A stretch of 47,947 bases of DNA from an uncultured Bacilli bacterium (GTDB lineage: Bacteria > Bacillota_I > Bacilli_A > RF39 > UBA660). This document shows, one piece after another, positions 1 to 47,947 of the stretch. The notes under the pieces were generated by a model. The model saw only the letters and a program-made list of their open reading frames with translations. It was not told where the DNA came from and made no database searches. Made by a program: the position numbers and the translations under genes. The stretch is from positions 1 through 47,947 of the forward strand of contig CAKOJO010000002.1 in NCBI GenBank assembly GCA_934090595.1, given 5' to 3'. The first letter of the stretch is position 1; every line of letters starts with the position of its first letter.

Positions 1-82
1 GTTATAGTATAAAGTGTATGTTAATTCATAAATTAAGGTGGTACCACGGTTTTTCGTCCTTTAGTTTATGAATTTTTATTTT
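1..82 (+). promoter_or_regulatory. T-box leader (3' part) upstream of tyrS: T-box motif plus terminator-like hairpin
   Basis: AAGGTGGTACCACGG (35-49) matches the conserved T-box sequence. Arms ATTCATAAA (24-32) and TTTATGAAT (65-73) are followed by TTTTATTTT (74-82), then RBS AAGGAGGG and the tyrS ATG at 97. The specifier-loop part lies upstream of the window. Confidence 0.75.
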
Positions 83-96
83 AAGGAGGGAAAATT

Positions 97-1314
97 ATGA
101 CACTATATGAAGAATTAAAATGGAGAGGTTTAATTAAAGATGTAGCAGGAGAAGATTTAGAAGACAAACTAAATAATGAACAAATATCATTCTATTGGGG
201 AACAGATCCAACCGCAGACAGTCTACATATTGGTCATTATTCATCACTAATAACAGCAAAAAGACTAGCTAAAGCAGGACATCATCCTATTCTTTTAGTG
301 GGTGGAGCAACAGGTTTAATCGGAGATCCAAGACCAACCGCAGAAAGAGAAATTATTTCAAAAGAAAAACTTCAAAAGAATTTTGATGGTATTAAAAAAC
401 AAGTAAGTACAATACTCGAAGGAAAAGCAGAAATAGTTAATAACTATGATTGGATGAAAGATTACACATACTTAGAATTCTTAAGAGATATTGGTAAATA
501 CATAAATGTTAACTACATGTTGGCAAAAGATATCATCAGCAGAAGACTTGAAACAGGTATAACATATGCTGAATTCTCATATACACTACTACAAGGATAT
601 GATTTTCTACATCTATATAGAGAAAAAAACTGTATATTACAAGCCGCTGGTAGTGATCAATGGGGCAACATAACAACAGGAATAGAACTAATAAAAAAAA
701 TTGAAGGAAAAGAAGCATATGGGTTTACAATGCCTCTTATTCTAGATGCAAATGGTAATAAATTTGGTAAAAGTGAAGGAAATGCATTATGGTTAGATAT
801 AAATAAAACATCTGGTTATGAACTATATCAATACTTAATAAATTCAGATGATACAAAAGTAGAAGAATATTTAAAAGTATATACATTCTTAAATAAAGAA
901 GAAATAGATAATATTATGAAACAACATAATGAAAATCCACATCTAAGAATAGCACAAGAAAAACTAGCACAAGAGTTTATCACTGATTTACATGGAGAAG
1001 AAGAATATAAAAGTGCCAAACAAATATCAGATGCTTTATTTAAAAATGATATTAAAAATCTATCAGATGAACAAATATCACAAGCATTTAAAGGAGTTCC
1101 AACATTTAAGTTAGAAAATAATAAACCAATCATTGCTATCTTAACTGAAGCTAAAATAGCATCATCAAGAAGAGAAGCAAGAGAATTCTTAAATAATAAT
1201 GCAATCACACTAAATGGTGAAATAATAAATGATGAAAATTATGTGATAGATAATAATAAAAAATATAATATTATAAGAAAAGGAAAGAAAAAATACTTTG
1301 TTCTAGAAAGATAA
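97..1314 (+). CDS. tyrS: tyrosyl-tRNA synthetase
   Basis: 405 aa. Class I aaRS HIGH motif (DSLHIGHY), KMSKS-type KFGKS, C-terminal S4-like RNA-binding region, strong RBS and a T-box leader. Confidence 0.97.
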   Translation: MTLYEELKWRGLIKDVAGEDLEDKLNNEQISFYWGTDPTADSLHIGHYSSLITAKRLAKAGHHPILLVGGATGLIGDPRPTAEREIISKEKLQKNFDGIKKQVSTILEGKAEIVNNYDWMKDYTYLEFLRDIGKYINVNYMLAKDIISRRLETGITYAEFSYTLLQGYDFLHLYREKNCILQAAGSDQWGNITTGIELIKKIEGKEAYGFTMPLILDANGNKFGKSEGNALWLDINKTSGYELYQYLINSDDTKVEEYLKVYTFLNKEEIDNIMKQHNENPHLRIAQEKLAQEFITDLHGEEEYKSAKQISDALFKNDIKNLSDEQISQAFKGVPTFKLENNKPIIAILTEAKIASSRREAREFLNNNAITLNGEIINDENYVIDNNKKYNIIRKGKKKYFVLER

Positions 1315-1331
1315 ATAATCTTTCTTTTTTT
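1305..1331 (+). terminator. intrinsic terminator of tyrS
   Basis: AGAAAGAT (1305-1312) / ATCTTTCT (1318-1325) stem spanning the stop codon, followed by a T-run (1326-1331). Confidence 0.6.
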
Positions 1332-1338
1332 ATAAAAT

Positions 1339-1359
1339 AAAAAAACATCCGAAGATGTT
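1339..1359 (-). terminator. intrinsic terminator downstream of tRNA-His
   Basis: On the minus strand: AACATC-TTCG-GATGTT hairpin followed by TTTTTTTA. Confidence 0.55.
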
Positions 1360-1370
1360 AATAAACCAAA

Positions 1371-1447
1371 TGGGGCGGCATGTGGGAATCGAACCCACGC
1401 ATACTAGTGCCACAAACTAGCGTGTTAACCACTTCACCAATGCCGCC
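1371..1447 (-). tRNA. tRNA-His (anticodon GTG)
   Basis: The reverse complement folds as a cloverleaf. It has an extra G(-1) opposite C73 (the His identity element), anticodon loop TTGTGGC, T-arm GTGGGTTCGATTCCCAC and an encoded CCA. A TTGCAA-17-TAGAAT promoter lies upstream on the minus strand (about 1470-1500). Confidence 0.93.
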
Positions 1448-1571
1448 ATGTAAATCAATATGTATATATTCTATCATTTTTTGTAGATATTTGCAATAGT
1501 TTTTCATTAATTTATGGGCATTAACACATTCTAAAAAAATAGACATTCATAATATAAAAAAGGAGGAAAAA

Positions 1572-2000
1572 ATGATGAATAACTATGATGAATATTATAA
1601 CTATTTAAATGATATGCAATATCAACAAAAAAATGTTAATAACTCGATAATTGAACAAGATCCATATGAAGCTTTTATAAAAGGGAATTTATTTAATAAT
1701 CTTTACGATCAATATAAAAATTACCAACCAGCTAAAATTAATCCAAAAGATGAACAAGAATATGCTTTATTAATGGTTCAAATATATGATTTTTGTGCAC
1801 ATGAACTAACATTATACTTAGATGTTAACCCAAATGATCAAGAAGCAATAAGATTAAGAACAGAATACACAAATTTAGCTAAACAAGCACTAAATGAATA
1901 TGAATCACAATATGGAGCATTAAATCTATCAAGTAGTAACCTTGCCGCAATACCTTGGGCATGGGATACAAAAAAATGGCCATGGGAGGGAAATAAATAA
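1572..2000 (+). CDS. cotJB: spore coat protein, CotJB domain with a CotJA-like N-terminal segment (apparent CotJA-CotJB fusion)
   Basis: The C-terminal half (HELTLYLDVNPNDQEA...YESQYGAL...WAWDTKKWPWE) matches the CotJB signature. The N-terminal DPYEAFIKGNLFNNLYDQY resembles the CotJA motif (eAL.kGT.FP.L..PY). RBS is AGGAGG. The stop overlaps the cotJC start (TAATG). Confidence 0.8.
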   Translation: MMNNYDEYYNYLNDMQYQQKNVNNSIIEQDPYEAFIKGNLFNNLYDQYKNYQPAKINPKDEQEYALLMVQIYDFCAHELTLYLDVNPNDQEAIRLRTEYTNLAKQALNEYESQYGALNLSSSNLAAIPWAWDTKKWPWEGNK

Positions 2001-2563
2001 TGTGGAAATATGATAAAAAACTACAATATCCTATTAATATAAAAAAATCTGATCCTAAATTAGCCAATCTAATAGTAACACAATATGGTGGCGCAAACGG
2101 TGAGTTAGGAGCAGCATTAAGATATTTAAATCAAAGATATACAATGCCAGACGCAAAAGGAAGAGCTTTACTTACAGATATTGGAACAGAGGAACTAGGC
2201 CACGTAGAAATGATCTGTGCAATGATATATCAATTAACAAAAAATGCTACAAAAGAAGAAATGACAAAAGCAGGATTTGATCCACATTATGCAGAACATG
2301 GAAAAGCACTATTCCCAACAGATGCCAATGGCGTACCATTTACAGCAAGCTACTTTGCAACAACAGGAGATCCAGTAGCAGACTTAGCAGAAGACATGGC
2401 CGCAGAAGAAAAAGCACGAGCAGTATATGAAAACTTAATAAACTTAACAAACGATCCTGATGTAATCGGTCCATTATTATTCTTAAGACAAAGAGAAATA
2501 GTCCATTACGCAAGATTTAAACAATTATATGACGAATATAAATCAAAAGGATACGATAAGTAA
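2000..2563 (+). CDS. cotJC: spore coat protein CotJC (manganese-catalase family)
   Basis: 187 aa. GELGAALRYLNQRY and TEELGHVEMI are di-metal ferritin-like motifs typical of CotJC. Translationally coupled to cotJB. Confidence 0.93.
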   Translation: MWKYDKKLQYPINIKKSDPKLANLIVTQYGGANGELGAALRYLNQRYTMPDAKGRALLTDIGTEELGHVEMICAMIYQLTKNATKEEMTKAGFDPHYAEHGKALFPTDANGVPFTASYFATTGDPVADLAEDMAAEEKARAVYENLINLTNDPDVIGPLLFLRQREIVHYARFKQLYDEYKSKGYDK

Positions 2564-2576
2564 AAAATAAAAAATA

Positions 2577-2975
2577 TCATTTATTTTTGATATTTTTTTG
2601 TTTTAATAAATCACTAAACATTAAAATCATAGTAACAACGACAATAACAACATAATTAATCATAAAATATGTATCATTAATAGAATAAACAATAGAATTA
2701 GCTAACGAATACTCTTTAACAAGAATAAGAAAAATATAAACATTAAGCATAATAGCAATAGTATTTTTAAACCAATCATTAATATCTTTTTTATCCTTAA
2801 TTAAAAACTTAATAATAGTATAAACAAAATAAATAATCATAGTAATTATAAATAAATAACTAACAAAATTATCACTCATAATAGTTTTATACATTACAAG
2901 AATGCATCCCATCACTAAAGTAACAGTTAAGTACTTTATTACATTTAATACACTTAGAAAATTAAAATCATTCAT
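2577..2975 (-). CDS. small integral membrane protein (about 4 TM), unknown function
   Basis: 132 aa with hydrophobic segments. The ATG overlaps the stop of the upstream AAA+ gene (ATGAATGA), indicating translational coupling. Confidence 0.6.
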   Translation of the reverse strand: MNDFNFLSVLNVIKYLTVTLVMGCILVMYKTIMSDNFVSYLFIITMIIYFVYTIIKFLIKDKKDINDWFKNTIAIMLNVYIFLILVKEYSLANSIVYSINDTYFMINYVVIVVVTMILMFSDLLKQKNIKNK

Positions 2976-3891
2976 AAAAATCCCTTCTCATATCTTCTTC
3001 TTTTTTTAATAAGTCACCAAATTGTTGATCAAAATCCACTAATCCTTTCTTTATAATATCAGGATACAAAGCAGTAGAATTAGCAATAGCTTTTCTAACA
3101 TGATCAATGGTAACAGTTTTCTTATTATCAAAAACCGCTTCAGAAAAAGCTTGTGATAACATAGCTAAAGCCACATCTGGATAACGACCAGCAGTTTCAT
3201 ATACTCTATTATATTCTTTATTAAGTTCAACTATAAAACGCATAATTCTTTCTCTAACAAAAGGAGTATAAGCCATAACAGTACCAGTTTTTTTCTCAAT
3301 TTTAGGAACAGTACCAAGCAATATTTCAACAGTCTCATCAATACTAGGTTCTTCAACTTCAATCTTTTGAAATCTTCTCGTAAATGCTTTATCTCTTAAT
3401 ATATATCTTTCATACTCATCAGTAGTAGTAGCACCAATAACTTTGATATCACCACGTCCAAGACCTGTCTTAAACATATTAGCAAAATCAAGAGAACTTC
3501 CATTATTTGAAGTACTAATAAGAGTATGAATTTCATCGATAAATAAAATAAACTTATCTCTTTCTTTTATTTCATCAACTAGTCTTTGAATTCTAGAATC
3601 ACCAGTTTCAGGATCCATTCCCATCAAAGCTTGAGTATCTATCTTAACAATTTCATAACCCTTTAAAGCATCAGGTACATCATTATGAATTATTTTATAA
3701 GCAAGTCCTTCAACAATCGCAGTTTTACCAATACCAGGTTTACCTGTTAAAATCGCGGACTTATCTGGTGTAAGCAGTACTAATATTAACTTTTTTATTT
3801 CTTCATCTCTACCAATCGCAGGATTAGTAACATATTCCTTCTTAGTAAAATTATCACCATATCTATCAATAAAACTATAATTACTAGTCAT
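2968..3891 (-). CDS. stand-alone AAA+ ATPase resembling the D1 module of ClpA/ClpB/ClpC
   Basis: GRDEEIKKLILVL, Walker A GKPGIGKT, Walker B FILFIDEIH, ATT sensor and RRF. No Clp N-domain, M-domain, D2 or ClpP loop. Start set at the ATG at 3891 (RBS AAAGGA); the ORF extends to 3912. Confidence 0.85.
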   Translation of the reverse strand: MTSNYSFIDRYGDNFTKKEYVTNPAIGRDEEIKKLILVLLTPDKSAILTGKPGIGKTAIVEGLAYKIIHNDVPDALKGYEIVKIDTQALMGMDPETGDSRIQRLVDEIKERDKFILFIDEIHTLISTSNNGSSLDFANMFKTGLGRGDIKVIGATTTDEYERYILRDKAFTRRFQKIEVEEPSIDETVEILLGTVPKIEKKTGTVMAYTPFVRERIMRFIVELNKEYNRVYETAGRYPDVALAMLSQAFSEAVFDNKKTVTIDHVRKAIANSTALYPDIIKKGLVDFDQQFGDLLKKEEDMRRDFYE

Positions 3892-4018
3892 ATATATCAT
3901 CCTTTCATACATTTTACATTAATAGTATATAAAATTTTAACAAATTATTCAATATTTTGTTTGAATATTCTTAAGTTTTAGATTATAATTTATATATAAT
4001 AGAAAGGGCGTTGGTAGT

Positions 4019-4519
4019 ATGTATCTATACTTAACAATACTAGGAATCTTGTTTATAACATTATCTTCAATAGTAATTAATTTCCTAGATGCAATATTTC
4101 CAAGTAATAAAATAAGTTATTATCTTAATCCAAACAAAAAAACAGCATTTAATAGAACAAGTACAACAGTATTACCTATAATAATTTGGAACTTCATTTC
4201 AATTCCATTACTAGGCAATAACAAATTATTTTTGGTAAGCATAATAACTGATATATTTGTTTCATGCTGTATTATGTATGTAATAAAATATGCAATGATA
4301 GTAATATTCAACAAAGAAAATCCTGTCGTAGACATCATCTCAATAATAATATCAACAATATTTGGTTCAATAACATCATACATAATTCTACTTATCAACA
4401 GTAGTACACAAAACTACATGAAATATTCAGCAATAGGACTAGTAATAATTTTAGTATTATATTTAATAATTAAAAAACACAATCCAAAAAGTGATTTCTT
4501 CACAAAAGAAATGTATTAA
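4019..4519 (+). CDS. integral membrane protein, unknown function
   Basis: 166 aa with about 5 hydrophobic helices. No recognisable motif. Confidence 0.55.
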   Translation: MYLYLTILGILFITLSSIVINFLDAIFPSNKISYYLNPNKKTAFNRTSTTVLPIIIWNFISIPLLGNNKLFLVSIITDIFVSCCIMYVIKYAMIVIFNKENPVVDIISIIISTIFGSITSYIILLINSSTQNYMKYSAIGLVIILVLYLIIKKHNPKSDFFTKEMY

Positions 4520-4530
4520 GGAGACCAATT

Positions 4531-4920
4531 ATGAAAAAAGAAAAATCATGTGGAACAATTATAATAGAAAATAATAAAGTATTATTAATACAACAAACAG
4601 ACAATGCATGGGGCTTTCCCAAAGGACACGTAGAAAATAATGAGACAGAACAAGAAACAGCAATTAGAGAAACAAAAGAAGAAACAAATTTAGATGTAGA
4701 AATAATTAGTAATAAAAAATACATAATTAACTATAAAATAAATAATGAAATAGATAAAGAAGTAGTATTCTTTTTAGCTAAAAAAACATCAGATAAAATA
4801 AAAAAACAAGACGAAGAAATAAAAAATATAAAATGGGTTGATTTAAACCAAGCATTTGACATAATAACATATGAAAACACTAAAGACATATATAAAGAAG
4901 TACTCAAAGACATTAAATAA
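4531..4920 (+). CDS. Nudix hydrolase
   Basis: Nudix box GHVENNETEQETAIRETKEETNL (Gx5Ex7REUxEExxU). Confidence 0.88.
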   Translation: MKKEKSCGTIIIENNKVLLIQQTDNAWGFPKGHVENNETEQETAIRETKEETNLDVEIISNKKYIINYKINNEIDKEVVFFLAKKTSDKIKKQDEEIKNIKWVDLNQAFDIITYENTKDIYKEVLKDIK

Positions 4921-6436
4921 GTCTTTTTTTCTTTATCATTTTTTCCATTTCTTTAACAAATATCGAAGGTTTTCTCTTACTACTAAATAGATAACAACAT
5001 CCACGAGTTCTAGTAATTGCAACATAAAAAAGTCTTCTTTCCTCCGCAAAAGGATAAGTCTCATCAGAATTAGAAACAAGTTCTAATATCTTATCTTCAT
5101 TTATTTTATTCGGAAAACCTAAATACCTATCATCAAGATTTATAACAATAACAACATCTTCTTCTAATCCTTTAGCCTTATGAACAGTCATATAATACAA
5201 TTCAATATTTTCGTTATTAGCATAAATAACTTTCTCTCCATCAAACGAAAAACTTTCATCAATAACCATATAAATATCATCGTTATTTCTACCTAATATC
5301 ATAATCGGAGATTTAAACTCATCATAAACTTCTTCAATAAGATTCTTAAAGTCATTAACAACATCATTATAATACACAATCCTAATAGGACTCTCCATTC
5401 TTTTCATAGAGACAAGATTCTTCTTTATTTGTTTTTTATTTTTCATAACAAAACTACCTGCTAAATCAATTAACTCCTGACTATTTCTATAAGTATTTTC
5501 AAGCTTTAATACTTTACAATCATCAAAATAGTTTTCAAAGTTAATAAATAAATTCAAACAACAACCAGAAAACTTATATATAGATTGAAAATCATCACCA
5601 ACCACTAATAAATTACAAGAAGTACACTTAATAATTTCATTGATCAAACAAAATCTTATATAAGAAGTATCTTGATATTCATCAATAATTATATATTTAA
5701 TATTATTCTTAACACCATTCTTCACTACACATTCAGTCGCAGTAATAATCATATCATCAAAATCAATCAAATTATTCAAAGACATATAATCATTATACTT
5801 AATATAAACATTAATACAAAATATTAAAAAAAGCTTCCCCTTTCTAAAACGACCATATTTACCAGTTTTAATCTTATTATAAAAAGAAATAAAATCACCA
5901 AGAACAAATCCATTACATTTAAAAAGCTTCAAGAAAGTAATGATGTTCCCCTTAAGAATATTTAATTTATAATAATATTTACTTAAAAAGACTAAATAAT
6001 CATCCTTAATGTTCTTACTATAACTATAATCAAAATAATTCATAATATATTTCATAAAATGTTGATAATCAATTACATCATAACTAAAAAAATCATTACA
6101 AATACTATCTAACAAGTCATCATCACTAATATCGTAATGATAATTATTAAAACTCAATATTTCAAGAGCAAGCTTATGAAAGGTATAAACATTAACACTA
6201 TATCCCATATCATTTAATTTTTTCATCAAACTATCACAAGCTTTATTAGTAAAAGAAATACCAATAATCTCTTCTTCCTTAACATCAAGATACTTTATCA
6301 AATAATTAATCTTACCAAGAATTGTCAAAGTCTTTCCAGAACCAGCTCCCGCTACTACAAGTACATGTTTATTATTGTTCAAAACTATCTCTTTTTGAAA
6401 ATTATCTAGTTCATAACCACATATTAAATCATTCAA
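4913..6436 (-). CDS. UvrD/Rep-family SF1 DNA helicase (short, helicase IV-like core)
   Basis: Motif I VVAGAGSGKT, II IIIDEYQDTS, III VGDDFQSIYKFSG, V TVHKAKGLEEDVV, VI RRLFYVAITRTR. Start set at TTG 6436, 5 nt after GAGGTGA; the ORF extends to ATG 6472. Confidence 0.88.
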   Translation of the reverse strand: MNDLICGYELDNFQKEIVLNNNKHVLVVAGAGSGKTLTILGKINYLIKYLDVKEEEIIGISFTNKACDSLMKKLNDMGYSVNVYTFHKLALEILSFNNYHYDISDDDLLDSICNDFFSYDVIDYQHFMKYIMNYFDYSYSKNIKDDYLVFLSKYYYKLNILKGNIITFLKLFKCNGFVLGDFISFYNKIKTGKYGRFRKGKLFLIFCINVYIKYNDYMSLNNLIDFDDMIITATECVVKNGVKNNIKYIIIDEYQDTSYIRFCLINEIIKCTSCNLLVVGDDFQSIYKFSGCCLNLFINFENYFDDCKVLKLENTYRNSQELIDLAGSFVMKNKKQIKKNLVSMKRMESPIRIVYYNDVVNDFKNLIEEVYDEFKSPIMILGRNNDDIYMVIDESFSFDGEKVIYANNENIELYYMTVHKAKGLEEDVVIVINLDDRYLGFPNKINEDKILELVSNSDETYPFAEERRLFYVAITRTRGCCYLFSSKRKPSIFVKEMEKMIKKKRLI

Positions 6437-6666
6437 AATAATCACCTCTAAACAACTATAAACAACATCCAACTAAAAAGCAAATCACCAAAATTAAAAA
6501 TTGTTACAACTAAGAAAGATAAAATTTAAAAATTGAATCAAAAAACATATTGAAAACTAAAAATTGTCTCAAAAATATTAATAAAAAATTAATAAATAAA
6601 CATTTACTACAGTAAGAAAATGTAATATAATCAAAATATAAATATTTTATGAAAGGAGTAAAAACT

Positions 6667-6891
6667 ATGCAACACGTATCAGATAAATCAAGACTAATAG
6701 CATTCCTATTTTGCTTTTTCCTTGGAAACTTAGGAATTCACAGATTTTATGTTGGAAAAGTAGGGACAGGGGTACTTTATATTTTTACATTTGGCTTATT
6801 CGGAATCGGAATATTAGTAGATCTAATTATGATTCTATGCGGAAGCTACACTGATAAACAAGGAAACTTTGTAACTAGGTGGGATGTTTAA
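6667..6891 (+). CDS. TM2 domain-containing membrane protein
   Basis: [12 protein letters not shown]...GILVDLI is the TM2 signature. ATG 6667 follows RBS AAAGGAG; the ORF extends to 6649. Confidence 0.8.
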
Positions 6892-6982
6892 TAATAACAT
6901 CCTATTTTTTATAGTAAAAATATAGTAAAAATATTAAAAATTTGGTATACTAATCTTATAATAAAGAAGGAGAAGTAAAAAA

Positions 6983-7510
6983 ATGACAAAAGAAGTAAAC
7001 CAAAAAGTGCTATACCTAGTTCTGATATTCATGGTTGGAGCAGTGGTAGGATACATCTATGAAGTAATATTTTGTTTAATACAAGATCATCAGCTAATAA
7101 ATCGTGGAGTATTATATGGTCCATACTTACCAATCTATGGAGTAGGAGCAGTCTTTATATACTTGCTAAAGCCACTAAAAAAACATCCAGTACTATTCTT
7201 TATATCAGTCATGTTAACAACAGGAATACTAGAATATGCAATTGGACTATACTGCTTAAAAGTAAGTCATACAAAACTATGGGACTACACAGGACTATTC
7301 CTAAACATTCAAGGTTTAGTGTGTTTAAGAAGTGTTGTATCATTTGCAATCGGAGGATTAATTTTAATCTACATAGTAGACCCACTTTTAGAAAAAGCAG
7401 TAACTAAAATAAGCAAAAACACTGAACTGGCAATATGTTCTACATTCATTCTAATATTTATTACAGACATAATATTAAGCATTAAGTTTAGAACACCACC
7501 AGGACCATAA
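6983..7510 (+). CDS. membrane protein of the putative ABC-transporter type IV family (PF06541-like)
   Basis: GYIYEVIFC...NRGVLYGPYLPIYGVGAV matches the family core. Multi-pass TM. Confidence 0.7.
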   Translation: MTKEVNQKVLYLVLIFMVGAVVGYIYEVIFCLIQDHQLINRGVLYGPYLPIYGVGAVFIYLLKPLKKHPVLFFISVMLTTGILEYAIGLYCLKVSHTKLWDYTGLFLNIQGLVCLRSVVSFAIGGLILIYIVDPLLEKAVTKISKNTELAICSTFILIFITDIILSIKFRTPPGP

Positions 7511-7525
7511 AAAAGGAGAGAAAAT

Positions 7526-7942
7526 ATGAAAAAAACAAATAAAAAAGGATTCACTTTAATAGAATTGCTCGCAGTAATAGCAATAATAGCAATAATCGGA
7601 GCAATAGCAACACCAAATGTTATAAAACTAATAACATCAAGCAATCAAGATCAAATACTAAGCGATGCAAAACTTGCAATAAGTAAAGCAAAATATCAAT
7701 TTAGAAAAGATATGGATGCCAACCCTAGTGGAAAATCATACTATGTAAAAGATTTAATAGAAAGTGATAACTCATACAATGACCAATCAACAGTTCAAGT
7801 AGAACCTGATGGAGGAAAATATATATATAAAATATCTATATCAAATGGTAAATATTGTATTGGTTGGCCAAGTAGTTATGTAACAGAAGAAACTCTCCTT
7901 AGCAGTGGCAAAGGAGTAATTTCAGACGATTGCACAAACTAA
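7526..7942 (+). CDS. prepilin-type N-terminal cleavage/methylation domain protein (type IV pilin or pseudopilin)
   Basis: KKG|FTLIELLAVIAIIAIIGAIA is the class III signal with Glu+5. Two C-terminal Cys residues. RBS AAGGAGAG. Confidence 0.9.
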   Translation: MKKTNKKGFTLIELLAVIAIIAIIGAIATPNVIKLITSSNQDQILSDAKLAISKAKYQFRKDMDANPSGKSYYVKDLIESDNSYNDQSTVQVEPDGGKYIYKISISNGKYCIGWPSSYVTEETLLSSGKGVISDDCTN

Positions 7943-7968
7943 AAGACTATCAAAACAGATAGCCTTTT

Positions 7969-8841
7969 TTATTTGCAAATTACGATTTTCTTATCTCCAA
8001 AAGCCTCAAGCACTTTAGTATAAATATCACTCCTAATGTTTCTAACCTTTTTAGGATGCGCTAAATACCTAATAGTTAAGACAACACATGAATCTTCTAT
8101 ACTAGTATAAACAATTGGATCAAGTTTATTATAATAAATTCTATACTCTCCAATCGCACTATTAAGTTCACTTTTCATCTTACGTGGGATTCTTTTAACC
8201 ACTTCATTATTCCTAACAATATCATAAAGCATATTTTTAGCATTATCAATATCACTATCAATAGGAACCCTAATACTAATTTCATCCCAAATATATTTAA
8301 AAGCTTCAGTATAATTCTTAACCCCACCATTAAAGACCTTTGAGTTAGGAATATGAATCATAATACCAGTACTTTGCTCACCATTATCTTTACTACTAAC
8401 CTCCAAAATATCAAAAGTTAACGAACTGACATTAACAACATCCCCCACAATGCCATCAACTTCCACCCTATCTTCAACCTTGAAAGGCTTCTTTACATTT
8501 ATATAAATACCTGCAAAAAAGTTATAAACAAAATCTCTAAGAGCAAACGCCATAGCAGCACTGACAAAACTAATCAAAGTCATCAACTTAGTAATCTTAC
8601 TTTCCCATATCAATATTAACAAAATAATGTTAACAACTACCCCAAAAGTAGTAACTTTCTTGTTAATTAAATATAAAGTTCTCTCATTAGAATTAAATCT
8701 AGTGTTAAAAAAACAAATAATCTTAACAAAAATCTTAATAAAAATATAACTCATAAAACTATATAAAAACAAATCAATATAAGAAGTACTAACTCCAGTT
8801 ATTTCACTAATATATTTACTAATAAAATCAAATAAATTCAT
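7969..8841 (-). CDS. mechanosensitive ion channel (MscS family)
   Basis: TM3/beta-domain motif FFAGIYINVKKPFKVEDRVEVDGIVGDVVNV. Confidence 0.88.
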   Translation of the reverse strand: MNLFDFISKYISEITGVSTSYIDLFLYSFMSYIFIKIFVKIICFFNTRFNSNERTLYLINKKVTTFGVVVNIILLILIWESKITKLMTLISFVSAAMAFALRDFVYNFFAGIYINVKKPFKVEDRVEVDGIVGDVVNVSSLTFDILEVSSKDNGEQSTGIMIHIPNSKVFNGGVKNYTEAFKYIWDEISIRVPIDSDIDNAKNMLYDIVRNNEVVKRIPRKMKSELNSAIGEYRIYYNKLDPIVYTSIEDSCVVLTIRYLAHPKKVRNIRSDIYTKVLEAFGDKKIVICK

Positions 8842-9069
8842 TCTATCTCCTCCTTAAGATGCGAGTTATAATTATATCACAATCAAAAAACAAAGTCACT
8901 TAAAAATAACTATAAAACACTAACTTTACGTAAACAAACTATAAAACACTAACTTTTTTCCAAATCTAACATACACTTTTTCATAATTAGATTTATGCAA
9001 CTTTTTATATTGTATTATTTTTTATTCTGTGATATAATCATCCTATAAGTATAAGGAGGAAATAAAATT

Positions 9070-9690
9070 ATGAAAATAAGGAATATTTTTTTGACAATAA
9101 CAATTATATTATCTATTTCACTTTTATGTGGATGTTCAAAGAATAATGACTATAGTAAAAATATTGATATTTTAGATACTAAAGTAGACTATTTTGTAAT
9201 TAAAGACAGAAAAATATATATAACAAAGGATATTAAAGATTTTACCCTTCAGTTTAAAGGTTTAGGATGTAAAATTAAACCAAAATATGAAGAAGAAATA
9301 GATATAGATACTATAAAGGAAAATAATGATATATTTGTAAATTCTAATGGGGAAAAAACTATTGAATGTTATACTAGCGACGATTACAATAATATAGAAG
9401 TATTTATGTATACATATGAGAAAGATCAAAAAAATCCCAACGAAATTTATTTTATGAGCATTAGAAGTTATGGAGATCCATGCGATATAGTTATGGATAA
9501 TAAAAAATTGTCTATAGGAAAAAATCCTAGTTCATTAGATGATGTATTAAATATAATGGGTAATAATTATGAAATAGAAAAAAGCATATCATCTGATTCA
9601 AAATATTATAATTATACAATAGAGGGAGTTGAATATTCTGCTTTTATTGATGAAGACAACTTGCTTAAATCTTTATCTTTAGATTTCTAA
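9070..9690 (+). CDS. lipoprotein, unknown function
   Basis: Signal peptide with lipobox LLCGC|S. More T-rich codon usage than neighbouring genes. Confidence 0.7.
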   Translation: MKIRNIFLTITIILSISLLCGCSKNNDYSKNIDILDTKVDYFVIKDRKIYITKDIKDFTLQFKGLGCKIKPKYEEEIDIDTIKENNDIFVNSNGEKTIECYTSDDYNNIEVFMYTYEKDQKNPNEIYFMSIRSYGDPCDIVMDNKKLSIGKNPSSLDDVLNIMGNNYEIEKSISSDSKYYNYTIEGVEYSAFIDEDNLLKSLSLDF

Positions 9691-9897
9691 CATTTGATAT
9701 TGAATTCTTTTCTTATTAATTAACTGATAATTTTATTTATAATCATTTCTTGAAAAATAATAAATTAATATCAATGTGTTAAGTATTTATAATTCTCTAA
9801 GCAAAGGAAGAAAAAACTCTTCCTTTTAAAATACTTTCAAAAATTATGAGAGTATACTCAAAACAAAGCCAAATAAAAAGAAATATAAAACATCAGC

Positions 9898-9937
9898 TTT
9901 ACGTAAAATTGACAAAACACCCATAAAATGCTATAAT
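9898..9937 (+). promoter_or_regulatory. consensus sigma-A promoter with an adjacent 10-bp palindrome
   Basis: TTGACA (9909-9914), 17 nt, TATAAT (9932-9937). The perfect palindrome TTTACGTAAA (9898-9907) abuts the -35. Confidence 0.7.
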
Positions 9938-9959
9938 CTGCAAGTAAAGGACTGATAAT

Positions 9960-10709
9960 ATGAAGTTAAAAAATAAAACAATTCTAATAACCGGAGCATC
10001 TCGTGGTATTGGTTATCAAACAGCATACGAAGTAGCAAAAGAAGGTGCAAATGTAATAATAAACTATAATAATAGTATTAAACAAGCAAAAAAATTAGAA
10101 CAACAATTAAAAAAAGAATTTGGTACAAAAACTCTTCTTGTAAAAGCAGACATCAAAAATGAACAAGAAATAATTGAAATGGTAAATGAATCAATAAACC
10201 ATTTTAAAAAAATAGATGTACTAATAAATAATGCTGGAATGTGTAAAGATACAACATTCGAAGACAAAACAAAAGAAAACTTTATGGAAATATTAGAAAC
10301 CAATCTTGTAGGAACCTTCCTAGTATCAAAACATGTATCACATCACATGTTAAAAGAAAAATCAGGTAAAATAATAAACATTGCATCAACAAACGCAACA
10401 TATAGTTACTATCCAGAAAGTCTAGACTATGATGCATCAAAAGCAGGTGTCATCTCACTAACGCACAATCTAGCACTACACTTAAGTCCGTATATAACAG
10501 TAAATGCCGTGTCACCTGGATGGACCAAAACCGACATGAATAAAGAATTATCAAAAGAACAAATTAAAAAAGAAGAAGAAAAAATACTATTAAATAGATT
10601 TGCACAACCACAAGAAATAGCTAAAGTAATTGCATTTCTATCATCTGATGATGCAAACTATATAAATAATCAAATAATAAATGTCGATGGAGGAGAAAAA
10701 TATGAATAA
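9960..10709 (+). CDS. SDR-family oxidoreductase (FabG-like 3-oxoacyl reductase)
   Basis: TGASRGIG cofactor motif, NNAG, catalytic YxxxK (YDASK). Confidence 0.88.
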   Translation: MKLKNKTILITGASRGIGYQTAYEVAKEGANVIINYNNSIKQAKKLEQQLKKEFGTKTLLVKADIKNEQEIIEMVNESINHFKKIDVLINNAGMCKDTTFEDKTKENFMEILETNLVGTFLVSKHVSHHMLKEKSGKIINIASTNATYSYYPESLDYDASKAGVISLTHNLALHLSPYITVNAVSPGWTKTDMNKELSKEQIKKEEEKILLNRFAQPQEIAKVIAFLSSDDANYINNQIINVDGGEKYE

Positions 10710-11949
10710 TGAACTAAATATAAAAGAAAAAACTATAAACCTATTAAATGAAGCAGAACAACAAGTACAAGAACAATTCAAAAACCAAGAAGAAATATGC
10801 CTTTATAACAGTATTAAAGTACTAAATGCATTTAAAAAACATAACATATCAGAAATACATTTTAATCAAACAACAGGATACGGTTACAATGACTTAGGAA
10901 GAGACAAAATAGAACAAGTATACAGTGAAATATTTAAATCAGAAGATTCCTTAGTAAGAAACCAATTCATATCAGGAACACATGCCCTATCAACAACACT
11001 ATTTGCACTACTAAGACCAAATGACACATTACTATCAGTAACAGGTTTACCATATGACACGTTACACGAAGTAATAGGAATAAAAGAAAACAAAAGTAGT
11101 CTTAAATCATATGGTATAAACTATGAACAAATTGATTTAGTAGATAATGATTTCAACTATGAACTAATAAAAGAAACACTAAAAAATAAAAAAATAAAAG
11201 TAGTAGAAATACAAAGATCAAAAGGATACTCAACTAGAAAAAGTATTACACTAGATAAATTAGAAAAAGTAATAAAAACAATAAGAGAAATAGATAAAAG
11301 TGTTATTATTATGGTAGATAATTGTTACTGCGAATTCGTTAACAAAAAAGAACCAATTGAACTTGGCGCAGACATAACCGTAGGCTCACTAATCAAAAAT
11401 TTAGGAGCAGGAATAACTACAAATGGTGCTTACGTAACAGGAAGAAAAGACCTAATAGAACTAGTCGCAGAAAGATTAAATGTTCCAGGACAAGCAAAAG
11501 AAGTTGGACCAACACAAAACTCAAACAAAGCAATACTACAAGGATTATACATGGCTCCAAACGTAGTAAAAAATAGTATCAAAACAGCAATACTAACATC
11601 AAAAGCATTAGAAAATCTAGGATACGAAACAGAACCAAAATATAATGAACAACGAGCAGACATTGTTCAAAATATAATATTTAGAAACAGTGAAAAAGTA
11701 ATAAAATACACCCAAGGTATTCAAATGGGATCAGCAATAGACTCAAACGCTATTCCAACACCATGGGATATGCCAGGATACGATGATCAAATAATAATGG
11801 CATCAGGTTCATTCGTCCAAGGATCATCAATCGAAATATCATGCGATGCTCCAATAAGAGAACCATACATTGCCTATCAACAAGGAGGCCTAACATACGA
11901 ATACGGAAAAATCGCCGTAGCAAAAGCAATAGATAACATAGAACAATAA
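10702..11949 (+). CDS. methionine gamma-lyase family PLP protein (YnbB / aluminium-resistance family)
   Basis: TGYGYNDLGRDKIEQVY...SGTHAL is typical of PF06838. ATG 10702 follows GGAGGAG and overlaps the SDR stop by 8 nt; the ORF extends to 10681. Confidence 0.8.
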   Translation: MNNELNIKEKTINLLNEAEQQVQEQFKNQEEICLYNSIKVLNAFKKHNISEIHFNQTTGYGYNDLGRDKIEQVYSEIFKSEDSLVRNQFISGTHALSTTLFALLRPNDTLLSVTGLPYDTLHEVIGIKENKSSLKSYGINYEQIDLVDNDFNYELIKETLKNKKIKVVEIQRSKGYSTRKSITLDKLEKVIKTIREIDKSVIIMVDNCYCEFVNKKEPIELGADITVGSLIKNLGAGITTNGAYVTGRKDLIELVAERLNVPGQAKEVGPTQNSNKAILQGLYMAPNVVKNSIKTAILTSKALENLGYETEPKYNEQRADIVQNIIFRNSEKVIKYTQGIQMGSAIDSNAIPTPWDMPGYDDQIIMASGSFVQGSSIEISCDAPIREPYIAYQQGGLTYEYGKIAVAKAIDNIEQ

Positions 11950-11967
11950 CAAAATTGTTCTTTTTTT
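11941..11967 (+). terminator. intrinsic terminator
   Basis: GAACAAT-AACAAA-ATTGTTC followed by TTTTTTT. Confidence 0.7.
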
Positions 11968-12007
11968 AACTTATCTATGATACAATATAAATGGGGAAGA
12001 GGTAAAA

Positions 12008-12526
12008 ATGGAAAAACTAATAATAAACAAAGAAAAACTAACTAAAGAAGAAATAGACAAAACAAAAATAAAGAGCCGAATAATTCTATTAAATGATAAA
12101 AATGAACTAATACTATGTAATTACAATGGTTGCTATCTATTAATTGGTGGAAAAGTCGAAGATCAAGAAACAGTAAAAGAAGCAGCCTTAAGAGAGGCAC
12201 AAGAAGAAATCGGAGTAGTTCTAAATGAAAACGATCTTGATGACTTCATTCTAATTGAACACTATCAAAAAAACTATCCCACAAGAGATAACAAAATTAA
12301 AAATAATCTTTTAATAACATATTACTTTATATCAAAAAAGAAAGTAGAAATAGAAAACGATAAAATAACCCTTTCAGAAAGTGAAAAAAAGCAAAACTTC
12401 AAACTAATTCAAGCATCACCAAAAGAAATAATACAACTATTAGAAAGAAATAATACACAAAATCCCAGAGCAGTATACTACGAAGAAGAGTTACAAGAAG
12501 TTCTACAAAGATTAAAAACGAAATAA
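12008..12526 (+). CDS. Nudix hydrolase
   Basis: Nudix box GKVEDQETVKEAALREAQEEIGV. Confidence 0.88.
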   Translation: MEKLIINKEKLTKEEIDKTKIKSRIILLNDKNELILCNYNGCYLLIGGKVEDQETVKEAALREAQEEIGVVLNENDLDDFILIEHYQKNYPTRDNKIKNNLLITYYFISKKKVEIENDKITLSESEKKQNFKLIQASPKEIIQLLERNNTQNPRAVYYEEELQEVLQRLKTK

Positions 12527-12546
12527 GTTCAAACGAACTTTTTTTC
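12525..12546 (+). terminator. intrinsic terminator
   Basis: AAGTTC-AAAC-GAACTT followed by TTTTTT. Confidence 0.7.
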
Positions 12547-12587
12547 TTTTTAAAAACTGTGCTATAATTATAAGGGAGGTACTAAAT

Positions 12588-14957
12588 ATGATAAATCTAG
12601 ACAACATACAAAACGAAACAATAATAATTTGTGAGCAAGAAACCAAAAAACAAATATTAAAACAACTAACTAAAGAACAAAAACTCTTAAATATAAAACT
12701 ATTAACAAAAAAAGAATTAATTAATAAACTATACTTTTCATATGACTTAAATGGCATACTATACTTAATGGAAAAATATAATTACAAATATGAAGTAGCA
12801 ACAATGTACTTAGACAATTTAATATATATCGAAGATAAAACCTACAAAAATGAGAAGTTAAAACACTTACAAGTTCTAAAAAATGAGTTGGAAGAACAAA
12901 AACTCTTACTTAAAGACAATAATTTCCAAAATCTAATCAAAGAAAAAGATATAATCTTCTATCACTATGACTATTTAACATCATTCGATAAAAAGATAAT
13001 AAATGACTTAAAAGAAATATCAAACGTCAAAATAATAGGTAAAACTTATAAAAACTACCAACCAAAAATCTATGAACTAAAAACAATTGATGAAGAAATA
13101 GAATTCGTAGCGGACGAAATATCAAAACTAATTGAAAACAACACTCCAATAAATAATATAAAACTAACTAATCTTGACGATTCATATCTAAAAAAACTAG
13201 AAATGACATTTGATCTATACAATCTACCATTACAACAACTTACAAAAACATCAATTTATGAAACTGAAATAGGTCAAACATTCATAAAAAACTATCAAGA
13301 AGACATAGAAAAAACAATAGATTTACTAAATAATAAGTACAAAGATAAAGATACTATCAATAAAATAATAAACATATTAAATAAATACATAAAAATAAAT
13401 AATTTCACAAAAGTAAAAGATTTAATAATTCATGACTTAAAAACCACTTATACAAAACAATCAAAACTAAAAAATCAAATAGAAGTCATAGACTACAACA
13501 ACCAAATAGAAGACACTAACTTTGTTTTTATGCTAAACTTTAATCAAAAAAGTATTCCCAATCTAAAAAAAGATGAGGACTATTTAACAGACAATCTAAA
13601 AGAAGAACTAAATCTAAATACTACATTAGAACTAAATAAAATGATTAAACAAAGTACTATTAAAAACATTCAAAATATAAAAAATCTAACAATTACATAT
13701 AAAACACAAGATGGTAAACAAGAATGCTATCCATCAGCATTAAAAGAAGAACTAAATATTGAAACACAAAAACCAAATAAAGACATAAAAATAAGTTATT
13801 CTACTATAAATAATAAACTAAAACTAGCAAAAAAATTAGATAACTACACAAAATACAACACAGTAGATGAAGAATTAAAAATATTAAATAATAACTATGA
13901 AATACCATACCAAAAATATGATAATAACTATACAGGTATAAATAAAAAAGAAATGTACGACTTTCTAGAAGGCAAACTAAATCTATCATACACAAAGATG
14001 GATACATACAATAAATGTGCATTCGCATACTACATAGCAAATATATTAAAACTAGATCCATATGAAAAAAACATATCAGCAACATTTGGAAGTATATTTC
14101 ATTATTGCTTAGAAAAAGGCTTAAAAGAAGAAATAGATATTAACACAACTGTTGATAACTATATAAAAGAAAATAATTATGAATTCACAAGCAAAGAACA
14201 ACACTTTATAGAAAAAATAAAACAAGAAATAGATTTTGCCATAAAAACTATAAAAGAACAAACTAAATATCAAAGCCTAAACAATCTTTTAACAGAGCAA
14301 GAAGTAACAATAGAAAAAAATAAAAATCTAAAAGTTACATTCAAAGGTATTATTGATAAAATCCTATACAATGAAGAAAACGAAGTAGCAATAATAGATT
14401 ATAAAACAGGAAACACAGACATAAAACTAGATTTAGTGGACTATGGTCTATCTATGCAATTACCAGTTTACCTATATCTAGCAAGCAATCTAGAAAAAAT
14501 AAAAAACCCAACATTCGCAGGCTTCTATCTTCAACAAGTACTCCATCCAGAAATAATACGAAAAAATAACAAGACATACGAAGAACAAAAACTAGATAAT
14601 CTAAAACTAAATGGATACAGCAATGAAGATAAAAATATAATAGAAAAATTTGATAATACCTATGAAAACAGTCAATTAATCAAAGGTTTAAAAACAACAA
14701 AAACAGGTAACTTTGACTCTAGATCAAAAACGATAACAAACGATCAAATTAAAGAATTAATTACAAAAACAGATCAAATAATAGATAAAACAATAAGTGA
14801 AATTGAAGAATCAAACTTTGAAATAAACCCAAAAATAATAAATGGAATAAATAAATCGTGTGAATATTGTAAATATAAAGACCTATGCTTTAAAACACCC
14901 AAAAATAATATTTACATCAAAATAGAAAAGGAGGAGCAAAATGAACTGGACTCTTGA
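12588..14957 (+). CDS. addB: ATP-dependent helicase/nuclease subunit B (AddB/RexB), short form
   Basis: C-terminal PD-(D/E)xK nuclease (IIDKILY...IIDYKTG) with four Cys (CAFAYY ... CEYCKYKDLC) forming the AddB iron-staple. Overlaps addA by 17 nt. No N-terminal Walker A seen. Confidence 0.88.
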   Translation: MINLDNIQNETIIICEQETKKQILKQLTKEQKLLNIKLLTKKELINKLYFSYDLNGILYLMEKYNYKYEVATMYLDNLIYIEDKTYKNEKLKHLQVLKNELEEQKLLLKDNNFQNLIKEKDIIFYHYDYLTSFDKKIINDLKEISNVKIIGKTYKNYQPKIYELKTIDEEIEFVADEISKLIENNTPINNIKLTNLDDSYLKKLEMTFDLYNLPLQQLTKTSIYETEIGQTFIKNYQEDIEKTIDLLNNKYKDKDTINKIINILNKYIKINNFTKVKDLIIHDLKTTYTKQSKLKNQIEVIDYNNQIEDTNFVFMLNFNQKSIPNLKKDEDYLTDNLKEELNLNTTLELNKMIKQSTIKNIQNIKNLTITYKTQDGKQECYPSALKEELNIETQKPNKDIKISYSTINNKLKLAKKLDNYTKYNTVDEELKILNNNYEIPYQKYDNNYTGINKKEMYDFLEGKLNLSYTKMDTYNKCAFAYYIANILKLDPYEKNISATFGSIFHYCLEKGLKEEIDINTTVDNYIKENNYEFTSKEQHFIEKIKQEIDFAIKTIKEQTKYQSLNNLLTEQEVTIEKNKNLKVTFKGIIDKILYNEENEVAIIDYKTGNTDIKLDLVDYGLSMQLPVYLYLASNLEKIKNPTFAGFYLQQVLHPEIIRKNNKTYEEQKLDNLKLNGYSNEDKNIIEKFDNTYENSQLIKGLKTTKTGNFDSRSKTITNDQIKELITKTDQIIDKTISEIEESNFEINPKIINGINKSCEYCKYKDLCFKTPKNNIYIKIEKEEQNELDS

Positions 14958-17900
14958 ACAAGAACAAGCAATAAATGAAGACGGAAAAAACATCATTGTA
15001 TCCGCTGGTGCTGGATCAGGAAAAACTGCAGTGCTATCAGAAAGAGTAATAAGAAAACTAAAACAAAAAGTAAACATAAATGAACTCCTTATTCTAACAT
15101 TCACCAATGCCGCTGCCGCAGAAATGAAAGACAGAATAAGAAAAAAAATAAAAAAAGATCCATCACTAAAAGACCAATTAGACTATCTTGAACAAGCATA
15201 CATAACAACATTCGATAGTTACGCTTTATCAGTAGTAAAAAAATATAACTACTTACTAAATATTCCTAAAAACATAAAACCTACAGATAGTATTATTATA
15301 AATATAAAGAAAAAGCAAATACTAAACGACATCTTAGAAAACCTGTACAAAGAAAAAAATGAAAAATTTCTAAATCTAATAGATAGCTTTTGTATTAAAA
15401 ATGATGATGAAATAACAACTGCAATACTAAAAATAACATCATCATTAGATAAGAAGTATGATAAAGAAGAATATCTAAATACTTATATAGAAAACTATTA
15501 CAATGAAAAAACTATAAATGAAAACATAAAAAAATATACAGACAATCTAATTGAACTTGAACAAGAAATAGAAGACACTTTCTATGAACTTGAACAATAT
15601 CTAGACACAGATTACTATGAAAAATGCGCAGACATCCTAAATAAAATATTTAATCCAAAAAACTACAATGATCTTTTAAGAGTAAACAATCTTTCAAGAC
15701 TTCCAAATCTTCCTAAAGACTCACCTGAAGAAGCAAAAAAACTAAAAAAACAATTATCAGAAAAGATAAAACAGTTAAAAAATAAACTAAAATACAAAGA
15801 TCAAGAAGAATTAAAACAAGGAATCATAAAAACAAAAGACCACGTAGAAATATTGATTGATATAATAAAAGAACTAGACAAACAAATAACAAAATACAAA
15901 GAAGAAAACAGTGCTTATGAATTCGATGATATAGCAAAAATGGCCATAAAAGTAGTAAAAGAAAACCCAAATATAAAAGAAGAACTAAAATACACATACA
16001 ATGAAATAATGGTAGATGAGTACCAAGATACAAGTGATCTTCAAGAAACATTCCTAAAACTAATAGAAAATAACAACATATATATGGTCGGAGATATAAA
16101 ACAATCAATATATAGATTTAGAAATGCTAACCCAGATATCTTTAAACAAAAATATGAAGATTACAAAAATAATATAAATGGTTATAAAATAGACTTAGTA
16201 AAAAACTTTAGATCAAGAAAAGAAGTGTTAAACAATATAAATGAAATATTCAATCTCATCATGGATAAAGAAATCGGTGGAGCAGACTATGAACAAACAC
16301 ATCAAATGGTCTTTGGAAATAATACCTATGAAGAAAACAAAGAAAATCAAAACTATGATTTAGAAATATATAACTATGAAGAAGATAAAAACTATACAAA
16401 AGAAGAAATCGAAGCATTTATAATCGCACAAGACATCAAAGATAAAATTAAAAATAAATATCAAGTACTAAAAGAGGGCAAACTACAAGATGCATCATAT
16501 GAAGACTTCTGCATAATAATGGATCGTGGAACAGCTTTTCAAACCTATAAAAAAATATTTGAATACATGCAAATACCACTACTAGTAATGCAAGACGAAG
16601 AAATGACCTCAAAAGAAGACATTCTAGTTCTAAAAAACATTATTACATTAATTACAAAAATAAAAGAAAATAAACTAGACAAAGAAGCAAAATATTGCTA
16701 CACAAGCATTGCCAGAAGCTTCCTTGAAGAACAACCTGATAACGATATCTTTGAAACATTAAAAGAAGACAAATTAAAAGAAACTAAAATATACAATATA
16801 TGCAAAGAAATAGCACAAGATATTGAAAGCAAAAGTATAGAAAATGTAATAAACCAAATACTAAAAGAATTTAACTTCTACGAAAAAATTATAAGGATAG
16901 GTAATATAAACGACTCTATAATAAGAATAGAGAAAACAAAAGAAATGGCAAACAATCTATCAAGCCTTGGCTATACACTAAACGATTTCATTGAATACTT
17001 AAACCAAGTAATTGAATCAAAAGAGGCTATAAAATATCAACTACCAGTCGAAGATACAAAAAGTGTCAAACTAATGAATATTCATAAATCAAAAGGACTA
17101 GAATTTTCAATATGCTACTTTTCAGGACTACACAAACCATTCAATAAACAAGACATAAAAGAAAGATTCATCTATGATAATGAATATGGAATAATAACAC
17201 CATACTTCGACGAAGGAATAACTGAAACAATATTAAAAGACTTAGTAATTAATAAATACAATCAAGAAGACATATCAGAAAGAATTAGACTCTTATATGT
17301 AGATGTAACAAGAGCAAAAGAAAAAATGATAATCGTAACAAGCCTAAAAGACGAACAAGAACCATATCAAAAAACACTACTTGATCAAAGTATAAGAAAA
17401 AAATATAAATCATTCCAAGATATAATAAACTCAATAAAACAAAATCTAGTAAAATATATAAAAAATATAGATCTAGAACAAGTGCCATTATCAAAAGATT
17501 ACCAAATAAAAAATGAAAACAAAGAACTAAAAGAAAATACTAATATAAAAATAAAAGAAATAAAACTAAATATAGAAAATAACCAAATCGAAGAACAAAA
17601 AGCATCAAAGAATATCAAAAAAATATTAACAAAAGAAGAAATATCAAACATGGAATATGGTACTAAAATGCACGAACTATTTGAAATAACCGATTTCCAT
17701 AAAGAAACACAAAATCAAAACATAAAAAAACTAATAGACAAACTTGATATAAAAGATGCCAAAATATATAAAGAACATGAATTTATATTTAGTGATGAAA
17801 CAAATGAATATCATGGTATAATAGACCTAATATTAGAGTATAAAGACAAAATAAAAATAATAGACTATAAACTACAAAATACTAAAGATGATGCCTATTT

Positions 17901-18015
17901 AAATCAATTACAAACATATAAAAAATACATAAACCAAATATCAGATAAAAAAGTACAACTATATCTATACTCTATATTAAAAGATGAACTAGTAGAGTTA
18001 AAGGAGGAAAAATGA
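14941..18015 (+). CDS. addA: ATP-dependent helicase/nuclease subunit A (AddA/RexA)
   Basis: UvrD motifs SAGAGSGKT, VDEYQDTS, GDIKQSIYRFRNA, NFRS, HKSKGLEF, LLYVDVTRAK. C-terminal RecB-type nuclease GIIDLILEY...IIDYK. Confidence 0.95.
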   Translation: MNWTLEQEQAINEDGKNIIVSAGAGSGKTAVLSERVIRKLKQKVNINELLILTFTNAAAAEMKDRIRKKIKKDPSLKDQLDYLEQAYITTFDSYALSVVKKYNYLLNIPKNIKPTDSIIINIKKKQILNDILENLYKEKNEKFLNLIDSFCIKNDDEITTAILKITSSLDKKYDKEEYLNTYIENYYNEKTINENIKKYTDNLIELEQEIEDTFYELEQYLDTDYYEKCADILNKIFNPKNYNDLLRVNNLSRLPNLPKDSPEEAKKLKKQLSEKIKQLKNKLKYKDQEELKQGIIKTKDHVEILIDIIKELDKQITKYKEENSAYEFDDIAKMAIKVVKENPNIKEELKYTYNEIMVDEYQDTSDLQETFLKLIENNNIYMVGDIKQSIYRFRNANPDIFKQKYEDYKNNINGYKIDLVKNFRSRKEVLNNINEIFNLIMDKEIGGADYEQTHQMVFGNNTYEENKENQNYDLEIYNYEEDKNYTKEEIEAFIIAQDIKDKIKNKYQVLKEGKLQDASYEDFCIIMDRGTAFQTYKKIFEYMQIPLLVMQDEEMTSKEDILVLKNIITLITKIKENKLDKEAKYCYTSIARSFLEEQPDNDIFETLKEDKLKETKIYNICKEIAQDIESKSIENVINQILKEFNFYEKIIRIGNINDSIIRIEKTKEMANNLSSLGYTLNDFIEYLNQVIESKEAIKYQLPVEDTKSVKLMNIHKSKGLEFSICYFSGLHKPFNKQDIKERFIYDNEYGIITPYFDEGITETILKDLVINKYNQEDISERIRLLYVDVTRAKEKMIIVTSLKDEQEPYQKTLLDQSIRKKYKSFQDIINSIKQNLVKYIKNIDLEQVPLSKDYQIKNENKELKENTNIKIKEIKLNIENNQIEEQKASKNIKKILTKEEISNMEYGTKMHELFEITDFHKETQNQNIKKLIDKLDIKDAKIYKEHEFIFSDETNEYHGIIDLILEYKDKIKIIDYKLQNTKDDAYLNQLQTYKKYINQISDKKVQLYLYSILKDELVELKEEK

Positions 18016-18914
18016 AAAAACAAAACGAAATACTAATCCATTTAATATCATTCATAGGAATAACAACCGGAGCATTACTTGCAGCGTTCTCGATCCAAAC
18101 ATTCTTATCACCAAACATGATTCTAGATGGGGGAGTAATAGGAATCTCAATGATAGTGAGCAAACTAACCAATATCTCACTTAGCATATTTACAATAATA
18201 CTAAACATTCCATTCTTATTAATTGGATACAAAAACTTAGGAAAAAAATTCTTAATAAAAGCAGTCTACGCAATGCTAATATTCTCATGCTTTCTAACCA
18301 TGTTCTCAAATGTAAATGAATTAACAGATGATATCTTACTTGCAACAATATATGGAGGAATAATTCTAGGAATCGGAGTAGGCTTAGTAATAAGAAGTGG
18401 TGGATGCCTTGATGGCACAGAATCCGTTGCTATAATAATAAATAAAAACACATCCTTCTCAACAGGACAAATAATAATGCTATTTAATATATTTATATAT
18501 CTAACTGCAGGAGCTCTATTTGGACTAGATAAAGCATTATATTCACTTTTAATGTACTTCATAACATTTAAAATAATAGACTTAGTAAGCGAAGGATTAG
18601 AACAAGCAAAAGCAGCAATGATAATAACAGAACAAGGATCACAAATAGCAAAAGAAATATATAATAAACTTGGTAGAACCGCAACATTAATCGAAGGAAA
18701 CGGTTTAGTAAGCGGGAAAAAAGACATACTATACTGTGTACTAACAAGAATGGAAATATCACAACTAAGAACAATAGTAAACAGTAAAGATGAAACCGCA
18801 TTCGTTACAATAACCGAAGTATCTGAAATAATCGGAGACCATATAAAATCAAACAAAAAAATAAAACAAGTAAGAAAAAACATCAAAGAAATAAAAAATG
18901 ACAAAGGAGACTAA
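18012..18914 (+). CDS. YitT-family membrane protein (DUF2179 C-terminal domain)
   Basis: LDGGVIGIS and GGCLDGTE motifs plus the C-terminal DUF2179-like region. The ATG overlaps the addA stop (ATGA). Confidence 0.85.
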   Translation: MKKQNEILIHLISFIGITTGALLAAFSIQTFLSPNMILDGGVIGISMIVSKLTNISLSIFTIILNIPFLLIGYKNLGKKFLIKAVYAMLIFSCFLTMFSNVNELTDDILLATIYGGIILGIGVGLVIRSGGCLDGTESVAIIINKNTSFSTGQIIMLFNIFIYLTAGALFGLDKALYSLLMYFITFKIIDLVSEGLEQAKAAMIITEQGSQIAKEIYNKLGRTATLIEGNGLVSGKKDILYCVLTRMEISQLRTIVNSKDETAFVTITEVSEIIGDHIKSNKKIKQVRKNIKEIKNDKGD

Positions 18915-18978
18915 TAATCTTCTTTTTAATTTAAGTAAAATGTGATATAATCAACATAGAATAAAAGAGGTGAAAAAA

Positions 18979-21300
18979 TTGAGAAAAGTACTAAAAGAAG
19001 ACTTATTAATAAAAATGAACTATTACTTCATGGCTACAAACTACCTTTCAGTAGCACAACTATACTTAATGGACAACGTTTTACTAAAAAGACCATTAAA
19101 AAAAGAAGACATAAAACCAAAAGTCGTGGGACACTGGGGAACAGCACCAGGACAAAACTTTATCTATGTACACCTAAATAGACTAATAAAAGAACACAAT
19201 CTTAACATGATATATATATCAGGACCAGGACATGGTGGACAAGCAATGATAGCAAACGCCTATCTTGAAGGAACATATAGTGAAGTATATCCTAATATAA
19301 CCCAAGATGAAGAAGGACTAAAAAAACTATGTAAACAATTCTCCTTTCCTGGAGGAGTCTCTTCCCATGTTGCACCAGAAACACCAGGCTCAATCAACGA
19401 AGGAGGAGAACTAGGGTACTCACTTGCCCATGCCTATGGAGCAGTACTAGACAATAAAGACCTAATCGCAGCTTGTGTAATCGGAGATGGCGAAGCAGAA
19501 ACAGGACCACTCCAAGCATCATTCCATATAAATAAATTTATAAATCCTAAAACGGACGGAATAGTACTACCAATATTACATGTAAATGGTTATAAAATAT
19601 CAAACCCTACAATATTTGGTAGAATGACAAATAAACAAATAAAAGACTACTTTAACGGTTGTAACTACAAAGCATACATAGTCGAAGCAAAAAATTTAAG
19701 AGACATGCACAACCTTATGGCAAACTCTCTAGAATGGGCATTGAAAGACATACAAAAACTAAAACAAGGTCAAAAAATACCATTCCCAATCATAATAATG
19801 AAAAGCCCAAAAGGTTGGACTGGACCAAAAGAAGTAAACTTAAAAAGAGTCGAAGGAACATTCAGAGCACATCAAGTTCCAATAAAGATAACAAATGAAA
19901 ACGATGTAAAACTACTAGAAAAATGGTTAAAATCATACCATCCAGAAAAACTATTCGATGAAAATGGAACATTAGTAGACCCATTAAGACAACTACCACC
20001 AAAAAATGAACAAAGAATGAGTGCAAACCCTATCACAAACGGAGGATTACTTCTAAAAGAACTAAACACTCCAAGCATTAAAAACTACGAAGTAAAAATA
20101 ACACAACCAGGTAAAATAGAAAAACAAGATATGATGGAATTATCTAAATACATAAGAGACATATTTGCACTAAATAAAGAAAATAAAAACTTTAGATGCT
20201 TTGGACCAGATGAAGCACTATCAAACAGATTAAATCATATATTTGATGAAGTAAAAAGAATGTGGAATGCTGATACCAAAAAATATGATGAATTCCTATC
20301 AAAACAAGGAAGAGTTATGGACAGTCTATTATCAGAACACGTATGCCAAGGGATGCTCGAAGGTTACCTTTTAACAGGAAGACACGGCTTTATTCACTCA
20401 TACGAAGCATTCATAAGAATCGTAGACTCCATGGCAAGTCAACATGCTAAATGGCTAAAAGTAACCAAAGAAATACCTTGGAGAGCACCAATTGCATCTT
20501 TAAACTACATTCTAACATCACACATCTGGCAACAAGATCACAATGGATACACCCATCAAGATCCAGGTTTCTTAAATCACTTAGTAACCAAAAAAAGTGA
20601 TATAGTAAGAATGTATCTACCATTCGATGCTAATACACTAATATCAACATTTGACCACTGTATAAAAACAAAAAACTATATAAATGTTATCGTTGCATCA
20701 AAACATCCAAGACCACAATACTTAACAATGAATGAAGCAATAAAACACTGTGAACAAGGAATCGGAGAATTAGAATTCATAAGTGATAAAACAACATCAC
20801 CAAAAATAATATTTGCTTGCTGTGGAGATACTCCAACACTCGAAGTAATCGCTGCTACTAAAATATTAAGAGAACTTTCTCCTGAAACAAAAATAAGAGT
20901 AATAAATATAATAGATTTAATGAGATTAGAAACAAGAGAACAACATCCGCATGGAATGACAAACAAAGAATACGATAAACTATTTACTAAAACCAAACCA
21001 ATAATATTCGCATTCCACGGATATCCAAATCTAATCCATCAGCTAACATACAAAAGAACAAATCAAAACTTACACGTTCACGGCTATCTAGAAGAAGGAA
21101 CAATAACTACACCATTTGACATGAGAGTACAAAATAAAATAGATAGATATCACTTAATACTAGATGCTTTAAAATATGCAAACATTAAAAACAAAGAAAA
21201 CATCGAAGACTATTGTAATCAAATGTTAGAAAAACACCATAAATACATAAGACAATATGGAAAAGATATACCAGAAGTAGAAAACTTCAAACTGAATTAG
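18979..21300 (+). CDS. xfp: phosphoketolase (xylulose-5-P/fructose-6-P)
   Basis: GHWGTAPGQNFIYVHLNR and EGGELGY TPP motifs across the full length. TTG 18979 lies 6 nt after GAGGTG; in-frame GTG 18970 is an alternative. An extended -10 TGTGATATAAT lies upstream. Confidence 0.93.
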   Translation: MRKVLKEDLLIKMNYYFMATNYLSVAQLYLMDNVLLKRPLKKEDIKPKVVGHWGTAPGQNFIYVHLNRLIKEHNLNMIYISGPGHGGQAMIANAYLEGTYSEVYPNITQDEEGLKKLCKQFSFPGGVSSHVAPETPGSINEGGELGYSLAHAYGAVLDNKDLIAACVIGDGEAETGPLQASFHINKFINPKTDGIVLPILHVNGYKISNPTIFGRMTNKQIKDYFNGCNYKAYIVEAKNLRDMHNLMANSLEWALKDIQKLKQGQKIPFPIIIMKSPKGWTGPKEVNLKRVEGTFRAHQVPIKITNENDVKLLEKWLKSYHPEKLFDENGTLVDPLRQLPPKNEQRMSANPITNGGLLLKELNTPSIKNYEVKITQPGKIEKQDMMELSKYIRDIFALNKENKNFRCFGPDEALSNRLNHIFDEVKRMWNADTKKYDEFLSKQGRVMDSLLSEHVCQGMLEGYLLTGRHGFIHSYEAFIRIVDSMASQHAKWLKVTKEIPWRAPIASLNYILTSHIWQQDHNGYTHQDPGFLNHLVTKKSDIVRMYLPFDANTLISTFDHCIKTKNYINVIVASKHPRPQYLTMNEAIKHCEQGIGELEFISDKTTSPKIIFACCGDTPTLEVIAATKILRELSPETKIRVINIIDLMRLETREQHPHGMTNKEYDKLFTKTKPIIFAFHGYPNLIHQLTYKRTNQNLHVHGYLEEGTITTPFDMRVQNKIDRYHLILDALKYANIKNKENIEDYCNQMLEKHHKYIRQYGKDIPEVENFKLN

Positions 21301-21342
21301 TGAACTCAACTAATTCTTTTAATTTGTATGGCAATCACTTAA

Positions 21343-21564
21343 AACAATAATTATAGTGAAGGTGATGTCAACAGGTTATATAGGGATGGGTCTATATTTG
21401 AAAAGTCCGATGCTGATGTGTTATATATAACTAATGATAAATCCGTGCCTAAAGTTATAAATGATTTATGTAAGAAAATAAATATGAAAATGAAAATCAT
21501 TCCAGCAGAAGGAAATGATTTTCATACATCTGATATAATAAACAAGATAATTAATAATTCATAA
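21343..21564 (+). pseudogene. start-less 73-codon ORF, possible 3' remnant of a degraded gene
   Basis: Open frame NNNYSEGDVNRLYRDGSIFEKSDADVLYITNDKSVPKVINDLCKKINMKMKIIPAEGNDFHTSDIINKIINNS*. It has no upstream ATG or RBS and is locally more G-rich than its surroundings. Confidence 0.3.
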
Positions 21565-22047
21565 ATTATTATATACATCAATAAAGTAAGATAAATTATC
21601 TACAACCTCATTATTATCTAACATTTTTTTAAACTCATCAAAAGATACAAACCTTGCATCTATTACTTCATCGTTTTTAAGATTTAAATCTTCTATTTTA
21701 ATATTGTTTCTAATAATCCATATGTCAAGTATAGCTTGCTTTTTAATAAGTGATTTTACAAAGTTAAAATCACTTTTTTTAATATTTAAACCAAGTTCTT
21801 CGTATACTTCTCGTTGTATTCCTTCTATATCAGTTTCACCAGCTTTGACATGACCAGCAGTTGCTTCCCATAATCCACCATATGATTTATTAAAACTTCT
21901 CCTAGTAAGCAAAATCTCTTTGTTATCATTTATTATCCAAGCTTGTTCCAATAAATAGTATTCATTATCTAAAAGTATGTCTTGATGTCTAATAAATACT
22001 TTGTTAAGTTTAATTTTATCCTTAGTATATAAATCAATTTTTTCCAT
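21559..22047 (-). CDS. Nudix hydrolase
   Basis: Nudix box GHVKAGETDIEGIQREVYEELGL. ATG 22047 preferred; the ORF-track start at 22089 is a TTG without an RBS. Confidence 0.85.
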   Translation of the reverse strand: MEKIDLYTKDKIKLNKVFIRHQDILLDNEYYLLEQAWIINDNKEILLTRRSFNKSYGGLWEATAGHVKAGETDIEGIQREVYEELGLNIKKSDFNFVKSLIKKQAILDIWIIRNNIKIEDLNLKNDEVIDARFVSFDEFKKMLDNNEVVDNLSYFIDVYNNL

Positions 22048-22252
22048 ATTTTTAATTTTCCCTTCCACTTTATAATATATTTCAAACAAAATAAATAATT
22101 AAAACTGTATTATTTATACAAAACCATTTCCATTGTAATATTCTTATAAATATTTGTCAATTTAAGTATGTAAATTGCTCAAAAACTGACCATATCTAAT
22201 TTGCAAAAAGCATCATTTCATGATAAAGTATAAAAGAAAAGAAGTGATAACT

Positions 22253-23113
22253 ATGCAAATAAAAAATAGAAAAACAAACGAAATAATAAACACAAAAGAC
22301 AACCTATCATTAAGATTTCTATATAACACCAAACTAGGTAACAAAACACTAAAAATAATAATAAAACCATGGTTTACCAAACTAAGTGGAACCATCATGA
22401 ATAGTAAAATATCAAATATCATAACAATAAATCTAATAAAAAAATATAACATAAAAAAACAAGAATATGAAAAACAAAAATTTACATCATATAATGATTT
22501 CTTCACAAGAAAGAAAAAAGATAAATACTTAGAAATCGATAAAAATAAAAACCATTTAATATCACCCGCGGACTCAAAACTAACAGTATACGATATAAAA
22601 GAAAGTAGCATGTTTAAAATAAAAAACTCATACTATAGCATAAATGAACTATTAAATGGCAACAAAATATCAGAAAAATATAAAAATGGAACAATCTTAA
22701 TATTCAGACTAGAACCAAGTGATTACCATAGATATTGCTACATTGATAATGGAACAAAAACCAAAAATACTCATGTACAAGGAGTTTTTCACACTGTACA
22801 AAATATTGCTCTAAAAAAGTACAATGTATATAAAAAGAACACCAGAGAGTATACAATATTAAACACAGAAAATTTTGGAAAAGTAATCCAAGTAGAAGTC
22901 GGAGCCCTAATCGTTGGAAGAATAAAAAATCATCATGAAGAATACAAATTTAAAAAAGGTGAAGAAAAAGGATACTTTGAATTCAATGGTTCAACAATTA
23001 TCCTAATATTTAAAAAAGACAAAATAAAAATAGATCAAGATATAAAAGAAAACTCCATAAATCACATTGAAACAATTGTGAAATATGGAGAAAAAATAGG
23101 TACTAAAAAATAA
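22253..23113 (+). CDS. psd: phosphatidylserine decarboxylase proenzyme
   Basis: ISPADSKL and the self-cleavage motif FNGST near the C-terminus. The MQIKNRKTNE start (22253) matches typical Psd N-termini; the ORF extends to 22220. Confidence 0.85.
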   Translation: MQIKNRKTNEIINTKDNLSLRFLYNTKLGNKTLKIIIKPWFTKLSGTIMNSKISNIITINLIKKYNIKKQEYEKQKFTSYNDFFTRKKKDKYLEIDKNKNHLISPADSKLTVYDIKESSMFKIKNSYYSINELLNGNKISEKYKNGTILIFRLEPSDYHRYCYIDNGTKTKNTHVQGVFHTVQNIALKKYNVYKKNTREYTILNTENFGKVIQVEVGALIVGRIKNHHEEYKFKKGEEKGYFEFNGSTIILIFKKDKIKIDQDIKENSINHIETIVKYGEKIGTKK

Positions 23114-23743
23114 TTAATAAAGATAAGATTGAAATATGCCAAAAAACTTTAACTTTGAAACTAGATAACAACAACCAGATATAATAAATGCACTAATAAC
23201 ATCAATGATAACATGTTGTTTAACAAATAAAGTAGAAAAAATAATAAGTACAAAATATATGCAAATAGGAACCTTATACCTATTTTTTATTTTACTATTA
23301 ATTAAACAAAATATTGGTATAAAACAAAATATACAATGCATCGAAGGCATGCAGTTAACAGGAACATCAGCATTATAAGTAATACTTACAACCAAACTAG
23401 TAAAATCATTAACAACAATATCAGGCCTTAAAACAGTCGTTGGATAAACTAAAAAAATAAAATTACCAATAATTATAGATAAAAGACCAGCAACTATAAA
23501 ATTAATACACTTATCTCTATCGAAGTAAAAAAGCAATACCCAAACGAAAGCCAAAAAAGGATACCAAGAATCATAAACATATATAAAGTACTTAATGAAT
23601 GGAATCTTATCATCCAAAGAACTACCAATAAGATGAAAAGAACTATTAAAATTCTTAGTAACAAAATATAAAAAAGCTTGCAAACCAAGTATAAAAACAA
23701 CAAGAAAAATACACAATTTTAAATCCCTTTTACTACTCTTCAT
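23114..23743 (-). CDS. PAP2-superfamily membrane phosphatase/phosphotransferase (PAP2_3, Aur1-like)
   Basis: 6 TM. Motifs PSMHC and KQHVIIDV correspond to PAP2 C2/C3. Same-strand operon with tetR (10-nt gap). Confidence 0.75.
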   Translation of the reverse strand: MKSSKRDLKLCIFLVVFILGLQAFLYFVTKNFNSSFHLIGSSLDDKIPFIKYFIYVYDSWYPFLAFVWVLLFYFDRDKCINFIVAGLLSIIIGNFIFLVYPTTVLRPDIVVNDFTSLVVSITYNADVPVNCMPSMHCIFCFIPIFCLINSKIKNRYKVPICIYFVLIIFSTLFVKQHVIIDVISAFIISGCCYLVSKLKFFGIFQSYLY

Positions 23744-23753
23744 AACATCACCA

Positions 23754-24353
23754 CTAAATATCTAAAATATAACTGACTACCTTAGTTACTTCATTCTTCA
23801 TTATATTATAATCAATATCATCATGTCTATGATAAACAACCTCATGACAATAATTTTCAACTATACCCATTATGATATGAACCCTCTCAAAAAGATTAGG
23901 ACACTTAATACCATTACTTTCTAACACACTAACAATCCTTTTTGTTGTATCAATTTCCTTATCATGAAATATTTCTGCTATATCATCATCCAAATGCGCA
24001 AGACCAATCATTTGCTCATGAGCCTTTTTAGATAAAGTATGTTTCTTAATAAAAACATCAAGCAATCCATCAAAAACAACAGGCAAATTATCAAAGTTAA
24101 TCGAAGTATTTAAAACATCCAAAATTGGAAACATAATACTATCAGAATAATTCTTAAATCCTTGAGCAAAAATATCTTTTTTATCATTAAAATATTGATA
24201 AATAATACCAGTAGAGACACCAACATACTTAGCAATATCATTAGTATTAGTATTATAATAACCATTCTCACACATTAAATAAAATCCCTTTTCAATAATA
24301 TTGTTTCTCTTTTCAATAGATCTTTTTTGAGTAGGAACTCTAACTTCAGACAT
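23754..24353 (-). CDS. TetR/AcrR-family transcriptional regulator
   Basis: N-terminal HTH TNDIAKYVGVSTGIIYQYFNDKKDIF. Confidence 0.9.
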   Translation of the reverse strand: MSEVRVPTQKRSIEKRNNIIEKGFYLMCENGYYNTNTNDIAKYVGVSTGIIYQYFNDKKDIFAQGFKNYSDSIMFPILDVLNTSINFDNLPVVFDGLLDVFIKKHTLSKKAHEQMIGLAHLDDDIAEIFHDKEIDTTKRIVSVLESNGIKCPNLFERVHIIMGIVENYCHEVVYHRHDDIDYNIMKNEVTKVVSYILDI

Positions 24354-24401
24354 AATATATCACCAACAACATTGTATCACAAAAATCAAAAAAATAAAAC
24401 A

Positions 24402-24483
24402 TGAAAAAAATATCATATTTGTATTGACTGATAAATATAATAAAGGTATAATAAATATGAAATGTGAAAAAAATATCATATTT
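24402..24483 (+). promoter_or_regulatory. consensus promoter flanked by two identical 19-bp operator-like repeats
   Basis: TGAAAAAAATATCATATTT occurs at 24402-24420 and again at 24465-24483, each containing the palindrome AAATAT-C-ATATTT. TTGACT (24424-24429), 17 nt, TATAAT (24447-24452) lies between them. Confidence 0.75.
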
Positions 24484-24498
24484 TGAAAGGAAGATACT

Positions 24499-25200
24499 AT
24501 GCAAGAACTAATAAACTTTAAAAACGTAAGCAAAACCTATGTTTTGGGAGAACAAAAATATAAAGCTCTAGACAAAGTAAACTTTAAAATTAATAAAGGT
24601 GAATTCGTCGTAATACTGGGACCATCTGGAGCAGGAAAATCAACACTATTAAACCTTCTCGGAGGAATGGATAAAGCAACAAGTGGTACAATCACTATAA
24701 ACAATGAAGAAATATCAAAATATAGTGATGAAAAATTAACAACGTATCGAGCAGAAAACATAGGATTTATTTTTCAATTCTATAACATTCTACCAACTCT
24801 AACAGTACTAGAAAACGTAAAAATAGTAAACGACATTGTAAAAAAACCAAAAAATGCTAAAGAAGTACTAAAACAAGTCGGACTAGAAAAACACTACAAT
24901 AAATTTCCTAATCAACTATCCGGAGGAGAACAACAAAGAGTATCAATCGCACGAGCAGTAGCAAAAGATCCAATTCTTCTTTTGTGCGATGAACCAACCG
25001 GAGCCTTAGATTCAAAAACTGGTGTTGAAGTATTAAAACTATTGAAAAAACAATGTGATGAAAATAATACAGTCGTCGTAGTAACACACAATTCATTAAT
25101 CGCTGAAATCGCAGACCACATTATAAGATTAAAAAACGGAAAAATAGAAAGTGACGAAATAAATAAAAATCCTAAAAATATAGATGAGGTAGTTTGGTAA
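24499..25200 (+). CDS. ABC transporter ATP-binding protein (MacB/FtsE-like)
   Basis: Walker A GPSGAGKST, signature LSGGEQQR, Walker B LLLCDEPT. Confidence 0.95.
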   Translation: MQELINFKNVSKTYVLGEQKYKALDKVNFKINKGEFVVILGPSGAGKSTLLNLLGGMDKATSGTITINNEEISKYSDEKLTTYRAENIGFIFQFYNILPTLTVLENVKIVNDIVKKPKNAKEVLKQVGLEKHYNKFPNQLSGGEQQRVSIARAVAKDPILLLCDEPTGALDSKTGVEVLKLLKKQCDENNTVVVVTHNSLIAEIADHIIRLKNGKIESDEINKNPKNIDEVVW

Positions 25201-25201
25201 T

Positions 25202-27574
25202 ATGCTAAAAAAGAAAATGCTACGTGACATCATGCAAAATAAGTCACAATTCATAACAATATTTCTAATGGTTTTAATTGGAATAATGGTCTACGTCGGA
25301 GTAGAAGCCTACATGAGTGGTATGATAAATGCAAGAGATAAATTCAACAACGAAAACAATATCCAAGACTTAAATGTAATTGGACAAAACTTTACTAAAG
25401 AAGATTTAAAAAACATAAAAAAAATAAACAATGTAGAAAATGCTGAAAGAAAACTAGAACTAACAGGAATAGATGCCGATGATAAAGATAAAACATATCT
25501 AATAAGTTTTATCGAAGAAAACAACATATCCAAGTTTTACATAATCGAAGGAATACCATTTGATAAAGACAAAAAAGGAGTTTGGTTAGATAACTTTTAT
25601 GCCAAAGAAAATAATATAAAAATAAATGACACTATAAAAATAAAATATGATAACATAACATTCGAAGAAAAAGTACTTGGACTAATAAACGTACCTGATC
25701 ATATATACGACACCAAAGATGAAAAAGAAATAATTCCTGATAGAAAAAAATTTGGTTTCGTCTATATGTCATCAAAAGAAATACCAGAAAACTATATTAA
25801 AGACTTAATTAAAAAAGAAACAGGTAACAATATCGACCCATCAAACTATATAAAAAACTTCAACTATGAAGATTACATTCCATACAATTATATAATGGTC
25901 GATGTAAAAGATAAAAAGAATAATAACCAAGTAAAAAATGATATTGAAGAAAACATAGAAAATGCACAAGCAATAATAAATATCGAAGACACTGCATCAT
26001 ATCAAATGTATCAAGGAGAAATAGACGAAGCAAAAGCATACATCGGAATATTCTCAGGACTATTTCTATTTATAGCAATGCTTTCAGTAATAACAACAAT
26101 GACTAGAGTAGTAAAAAATCAAAAACTACAAATAGGAACCCTAAAATCATTAGGATTCAATAAAAGAAAAATATCATTCCATTACATAGGATACGGATTA
26201 TTTGTATCAACAATCGGAGCCATATGCGGAATATTATTAGGTAGATACTTCATAGGAAATATCTTCCTAAACCTTGAAATGTCCTTCTTTGAAGTGCCAA
26301 ACGGAGTTCCGGTAGTAGAAAAATCAAGCTATCTAATGGCCTTTTTAACAGTACTAACAGTCTCATTAATAACATACTTCACTTGTAAAAAAGAACTAAA
26401 AAAGTCTCCCGCAGACCAACTAAGAAATGAACCTCCAAAAGTAAACAATAAAACTCTAAATATTACAACAAAACCCCCATTTAAAAACCTACCTTTCAGT
26501 ACTAAATGGAACCTAAGAGACATTCTAAGAAATAAGTTCAGAACCGTAACAGCACTCGTTGGAATAATTGGATGTTCAACACTAATAGTATGCGCATTTG
26601 GTATGTTAAACAGTATGAACAATTTCATAAAATTGCAATTCGAAGAACTATATAATTTTAACTACAAACTAACCATAAAAGAAAATATAAAAGAAGAAGA
26701 ACTAAATAATTTAAAACAAACATATGGAAACAGTACTAGTCAAACTCTAAATATAGAAATAAAAGACGAAAAAGGTAACAGAACAACAAATAACATTTTT
26801 GTAACAGACGCAAATGATCTAGTAAGATTCAAAGATAAAAACGATAACTATATAAAAATAAATAATGATAATGGAATATATGTAACAGAAAAATTAGCAC
26901 AAAATAATAATTATAAGAAAGGTGACAAAATAACATGGCATGTATATGGTGATAAAAAATACTATACATCAACAATCATTGGTTTCAACAAAGATCCACA
27001 AAACCAAAACATAACAATGACCAAAAACTACCTAGAAAGCCTAAATATAAAATATCAACCAGACTCACTATATGCAAATAAAGACCTAAAAGACGTAAAA
27101 GAAATAGAAAATATAAAACTAATCCAAGAAAAAAATTCACTAAAAGAAAGTATGCAACAAATGCTTTCAATGATGCAACAAATGATAATTATCATAATTC
27201 TCTTTGCATGTATCCTCGGAGGTGTTATAATATATAACATGGGAGTCCTTTCTTACAGCGAAAAAAAATATCAATTTGCAACCTTAAAAGTATTAGGATT
27301 TAAAAACAAAAAAATAAGAAACATCTTTATTGAACAAAACATTTGGATTACAATACTAGCAATAATACTTGGACTGCCATCAGGTTACTACTTAACAAAA
27401 TGGATATTTATTATGTGTCTAGACGATAACTTTGACTTTGGCGTTAAAATAAATACATCAACATACATAATCGCTGCCATAGGTACATTCGTCGTAGCAT
27501 ACATAACATCAAGAATACTATCTAAAAAAATAAACAAAATAGATATGGTAAGTAGTCTAAAAACAAATGAATAA
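25202..27574 (+). CDS. ABC transporter permease with two FtsX-like domains
   Basis: 790 aa. Repeated 4-TM FtsX modules with large extracytoplasmic loops. Adjacent to the ATPase gene. Confidence 0.88.
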   Translation: MLKKKMLRDIMQNKSQFITIFLMVLIGIMVYVGVEAYMSGMINARDKFNNENNIQDLNVIGQNFTKEDLKNIKKINNVENAERKLELTGIDADDKDKTYLISFIEENNISKFYIIEGIPFDKDKKGVWLDNFYAKENNIKINDTIKIKYDNITFEEKVLGLINVPDHIYDTKDEKEIIPDRKKFGFVYMSSKEIPENYIKDLIKKETGNNIDPSNYIKNFNYEDYIPYNYIMVDVKDKKNNNQVKNDIEENIENAQAIINIEDTASYQMYQGEIDEAKAYIGIFSGLFLFIAMLSVITTMTRVVKNQKLQIGTLKSLGFNKRKISFHYIGYGLFVSTIGAICGILLGRYFIGNIFLNLEMSFFEVPNGVPVVEKSSYLMAFLTVLTVSLITYFTCKKELKKSPADQLRNEPPKVNNKTLNITTKPPFKNLPFSTKWNLRDILRNKFRTVTALVGIIGCSTLIVCAFGMLNSMNNFIKLQFEELYNFNYKLTIKENIKEEELNNLKQTYGNSTSQTLNIEIKDEKGNRTTNNIFVTDANDLVRFKDKNDNYIKINNDNGIYVTEKLAQNNNYKKGDKITWHVYGDKKYYTSTIIGFNKDPQNQNITMTKNYLESLNIKYQPDSLYANKDLKDVKEIENIKLIQEKNSLKESMQQMLSMMQQMIIIIILFACILGGVIIYNMGVLSYSEKKYQFATLKVLGFKNKKIRNIFIEQNIWITILAIILGLPSGYYLTKWIFIMCLDDNFDFGVKINTSTYIIAAIGTFVVAYITSRILSKKINKIDMVSSLKTNE

Positions 27575-27585
27575 AAGGTGATAAA

Positions 27586-28272
27586 GTGATAAAACTAATA
27601 TTAGTAAGACACGGACAAAGTACATACAACAAAAAAAATCTTTTTACCGGATGGCTTGATGTAGGACTTACAACACAAGGAGTACAAGAAGCAAAAAAAG
27701 CTGGAAAAATAATAAAAAATAATAACTTAACATTTGATATAGCATACACATCAGAATTAAAAAGAGCCCAAAAAACTCTAGAATACATTCTAAAAGAAAT
27801 AAATCAAAAAAAATTACCAGTTATAAAAACATACAAACTAAATGAAAGACACTATGGAGCATTACAAGGACTAAATAAAGATGAAATGAAAGAAAAGTTC
27901 GGAGAAGAACAGGTAAACTTATGGAGACGCAGTCTATACGAAAAACCACCTGCACTTTCTAAACAAGACAAAACATACCCTGGAAATGATCCGAAATATA
28001 AAAACATAAAAGAAGAACTACCAACATCTGAAAGTCTATATGACACAATGTTAAGAGTATCAAACTATTATGAAAATGAAATAACAATAAAACTAAAAGA
28101 ACATAAAAAAGTCTTAATAGTAGCACACGGCAACTCTCTAAGAGCCTTAATAAAATATTTAGACAATATAAGTGATAACGACATCATGAAACTAGAAATT
28201 CCAACCGGAGAACCAATATGCTATGAACTAGATGAAGAACTAAAACCAATAAGACATTATTATTTAAAATAG
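27586..28272 (+). CDS. gpmA: 2,3-bisphosphoglycerate-dependent phosphoglycerate mutase
   Basis: LVRHGQSTYNKKNLFTGW and RHYGALQG motifs. GTG start after AAGGTGA. Confidence 0.93.
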   Translation: MIKLILVRHGQSTYNKKNLFTGWLDVGLTTQGVQEAKKAGKIIKNNNLTFDIAYTSELKRAQKTLEYILKEINQKKLPVIKTYKLNERHYGALQGLNKDEMKEKFGEEQVNLWRRSLYEKPPALSKQDKTYPGNDPKYKNIKEELPTSESLYDTMLRVSNYYENEITIKLKEHKKVLIVAHGNSLRALIKYLDNISDNDIMKLEIPTGEPICYELDEELKPIRHYYLK

Positions 28273-28292
28273 TTCTTTTTCTTAAAAATAAC

Positions 28293-28312
28293 AGTTGAAC
28301 AATCATTCAACT
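28293..28312 (+). promoter_or_regulatory. putative ArsR/CadC operator
   Basis: Inverted repeat AGTTGAA (28293-28299) / TTCAACT (28306-28312) directly upstream of the cadC RBS, containing TGAACA as in ArsR/SmtB 12-2-12 sites. Confidence 0.5.
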
Positions 28313-28328
28313 ATAAAAGAGGTAATAT

Positions 28329-28694
28329 ATGAAAAAAGAATATACATGTGATTGTAACATTATTCATCATCAAGTAGTAAAAGACACTAAAGAAAAAATG
28401 TTAAAAGAAAAAACACTAAAAAATATGACTACATTCTTTAGTGTATTAAAAGATTCAACAAGAATAAAAATAATATGTGCACTAGATAATAATGAAATGT
28501 GTGTATGTGACATAGCAAACACTTTAGAAATGACAAAATCTGCTATATCACACCAACTAAACATATTAAGAAAAAATAACCTAGTAAAATATAGAAAACA
28601 AGGAAAAGAAGTATACTATACTTTAGATGATGATCATGTAAAAGAAATATTTGAGCTAACATTAGCACATATAAAACATAAGGAGGAAAAATGA
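28329..28694 (+). CDS. cadC: ArsR/SmtB-family metalloregulator (CadC-like)
   Basis: Winged HTH with alpha3 metal site MCVCDI, N-terminal Cys pair (YTCDC) and SHQLNILR recognition helix. Overlaps cadA (ATGA). Confidence 0.85.
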   Translation: MKKEYTCDCNIIHHQVVKDTKEKMLKEKTLKNMTTFFSVLKDSTRIKIICALDNNEMCVCDIANTLEMTKSAISHQLNILRKNNLVKYRKQGKEVYYTLDDDHVKEIFELTLAHIKHKEEK

Positions 28695-30724
28695 AAAAAT
28701 ATAAATATAATATAAACAATTTAGACTGTGCAAACTGTGCCAGAGAAATAGAAGAGGCACTAAATAAAAATAAAGACTTTAAAAATGCCGTAGTAAACTT
28801 TAATACTAAAAAAATATCATATGAGTCAGAAAAAGAATATGAATTAGAAGAATTAAACGATATAATAAAAAAGATTGAACCAGATGCATTTATATCCGAA
28901 GAAGAAATAAAAATAAAAAAACAATACCATTTATCAATATTAATAATAGCTATCATAATTTTTTTATCAGGATACTTCCTACAACTACCAAAATATTTAA
29001 AAATAGCAATGTACTTAATCTCATATGCTCTATTACTTTATAGAACCACTATAAATGCTATAAAACTACTAATAAAAAGTAGAACAATAAATGAAAATGC
29101 TCTAATTACAATCTCTTCACTAGGAGCTCTTTTAATCGGCGAAGTACTCGAAGGAGCAATGGTAATAACACTATATACTATAGGAAAACTACTTGAAGAA
29201 AAAGCAATAAATAACTCAAGAAAATCAATCAAAGACCTAATTGATATAAAACAACCATATGCCAATAAAAAAGAAAATAATCAAACAATAAGTATTCCAG
29301 TAGAACAAATAAAAATAAATGATGTGCTAGTGGTCAAAAAAGGAGAAAGAATACCAGTAGACTCTATAGTAATCAAAGGAACAACCTTACTAGACACATC
29401 AGCGCTAACCGGAGAATCAGAACTAGTAGAAATAAAAGAACAAGACCAAGTTCTATCAGGAAGCATTAACCAAGGAAAAATAATAGAAATAAAAGCCCAA
29501 AAAACTTTCGAAGACTCAACTGTAGCAAAAATACTAGAACTATTAGAAAGTGCAACCGATAAAAAAACAAAAACAGAAACAACAATATCAAAAATAAGTA
29601 AAATATACACTCCAACAGTAATAGTCTTAGCATTACTAGTAGTATTCCTATTACCACTATTTCAAATACCATTCAAAGACTCAATATATCGTGGACTAAC
29701 ATTCCTAGTAATATCATGCCCATGTGCTATTGCAATATCAGTACCACTATCATACTTTACAGGAATCGGAGTATCAAGTAAAAATGGTATCTTAGTAAAA
29801 GGAAGTAATTACCTAGACAATCTATCAAATGCCAAAAATATTATATTTGATAAAACAGGAACACTAACAAACGGAACATTCGAAGTAACAGAAATAAAAG
29901 TATTAGATAAAAACTATACAAAAGAACAAATAATAGACATTCTAGTAAAAGGAGAATCTCTATCAAACCATCCAATTGCAACCTCTATAATTAAACTAAA
30001 AAAAGGAAAAATAGACAATAAAGACGTCAAAAACTTCCAAGAAATCGAAGGAAAAGGAATAACATTTGAACTTGATAATAAAAAAATAGCAATAGGAAAC
30101 AGTAAACTATGTAACTGTGAAGAAGAAGCAACACTTCATTTAAATATAGAAAATAAACATATAGCCTCAATTACAATAAACGATGGAATAAAACAAGGAG
30201 CAAAACAAACAATAGATAACTTAAAAAGACTAAATATAAAAACATACATGTTTACCGGAGATAAAAAACAAATAGCGCTAGAAATAGGTAAAAAACTAGA
30301 CATAGATGAAATTAAATATGAAATGCTTCCAACAGATAAGTTTGAAAACTATGAAAAAGTAGCAAAAGAACAAGAAATAACTATATTTGTCGGAGACGGT
30401 ATAAACGATGCTCCAGTACTAAAACGAGCAGACATTGGTATATCAATGGGTAACGTTGGAACAGATTCAGCAATCGAAGCAAGCGATATAGTCCTTATGA
30501 GAGATGACTTAGAAAAAATACCATTAGCAATAAATATATCAAAATACACAAAACACATAATAAAACAAAACTTAATATTTGCAATCACAGTAAAACTATT
30601 AATACTACTACTAAGTATATTTGGACTAGCAAACATGTGGTTCGCAGTATTCGCAGACACTGGAGTAACATTATTAACTATTATAAACACTCTAAGAATC
30701 ATTAAAAAATATCAAAAAAATTAA
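28691..30724 (+). CDS. cadA: heavy-metal P1B-type ATPase, Cd/Zn class
   Basis: HMA domain with CANC, TM6 CPC, DKTGTLT, GDGINDAP and the TM8 ADTG motif typical of Zn/Cd pumps. Confidence 0.92.
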   Translation: MKKYKYNINNLDCANCAREIEEALNKNKDFKNAVVNFNTKKISYESEKEYELEELNDIIKKIEPDAFISEEEIKIKKQYHLSILIIAIIIFLSGYFLQLPKYLKIAMYLISYALLLYRTTINAIKLLIKSRTINENALITISSLGALLIGEVLEGAMVITLYTIGKLLEEKAINNSRKSIKDLIDIKQPYANKKENNQTISIPVEQIKINDVLVVKKGERIPVDSIVIKGTTLLDTSALTGESELVEIKEQDQVLSGSINQGKIIEIKAQKTFEDSTVAKILELLESATDKKTKTETTISKISKIYTPTVIVLALLVVFLLPLFQIPFKDSIYRGLTFLVISCPCAIAISVPLSYFTGIGVSSKNGILVKGSNYLDNLSNAKNIIFDKTGTLTNGTFEVTEIKVLDKNYTKEQIIDILVKGESLSNHPIATSIIKLKKGKIDNKDVKNFQEIEGKGITFELDNKKIAIGNSKLCNCEEEATLHLNIENKHIASITINDGIKQGAKQTIDNLKRLNIKTYMFTGDKKQIALEIGKKLDIDEIKYEMLPTDKFENYEKVAKEQEITIFVGDGINDAPVLKRADIGISMGNVGTDSAIEASDIVLMRDDLEKIPLAINISKYTKHIIKQNLIFAITVKLLILLLSIFGLANMWFAVFADTGVTLLTIINTLRIIKKYQKN

Positions 30725-30809
30725 AAGTCCTATGAAAAACGTGTAAAAAAGAACAAAAAGTCCTATGAAAAACGTGTAAAAAAGAACAGAAAGTCCTATG
30801 AAAAACGTG
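30725..30809 (+). repeat. 33-bp tandem direct repeat, about 2.6 copies
   Basis: The unit AAAGTCCTATGAAAAACGTGTAAAAAAGAACA(A/G) recurs with the G of AGTCC at 30727, 30760 and 30793. It starts right after the cadA stop and ends just before a TTGTAA-17-TATTAT promoter-like element for the next gene. Confidence 0.9.
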
Positions 30810-30860
30810 AAAATTGTTGTAAAATAAGTAAAAATATGCTATTATTAATATGGTGATACA

Positions 30861-32177
30861 ATGAAAAGAAAAATTTATAATGAATTACTTAATTGGAAAA
30901 ACAATGAAATTAATAAAAAGCCATTAATGGTGTTAGGGGTAAGACAATCAGGAAAAACATACATAATAAATGAATTCTGCAAAAATGAATTTTTAAACTA
31001 CATATATGTAAACTTATTTGAACAAAAAAACATTATCGAACTATATAATACTGACTTAACATCAGATGAAAAATATAATAGGTTAAAACTATTATTAGAC
31101 TTTGATATTGATAAAGAAAACACAATTTTATTTATTGATGAAATACAAGAATCAGAACAATTAATTTCAGAATTAAAATACTTTTGTGAAAAGCATAATA
31201 ACATCAGAATAATATGCGCTGGCTCACTATTAGGAGTAAAACTTAAAAGATCAAAAAACTCATTTCCAGTAGGAAAAATAAAAATGCTTACATTATATCC
31301 AATGGATTTTGAAGAATTCTTAATAGCAATGAACCAAGAACTATTAATAGAATGTATCGAAGACTGTTATAAAAACAATAAACAGATATCTGAACCAGTC
31401 CATCAAAAAGCATTAGAACTATACAGACTATATCTAGTAACCGGAGGAATGCCTGAAAGTATAAAAAATATGCAAGAGGTTAATAAAGACTATATAAAAT
31501 ACGATAAAAGCATCTTAAAAGATATATTAACTTCATATTTCAATGATATGAACAAATATGTTTCAAATGAATCAGAAGCCCTAAGAATTAATAGACTATA
31601 CAATTCATTACCATCTCAACTTTCAAATAATTCTATGAAGTTTCAATATTCAGCAATTTCATCTGATGCAAGAGCAAGAGAATATCAAACACCACTAGAC
31701 TGGTTAGAAGCATCAAATATGGTCTTAAGATGTAAATGCGTAAAAACACCTCAAATCCCACTCGAAGGATTTGTAGATGAAGAAACATTTAAACTATATT
31801 TAAGTGATGTAGGTATTCTAAATAATATATTAAAAATAAATATACAAGACATATTATCAGACAATATATCCTTATATAAAGGAATAATCGCAGAAAACTA
31901 TGTTGCAAACCAATTAGTGTGCAATGGACATGACCTATATTATTGGAAAAATAATAACACTTCAGAAATTGACTTCTTACTATATACAAAAGATGGAGTT
32001 ATTCCAGTCGAAGTAAAAGCAAACAATAACACTCAATCAAAAAGTTTAAAGATATATAATGAAAAATATAAACCAGTTTATTCAATAAGAATAAGTACTA
32101 AGGAATTTGGATACAATCCTACAACAAAAATAAAATCTGTTCCATTATACGCAACATTCGTGATAAAAAATGATTAA
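30861..32177 (+). CDS. AAA_14/DUF4143-type ATPase, function uncharacterised
   Basis: Walker A GVRQSGKT, Walker B ILFIDEIQ, and C-terminal DUF4143-like region (EIDFLLY...IPVEVK). Confidence 0.85.
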   Translation: MKRKIYNELLNWKNNEINKKPLMVLGVRQSGKTYIINEFCKNEFLNYIYVNLFEQKNIIELYNTDLTSDEKYNRLKLLLDFDIDKENTILFIDEIQESEQLISELKYFCEKHNNIRIICAGSLLGVKLKRSKNSFPVGKIKMLTLYPMDFEEFLIAMNQELLIECIEDCYKNNKQISEPVHQKALELYRLYLVTGGMPESIKNMQEVNKDYIKYDKSILKDILTSYFNDMNKYVSNESEALRINRLYNSLPSQLSNNSMKFQYSAISSDARAREYQTPLDWLEASNMVLRCKCVKTPQIPLEGFVDEETFKLYLSDVGILNNILKINIQDILSDNISLYKGIIAENYVANQLVCNGHDLYYWKNNNTSEIDFLLYTKDGVIPVEVKANNNTQSKSLKIYNEKYKPVYSIRISTKEFGYNPTTKIKSVPLYATFVIKND

Positions 32178-32191
32178 GTAAGACAAAAATA

Positions 32192-32260
32192 CAAAGTTTA
32201 CAATAAAATGACAAGTATAAATGTCAATAATTGTAAACTTTTGTCATATATGGTAAAATA
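32192..32260 (+). promoter_or_regulatory. nested inverted repeat overlapping the putative promoter of the HEPN gene
   Basis: ACAAAGTTTACAAT (32192-32205) pairs with ATTGTAAACTTTTGT (32231-32245, one bulge). Inner repeat TGACA...TGTCA. TTGTAA (32232-32237), 17 nt, TAAAAT (32255-32260), then RBS AGAGGTGA. Confidence 0.5.
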
Positions 32261-32277
32261 TAAAAGAGGTGAGATAA

Positions 32278-33960
32278 ATGCCAGATATAGACTTTATTGC
32301 AAACTACTATCTAGGAACTAAAGCATACACAATATTTATGCTTAAAACTCTATACGATGTGGACGAAAAAAACTACATAGAAAATCAAGACTATCAATTA
32401 GCGGCACAAGTAGGATTCATTGCCAATATCATGCTATCAATAAAAGAAGAATTAGTAGAAAACACCGGAAACCTAATATATGAATCAAAACTATATGAAA
32501 AAAGATTAGAAGAAACAGTAGAAAACATATCAACAAAAACAAATGATGGTTACGAAATAGATAACTATACATTTAAAGATGCCCCAACATTAGTAGCGAT
32601 CCTAAGAAACAAATTAGGTCATGGAGACTTTACAATAGATTACAAAACAGGCAAAGTTGTTTTACACGTTGAAGGTCAAGAAGTGTCAATAAGTGTCGAT
32701 AAACTGACAACATTTATGATCAATGCAAACTATAACTTCTTTATGGATACTAAAACAAATGAGTATAAAAGAAACTTTATAATGTTTACAAAACTAGAAA
32801 AAAATAGAACAAAACTAATCACCACTGAAGAAGAAGTAGCAAGCATAATAAGACAATGTGAAAACATAGAGTTCTCTCTTAAAAGACAAGACGGTAAAGA
32901 ATTAGAACCCTATGAAATAAACTCTTTCAATGAAATAGTGGAAATCATAAAGAAAAGAGAATGTGACTTTGAACTAATAAAATATTACAAAGAACTATTA
33001 AAAAATAAAAATTACATAATGAAAGTAGAATACACTAAATTAAATAAATATAAAGACATAAATGAACTACTTCCACTAATTAAAAACTCAATACTATCTC
33101 AAACAGAGTATGACTACAAAAACCAAGTGCTAGCAATAGTAAAAGAAACCCAAAGAAAAGTTGATGAAAACTATAACATAACAGATGTAAGAATGGCAAA
33201 TATTAACAACCTAATAATGCTAAGAACCATGAAAAACATAAGAAGTACTGATATAAACGCTCTAAAAAGAAACATAGCAAATAATTATAAATACCCAATG
33301 TATTTTAACTATGATAACTTAGCAACCGCAGTAATAAGTAACTTTAATAGCCTTTTTTCAGTCCCATACGATAAACTATACAAAAAAACACTCGAAGAAC
33401 AAGGACTAGACTTTTCTAAACTAAACTTAAATGCTTTAAACATCATCCATTTAGAAGTCGAAGAGGATAGACTAAAACCTAAAAAAGACAAAGAAACATC
33501 ATTAGAAAAAGAAGTAACAAAAATAGAAGACTCACTCGAAGAAATAAAAAACAACTTAGCTAAAGTGCCAAAGGCAAACACAAAAGCAATCACAGCAATA
33601 AATAACAATATAACAAATAAAAATAATTATCTAAATCAAAAGAAACAAGAATTACAAAGTCTAAAACAAGAACTGAAAAAACTACAAAACTATTATCAAG
33701 ACGATGAACTATATATGAAAAATAGAACTATAATCGCTGGTATAAGAAACTCAATAGCGCACGGTACCTATGAAATAGTTCCGGGACCAACTATCGAAGA
33801 TGCAAAACTTATATTTACAAATATCTATGAAGGAAAACTTGTTTTAAAAGTAGAAATAACAGTAATAAGATTCCTAGAAATGATGGATAACAATTTATTA
33901 ACAATACAACAATATCTAAATGATGAAGAAACTAAACAAACTAATCAAAAGGTGATATAA
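32278..33960 (+). CDS. orphan protein with two HEPN RNase motifs (RNxxxH twice) and a central coiled-coil-like region
   Basis: LRNKLGHG (R110-H115, nt 32605-32622) and IRNSIAHG (R490-H495, nt 33745-33762). Helical-looking sequence with a K/E/N/Q-rich stretch at aa ~395-475. Strong RBS. The stop abuts the next ATG (TAAATG). Confidence 0.7.
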   Translation: MPDIDFIANYYLGTKAYTIFMLKTLYDVDEKNYIENQDYQLAAQVGFIANIMLSIKEELVENTGNLIYESKLYEKRLEETVENISTKTNDGYEIDNYTFKDAPTLVAILRNKLGHGDFTIDYKTGKVVLHVEGQEVSISVDKLTTFMINANYNFFMDTKTNEYKRNFIMFTKLEKNRTKLITTEEEVASIIRQCENIEFSLKRQDGKELEPYEINSFNEIVEIIKKRECDFELIKYYKELLKNKNYIMKVEYTKLNKYKDINELLPLIKNSILSQTEYDYKNQVLAIVKETQRKVDENYNITDVRMANINNLIMLRTMKNIRSTDINALKRNIANNYKYPMYFNYDNLATAVISNFNSLFSVPYDKLYKKTLEEQGLDFSKLNLNALNIIHLEVEEDRLKPKKDKETSLEKEVTKIEDSLEEIKNNLAKVPKANTKAITAINNNITNKNNYLNQKKQELQSLKQELKKLQNYYQDDELYMKNRTIIAGIRNSIAHGTYEIVPGPTIEDAKLIFTNIYEGKLVLKVEITVIRFLEMMDNNLLTIQQYLNDEETKQTNQKVI

Positions 33961-36216
33961 ATGAAAAAAGTAGAACTACTTTCCCCCGCAGGAAATAAAG
34001 AAACATTATACTATGCGGTCCATGGTGGATGCGATGCTGTATATGTATCAACAACATCATATACTGCTAGAAAATATGCACAAAACTTCACACTTGAAGA
34101 ACTAAAAGAAGCAGTAAAATATTGCCATCTATATGGAGTAAAACTATATGTTACAGTAAACACAATCATCTATGAACAGGAAGTAAAAGACTTTATTAAA
34201 TACATAAAATATCTATACGAAAGTAACGTAGATGCTCTAATAATGCAAGACTTAGGAATGATAAAACTAGTAAATGAACTATTCCCAGACTTTGAAATCC
34301 ATGCATCAACTCAGTTTCATACTCACAACGAAGAACAAGTAAAATTATTAGAAAGTCTAAACGTAAAAAGAGTAGTACTAGCAAGAGAACTATCACTACA
34401 AGAAATAAATAATATTAAAACCCCATTAGAAAAAGAAATCTTCATTCATGGAGCACTATGTGTATCATACTCAGGACAATGTTACTTCTCATCCAAATTT
34501 CTACAAAGAAGTGGAAACCGTGGAGAATGTGCAGGTATGTGTAGACTACCATACGAACTATATGAAAAAAATAATAAAATAAAAACAGATGGACAATTTC
34601 TTCTAAGTCCTAAAGAACTATGCACAATAGAAAGCCTAAAAGACATTCTAGATAGTAACATAGCATCACTTAAAATCGAAGGAAGAATGAAAAAAGAAGA
34701 ATACACATACTACGTAACCAAAATATATAAAAAACTAATAGAAAAATACTATAACCATGAAGACATGACTCTTGAAGAATCAGATTTAAAAACATTAGAA
34801 CTTCTATACAATAGAAATTTTACTAAAGGATACTTAAACAATAATAAAAATAACGAATTTATAAACATAAAATCTCCTAAACATCAAGGAATAGTATTAG
34901 GCAAAGTATTAGAAACAACAAAAGATAAAATAAAAATAAAACTACAAGAAGAACTAAATCAAAATGATGGAATAAGATTCAGCAATAACGAAGGAATGAT
35001 TGCCAACTTTATATACAATGAAAAAGATATGTTGATAAATCATGCTAATAAAAATCAAGTCATATACCTAGACAATAAAGTAAAACTAAAAGAAAAAGGT
35101 ATAGTGTTAAAAACTCAAGACGATAAACTAATAAAAGATTTAAAAAACATCAAAGAAAAAAAGATAGATATAAACTATAAAGTAATAGCAAAAATAAATA
35201 AACCATTACAAGTAACAATAACAGATGGTACAAACACTATAACAAAAACAACATCAACAGTAGAACAATCTAAAAACACCCCAACCTTAACACAAGACTT
35301 ATCAGAAAAATTATCTAAGATTGGTGGAACACCATTCCAAGTTAAAGAAATAGAATATGATGTTGATAAAGATATCTTCATACCTTTAAAATATATAAAT
35401 GAAATAAGAAGATATCTAACCGATGAATTAATAAAAGAAAGAACTAAATCAAAAAGAAAAGAAAAAATACATCAAGAAAAACTAACTATAAAAGAAATAG
35501 AAAACACAAATAGTATAAGTTTTCTAGTAAGAAATGAAGCTCAATTAAAAACGTTATTAACAGAAAATGTTAATATCTATATTGAAGATGAAGCTTTGTA
35601 TAATAAATATAGAAAAGAAAATAAAAATATATATTTGAAAACACCAAGAGTAAATCCAAATCCTAAAAAATATCAAAATGAAAATATTCTAGCATCAGAA
35701 ACAGGAACAATTTATCAAAATAAAGAAAATAATAATATAGTAAGTGACATATACTTAAATGTTGTAAACAGTAAAACTATAAATACTTTAGAAAACTTAA
35801 ATGTTAAAAGAGTAGGACTATCAGTGGAACTAAATGAAAATGATTTAAATTACTTATTAAAAGGATATAAAGAAAAATACAAAAGAAACCCTAATTTAGA
35901 AATACTAGTATATGGAAAACTAGAACTAATGATCATGAAATATTGCCCATTAAATGCACTAATTAATGACGGTAAAAAACCATGTAATTTGTGCAAAAGT
36001 TCTAATGAATATAGTCTAAAAGATAGAAATGGTAAAAAACTAAGATTAATAAATAATAATTGCATTACTAAATTAATGGATTATCAAGAAGTAAATTACA
36101 TTGATAAGGTTCCAAAATTAAAAGAATTAGGAATAACAAACTTTAGAGTAGATTTACTAGATGAAGAACCAAATGAAGTAAAACAAATCTTAACAAGTAT
36201 AATAAAATTATTCTAA
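33961..36216 (+). CDS. U32-family peptidase (long form)
   Basis: ELLSPAGN, DAVYV, EIHASTQ and CxxxC-type cysteines (GECAGMCR) typical of U32. 751 aa. Confidence 0.88.
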   Translation: MKKVELLSPAGNKETLYYAVHGGCDAVYVSTTSYTARKYAQNFTLEELKEAVKYCHLYGVKLYVTVNTIIYEQEVKDFIKYIKYLYESNVDALIMQDLGMIKLVNELFPDFEIHASTQFHTHNEEQVKLLESLNVKRVVLARELSLQEINNIKTPLEKEIFIHGALCVSYSGQCYFSSKFLQRSGNRGECAGMCRLPYELYEKNNKIKTDGQFLLSPKELCTIESLKDILDSNIASLKIEGRMKKEEYTYYVTKIYKKLIEKYYNHEDMTLEESDLKTLELLYNRNFTKGYLNNNKNNEFINIKSPKHQGIVLGKVLETTKDKIKIKLQEELNQNDGIRFSNNEGMIANFIYNEKDMLINHANKNQVIYLDNKVKLKEKGIVLKTQDDKLIKDLKNIKEKKIDINYKVIAKINKPLQVTITDGTNTITKTTSTVEQSKNTPTLTQDLSEKLSKIGGTPFQVKEIEYDVDKDIFIPLKYINEIRRYLTDELIKERTKSKRKEKIHQEKLTIKEIENTNSISFLVRNEAQLKTLLTENVNIYIEDEALYNKYRKENKNIYLKTPRVNPNPKKYQNENILASETGTIYQNKENNNIVSDIYLNVVNSKTINTLENLNVKRVGLSVELNENDLNYLLKGYKEKYKRNPNLEILVYGKLELMIMKYCPLNALINDGKKPCNLCKSSNEYSLKDRNGKKLRLINNNCITKLMDYQEVNYIDKVPKLKELGITNFRVDLLDEEPNEVKQILTSIIKLF

Positions 36217-36424
36217 AATAAAAAAATAATGCATCCAAAGAAACCATTATTTTGGAAAGATAAAAGCCTTGAAAGAACAAGCTCAAAATATTATAATATA
36301 AGAGGAAGATATTTTAAAGAAAGAAAAATAATTTTTGTTATATATAAATCAAATATGAATTATTGAATAAAAATGTGAAAATAGTAAGATTGATTTTTCT
36401 AATAATTTTTGATATAATTATCAT

Positions 36425-36518
36425 GACAAATTGAACAGAAATGTTTTATATGTTGTCATTTGGTCGGAGACGACTTATATTTATTAGAGATAGTCAATTG
36501 ACTATCTCTTTATTTTTT
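36425..36518 (+). ncRNA. candidate small RNA (orphan promoter-to-terminator unit)
   Basis: TTGATT (36390-36395), 17 nt, TATAAT (36413-36418). 5' hairpin ATGACAA/TTGTCAT. Perfect terminator AGAGATAGTCAATTGACTATCTCT (36486-36509) plus TTTATTTTTT. No RBS-preceded ORF. Confidence 0.45.
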
Positions 36519-36644
36519 AAAAATGTATTAAGTAAACAATATACTTGTACAATGAATAAAAATATCTACCACAAAATACTTTACATGTAATTTAAATTTA
36601 CATACATAAAGTAATTTTTCAATAAAATTAAGGAGGATGATAAA

Positions 36645-37391
36645 ATGAAATTGGAAAATAAGGTTGCAATAATAACAGGTAGTACAAAAGGAATAGGGTA
36701 TGCAATAGCAGATCTATATTTAAAAGAAGGAGCTAAAGTAGTAGTAACAGGATTAAAAGATGAAGTACCACAAGCACTAAAATCATTAGAAGAATCTCAC
36801 GACAGTGAAAATATTCTAGGATTAGAACTAGATGTAACAAGTACAGAAAGTATTAAAAATGTAGTTGAAAAGACTATAGAAAAGTTTGGCAAAATAGATA
36901 TTTTAATAAATAATGCAGGAATAACTGCAGCAAAACCATTAATACAAACAACTGATGAAGAAATGGAAAGAATGTTTCAAATCAATACCTTCGGAGTATT
37001 CAAGTTCATAAGAGAAGTAGCGCCATACATGATAGAACAAAAATCAGGTTCAATAATTAATACTAGTTCAATGGTAGCAAACTACGGTGGTATAATGCAA
37101 ACTCCATATGCATCATCAAAGTTCGCAGTAAATGGTATAACAAAATCATGTGCAAAAGAACTTGGAAGACACAATATTAGAGTAAATGCTGTAGCACCAG
37201 GAGCAGTAATGACAGATATGACTAAAGACTCCACTGATGAAAAAACAAGAGGTATGCTATCACAACTTACACCATTAGGAAGAATAGCAAATCCATCTGA
37301 ATTAGCGGGAGCATATCTATATTTAGGAAGTGATGATTCAACATTTACCAACGGAACAATCATTCAAGTTGACGGAGGAATTGTAATTTAA
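36645..37391 (+). CDS. SDR-family oxidoreductase
   Basis: TGSTKGIG, NNAG, YASSK catalytic motif. RBS AAGGAGG. Confidence 0.88.
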   Translation: MKLENKVAIITGSTKGIGYAIADLYLKEGAKVVVTGLKDEVPQALKSLEESHDSENILGLELDVTSTESIKNVVEKTIEKFGKIDILINNAGITAAKPLIQTTDEEMERMFQINTFGVFKFIREVAPYMIEQKSGSIINTSSMVANYGGIMQTPYASSKFAVNGITKSCAKELGRHNIRVNAVAPGAVMTDMTKDSTDEKTRGMLSQLTPLGRIANPSELAGAYLYLGSDDSTFTNGTIIQVDGGIVI

Positions 37392-37448
37392 GTAAAAAAA
37401 CTTTATTAAATAAAGATATCGTGGTATACTTATAATAGAGGTGTGCCT

Positions 37449-38030
37449 ATGATAAGATACAATGAACCAGTTGAAGAAACTAATTACAAAAAAGAGCAGA
37501 AATTTTATAATCTAGAAAAGTACGATTTATTAAACAAACTATCTAATTTTGAAGCAAACAATAAGTACATGAAAATAACATTAAAAGATAGCTTTCCATA
37601 TCAATTAATAGTGTCTAGTAATACGAATGGAGTAGAAAATAGCCTAGTAATAGTCTATGATCAACCTCAAATATTTGAAATGGAAATAATACCTGAAATA
37701 ATTGTTAGATATAGTATGTGTACTAGTATAAAAAGTAGTTATTTTGAAGAACAAAACTATTTAGCAATTATGGAAAATGATACTATTCTAGAACTAAAAG
37801 ACTTTGATGAAAAAATAATCAATAAATTAGTAGGACACATAGAAAAAATTCAAGAAATTACAGGTTATGGTGATGATTTCTCATCTAAACTACAAGTAGA
37901 AGAAGAAAAAGAAAACCTAAGATTTATCAAGAGTAAAACAGGTTCAAGTAATATGATTTTAATAACCTTAATACTAGTAGCACTTCTTTCACTTGCGACA
38001 ATAATTATAATTTTGTTAAAAAATGCTTGA
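37449..38030 (+). CDS. tail-anchored membrane protein, unknown function
   Basis: 193 aa with a single C-terminal TM (MILITLILVALLSLATIIIILL). ATG 37449 lies 7 nt after AGAGG. Confidence 0.6.
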   Translation: MIRYNEPVEETNYKKEQKFYNLEKYDLLNKLSNFEANNKYMKITLKDSFPYQLIVSSNTNGVENSLVIVYDQPQIFEMEIIPEIIVRYSMCTSIKSSYFEEQNYLAIMENDTILELKDFDEKIINKLVGHIEKIQEITGYGDDFSSKLQVEEEKENLRFIKSKTGSSNMILITLILVALLSLATIIIILLKNA

Positions 38031-38055
38031 AAATAATTAAAATATATCATATAAT
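38027..38055 (+). promoter_or_regulatory. sigma-A promoter of tRNA-Ser
   Basis: TTGAAA (38027-38032), 17 nt, TATAAT (38050-38055). Confidence 0.6.
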
Positions 38056-38081
38056 AAATATGCACTTGAAAAAGTGTCCTT

Positions 38082-38172
38082 GGAGTGGTACTCAAGAGGC
38101 TGAAGAGGCGCCCCTGCTAAGGGTGTAGATCGGGTAACTGGTGCGAGGGTTCAAATCCCTCCCGCTCCGCCA
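38082..38172 (+). tRNA. tRNA-Ser (anticodon GCT)
   Basis: Acceptor GGAGTGG/CCGCTCC, anticodon loop CTGCTAA, long variable arm, T-arm GAGGGTTCAAATCCCTC, discriminator G, encoded CCA. Confidence 0.93.
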
Positions 38173-38183
38173 TAAAAAAAATT

Positions 38184-38206
38184 AACTCTTATTAAAGAGT
38201 TTTTTT
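38184..38206 (+). terminator. intrinsic terminator after tRNA-Ser
   Basis: AACTCTT-ATTA-AAGAGTT followed by TTTTT. Flanked by an A-run, so potentially bidirectional. Confidence 0.65.
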
Positions 38207-38302
38207 GTGGTCTTTTTTACGTTTTTGTATTTGTTCTATAATCCATTTTATAAATAAATCTATACCAAAAATAGTTGTCTCAAAATTATTTGTCTTCTTC
38301 AA
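38192..38302 (-). CDS. possible 36-aa small protein (TTG start)
   Basis: RBS AAGGTGA 5 nt before TTG. Peptide (L/M)KKTNNFETTIFGIDLFIKWIIEQIQKRKKDHKKTL has an amphipathic core and a basic tail. Not in the ORF track because it is short. Confidence 0.25.
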   Translation of the reverse strand: MKKTNNFETTIFGIDLFIKWIIEQIQKRKKDHKKTL

Positions 38303-38412
38303 TATATCACCTTAGTTAACTATTATATAACTTTTTAGAAAAATATACCAGAAATTTCTAATATATTTTAAAATATAATAAAACATTAAAATATAATTAG
38401 GTAGGTGGTAGT

Positions 38413-38604
38413 GTGAATTTTACATTAAAAAAGACAAAAGGAAAAGAAGTAGCAATATACAAATCCTTATATATAAAAGAAAACTTAGCACAAAAGATTG
38501 AAGAAATAGCAAAAGAAAATGACACATCATTCAACAATGTCATAATAAGTATGATTGAACATTGTTTAAATGAAGAAAAAGAAGAAGAAAAAGTAAATAA
38601 CTAA
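38413..38604 (+). CDS. small ribbon-helix-helix-like DNA-binding protein
   Basis: 63 aa. SLYIKENLAQKIEEIAKENDTSFNNVIISMIEHCL has a beta-strand-plus-two-helix pattern like CopG/Arc. GTG start after AGGTGG. Confidence 0.55.
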   Translation: MNFTLKKTKGKEVAIYKSLYIKENLAQKIEEIAKENDTSFNNVIISMIEHCLNEEKEEEKVNN

Positions 38605-38627
38605 ATATAGTCAAAAGATTATATTTT

Positions 38628-39569
38628 TTATTTTACTATAAAAGTAGTATCATCAATAAAAGTATAATCTGTTAAATACTTAAGTTGCCTAATAAGTCTA
38701 AACATAGCCTCATCCTTCATCTTGGCCTCAATCATAATATCAATCCTGTCTGTATAAGGTTTAATAAGCTCCACAAATGAAATAAATTCATTAACATTAA
38801 CAAAATCAGCATGACTTCTCATCTCCTTTTTTAACTTGCTTTTTGAAGAAGAAAAATGTACCTTCGGAGTCATATCGCCCCAAGTATCAAAAATATTCTT
38901 TAAGTAGCAAGTAATATCTTTTTCACACGGATTACAAATATGATGAAGATAATCAAGAACAAATGGTCTTTTAATAACCCTACAAAGATATAAAACATCG
39001 GAAGCATTAAAAACCTTATCATCATTCTCAACTAAAATACTATTCTTAATATCAGAATCAAGTAAATTAAAATTATTAATAAACCTAGTAAGAGAATTCT
39101 TCTTACCAAAAGCACTACTACCAACATGAAGTATAACAAAAGGATCAATATTCATACTCTTAAGAATATCAACATGATATCTAAGTATTTTAAAAGTATC
39201 ATTAACCACCTTTTGATTAGTACTATTAAGAACAGTATACTCACTCGGGTGTGCATCAACTCTCATCTTATGTAGATTTATAAGATTCCCAATTTCCTTA
39301 TAATAATCACTATACTTATCAATATAATCAAAACTAACATCATCCAAAGTAGCAAGAGGCACTAAATCAGAAGTAATTCTATAAAAATGAATATTATTTC
39401 TAATATTAAAACATATTATTTTATTAAGTGTTTCTAAGTTATTAACAATAACAGAATCTATTCTTTTAATATCAGCATTCTTCATATAATTAGTATAATT
39501 AATAGTTTTAAAACTAGTATCATCATATATAGATTTAGCAATAGAAACATAACCTAATCTTACTATCAT
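38628..39569 (-). CDS. uvsE: UV damage endonuclease
   Basis: The N-terminal MIVRLGYVSIA and TIM-barrel UVDE motifs (FYRITS, HPSEY, ILHVGS) fit the UvdE family. ATG 39569 follows GGGTGA; the ORF extends to 39581. Confidence 0.85.
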   Translation of the reverse strand: MIVRLGYVSIAKSIYDDTSFKTINYTNYMKNADIKRIDSVIVNNLETLNKIICFNIRNNIHFYRITSDLVPLATLDDVSFDYIDKYSDYYKEIGNLINLHKMRVDAHPSEYTVLNSTNQKVVNDTFKILRYHVDILKSMNIDPFVILHVGSSAFGKKNSLTRFINNFNLLDSDIKNSILVENDDKVFNASDVLYLCRVIKRPFVLDYLHHICNPCEKDITCYLKNIFDTWGDMTPKVHFSSSKSKLKKEMRSHADFVNVNEFISFVELIKPYTDRIDIMIEAKMKDEAMFRLIRQLKYLTDYTFIDDTTFIVK

Positions 39570-39672
39570 AAAATCACCCATAATTAGTATGAATAATTTA
39601 CAAAAAATAATGACTTTTATTAATCATTATGATATAATTTCTTTGATAAAACGAACAAGGCAGGTGAATAAA

Positions 39673-40785
39673 ATGAAAGTATGTAAAAAATGTAAAAAAC
39701 AAGTACCAAATAAACTAAAAATATGTAGATATTGTGGAGCAGATGTATCAAAAGCAAAGATAATACCTTCGAATAAAAAAAGTACTAAAACAAATAATAA
39801 AGTACAAAAAAATATAAAAGAACAATTACCAAAAGATATAATTGATATAAAAGAAGTACCTGAACAAGAAGTAGAAATAAAAGTACAAAAAGAAATAACT
39901 GAAAAACCACAAATAATTAAAAACTCTAAATTACAAAGTAAACCAAAAAAAATTAAAACTCAAAAAAAGAAAATACAAAAAATAAAATTACCAAAGAAGA
40001 CTACAAAAAAAATAAATAATAAGTTTGAAAAAATAAAAAAAATCTTATTAAAACTAAAAACTAAAAAAAACCTTAAGAGAATCATAGTAAGTATAATTGT
40101 ACTAACATTGGTGATAACAATAACCCTATCAGGAATAAAACTATACCATAAATTATTCGATATTGGTGAAGAAGTAAAACCAAATGAAACTACTACCAGA
40201 GTGTTTGATATAAATGAAACAATAAGATACAAAGATGTAAACTATAAAGTTAAAAAAGTAGAACTAAACGAAACAGGAACAGAGTATAAAAAGCCTAAAG
40301 ATGGTAATCAATTCATTATAGTAACAATACAATATGAAAATAAATCTGATGAACCAGTAAGTTATAGTTCTAAAAACTGGAAACTTGAAAATAAAGATAA
40401 AGAAGAAACTCAAAGAATCTTTACCGCTCTTGATGTTAATACAGCTCTTTACAGTGGTAAACTAGTAATCGGAGCAACTAAAGTTGGTACTTTAGTATTT
40501 GAACAATCTAAAAAATATGACTCTTTCAAATTGAACTTTTATGAGTTAAAAGAAGAAAAGAAAGAAGATAAAAAAGAAACTAAAGAAAATGTCAAAGAAG
40601 ATAAGAAAGCTGTTAAAGAAGATGAGAAAAATGCTGAAGAAGAAAAAGAAAAACCAATATTTTCAATCAATATAAAAATTGAAAATAAAGATAAAGAAAA
40701 AGAAAAAAATAAAGAAGAATCAAAAAATAAAACAACACAAACAACTAAAAAAGAAACTAAAGATAAAGAACTTAGCAAAAAATAA
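39673..40785 (+). CDS. zinc-ribbon / single-TM / DUF4352-like protein with K/E-rich tails
   Basis: CKKCKK...CRYCG zinc ribbon, TM IIVSIIVLTLVITITL, DUF4352-like beta domain (GNQFIIVTIQYENKSDEPVSYS), low-complexity KE-rich C-terminus. ATG 39673 follows AGGTGA. Confidence 0.75.
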   Translation: MKVCKKCKKQVPNKLKICRYCGADVSKAKIIPSNKKSTKTNNKVQKNIKEQLPKDIIDIKEVPEQEVEIKVQKEITEKPQIIKNSKLQSKPKKIKTQKKKIQKIKLPKKTTKKINNKFEKIKKILLKLKTKKNLKRIIVSIIVLTLVITITLSGIKLYHKLFDIGEEVKPNETTTRVFDINETIRYKDVNYKVKKVELNETGTEYKKPKDGNQFIIVTIQYENKSDEPVSYSSKNWKLENKDKEETQRIFTALDVNTALYSGKLVIGATKVGTLVFEQSKKYDSFKLNFYELKEEKKEDKKETKENVKEDKKAVKEDEKNAEEEKEKPIFSINIKIENKDKEKEKNKEESKNKTTQTTKKETKDKELSKK

Positions 40786-40797
40786 GTTCTTTTGTTT
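40766..40797 (+). terminator. intrinsic terminator
   Basis: AAGAACTT / AAGTTCTT stem followed by a T-rich tract. Confidence 0.55.
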
Positions 40798-40844
40798 ATA
40801 ATAAAATCATTCTCTTACATATATTACACTAGGAGGATGATATT

Positions 40845-41723
40845 ATGTACGTAAAATATCCTGTAAATGCAGTAGGAATAACATCAGACTTTGGATTAAG
40901 AACTCATCCCATAACTAAAGTAAGTAGATATCACTATGGATTAGATTTAGGATGGATAAAAAAGCCAGGGGAACCAGTATATGCAACATATGATGCAACT
41001 GTAATTGAAGAAGGTTACACTTCATCAATGGGAAATTATATAGTTTTAAAATATGTAAAAGGAGAAAATACAATCATAAATATATACATGCATTTAAAAC
41101 AAAGATCATTAATAAAAAAAGGTAAAAAAGTAAAGCAAGGAGAAAAACTAGGATATATGGGAGAAACAGGACTAGCACAAGGAGTACATCTTCATTTTGA
41201 ATATTGGGTATGTCCTAAAAATTATAAATATAAATCATCAGATGCTTCCAAATATGCAAAAGATCCATTAAACTATTTATATTTATTTGATGACCAAACG
41301 GTTACTAAAAACTCCAGTTCAAGAGTTAAAAAAGTAGTGGGCACACCAACTACTAGAAATAAAGATAAAAACCAAGTTCAAGTCTTACAAGAATATCTAA
41401 ATTGTAGAGATAATTCTTCATTATCAGGAAAAGTATTAGGCTTTGCTAATCTTGGATACTACAATGTTCTAGATAAAAAAGAATCAAATGGTTATACTTG
41501 GTATAGAATAGACTACAATAAATGGATAGCAAATGTAAAAGACTATGTCAAAGTATTAAACAAAGAAGAACAACCAGTAACTCCAACTCCAACACCAGAA
41601 CCAACCGATCCTAAAACACTCGAAGACTATAATAGTTTTACAGCATCAAAAGATGGTTACTACTGTATATATTTAAAACAAAATGAAAAAATATATTACC
41701 CAAAACAAAAAGATTCAAACTAA
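40845..41723 (+). CDS. M23-family metallopeptidase with C-terminal SH3b-like domain
   Basis: HYGLDLG and GVHLHFE zinc-ligand motifs. C-terminal GYTWYRIDYNKWIA. PT-rich linker. Confidence 0.88.
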   Translation: MYVKYPVNAVGITSDFGLRTHPITKVSRYHYGLDLGWIKKPGEPVYATYDATVIEEGYTSSMGNYIVLKYVKGENTIINIYMHLKQRSLIKKGKKVKQGEKLGYMGETGLAQGVHLHFEYWVCPKNYKYKSSDASKYAKDPLNYLYLFDDQTVTKNSSSRVKKVVGTPTTRNKDKNQVQVLQEYLNCRDNSSLSGKVLGFANLGYYNVLDKKESNGYTWYRIDYNKWIANVKDYVKVLNKEEQPVTPTPTPEPTDPKTLEDYNSFTASKDGYYCIYLKQNEKIYYPKQKDSN

Positions 41724-41740
41724 ATGAATCTTTTTATTTA
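41709..41740. terminator. bidirectional intrinsic terminator between convergent genes
   Basis: AAAGATTCA / TGAATCTTT stem flanked by an A-run and a T-run. Confidence 0.65.
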
Positions 41741-42603
41741 TAAGTTTCTTTCTTAATTAAATCTAAATTATAATGCATCAAAGATAAGTAATCATCATTA
41801 TTAGAAATATCTTCTTCTTTAATATTATCAAGAGACCTAATAGTAAGTTTTTCTACACCATACTTCTTTATAAAGTTTTCTATATCATCACTAATTTTTT
41901 CATTTTCAATAACAAACACATAACTAATCTTTTTATTATTATACAAAGCACTAGCAACATCAATATTACTTTGTTTAGTCTTACCATTTTCAGTTAAGTT
42001 AATAACTTTGAAACCATACTTATTTAAATAATTTAAACTCTCATCATAAACAACAATCGTAGGTAAATTAGAACTTTCAGCAGCTTTCTTTATTTCAGAC
42101 TCAAGTTCAGTAATATCTACTTTAAGTAAATCATACTTATTATTTATGCTATCAATTACAACACTAGAATTAATATATTCACTAAGTTCATTTCTTATAT
42201 TTTGAGCAACCATAAGTATATTCGAAGGATTTAACCAAACATCACTATCCTTATAAGTAGAATCAATACCATAAGAAGCATCAATTATTTTTAAGTTTCT
42301 ATTAAAACCTAACATATCTTTAGCATATTCCTTTTCTGAAGTATTACCATTATATATAAATAAATCTTTTTCACTATAATCACGCAACATCTTATTAGTT
42401 AATTTATACTCATTAACAATAGTGCCTTTAGGATAAATACTAGTTATATTAGAATCATCACCATATAATCTATTAGTAATATAATCAATTGGATATATAG
42501 TAGTAACTATATCAATACCTTGCATTACATCACTTTTAATACATCCACTACAACTAAATAAAATAACAAAAATAAATAATAAATAAATAATTTTCTTTTT
42601 CAT
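41734..42603 (-). CDS. metal ABC-transporter substrate-binding lipoprotein (ZnuA/TroA family), orphan
   Basis: Lipobox FSCSGC. IVTTIYPIDYITNRL and DVWLNP are motifs of cluster A-I SBPs. No cognate permease or ATPase genes nearby. Confidence 0.78.
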   Translation of the reverse strand: MKKKIIYLLFIFVILFSCSGCIKSDVMQGIDIVTTIYPIDYITNRLYGDDSNITSIYPKGTIVNEYKLTNKMLRDYSEKDLFIYNGNTSEKEYAKDMLGFNRNLKIIDASYGIDSTYKDSDVWLNPSNILMVAQNIRNELSEYINSSVVIDSINNKYDLLKVDITELESEIKKAAESSNLPTIVVYDESLNYLNKYGFKVINLTENGKTKQSNIDVASALYNNKKISYVFVIENEKISDDIENFIKKYGVEKLTIRSLDNIKEEDISNNDDYLSLMHYNLDLIKKETYK

Positions 42604-42605
42604 AA

Positions 42606-42845
42606 TTACTCCTTTTTACCCTTAGGAACAGGATCATAACCACTAGTTCCAAAAGGATTACACCTTAATATTCTTTTAATAGTTAAATAACTTCCATAAA
42701 TAGCACCATGTATCTTAATTGCCTCAATTCCATAATTTGAACAACTAGGAACATGACGACACATATCATGCCATGGACCTGGTATCATTTGATATACTTT
42801 TATAATCCCAATTAAAATCTCTCTCAAAAGTACCACCATTATCAT
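42606..42845 (-). CDS. yidD: membrane protein insertion efficiency factor YidD
   Basis: IKVYQ...[19 protein letters not shown]...RILRCNPF...GYDPVP. The start is uncertain (ATG 42845 or TTG 42872). Confidence 0.85.
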
Positions 42846-42930
42846 TTTACTATTAAAAGAAGAAAATATCAATCAAAGAGTATTATTTTTAATAAAAATA
42901 TGATATATTTATACAAAGAAGGTGACAAAC

Positions 42931-43599
42931 ATGGAAGAACTTTTTAAAAAAATAAATATAACTCCAAAAAATAAAGATTTATATATACAAGCATTTACTC
43001 ATACATCATATGCATATGAAAATAATCTAAAAGAATCATATGAAACATTAGAATTTTTAGGAGATGCAATAGTAGACTTAGTAGTATCAGACTACCTTTA
43101 TAGAAGCAATAAATATACCGAAGGAGAAATGACAAAAATAAGAGCCTCATACGTATGTGAAAATGCTCTTTATGAATATGCTAATGACTTACACTTTAGT
43201 GATTACATAAGAGTAGGCATTGGAGAAAGTCATACTGGTGGTACACATAAAAAAGCAATTATGGCAGATACATTTGAATCTCTTATGGGTGCAATATACT
43301 TAGATTTAGGATTTGAAAAAGTAAAAGAAGTAGCATTAAGTATAATCATACCTTATATTGAAGATGAAAACGTAAGATTCTTTAAAGATTATAAATCAGC
43401 ATTACAAGAAGCAGTACAAACTACTAAGACACCAGTAGACTATGAACTTTTAGAGGCAACTGGACCATCACATGATAAAAGATTTAAAGTAGCAGTAAAA
43501 ATAGATGGAATAACATATGGAACAGGAACTGGTAAATCAAAAAAACAAGCAGAACAAGAAGCTGCTAAAAAAACAATGGGTATGCTAGCGGACAAATAA
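42931..43599 (+). CDS. rnc: ribonuclease III
   Basis: RNase III signature ETLEFLGDAIVDL, DTFESLMGAIYLD, C-terminal dsRBD (GKSKKQAEQEAA). ATG 42931 follows AAGGTGA. Confidence 0.95.
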   Translation: MEELFKKINITPKNKDLYIQAFTHTSYAYENNLKESYETLEFLGDAIVDLVVSDYLYRSNKYTEGEMTKIRASYVCENALYEYANDLHFSDYIRVGIGESHTGGTHKKAIMADTFESLMGAIYLDLGFEKVKEVALSIIIPYIEDENVRFFKDYKSALQEAVQTTKTPVDYELLEATGPSHDKRFKVAVKIDGITYGTGTGKSKKQAEQEAAKKTMGMLADK

Positions 43600-43658
43600 A
43601 GGGAAGACTAATCTCTTTTTTTCTTATATAAAAAAGTATTTCAATAACTAAAATACTT

Positions 43659-44852
43659 TTAATCTTCCAATAACCATTCAATAATATTTTTATGAATAAT
43701 TCCATTTTGAGAGAAATCTAACTCATCAATTGAAATTACATACTTAGGATAATTGTCATCAATTCCATTAAATGCTCCGAACTCTCTTTCTTGATTCTCA
43801 TCATTTAAAGAATAACAAACTTGAAAATACTCTTTTTTTCCATATCTTGTAGCAACAAAATCTATTTCTTTTCCGTCATTATTACCAATGCTTACATTAT
43901 AACCTCTATAAATTAATTCATTATAAACTATATTCTCTAAATAAGCACCATATTGAGATTTTTTATTAGTATTAAGTATTTGTCCTAACCCCAAATCAGT
44001 TAAATAATACTTATCTTTTCTAGATAATATTCTTTTACCTCTTATATCGTACTCAGAAACTTTAGACATCAACATAGATGCTTCAGCATAATCTAAACAA
44101 TCATACACAGTTTTAGTAGAAATAGGTATTTCCTCTTTTTCAAACTCATTTAACATGTTTTTAGTAGAAAACACTTGAGAAGGATTAGTAACTAAGTATT
44201 CCATAATTCTCTCAAAGATAGTTACATTTTTAATATTATATCTTTTTACAATATCCTTAAGAACAATAGAATTAAAAATATCATATAAGAATACTTTCAT
44301 TGATTCTTCATCATTAAAATCAAATCTCTGAGGCATTCCTCCCCATAATATATAATTAAAAAACTCATTTTTTATATCCTCTTTAGATTTTAACTTTTTA
44401 AGTTCCACCACTTCTTTAAAAGTAAATGGTGCCATTTTAAATGCAACATATCTACCAGTCAATAAAGTAGCCAGTTCTCCAGACAATAACTTAGAATTAG
44501 AACCAGTTATAAATATAGAAACATTTAAAGTTGCTTTATATGATGCTATAAGTTTTTCCCAATCCTTAACAACTTGTATTTCATCAAAAAATAAATAATA
44601 CTTATCCTCATCAGTAAACTTAGGCTCAATATATTCATTCAACTTCATATAATCTGTAATATTTGCAAACTTAATATTTTCAAAATTAATATAAATAATA
44701 TGTTCATTATCAATACCTTGTTCTTTTAATTCATCAATAATTTGTTTTAATAAAACAGACTTACCACAACGTCTAATTCCTGTAATTACTTTGATTAAAT
44801 CTTTATCATAAAAGTTTCTCATTTGAGATAAGTATTTTTCTCTTTTTATCAT
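43659..44852 (-). CDS. AAA_14/DUF4143-type ATPase, function uncharacterised (paralogue of 30861-32177)
   Basis: Walker A GIRRCGKS, Walker B YLFFDEIQ, C-terminal EIDFVAT...YFQVC DUF4143-like region. ATG 44852 follows GAGGTGA; the ORF extends to 44891. Confidence 0.85.
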   Translation of the reverse strand: MIKREKYLSQMRNFYDKDLIKVITGIRRCGKSVLLKQIIDELKEQGIDNEHIIYINFENIKFANITDYMKLNEYIEPKFTDEDKYYLFFDEIQVVKDWEKLIASYKATLNVSIFITGSNSKLLSGELATLLTGRYVAFKMAPFTFKEVVELKKLKSKEDIKNEFFNYILWGGMPQRFDFNDEESMKVFLYDIFNSIVLKDIVKRYNIKNVTIFERIMEYLVTNPSQVFSTKNMLNEFEKEEIPISTKTVYDCLDYAEASMLMSKVSEYDIRGKRILSRKDKYYLTDLGLGQILNTNKKSQYGAYLENIVYNELIYRGYNVSIGNNDGKEIDFVATRYGKKEYFQVCYSLNDENQEREFGAFNGIDDNYPKYVISIDELDFSQNGIIHKNIIEWLLED

Positions 44853-44897
44853 ACTGTTCACCTCATAAACATTATACCAAATTATCAACATAATGTC

Positions 44898-44967
44898 AAT
44901 TATCTTTTCCTACAGGAAAAGATGACACTAAAAAACGACACATATTTTCCTGTAGGAAAAGATAATT
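44898..44967. repeat. perfect 23-bp inverted repeat with a 24-nt spacer
   Basis: AATTATCTTTTCCTACAGGAAAA (44898-44920) and TTTTCCTGTAGGAAAAGATAATT (44945-44967). Each arm also contains the palindrome TTTTCCT-NN-AGGAAAA. Confidence 0.9.
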
Positions 44968-45095
44968 AATATTAATAGATAAAATCTATTAACCTAATTT
45001 TAAAAAATAACCATTAAAATATTGAAACAAATATAAAAATATTATATAATTAACTTAACATAGAAGATATGTATTTTAAGTATGGTGATTAAAAT

Positions 45096-47777
45096 ATGAA
45101 AGAAAAAATTAGTAATTTAGACAAAGAAACAAAAAGAAGAATTAAAATATTATCATTATCAATACTAGGAATCATAGTACTAGTAAGTGGTATGTCATAT
45201 GCTTTTGTAAGATTAAGTTATACATCTGAAAAAGTAGAAAATATTAATAGTTGTTTTGATATTACTATGAAAGATAATGGTGCACTTAGTTTAAATAATG
45301 CAATACCTACACAAGATACAATAGGAGTTAATACTTCCCCATATACTTATACTATTACAAATACTTGTGATATGGATGCTTATTATGAAACTACTGTTAA
45401 TGTACTTTCTCCATCAAAAACAGATGATGCATCTAAAGTAAGAGTGGCATTATATGGAGATGGTTATCTTACTCCATCTACATTATCAACACTAAAAACA
45501 GGAGAAGTAACTGCTAACTTTACTAATCCACTAACAAACTCAATAGCAAACTATGTAGTAGACGAAGGATACTTACCTGCTAAAACTACTAAAACATTTA
45601 AACTTGCTATGTGGATAGGATATGATGTAACAGAGTTTAATGATGATTTTAAAACACAAATACTAGTTACAGGAATAGCAAAAGAAGCAGAAACACTTAC
45701 AAACCTTTCTGGTGGTGTTAATGTTCTTAAGAATAATACAGTAATAAATGATACAGACTATACTAAAACAACACAAGATGGATTATACTACTTAAAAAGA
45801 AATGATGATCAAGATACATTCTATTTCAGAGGTACAAATGTAAATAATAATATTACTTTTGCCAATAAAGAATGGAAAATAGTAAGAATAAATAAAGATG
45901 GAAGTATTAAATTAGTACTAAATGATTCAATAGGTACTAGTACATATACTAATATAGATACTACATTAAATACTTGGTATAACTCTAATATAAAAACAGC
46001 AGACTATGAAAAATATGTAGTACAAGATAATTATTGTAATGATACAACACTAGCATATAAAAGAGTAGTAACAAATAATAAACCTAAATTAACATGCACT
46101 AGTACTACTAAAAAAAGTATTGGTATATTATCAGTAGATGAAGTAATGCTATCTAATGCAACATATAATAGTACAACAAAAACATCTTATTTAGATTCAT
46201 CTACAACTACATATACCTTAACACCAGCACAAACTAATAATGATGTGTTTGCGTTTGGTGGAACAAAGCAAATAAGTATAGTAAATAAGACTAATACACT
46301 TGGTATTAGACCTACAATTACAATAACAAAAGATGCAGTTTTATCTGGAGAAGGATCTACTTCAAATAAATATACAATTACCGGTTTATTTAGTAATATA
46401 CCAGAAGCTTATGATGATACAACTGCACCAAGTATACAAACAGCAAGTGTAACACAAAACTGGACAAATACAGGAAAACAAATAACAATATCTGCATTTG
46501 ATGAAAGTAAAGGTTCAGGAGTTAGTGCTTATAATATAACAACATCAAATACAAAGCCTGCTTCAAATGCAAGTACATGGGTTAGCATGAGTAATGCTAA
46601 AGTTACTACAACTACTAAATATAATGCTGGTACATACTATGTATGGGTTAAAGATGGATCAAATAATATTAGTACATCTAAAACAGTAACAGTAGATAAA
46701 ATAGATACAACAAAACCTACATGTACATTAACATATGCAAAAACAGGTAATGGATATAGATTACAAATAACAGGACAAGATAGTAACCAATTAGCAGGCA
46801 AACCTTATTCATTTGATGGAACAAACTATCAAGAATTATCTACAAAAGAAATAACAAGTGCAGGTAACTACACTGCATATATTAAAGATATAGCAGGTAA
46901 TACAAATACATGTAGCACTGAAATAAAAGTTTTAATGAATGCTACACAATTTGCCCAAGCAAATGTAGGACAAAATGGGCTAGAACAAATCACTCATACA
47001 ATAGATGATACATTACAAGTAGATAGTAAGTTTGCAACAGAATATAGATATCGTGGAGGAAACGTAAATAATTATGTAACATTTAACAATGAAACATGGA
47101 GAATAATAGGAGTAATACCAACTGAAGATACAAATGGTAATGTAGGGAATAGAATAAAAATAATAAGAAATACCTCAATAGGAAATATGGAATGTAATAA
47201 TACACTAGATACAACAACTAGTTCGCTTAATAACTGGGTAACAACAGATTTAAATACATATTTAAATAATGATTATTATAATACATTAAGTACTGATGCT
47301 AAAAATATGATAGGGACAGCAAAGTATTATCTTGGAGGATATGATAGTTCAAGCATAACAACAGATGTAATGTGGCAATATGAAAGAAAGAATGAAGCAA
47401 ATAGAGCAGGTTACTATCATGGAACAAATCCAATAATGCAAAATGATGCATCTAAGAAGATAGCATTAATGTATGCAAGTGATTATGGATATGCAGCATC
47501 AAAAGAATGTACAAGTAATTTAGGAAGTTATTCTGACTCTACAAATTGTAAAACAACAAATAATTGGCTAGATAAATCACAATCTGAATGGTTGCTTGCG
47601 CAGGATGTTGGTCCTGAGATTTCAATGTCCATTGTGGACTCGGCTGGCTATGTCGACTACGATAACGTCTACAATGTCGAGTATGGCGTCCGTCCAGCAC
47701 TTTATCTGTCATCTAACGTAAAAATTTCAAGTGGAAATGGAACTTCGGAATCACCATACACTCTCAGTATCAGTTGA
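45096..47777 (+). CDS. large secreted or anchored surface protein with duplicated domains and two Ig-like repeats
   Basis: N-terminal signal/anchor ILSLSILGIIVLVSGMSYAF. Two homologous modules (aa ~241-430 and ~648-893), each ending G(I/V)RP...SG(E/N)G(S/T)...Y(T)(I/L). Ig-like repeats at aa ~445-610. Confidence 0.8.
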   Translation: MKEKISNLDKETKRRIKILSLSILGIIVLVSGMSYAFVRLSYTSEKVENINSCFDITMKDNGALSLNNAIPTQDTIGVNTSPYTYTITNTCDMDAYYETTVNVLSPSKTDDASKVRVALYGDGYLTPSTLSTLKTGEVTANFTNPLTNSIANYVVDEGYLPAKTTKTFKLAMWIGYDVTEFNDDFKTQILVTGIAKEAETLTNLSGGVNVLKNNTVINDTDYTKTTQDGLYYLKRNDDQDTFYFRGTNVNNNITFANKEWKIVRINKDGSIKLVLNDSIGTSTYTNIDTTLNTWYNSNIKTADYEKYVVQDNYCNDTTLAYKRVVTNNKPKLTCTSTTKKSIGILSVDEVMLSNATYNSTTKTSYLDSSTTTYTLTPAQTNNDVFAFGGTKQISIVNKTNTLGIRPTITITKDAVLSGEGSTSNKYTITGLFSNIPEAYDDTTAPSIQTASVTQNWTNTGKQITISAFDESKGSGVSAYNITTSNTKPASNASTWVSMSNAKVTTTTKYNAGTYYVWVKDGSNNISTSKTVTVDKIDTTKPTCTLTYAKTGNGYRLQITGQDSNQLAGKPYSFDGTNYQELSTKEITSAGNYTAYIKDIAGNTNTCSTEIKVLMNATQFAQANVGQNGLEQITHTIDDTLQVDSKFATEYRYRGGNVNNYVTFNNETWRIIGVIPTEDTNGNVGNRIKIIRNTSIGNMECNNTLDTTTSSLNNWVTTDLNTYLNNDYYNTLSTDAKNMIGTAKYYLGGYDSSSITTDVMWQYERKNEANRAGYYHGTNPIMQNDASKKIALMYASDYGYAASKECTSNLGSYSDSTNCKTTNNWLDKSQSEWLLAQDVGPEISMSIVDSAGYVDYDNVYNVEYGVRPALYLSSNVKISSGNGTSESPYTLSIS
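47592..47710 (+). other. compositionally aberrant, adenine-depleted 3' segment of the surface-protein gene (DGR variable-region-like)
   Basis: Hand count: 22 A in 119 nt (18%) and 59 G+C (50%), versus 50 A in 120 nt (42%) and 35 G+C (29%) in the preceding 120 nt. Run of NNC/NNT codons: gac tcg gct ggc tat gtc gac tac gat aac gtc tac aat gtc gag tat ggc gtc. Confidence 0.5.
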
Positions 47778-47947
47778 GTAACTTGAGCGAGCCTGCAAGG
47801 TAAAATCTTGCGGCGAGCAGTAGAAAATAAGATTTTAAAATAAAGTCATAAATATGTTTAGTACATTTTATGGCTCTACACTTTTTACTGGGGTAGATTT
47901 TAAATAAGGCTCCGCGATTTAGTGGGGTCTTTCTTTATGCAATAACT

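Follow-up and report, generated by a model that had tools for sequence, protein, structure and literature searches.

Analysis of the window, by which we mean the whole 47,947-nucleotide (nt) stretch of DNA, points to a 560-amino-acid (aa) protein that may be a single chain with two HEPN-type RNase units, most like those of the named family pEK499_p136, and that comes from a lineage-restricted family with a putative trigger-activated stress or anti-phage role; we give this reading as a whole a probability of about one half. The open reading frame (ORF) list and the translation yield a gene with an ATG start (Table 1), the product of which contains RNKLGH at residues 110–115 and RNSIAH at residues 490–495, the two RNxxxH motifs claimed in the first-pass annotation, which also gave their 380-residue separation correctly. 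Each motif is directly followed by glycine, and two of the only four histidines in the protein lie inside them. For a 560-aa protein of this composition approximately 0.012 RNxxxH motifs are expected by chance, and the probability of finding two or more is approximately 7e-5. The HEPN motif pattern (Rx4-6H with a polar residue after the arginine, conserved in homologues) is thereby present twice in one chain.

Table 1 Features of the 560-aa protein gene and its surroundings (window coordinates)
Feature	Position (nt)	Strand	Basis and remarks
AAA_14/DUF4143 ATPase gene, PADLOC candidate PDC-S01, upstream	30861..32177	+	Pfam and PADLOC matches
Hairpin/inverted repeat, 12-bp arms AAAGTTTACAAT / ATTGTAAACTTT plus inner stem	32193..32241	+	Overlaps the -35 element
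Promoter-like site TTGTAA-17-TAAAAT, TG extended -10	32231..32259	+	Consensus scan; 19 nt before the start codon
Ribosome-binding site AAGAGGTGA	32264-32272	+	Precedes the ATG of the 560-aa ORF
Whole protein, single chain with two HEPN-type motifs	32278..33960	+	AlphaFold pLDDT 85.4, pTM 0.81
N-terminal HEPN-like unit, residues 1-158	32278..32751	+	Full and N-only models; hhalign against the C unit
K56-E57 pair, end of second helix, nearly invariant	32443..32448	+	Conservation in 123 representatives
Motif 1, RNKLGHG, R110..H115 and G116	32605..32625 (RNKLGH, 32605-32622)	+	Translation
Middle region, residues 159-398: alpha/beta segment, then helical segment	32752..33471	+	Secondary structure of the model
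Helical hairpin, residues 399-475, K/E/N/Q-rich	33472..33702	+	Helices 399-429 and 435-475 in the model
C-terminal HEPN-like unit core, residues 477-558	33706..33951	+	Model; sub-threshold Pfam matches; hhalign
Motif 2, RNSIAHG, R490..H495 and G496	33745..33765 (RNSIAH, 33745-33762)	+	Translation
Peptidase U32/DUF3656 gene, downstream	33961..36216	+	Pfam; its ATG abuts the ORF stop (TAAATG)

A conserved family with two nearly invariant motifs

The annotation had called the protein an orphan, which is wrong because it belongs to a sizeable family: an exhaustive profile search returned 367 clusters at 50% identity, nearly all of them 540–600 aa long, and homologues occur in 74 species-level genomes, almost all from uncultured gut Bacilli of the ‘Tenericutes’/CAG type and usually as a single copy. 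No relative of the protein was found on viral contigs (IMG/VR). The family is conserved, with an architecture fixed at approximately 560 aa, yet unnamed and undescribed.

Of 123 representatives at 17–42% identity, 116 have kept both motifs intact, and both are invariant in an alignment of 23 sequences. At motif 1, R110 is kept in 119 of the 123 representatives (the other four have lysine), H115 in 120 and G116 in 116; at motif 2 the corresponding counts are 122 for R490, 113 for the asparagine that follows it, 121 for H495 and 117 for G496. Variability of the arginine or the histidine among homologues had been named beforehand as a finding that would speak against the annotation; each of these residues is in fact kept in at least 119 of the 123. 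The K56-E57 pair is conserved to a similar degree (K56 in 116; E57 in 116, with aspartate in six more). Judged from these alignments, both motifs are under very strong purifying selection.

Predicted structure of the two units

HEPN domains carry the motif where core helix 3 ends and the loop towards helix 4 begins (PMC3710099). The AlphaFold models, with pLDDT of 85 (full chain) and 79 (N unit only), place both motifs in this way, with helices 102–114 and 477–494 each ending in the motif and a beta insert leading on to helices 140–156 and 529–558, respectively. The N unit comprises helices 2–26 and 37–54, an insert, the helix with motif 1 at its end, three beta strands and the closing helix 140–156; the C unit repeats the second half of this order, with motif 2 at the end of its first helix, three beta strands and then helices 529–558. 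Inserts after the motif have precedents in Csx1 and ApeA. The protein, described in the annotation as helical-looking, does have many helices, but the model also contains at least 12 beta strands, including the three-strand insert after each motif.

Because helices 1–2 of the N unit reach pLDDT of 79–94 in the full model but only 58–68 in isolation, the models suggest that these helices pack against the rest of the protein. HEPN helix 2 carries a conserved acidic residue (PMC3710099), for which K56-E57 is a candidate on the grounds of sequence. The K/E/N/Q-rich stretch noted earlier as coiled-coil-like corresponds to the predicted hairpin of residues 399–475, which gives coiled-coil noise only against Pfam and PDB sequences; it runs straight into the motif-2 helix and may stand in for helices 1–2 of the second HEPN-like unit. 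The middle region (residues 159–398) has no match in Pfam, PADLOC or NCBIfam, so that no family was recognised there, and we propose that it could be a regulatory, sensor or substrate-binding module.

Profile and fold evidence for HEPN identity

Searched as a single sequence against Pfam, PADLOC and NCBIfam, the window protein returned coiled-coil noise only, with no Pfam HEPN match even at E <= 1. PDB chain sequences searched with the single protein (phmmer) and with a 123-sequence profile (hmmsearch) likewise gave coiled-coil matches and no HEPN or Cas13 protein. Among the Pfam families listed for 77 family members, the only recurrent matches other than coiled coils were to two HEPN families, PF18736 in six members (best E 7.9e-6) and PF18737 in two, all on the C-terminal unit; the scores examined are sub-threshold, at 17–18 bits for PF18736 against a gathering cut-off of 26.6. 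FlgM matches in 11 members were set aside as spurious, as they cover a short stretch over the motif region far below threshold.

In profile–profile comparison with hhalign, the C unit aligned to pEK499_p136 (PF18736) over 60 columns (probability 93.9%, E 1.6e-7) and the N unit aligned to the C unit (probability 94.4%, E 8.6e-8), whereas the middle region showed no similarity to pEK499_p136. Both alignments are motif-driven: when the 7-residue motif was masked the scores fell to 18.9 and 15.6, and column-shuffled controls reached 20.3. Because the masked scores lie within the shuffled range, the profile link to HEPN is largely the motif again and not independent evidence. The alignment of the flanks to pEK499_p136 nevertheless returned in the same register even with the motif masked. 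Foldseek with the full model found nothing significant in the PDB (best E 0.76) or among viral models (BFVD), and the isolated N unit found nothing significant in the PDB (best E 0.27) and no HEPN neighbour; the sensitivity of Foldseek is low for small helical bundles that contain inserts.

Taken together, the profiles support a relationship of the N and C units to each other and to pEK499_p136. The HEPN identity of the protein is probable rather than proven, since the masked profile scores equal the control level and Foldseek gave no solved or viral neighbour. Of the annotation’s ‘compact single-chain double-HEPN RNase’, the two conserved motifs in HEPN-typical positions stand, while its HEPN assignment draws on a motif-driven profile link and on models for which Foldseek gave no HEPN neighbour.

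These same results raise the question of whether the protein is a nuclease at all, as the RNxxxHG elements could be ligand-binding or structural motifs in a coiled-coil scaffold protein whose repeat is not HEPN. The lack of a structural neighbour with the HEPN fold or of a Pfam HEPN match for the window protein, the motif-driven profile similarity and the large coiled-coil segment would all fit such a scaffold. We nevertheless consider it unlikely: exact Rx4H spacing, the polar asparagine after the arginine and the K-E pair are kept across approximately 20% identity, which is the pattern of a catalytic site; the motif sits at the helix end typical of HEPN domains; the only recurrent non-coiled-coil Pfam matches, among the families listed, are to two different HEPN families; and the pEK499_p136 flanks realign in register without the motif.

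The closest named HEPN family

By extent of alignment, the closest named HEPN family is pEK499_p136, and not AbiD/F, as far as these sequence comparisons go. Proteins of PF18736, founded on WP_000528932.1 from the Escherichia coli plasmid pEK499, carry R[NH]SxAH and, after it, a beta-beta-beta-helix pattern that agrees with that of the 560-aa family, spacing included (...xIxV...IDxIxFxD...AxF...ELLPFL against ...YxI...DxxIxFxDIY...TF...DFxxL), and the K-E pair approximately 55 residues before the motif in the N unit aligns with K54-E55 of pEK499_p136, in an hhalign alignment of low probability. pEK499_p136 proteins are single-domain, approximately 160 aa long, mostly proteobacterial and borne on plasmids or islands, and they must dimerise to make a site (PMC3710099). 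The 560-aa family differs in having two units in one chain with an insert of approximately 320 aa and in being restricted to gut Bacilli; its matches stay below the Pfam threshold, and beyond the motif the similarity lacks statistical significance.

AbiD/AbiF proteins (Abi_2, PF07751) share the nearly identical signature LRNSIAH (hhalign E 1.6e-5), but the alignment spans 18 columns, these proteins have a single HEPN domain in approximately 320 aa, and the Pfam families listed for the 77 members do not include Abi_2. One family member, at locus L013, has an Abi_2 gene approximately 5 kb away.

Comparison with Cas13 and other HEPN systems

With Cas13, the type VI CRISPR effectors that include the compact Cas13an, the protein shares a pair of Rx4H HEPN-type motifs in a single polypeptide, each close to one of its ends, and its size is comparable to that of the smallest Cas13 forms described (PMC12165695). 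No CRISPR array was found in the window, as the annotation had said, nor in 89 related loci, and the other 40 window proteins gave no cas family among the top 25 families listed for each of PADLOC and Pfam, in line with its statement that cas genes are missing from the window. A ‘Cas13-like’ label accordingly holds for the two motifs in one chain but not beyond: there is no array, listed cas family or crRNA candidate, and no similarity to Cas13 was detected by phmmer or hmmsearch against PDB sequences or by Foldseek against the PDB. Nor are two HEPN domains in one polypeptide unique to Cas13, for which they had been taken as the hallmark. Swt1 holds a HEPN dyad in one polypeptide outside CRISPR (PMC3710099), and so does CnuE of type III-A CoCoNuTs with its two HEPN domains (PMC11090510). 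CoCoNuTs pair HEPN domains with extensive coiled coils, and the 560-aa protein also has a coiled-coil segment; CnuE, however, acts within McrBC-type operons and carries a shortened RxH motif in the second of its HEPN domains, whereas Swt1 is a eukaryotic protein with a fused PIN domain. Unlike either, the 560-aa family has two full RNxxxHG motifs and no McrBC neighbours, and no similarity to them was detectable.

A Cas13-like or pre-Cas13, RNA-guided double-HEPN nuclease, in which some unrecognised guide or regulatory RNA takes the place of the CRISPR array, is on this evidence largely refuted and very improbable. Beyond the two motifs in one chain, it could draw on the near identity of LRNSIAH to the signature of AbiD/F, the family proposed as the source of the Cas13 HEPN domains (PMC12165695), and on a conserved hairpin just upstream of the gene. 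However, neither the sequence nor the fold resembles any Cas13, no CRISPR-like array is present in the window or the 89 related loci, and the AbiD/F similarity, on which a specific tie to that lineage would depend, spans only 18 columns around the motif. A scan of the window at Rfam gathering thresholds found one tRNA only and no Rfam family near the gene. The hairpin folds as RNA with -15.5 kcal/mol (z -4.0), and the version at L020 with -20.3 kcal/mol (z -7.5), its inner stem being different yet still complementary; it is confined to close orthologues of the gene, for which reason it was rejected as an associated non-coding RNA, and with its overlap of the -35 element it fits either the terminator of the upstream gene or an operator. 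Relative to Cas13, the 560-aa family would at best be an independent fusion or duplication of HEPN units.

Among single-gene systems, ApeA and DARNA (PD-T7-3) offer a precedent: these proteins of approximately 450–580 aa join non-catalytic sensor domains to a HEPN RNase, have no antitoxin and stay latent until a trigger, with ApeA also carrying inserts between helix 3 and helix 4. They differ in having one HEPN domain each and in forming sites by homodimerisation and higher-order oligomers, and no sequence similarity to them was detected, the PADLOC models giving no match for the 560-aa protein. The HEPN protein of type IX retrons is small and lacks the canonical histidine (PMC7736814). Type IX retron HEPN, ApeA and DARNA were all dismissed as relatives, given different architectures and no similarity found. 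HEPN-MNT and other HEPN toxin–antitoxin pairs differ in that the 560-aa loci have no conserved adjacent antitoxin.

Gene neighbourhood and evolutionary behaviour

The promoter-like site in front of the gene is kept in L016–L020, including a species whose protein is only 55% identical, and it gives the gene a promoter of its own, sigma-70-like and constitutive-looking in sequence. Downstream there is no terminator until 36486-36509, and the abutting U32/DUF3656 gene is probably co-transcribed with the ORF in this lineage. The U32 family includes rRNA and tRNA hydroxylation enzymes. As the U32 gene is adjacent to the ORF only in the window, L016–L020 and L001–L003, it is not a conserved partner.

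Control by a partner ATPase, as the annotation had imagined, can be set aside. Only the window and L019 have the upstream DUF4143 ATPase, which L020 lacks; because L016–L018 retain only the last approximately 75 nt of its gene, it has been deleted there, and these relatives at 92–96% identity have kept the 560-aa gene. More generally, a search for a conserved antitoxin or partner found no neighbour cluster common to the 74 loci. Upstream genes vary by sub-lineage (c7, of unassigned function, a phosphodiesterase, HTH/DUF1848, a D12 methylase, a retron reverse transcriptase (RT)), and the recurrent neighbours are RecG, DUF1848, an HTH protein, an S41 peptidase, a metallophosphatase, alanine racemase, HrcA and an amidoligase. 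Within sub-lineages the gene keeps the same chromosomal slot across species, and between them its location differs. Flanking genes are mostly housekeeping (RecG, alanine racemase, HrcA, the ribosomal operon, U32). Because the recurrent neighbours are mostly of this kind, the loci, for which the annotation had proposed a check, are not obvious defence islands, and a defence-island setting is unsupported as a general feature.

The gene is also the fastest evolving of its syntenic block, at 55% identity against 69–93% for 13 of 14 syntenic neighbours. It is tandemly duplicated in four species, the paralogues keeping both motifs. A fragmented version occurs in L075, a complete chromosome of 1.46 Mb, and another at L078, beside an intact second copy in the same metagenome-assembled genome (MAG). 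Occasional neighbours are a retron RT, an orphan D12 methylase and PDC-S01. The retron RT is adjacent in one species only (L007/L033), with a terminator-like hairpin and a separate promoter in between; a role as retron effector was rejected for these reasons and because Rfam finds no msr.

Taken as conflict-type behaviour, the fast divergence, tandem paralogues, pseudogenes and adjacency to the retron RT, D12 methylase or PDC-S01 were counted for a defence role; the fixed slot, the housekeeping flanks, the absence from viral contigs and from PADLOC and the constitutive-looking promoter were counted against it. Defence and housekeeping roles are both possible. As a housekeeping enzyme, the protein would be a constitutive double-HEPN RNase for RNA processing or turnover in a Bacilli lineage with reduced genomes, acting for example on rRNA or tRNA precursors in the manner of Las1 in eukaryotes. 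Such a role would suit a gene that is usually single-copy in 74 species-level genomes of one lineage, sits stably beside housekeeping genes within sub-lineages, lacks an antitoxin or partner, possesses a sigma-70-like promoter of its own, is probably co-transcribed with a U32-family gene, and is missing from viral contigs. It sits poorly with the gene’s rank as the fastest-evolving of its block, its fragmentation in L075 and L078, the tandem duplications in four species, the change of location between sub-lineages and the restriction of U32 adjacency to one small clade; in addition, bacterial HEPN proteins in the literature consulted are overwhelmingly toxins or defence effectors. We regard the housekeeping role as a serious but minority possibility.

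Proposed mechanism and significance

For the preferred reading, a chain of two HEPN-type RNase units, the two units would pack together within the chain, as in HEPN dimers and in Cas13, so that R110/H115 and R490/H495 could form one composite, metal-independent RNase site. The approximately 320 residues between the units (the alpha/beta and helical segments and the long hairpin) might keep this site closed or choose its substrate. No antitoxin was found, and activity would therefore have to be self-limited, which could be achieved by autoinhibition released by a trigger or by a narrow choice of substrate, for example loops of tRNA or rRNA. ApeA and DARNA set a precedent for HEPN defence proteins that are encoded by one gene and carry sensor domains, and by analogy with them the most likely role is that of a stand-alone, trigger-activated stress or anti-phage RNase, which is the weakest step of the argument.

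A more specific and more speculative scenario, which we hold with clear reserve, is an independently evolved, CRISPR-free immune sensor-effector, in which a pEK499_p136-like gene would have been duplicated or fused and a sensor module inserted to give a trigger-activated, single-chain double-HEPN protein, perhaps recruited in one gut species beside an Ec107-type retron. To our knowledge, this retron clade is otherwise without a known effector. If true, the duplication or fusion would resemble the joining of genes from which Cas13 is proposed to have arisen.

Should both motifs come together in a single intramolecular RNase site, the protein would be a natural compact HEPN fusion outside CRISPR, working in approximately 560 aa without a partner gene or guide RNA. 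It would then provide an independent test case for the passage from a dimer-dependent toxin domain to a single-chain, self-regulated enzyme, a transition proposed to underlie the emergence of Cas13 (PMC12165695). A housekeeping role, if borne out, would make the protein an unusual case among bacterial HEPN RNases, one that works constitutively. RF39-like gut Bacilli are an abundant, uncultured lineage with a poorly known immune repertoire; if the reading is true, it would add a component of defence or RNA metabolism to these bacteria and give an unnamed family a testable function.

An unnamed protein family with two conserved motifs

The 560-aa two-motif protein, called only 'hypothetical protein' in all sources, belongs to a real, conserved and previously unnamed family. 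The first-pass annotation had placed its ORF and motifs exactly, as judged by the ORF list and the translation; its description of the protein as an orphan does not stand, as a word-indexed search returned 347 relatives, all approximately 555–573 aa long, in identity tiers of 92–100%, 55%, 43% and 31–36%. A family profile, run exhaustively with HMMER against 1.84 billion cluster representatives, matched 367 clusters at E ≤ 1e-3, of which 289 reached ≤ 1e-10; in nearly every case the length was 540–600 aa and the match ran end to end. Scanning one genome per species identified 74 loci with homologues, almost all of them in metagenome-assembled genomes (MAGs) that carry the labels uncultured Bacilli, 'Tenericutes', Mycoplasma sp. 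CAG or Clostridium sp. CAG and derive from human and animal guts; no homologue was found in a scan of viral contigs. Two longer distant relatives may reveal modular parts of the architecture.

From the composition of the protein, 0.012 RNxxxH motifs are expected and the chance of two is approximately 7e-5; two of its four histidines lie within the motifs. Both motifs are invariant in 23 of 23 sequences with identity down to 31%. In a wider alignment of 123 sequences (17–42% identity to the query, mean column identity 22%), the nearly invariant positions were K56, E57, R110, H115, G116, N482, I489, R490, N491, I493, H495, G496 and F513. R110 was found in 119 sequences (the remaining four have K), H115 in 120, R490 in 122 and H495 in 121; the motif pair was intact in 116, the N-terminal motif alone was missing in five and both histidines in two. 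Judged from the alignment, this pattern is that of an active site, which disposes of the objection foreseen in the first-pass annotation, namely that R or H might not be conserved among homologues.

Features of the window and related loci (L016–L020, close relatives; other numbers up to L089, further related loci; L090, plasmid pEK499)
Feature	Location	Description
Two-motif gene	window 32278-33960 (+)	560 aa, ATG start
Ribosome-binding site	window 32264-32272	AAGAGGTGA, before the two-motif ORF
Motif 1	residues 110-115	RNKLGH, then Gly
Motif 2	residues 490-495	RNSIAH, then Gly
Hairpin/inverted repeat	window 32193-32241	stable; 12-bp arms and inner stem; overlaps −35 element of two-motif gene promoter
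33-nt tandem repeat	window 30714-30812	AAAAGTCCTATGAAAAACGTGTAA core; 3 copies in window and L018, 1 copy in L016 and L017
AAA_14/DUF4143 ATPase (PADLOC PDC-S01)	window 30861-32177	upstream of two-motif gene
Second AAA_14/DUF4143 ATPase	window 10681-11949 (probably)	
Tandem paralogues	L025:9983-13339; L049:2488-5527; L053:1008-4341; L056:2301-5634	four species; spacing 4–10 nt
Longer distant relatives	L087:266-2383; L089:3854-6085	705 and 743 aa; both Rx4H motifs kept, extra sequence
Retron RT and homologue	L007:6742-9683	RT 74 nt upstream of 35%-identical homologue
pEK499_p136 founder gene pair	L090:41727-43013	257-aa hypothetical gene 12 nt on
220–247-aa upstream gene	L021, L022, L025, L038, L039, L079, L010-L012	end overlaps homologue start by 8–20 nt in L021, L038, L039 and L079; gap 31–51 nt elsewhere
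DUF1848 gene	L052, L055, L064, L066, L067, L069, L070, L074, L080, L081, L084, L085	1–2 genes upstream of homologue, usually after RecG

Evidence for probable HEPN units

The window protein matched no curated family. When 77 family members were scanned individually against Pfam, the sole recurrent families other than coiled coils were two HEPN families, PF18736 ('HEPN pEK499 p136'; six members, best E 7.9e-6) and PF18737 (MAE_28990-like HEPN; two members); the matches that could be localised fell in the C-terminal unit, below the gathering score. The pEK499_p136 founder (WP_000528932.1, plasmid pEK499) is annotated 'HEPN family nuclease', which its homologues confirmed, and 45 aligned homologues provided its profile. 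In profile–profile comparison the C unit (core residues 477–558) matched this profile at 93.9% (E 1.6e-7, 60 columns, across the beta insert into the following helix), and the N unit (residues 1–158) matched the C unit at 94.4% (E 8.6e-8, 56 columns). The N unit matched pEK499_p136 weakly (10.9%), with K56-E57 aligned to its K54-E55 pair, and the middle region (residues 159–398) gave no match to it. After deletion of the seven motif residues from both alignments the same register was found again, with scores of 18.9 (E 0.015) and 15.6 (E 0.043) that do not exceed those of column-shuffled controls (n = 20, up to 20.3), indicating that most of the statistical link to the named HEPN family comes from the very motif behind the initial finding and is no independent proof. 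The C unit also shares a near-identical LRNSIAH signature with AbiD/F (Abi_2; E 1.6e-5, 18 columns only).

An AlphaFold2 model from the 23-sequence alignment was a confident single body (pLDDT 85.4, pTM 0.81). Both motifs lie at the C-terminal ends of helices (102–114 and 477–494), preceded by two long helices (2–26 and 37–54 in the N unit; hairpin 399–429/435–475 in the C unit) and followed by three short strands and a helix (140–156; 529–558). HEPN motifs are placed at the end of core helix 3 or the start of the loop to helix 4 (Anantharaman et al., PMC3710099), and the modelled motif placement and helix order fit HEPN. Foldseek found no significant neighbour of the full model in PDB (best E 0.76) or BFVD (best E 0.18), nor of the N unit modelled separately (pLDDT 78.6; best E 0.27). 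Helices 1–2 of the N unit reached pLDDT 58–68 in isolation versus 79–94 in the full chain, an indirect hint that they pack against the remainder of the protein. Taking all evidence together, we estimate a probability of about 0.7–0.8 that the N and C units are true HEPN RNase units.

Neighbourhood and evolution

In the lineage of the window a heavy-metal ATPase operon and a U32/DUF3656 gene flank the two-motif gene; the ATG of the U32/DUF3656 gene directly follows the two-motif stop codon, and no terminator-like site occurs downstream before 36486. Relatives at 92–96% identity and the species at 55% identity keep this slot. Elsewhere the window carries ordinary chromosomal genes, among them those for TyrRS, AddAB-like helicases, phosphoketolase and a metal ATPase. 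No neighbour is common to the 74 species. The upstream gene, often translationally coupled, varies by sub-lineage, being a 245-aa protein of unassigned function, a phosphodiesterase, DUF1848 plus an HTH protein downstream of RecG, or an orphan D12 methylase; on the downstream side, S41 peptidase, alanine racemase and HrcA are among the genes found. The S10 ribosomal operon adjoins one homologue, and DUF3800 and Abi_2 genes lie a few kb from that homologue.

A partner ATPase had been suggested earlier. The adjacent DUF4143 ATPase is confined to the window and L019; L016–L018 hold merely the last approximately 75 nt of its ORF, a remnant that marks a deletion, and L020 lacks it altogether. All keep the two-motif gene, and we rejected the ATPase as an obligate partner. 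The 33-nt repeat forms the left boundary of the deletion. PDC-S01 is a candidate single-gene system, and the 48-kb window holds two such ATPases, the one beside the two-motif gene being variable among closely related genomes.

The protein of about 220–247 aa encoded directly upstream of the homologue in several species matches nothing in Pfam or PADLOC and may be a partner or regulator specific to those lineages; where the two genes overlap, translational coupling is suggested. The DUF1848 protein scores against the DRT-associated PADLOC family 'RTasDUF1848' (E 2.5e-33), though around the loci concerned no reverse transcriptase was noted. The hairpin before the two-motif gene, which could be a terminator for the upstream gene or an operator, is kept in the species with the 55%-identical protein, where the inner stem differs and is still complementary (z −4.0 and −7.5); around more distant members of the family it was not found.

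The two-motif proteins of the window and L020 are 55% identical, whereas 13 of 14 syntenic neighbours are 69–93% identical, the 14th, a PAP2 protein, being at 56%. Both Rx4H motifs occur in both copies of three of the four tandem pairs, which raises the possibility of hetero-oligomers. The homologue is fragmented in the complete chromosome CP091726.1 (L075), and one MAG carries an intact homologue (L023) beside a degraded second copy (L078). Conflict genes typically show such rapid divergence, duplication and decay; they do not typically keep a steady place within a sub-lineage or have housekeeping neighbours, and a housekeeping role in RNA processing is a serious rival to defence.

Relation to known systems and proposed role

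The first-pass annotation was right that the window holds no CRISPR-like array; none was found in any related locus, and no cas family stands among the top 25 PADLOC and top 25 Pfam families listed for the other 40 window proteins. Of its 'Cas13-like layout', two motifs in one chain hold good and the likeness ends there; nor is that feature exclusive to Cas13, since a HEPN dyad occurs in Swt1 (PMC3710099) and two HEPN domains in CoCoNuT III-A CnuE (PMC11090510). The closest named family is pEK499_p136, whose threshold the protein does not reach and whose architecture it does not share. Around the founder gene and its neighbour lie VapBC modules and a DUF3800 gene; neither of the two proteins matches a PADLOC model, so as a system this known HEPN family is uncharacterised too. 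The most fitting class for the two-motif family is a new, putative architectural variant in the HEPN superfamily rather than a relative of Cas13.

At L007, and likewise at its 99%-identical counterpart L033, the homologue is preceded by a full-length retron RT (PADLOC RT_Ec107-like, E 1.4e-124); both loci come from one species, the only one with this pairing. Within the 209 nt preceding the L007 RT there is an a1/a2-type inverted repeat (AAAGAGCA...TGCTCTTT, approximately 150 nt apart), as msr-msd would have; Rfam found no msr there. A terminator-like hairpin closes the RT gene, and a separate extended −10 promoter serves the homologue. In Mestre et al. 2020 the Ec107 clade has no reported effector, and the type IX retron HEPN effector differs in being small, dimerising and without the canonical His.

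The architecture is fixed: 560 aa, two catalytic-type motifs, a conserved K-E pair, its own promoter and no conserved partner. The two units probably pair, as those of HEPN dimers and Cas13 do (PMC12165695), to make a single composite, metal-independent RNase site, which the intervening approximately 320 residues would gate or direct; given the lack of an antitoxin, the enzyme would have to be autoinhibited or of narrow specificity. ApeA, like this protein with its post-motif strands, has inserts between H3 and H4. Single-gene HEPN defence proteins have precedents in ApeA and DARNA, which stay latent until ligand arrives and then cut tRNA anticodon loops. With modest confidence, we favour a single-gene defence RNase of this kind over housekeeping RNA processing. 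The family is not a categorically new system.

What the first reader, a model, noticed from the sequence alone, without database searches (positions are those of the whole stretch)
47589..47820. Adenine-depleted, GC-rich, NNC/NNT-codon-rich 3' end of the surface-protein gene: DGR variable-region-like footprint
Seen: in this ~29% GC gene, nt 47592-47710 are 50% GC and only 18% A, against 42% A just upstream (hand counts). The frame shows consecutive codons gac tcg gct ggc tat gtc gac tac gat aac gtc tac aat gtc gag tat ggc gtc, encoding VDSAGYVDYDNVYNVEYGV followed by RPALYL. GC-rich sequence continues past the stop, and there is a hairpin GCCTGCAAG-GTAAAAT-CTTGCGGC (47791-47814). Established: diversity-generating retroelements rewrite a C-terminal variable region (VR) from a template repeat with adenine-specific mutagenesis. 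AAY template codons therefore become NNY, and the VR loses adenines. VRs end with a GC-rich IMH element, often with a nearby hairpin, and typically sit in ligand-binding tips of surface proteins. Inference: this is a DGR target VR, and the template repeat, accessory gene and reverse transcriptase lie just beyond the window end (47947).
Basis: partly seen in the sequence, partly recalled or inferred. Interest (0 to 1): 0.78.

Follow-up and report, generated by a model that had tools for sequence, protein, structure and literature searches.

The report
DGR variable region in surface protein
The adenine-poor, GC-rich stretch at the end of this surface-protein gene is the variable region of a diversity-generating retroelement (a well-known targeted hypermutation system); sister strains carry the template and reverse transcriptase right after the gene, but this strain's copy fits no known template and the cassette is not in its usual place.

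Summary
Window 47589-47710 is the most adenine-poor 119-nt stretch of the whole 48-kb window (A 0.185, GC 0.50; gene average A 0.43).

It is a DGR variable region (VR, 47599-47697) in the C-terminal DUF6273 domain of an 893-aa membrane-anchored protein.
- Among 36 orthologs, variability peaks exactly there.
- In sister strains (about 95% nucleotide identity), a full cassette starts about 200 nt after the stop codon of this same gene: an AAY-rich template repeat (TR), a MutS_I-like ORF, a bAvd-like ORF, an RT with an IGNMTSQ motif, and a 97-aa ORF.
- In those strains the TR/VR mismatches fall only at TR adenines (0 non-A against 13-19 A mismatches).
- Each genome carries 8-16 paralogous targets.

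The prediction that the TR and RT lie just beyond the window end is probably wrong for this strain.
- No TR lies within 234 nt after the stop codon, where cassette-bearing strains have one.
- From about 47873 the sequence follows the cassette-less arrangement seen in several relatives.
- The window VR differs from all six TR alleles at 10-15 non-adenine positions plus indels.

So it is either a no-longer-serviced VR or one written by an unseen TR. This is a new member of a known kind, of moderate interest.

The parts
45096..47777 (+). DGR target gene. It encodes 893 aa: an N-terminal membrane anchor, a non-variable DUF6273-like half, a middle region, and a C-terminal DUF6273 domain.
   Evidence: ORF. 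There are 36 orthologs at 73-88% identity. An internal repeat links aa 242-301 to aa 650-720 at 36% identity. The N-terminal hydrophobic stretch KILSLSILGIIVLVSGMSYAFV is read directly from the sequence, so the anchor is an inference.
47208..47711 (+). C-terminal DUF6273 domain (aa 705-872) that holds the VR.
   Evidence: Pfam PF19789 scores E 0.0097 on the full protein. On the isolated domain it scores 23.2 bits, E 7e-5, against a cut-off of 23.5. 26 of 29 paralog domains match, best E 2.5e-9. DUF6273 is described as C-type-lectin-like and DGR-targeted in phages (PMC10743442).
47599..47697 (+). Variable region (VR), 99 nt, running from CGCAG to CCAG. A is 0.20 and GC is 0.52.
   Evidence: It aligns to the 102-nt TRs of sister strains. 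The entropy peak among orthologs (2.32 bits) is at aa 841-860. Mismatches are A-biased but not A-exclusive: 15-17 at TR-A, 12-15 at non-A and 7 gap positions, Fisher p 0.006-0.02.
47599..47650 (+). 5' part of the VR, which resembles no TR or VR found.
   Evidence: blastn with word size 7 against all fetched loci finds only self hits. Aligning it to the TR needs indels.
47685..47697 (+). GC-rich 3' end of the VR (IMH-like): GGCGTCCGTCCAG.
   Evidence: Sister VRs and TRs have GCCGTGCGCCCAG or GGCGCGCGCCCAG here. The window differs at 3 positions from either version, and two of the changes are synonymous (Val, Arg).
47787..47818 (+). Conserved GC-rich inverted repeat. Its core is 47791-47814, and it starts 87 nt after the VR end and about 10 nt after the stop.
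   Evidence: DNA fold is -8.1 kcal/mol, z -2.6. It occurs at a fixed +87/88 offset after about half of all paralog VRs, including all three perfect-match VRs of genome CAKOLK. Its role in retrohoming is inferred, not shown.
47842..47876 (+). AT-rich hairpin (AAAGTCATAAA...TTTATG). It is the last sequence shared with cassette-bearing orthologs.
   Evidence: Alignments with L007, L004 and L058 and the RNA fold.
47873..47947 (+). Terminator-like repeat elements (GGCTCTAC...GGGGTAG and GGCTCCGCG...GGGGTC followed by a T-run). They are typical of the cassette-less junction and of paralog 3' flanks, and they are the likely cause of the contig break.
   Evidence: A terminator-like site is at 47906-47931. 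The stretch is 87% identical over 108 nt to L063, 94.5% over 55 nt to L066, and 87% over 69 nt to L034. It also matches L008, L013 and L021.

Best explanation
Window 47599-47697 is a variable region written by a diversity-generating retroelement. It sits in the C-terminal DUF6273 (C-type-lectin-like) domain of a membrane-anchored surface protein of an uncultured gut Bacilli lineage.

Mechanism (established for DGRs, inferred here): an RNA copy of an AAY-rich template repeat is reverse-transcribed by a DGR-type RT that misincorporates opposite template adenines. The cDNA then replaces the VR. AAY codons become NNY codons, and the VR becomes adenine-poor and GC-rich in a 27% GC genome.

In this lineage the cassette sits directly downstream of the ortholog of this gene. 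Its order is promoter-like site, 102-nt TR, MutS_I-like ORF, bAvd-like ORF, 369-aa RT and a 97-aa ORF. It also serves several dispersed paralogs in trans. The cassette is a presence/absence polymorphism between strains.

In the window's strain the cassette is not at its usual place, and the junction is of the cassette-less type. The VR is out of register with all six TR alleles seen. So this copy was most likely written by retrohoming in the past and is not being rewritten now by any TR of the known type.
For: Shown:
- The composition is unique in the window.
- Ortholog variability peaks at aa 841-860: 2.32 bits, against no more than about 0.4 bits in any 20-aa block of the N-terminal 600 aa.
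- L007/L012 has flanks 95.7-96.5% identical and the same synteny. It carries a TR at 12883-12984 plus RVT_1 directly after the ortholog.
- Full cassettes are also present in L058, L060, L061, L067 and L069.
- TR/VR mismatches are adenine-only in L007 (16 A, 0 non-A), L018 (13, 0) and L034 (19, 0), with p from 2.5e-7 to 4e-11.
- The RT matches RVT_1 at 1.7e-18. Its best solved relative is the 328-aa RT of 8ub7 (E 1e-17). It has the motif IGNMTSQ.
- The accessory ORFs match bAvd at E 3.4e-6 and MutS_I at 20.4 bits against a 20.6 cut-off.
- Each genome has 8-16 paralogs carrying the same domain.
- No TR or RT lies in the window, nor within 234 nt after the stop.
- The cassette is an indel: L008, L013 and L010 lack L007 12797-14904.
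- The window tail matches cassette-less L063, L066 and L008.
- The window VR has 10-15 non-A mismatches and 7 or more gap positions against every TR allele. Cassette-adjacent VRs have 0-6.
- The GC-rich 3' end of the VR carries synonymous drift.
Against: - The contig ends 234 nt after the stop, so a cassette further downstream or elsewhere in the genome cannot be excluded.
- Cassette-less relatives still carry VRs with only 1-2 non-A mismatches to some TR allele (L062/L063, L066; also L064, whose contig ends about 100 nt after the gene, so its cassette status is unknown). An adjacent cassette is therefore not needed for a fresh VR.
- The window VR is still as adenine-poor and GC-rich as live VRs. 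That fits a recent writing event, possibly from an unseen TR allele, better than long decay.
- TR alleles do vary between strains by up to about 5 positions.
- No read-level data were available.
- The fold of the domain could not be confirmed (pLDDT 63).
Confidence: 0.8

Rival explanations
1. Live target. The strain has an intact DGR, further downstream or elsewhere in the genome, whose TR is an allele not sampled here. That TR matches the window VR at all non-adenine positions.
For: - The VR keeps full adenine depletion (A 0.20) and GC 0.52, like live VRs.
- TR alleles differ between strains.
- Cassette-less loci L062/L063 and L066 have near-perfect VRs, so action in trans or very recent loss is common.
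- The conserved +87 hairpin is intact.
Against: - The six TR alleles, from strains spanning about 80-96% identity, differ from each other by no more than about 5 positions plus one 12-nt deletion. The window VR needs 10-15 non-A changes plus indels.
- Its 5' third matches nothing.
- No TR is at the homologous position, and the junction is of the cassette-less type.
- Every RT context seen places the cassette directly after this ortholog.
Confidence: 0.17
2. The patch is a recombination import: either gene conversion from a paralog or from a higher-GC foreign donor, with no DGR involved at this copy.
For: - The C-terminal domain is shuffled among paralogs and orthologs. Identity at aa 601-830 is 52-85%, against 92-93% for aa 1-600 in most orthologs.
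- L013 and L010 carry a different C-terminus altogether.
Against: - Any paralog donor would itself be a DGR VR, so this only moves the DGR event to another copy.
- No donor was found for the 5' third.
- The 3' two-thirds aligns to the TR with A-biased changes.
- The patch has the same boundaries (CGCAG...CCAG) as the VRs of the family.
Confidence: 0.02
3. The patch is a contig-end assembly chimera or a sequencing artefact.
For: It lies within 350 nt of a contig end, next to repeated elements.
Against: - The identical 893-aa protein is on 3 contigs.
- The reading frame is intact through the patch to a conserved C-terminal tail and hairpin shared with dozens of paralogs.
- The orthologs have the same architecture.
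Confidence: 0.01

Closest known systems
Bordetella phage BPP-1 DGR (mtd VR, TR, avd, brt)
   Same: - The TR/VR pair has adenine-specific mismatches, and AAY codons become NNY.
- The VR sits at the C-terminal end of a receptor-binding-type protein.
- The 3' end of the VR is GC-rich (IMH-like).
- There is an Avd-like accessory gene.
- The RT has an [I/L/V]GxxxSQ motif, and its best solved relative is the 328-aa RT of 8ub7. I believe that chain is bRT, but this was not verified here.
   Different: - The system is chromosomal in a cellular genome, not a phage.
- The gene order is target, TR, MutS_I-like ORF, Avd, RT, rather than target, avd, TR, brt.
- The VR ends about 78 nt before the stop.
- The inverted repeat is 87 nt after the VR with a 5-7-nt loop, not 4-34 bp with a GRNA tetraloop (PMC3240598).
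- There are many remote targets.
Treponema denticola TvpA DGR and other non-phage DGRs with remote targets (Wu et al. 2018, PMC5758913)
   Same: One RT/TR cassette serves several paralogous surface-protein genes scattered on the chromosome. Some targets match the TR perfectly and others have decayed.
   Different: - The target domain is DUF6273, not an FGE-sulfatase-type domain.
- There are 8-16 paralogs per genome, of which at least 3-4 are in register in CAKOLK. The published maximum in that survey is seven non-adjacent targets.
- The host is a low-GC gut Bacilli lineage.
MSL-containing DGRs (architecture D of Wu et al. 2018, for example Legionella)
   Same: A small MutS-domain-I-like ORF is present together with an Avd-like ORF between the TR and the RT.
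   Different: The MutS_I match is just below the Pfam cut-off (20.4 against 20.6 bits), so membership is tentative. There is also an extra conserved 97-aa ORF after the RT.
DUF6273 DGR targets of gut phages ('tentaclins' and target2 proteins; PMC10743442) and Faecalibacterium prophages (PMC11792537)
   Different: - Here the domain is the C-terminal module of a large membrane-anchored cellular protein that also has a second, non-variable DUF6273-like half.
- No phage context was found: there is no match in the phage collection and the neighbours are housekeeping genes.

Membership tests
Diversity-generating retroelement (target VR) | A template repeat in the same genome that differs from the VR almost only at TR adenines. 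| tested here: inconclusive
   No TR is in the window or in the 64 further bases of the contig. Against six TR alleles of sister strains, the window VR shows 15-17 A-site and 10-15 non-A mismatches plus indels. In sister strains the feature is fully met, with 0 non-A mismatches for L007, L018 and L034.
Diversity-generating retroelement (target VR) | A DGR-clade reverse transcriptase near the TR. | tested here: inconclusive
   There is no RT in the window (tblastn). It is present directly after the ortholog in L007/L012, L058, L067 and L069, and on the RT contigs L059-L061, which end within or near the cassette. Evidence there: RVT_1 at 1.7e-18, motif IGNMTSQ, best PDB hit the 328-aa RT of 8ub7. 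The rest of the window's genome could not be searched.
Diversity-generating retroelement (target VR) | Adenine depletion and NNY-type codons in the VR relative to the gene. | tested here: met
   A is 0.185 against 0.427. It is the most A-poor stretch in 48 kb. Third-position C is 35% against 6%.
Diversity-generating retroelement (target VR) | Hypervariability confined to the VR among close relatives. | tested here: met
   Entropy is 2.32 bits at aa 841-860, against no more than about 0.4 over aa 1-600. Substitutions are mostly from the NNY residue set. This is variation between strains only. Variation within a sample was not testable.
Diversity-generating retroelement (target VR) | A GC-rich IMH at the 3' end of the VR, with an IMH* variant in the TR. 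| tested here: inconclusive
   In sister loci the VR and TR share GCCGTGCGCCCAG and then diverge (VR TCCTTTATC or TCCTAAGTC; TR CCCCTTAAAA). The window has GGCGTCCGTCCAG, 3 changes from either TR version.
Diversity-generating retroelement (target VR) | A hairpin/cruciform shortly downstream of the VR: 7-10 bp GC stem, 4-nt GRNA loop, 4-34 bp away (PMC3240598). | tested here: not met
   The only conserved GC-rich inverted repeat is 87 nt after the VR end, with a bulged 9-bp stem and a 5-7-nt loop. It may play the same role, but it does not fit the published pattern.
Diversity-generating retroelement (target VR) | Avd-type accessory protein. | tested here: inconclusive
   The 112-aa ORF in L058, L060, L061 and L067 matches bAvd at E 3.4e-6, 27.9 bits, below the cut-off of 40. 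It is absent from the window, and it is partly deleted in L007.
DUF6273 / C-type-lectin-fold variable proteins | Sequence match to PF19789. | tested here: met
   26 of 29 paralog domains match, best E 2.5e-9. The window domain scores 23.2 bits (E 7e-5), 0.3 bits under the curated cut-off.
DUF6273 / C-type-lectin-fold variable proteins | C-type-lectin fold with the VR on the surface. | tested here: inconclusive
   The AlphaFold2 model has pLDDT 63 and pTM 0.56. Foldseek against PDB gives no hit below E 0.8. A profile search against PDB sequences finds nothing. The fold assignment rests on PMC10743442 only.
MSL-type DGR (architecture D, PMC5758913) | A MutS-like small accessory ORF together with avd. 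| tested here: inconclusive
   The 119-aa ORF matches MutS_I at E 6e-4, 20.4 bits against a 20.6 cut-off. It is in sister loci only.

The most novel reading that the evidence does not exclude
This gut Bacilli lineage may run a chromosomal DGR as a strain-variable, switchable module.
- One cassette at a fixed site would service ten or more dispersed DUF6273 surface-protein paralogs in trans.
- It would use an unusual recognition hairpin 87 nt downstream of the VR.
- TR transcription would be gated by a (TA)n tract in the promoter spacer.
- The cassette would be repeatedly lost or decayed, so most strains carry 'frozen' repertoires.

On this reading, the window VR, with its indel-laden 5' third, records either non-adenine or indel retrohoming errors or a second, unseen TR.
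Probability: 0.2. Interest if true: 0.55.

Novelty: new member of a known kind. Interest (0 to 1): 0.35.

Why it matters
The result shows that a DGR target can be recognised from raw sequence by its composition alone, even when the template and RT are off the contig.

Biologically, it places a multi-target chromosomal DGR, with 8-16 DUF6273 surface-protein paralogs per genome, in an uncultured low-GC Bacilli lineage of the human (Hadza and other) gut. The cassette is a presence/absence polymorphism at a fixed site, and the VRs range from perfectly in register to decayed. That makes it a natural series for asking how long targets stay diversifiable after the RT is lost.

None of this changes the understanding of DGRs. 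It adds a well-documented case.

Tried and rejected
- **TR inside the window.** Self-blastn with word size 7 found nothing above chance.
- **Phage origin.** Megablast of 44000-47947 against 50,697 phage records gave no match.
- **Mobile-element idea.** I first read the divergent window end (repeated CGCGATTTAGTGGGGT) as the end of an inserted mobile element. I rejected this because the same elements lie downstream of many paralogs and in the cassette-less junctions of L008, L013, L063 and L066, and they look like terminators.
- **Extending the contig.** Two look-ups of the exact protein both gave only contig k141_418164, which ends 234 nt after the stop. The two other contigs are collapsed as similar and could not be shown.
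- **A TR allele that fits the window VR.** Six alleles were collected, one of them from the single JGI metagenome scan. None fits.
- **Fold of the C-terminal domain.** The AlphaFold2 model on a 48-sequence alignment was poor (pLDDT 63). Foldseek against PDB and a profile search of PDB sequences were both uninformative.
- **Hairpin and VR freshness.** All three perfect VRs of CAKOLK have the +87 hairpin. But so do decayed VRs, and some near-perfect VRs of other genomes lack it, so there is no clear association.
- **Cassette absence and VR decay.** Rejected as a rule: cassette-less L062/L063 and L066 have only 1-2 non-A mismatches.
- **Identity of 8ub7.** A literature search for the code found nothing.
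Full report
**1. The observation**

The gene at 45096-47777 (+) encodes an 893-aa protein. Its last 190 nt contain a patch whose composition is unlike the rest of the gene.
- Positions 47592-47710 are A 0.185 and GC 0.50. The gene as a whole is A 0.427, as is the 190 nt just upstream.
- Among all 47,829 sliding 119-nt windows, the lowest A content is at 47589. This is the only place that combines A <= 0.22 with GC >= 0.45.
- The other GC-rich patches of the window are two tRNAs and two conserved enzyme cores with normal A content.
- Third-position C is 35% in the patch and 6% in the gene.
The repeat folds better than 199 of 200 shuffles.

**2. What the patch is**

Thirty-six orthologs (73-88% identity) were found in gut metagenomes and MAGs. 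Their alignment is nearly invariant over the first 600 residues, with no more than about 0.4 bits per 20-residue block. It peaks at 2.32 bits at residues 841-860, exactly in the patch. The consensus there is WLLPQxSxxSxxAFxVxSxGxVxxxxxVxxxEYAVRPVL, and the substitutions come mostly from the NNY residue set.

The decisive evidence is locus L007/L012 (MAG CAKOLK, an uncultured Bacilli bacterium from Hadza gut).
- Its flanks are 95.7-96.5% identical to the window, with the same synteny: peptidase U32, SDR, UvdE, DUF4352, M23, ZnuA, YidD, RNase III, then the target.
- A 102-nt AAY-rich repeat starts 198 nt after the stop codon of the ortholog. It begins CGCAGAATTCAGACAATTCCAACAAT and ends AACAACAACGAGTATGCCGTGCGCCCAG.
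- It differs from that ortholog's VR at 16 positions, all of them TR adenines, plus one AAC-unit indel.
- After it come a small ORF and a 369-aa RVT_1 protein.

Complete cassettes in L058, L060, L061, L067 and L069 show the full order:
- target gene;
- GC-rich hairpin;
- AT-rich terminator;
- TTGACA-(TA)n-TATAAT promoter-like site;
- TR;
- 119-aa ORF (MutS_I, 20.4 bits against a 20.6 cut-off);
- 112-aa ORF (bAvd-like, E 3.4e-6);
- RT;
- 97-aa ORF (for the protein-family matches).

The RT has the motif IGNMTSQ, which fits the [I/L/V]GxxxSQ pattern. I know this pattern as typical of DGR RTs, from my own knowledge. Its best solved relative is a 328-aa chain called 'Reverse transcriptase' in 8ub7 (E 1e-17). 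Group II intron maturases and retron RTs score lower. I believe 8ub7 is the Bordetella phage bRT, but I could not verify this.

**3. A multi-target system**

The C-terminal 290 residues recur in 8-16 separate loci per genome in four MAGs. 26 of 29 such domains match Pfam DUF6273 (best E 2.5e-9). The window's domain scores 23.2 bits against a cut-off of 23.5. DUF6273 has been described as a C-type-lectin-like domain hypermutated by phage DGRs (PMC10743442).

In CAKOLK, which has the cassette, non-adenine mismatches of the VRs to the TR are as follows:

| VR | Non-A mismatches | A mismatches |
|---|---|---|
| L012, L018, L034 | 0 | 13-19 |
| L017 | 2 | 15 |
| L015 | 4 | 20 |
| Other paralogs (L042, L016) | 7, 12 | 21, 19 |

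L022, L026 and L048 fell below the scan's score threshold; rescored they have 12, 16 and 19 non-A mismatches.

So one cassette keeps several dispersed targets in register while other paralogs have decayed. Remote multi-target DGRs and MSL-plus-Avd cassettes are known architectures (PMC5758913).

**4. What is beyond the window end**

The ENA contig that holds the identical gene (k141_418164, sample ERZ27287290) ends 234 nt after the stop, 64 nt beyond the window.
- The first ~95 nt after the stop match the cassette-bearing loci. They include the hairpin and an AT-rich terminator hairpin.
- From about 47873 the sequence departs from them. It follows instead the junction found in cassette-less relatives: 87% identity over 108 nt to L063, 94.5% over 55 nt to L066, with further matches in L008 and L013.
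- This stretch consists of terminator-like hairpins (site at 47906-47931). They also recur after many paralogs, which plausibly explains why several assemblies break here.
- In L008, L013 and L010 the segment L007 12797-14904 (promoter, TR, accessory ORFs, RT, ORF97) is simply missing.
- L062, L063, L066, L068 and L002 also lack it.
- In cassette-bearing strains the TR would start 198-211 nt after the stop. The window's contig covers that point and has no TR.

A cassette at the canonical position is therefore excluded. One further away is not.

**5. Is the window VR in register with any TR?**

Six TR alleles were collected (L007, L058, L060/L061, L067, L069, L004). They differ from each other by at most about five positions and one 12-nt deletion.
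- Against all of them, the window VR has 15-17 adenine-site mismatches but also 10-15 non-adenine mismatches and 7 or more gap positions. The adenine bias is only p 0.006-0.02. In-register VRs give 1e-7 to 1e-11.
- The 5' third (47599-47650) resembles no VR or TR in any fetched locus.
- The GC-rich 3' end reads GGCGTCCGTCCAG, where the others read GCCGTGCGCCCAG or GGCGCGCGCCCAG. Two of the changes are synonymous.

Absence of an adjacent cassette does not by itself predict this. Cassette-less L062/L063 and L066 have only 1-2 non-adenine mismatches to some allele; L064 has 2 as well, but its contig ends too soon after the gene to tell whether it has a cassette. The window VR is an outlier, along with L068 (whose VR is identical in five ortholog clusters, so it is frozen) and L002.

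Even so, the window VR is still as A-poor as live VRs. It was therefore written by retrohoming not long ago on the scale of compositional drift. I conclude that it is most likely a VR that is no longer being rewritten. The alternative, an unseen and unusually divergent TR allele, remains possible at about 0.17.

**6. The hairpin**

The GC-rich inverted repeat is conserved at a fixed 87-88 nt after the VR end in about half of the paralogs. These include all three perfect VRs of CAKOLK, but also decayed ones.

It does not fit the published pattern for DGR target hairpins, which is a 7-10 bp stem, a 4-nt GRNA loop, and 4-34 bp from the VR (PMC3240598). A role in target recognition is possible but not shown.

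**7. Comparison, novelty and verdict**

The system works like the Bordetella phage BPP-1 DGR. In organisation it resembles chromosomal multi-target DGRs such as that of Treponema denticola, and MSL-type cassettes. The target domain belongs to a family already known as a DGR target in gut phages. It is a new member of a known kind.

The specific prediction about what lies beyond the window end is probably wrong for this strain, although it is exactly right for sister strains.

The fold of the domain could not be established here.

Interest is 0.35.

Noticed in passing
L007 12824, L058 4974, L060 126, L061 6, L067 10812, L069 3949, L004 12845: A promoter-like TTGACA-(TA)n-TATAAT site ends 32 nt before the TR in every cassette. 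Its spacer is 9, 11, 15, 15, 15, 19 or 23 nt, depending on the strain. A (TA)n tract of variable length could act as a slipped-strand on/off switch for TR transcription. It could also be short-read assembly noise.
   Followed up: partly
L013 13021-13195; L016 1165-1341; L038 13545-13729; L062 12945-13111: A second class of adenine-poor (14-15% A), GC-rich C-terminal segments occurs in the same lineage. The peptide pattern is NWYSDYAxFPxSSxPWFxRGGxYxxGAxAGAFxF...YSARAVLPGALD*. It is followed at once by the hairpin GGACTGAC-GAA-GTCAGTC. It looks like a second, more canonical DGR target family. In L013 and L010 it replaces the C-terminus of the ortholog of the window gene. No TR or RT for it was seen in the fetched loci.
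   Followed up: partly
L007 13167-13541 compared with L058 5321-6011; L004 13851-13988; RT cluster P0062: The cassette is decaying in several strains. L007/CAKOLK has a deletion of about 300 nt that fuses the MutS_I-like ORF to the end of the Avd-like ORF, yet its VRs are perfectly in register. L004 keeps the TR but only 46 aa of the RT. The RT cluster holds fragments of 126-213 aa, and two of them (155 and 213 aa) are on contigs of the same length (4525 nt), probably one contig.
   Followed up: partly
L008 4026-4520; L063 4923-5453; L002 15742-16290: A small ORF with a CdiA_C toxin-like domain (E 1.9e-6) occupies the cassette-less junction downstream of the target gene.
   Followed up: no
window 43659-44891 (-): An ATPase_2/AAA_14/DUF4143 gene lies between RNase III and the target gene in the window and in L062/L063. 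It is absent at this place in L007, L064, L066, L067 and L068. This is another strain-variable insertion next to the target.
   Followed up: no
window 45819-45998 and 47043-47258: The target protein has an internal repeat. Residues 242-301 resemble residues 650-720 (36% identity), and GIRPTITI near residue 403 mirrors GVRPALYL at the VR end. The N-terminal half therefore looks like a second, non-variable DUF6273-like domain.
   Followed up: no
window 47873-47947; L034 10887-10961; L021 10902-10978; L013 13505-13545: A family of terminator-like elements of about 50 nt (CACTTTTTACTGGGGTAGATTTTAAATAAGGCTCCGCGAT...) is repeated after many paralogs. Several assemblies of this species end at about the same place: contigs of 46.4-48.5 kb for P0001, P0006, P0007 and P0008.
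   Followed up: partly
L062 8001-10664 and L063 1913-4576: The identical 887-aa target protein (P0009), VR included, sits in two samples with different downstream genes: a 756-aa ORF with the second-class VR in one, and a CdiA_C ORF in the other. So the VR stayed unchanged while the neighbourhood rearranged.
   Followed up: no
window 1-47947: The + strand has a strong purine and A excess (A 0.457 against T 0.274), and nearly all long ORFs are on the + strand. This fits a strongly strand-biased low-GC Firmicutes-type chromosome arm.
   Followed up: no
L010 (CAZVVV010000007.1): A contig that is 93-96% identical to the window's flanks is filed in a MAG labelled uncultured Muribaculaceae. This is probably a binning error.
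   Followed up: no
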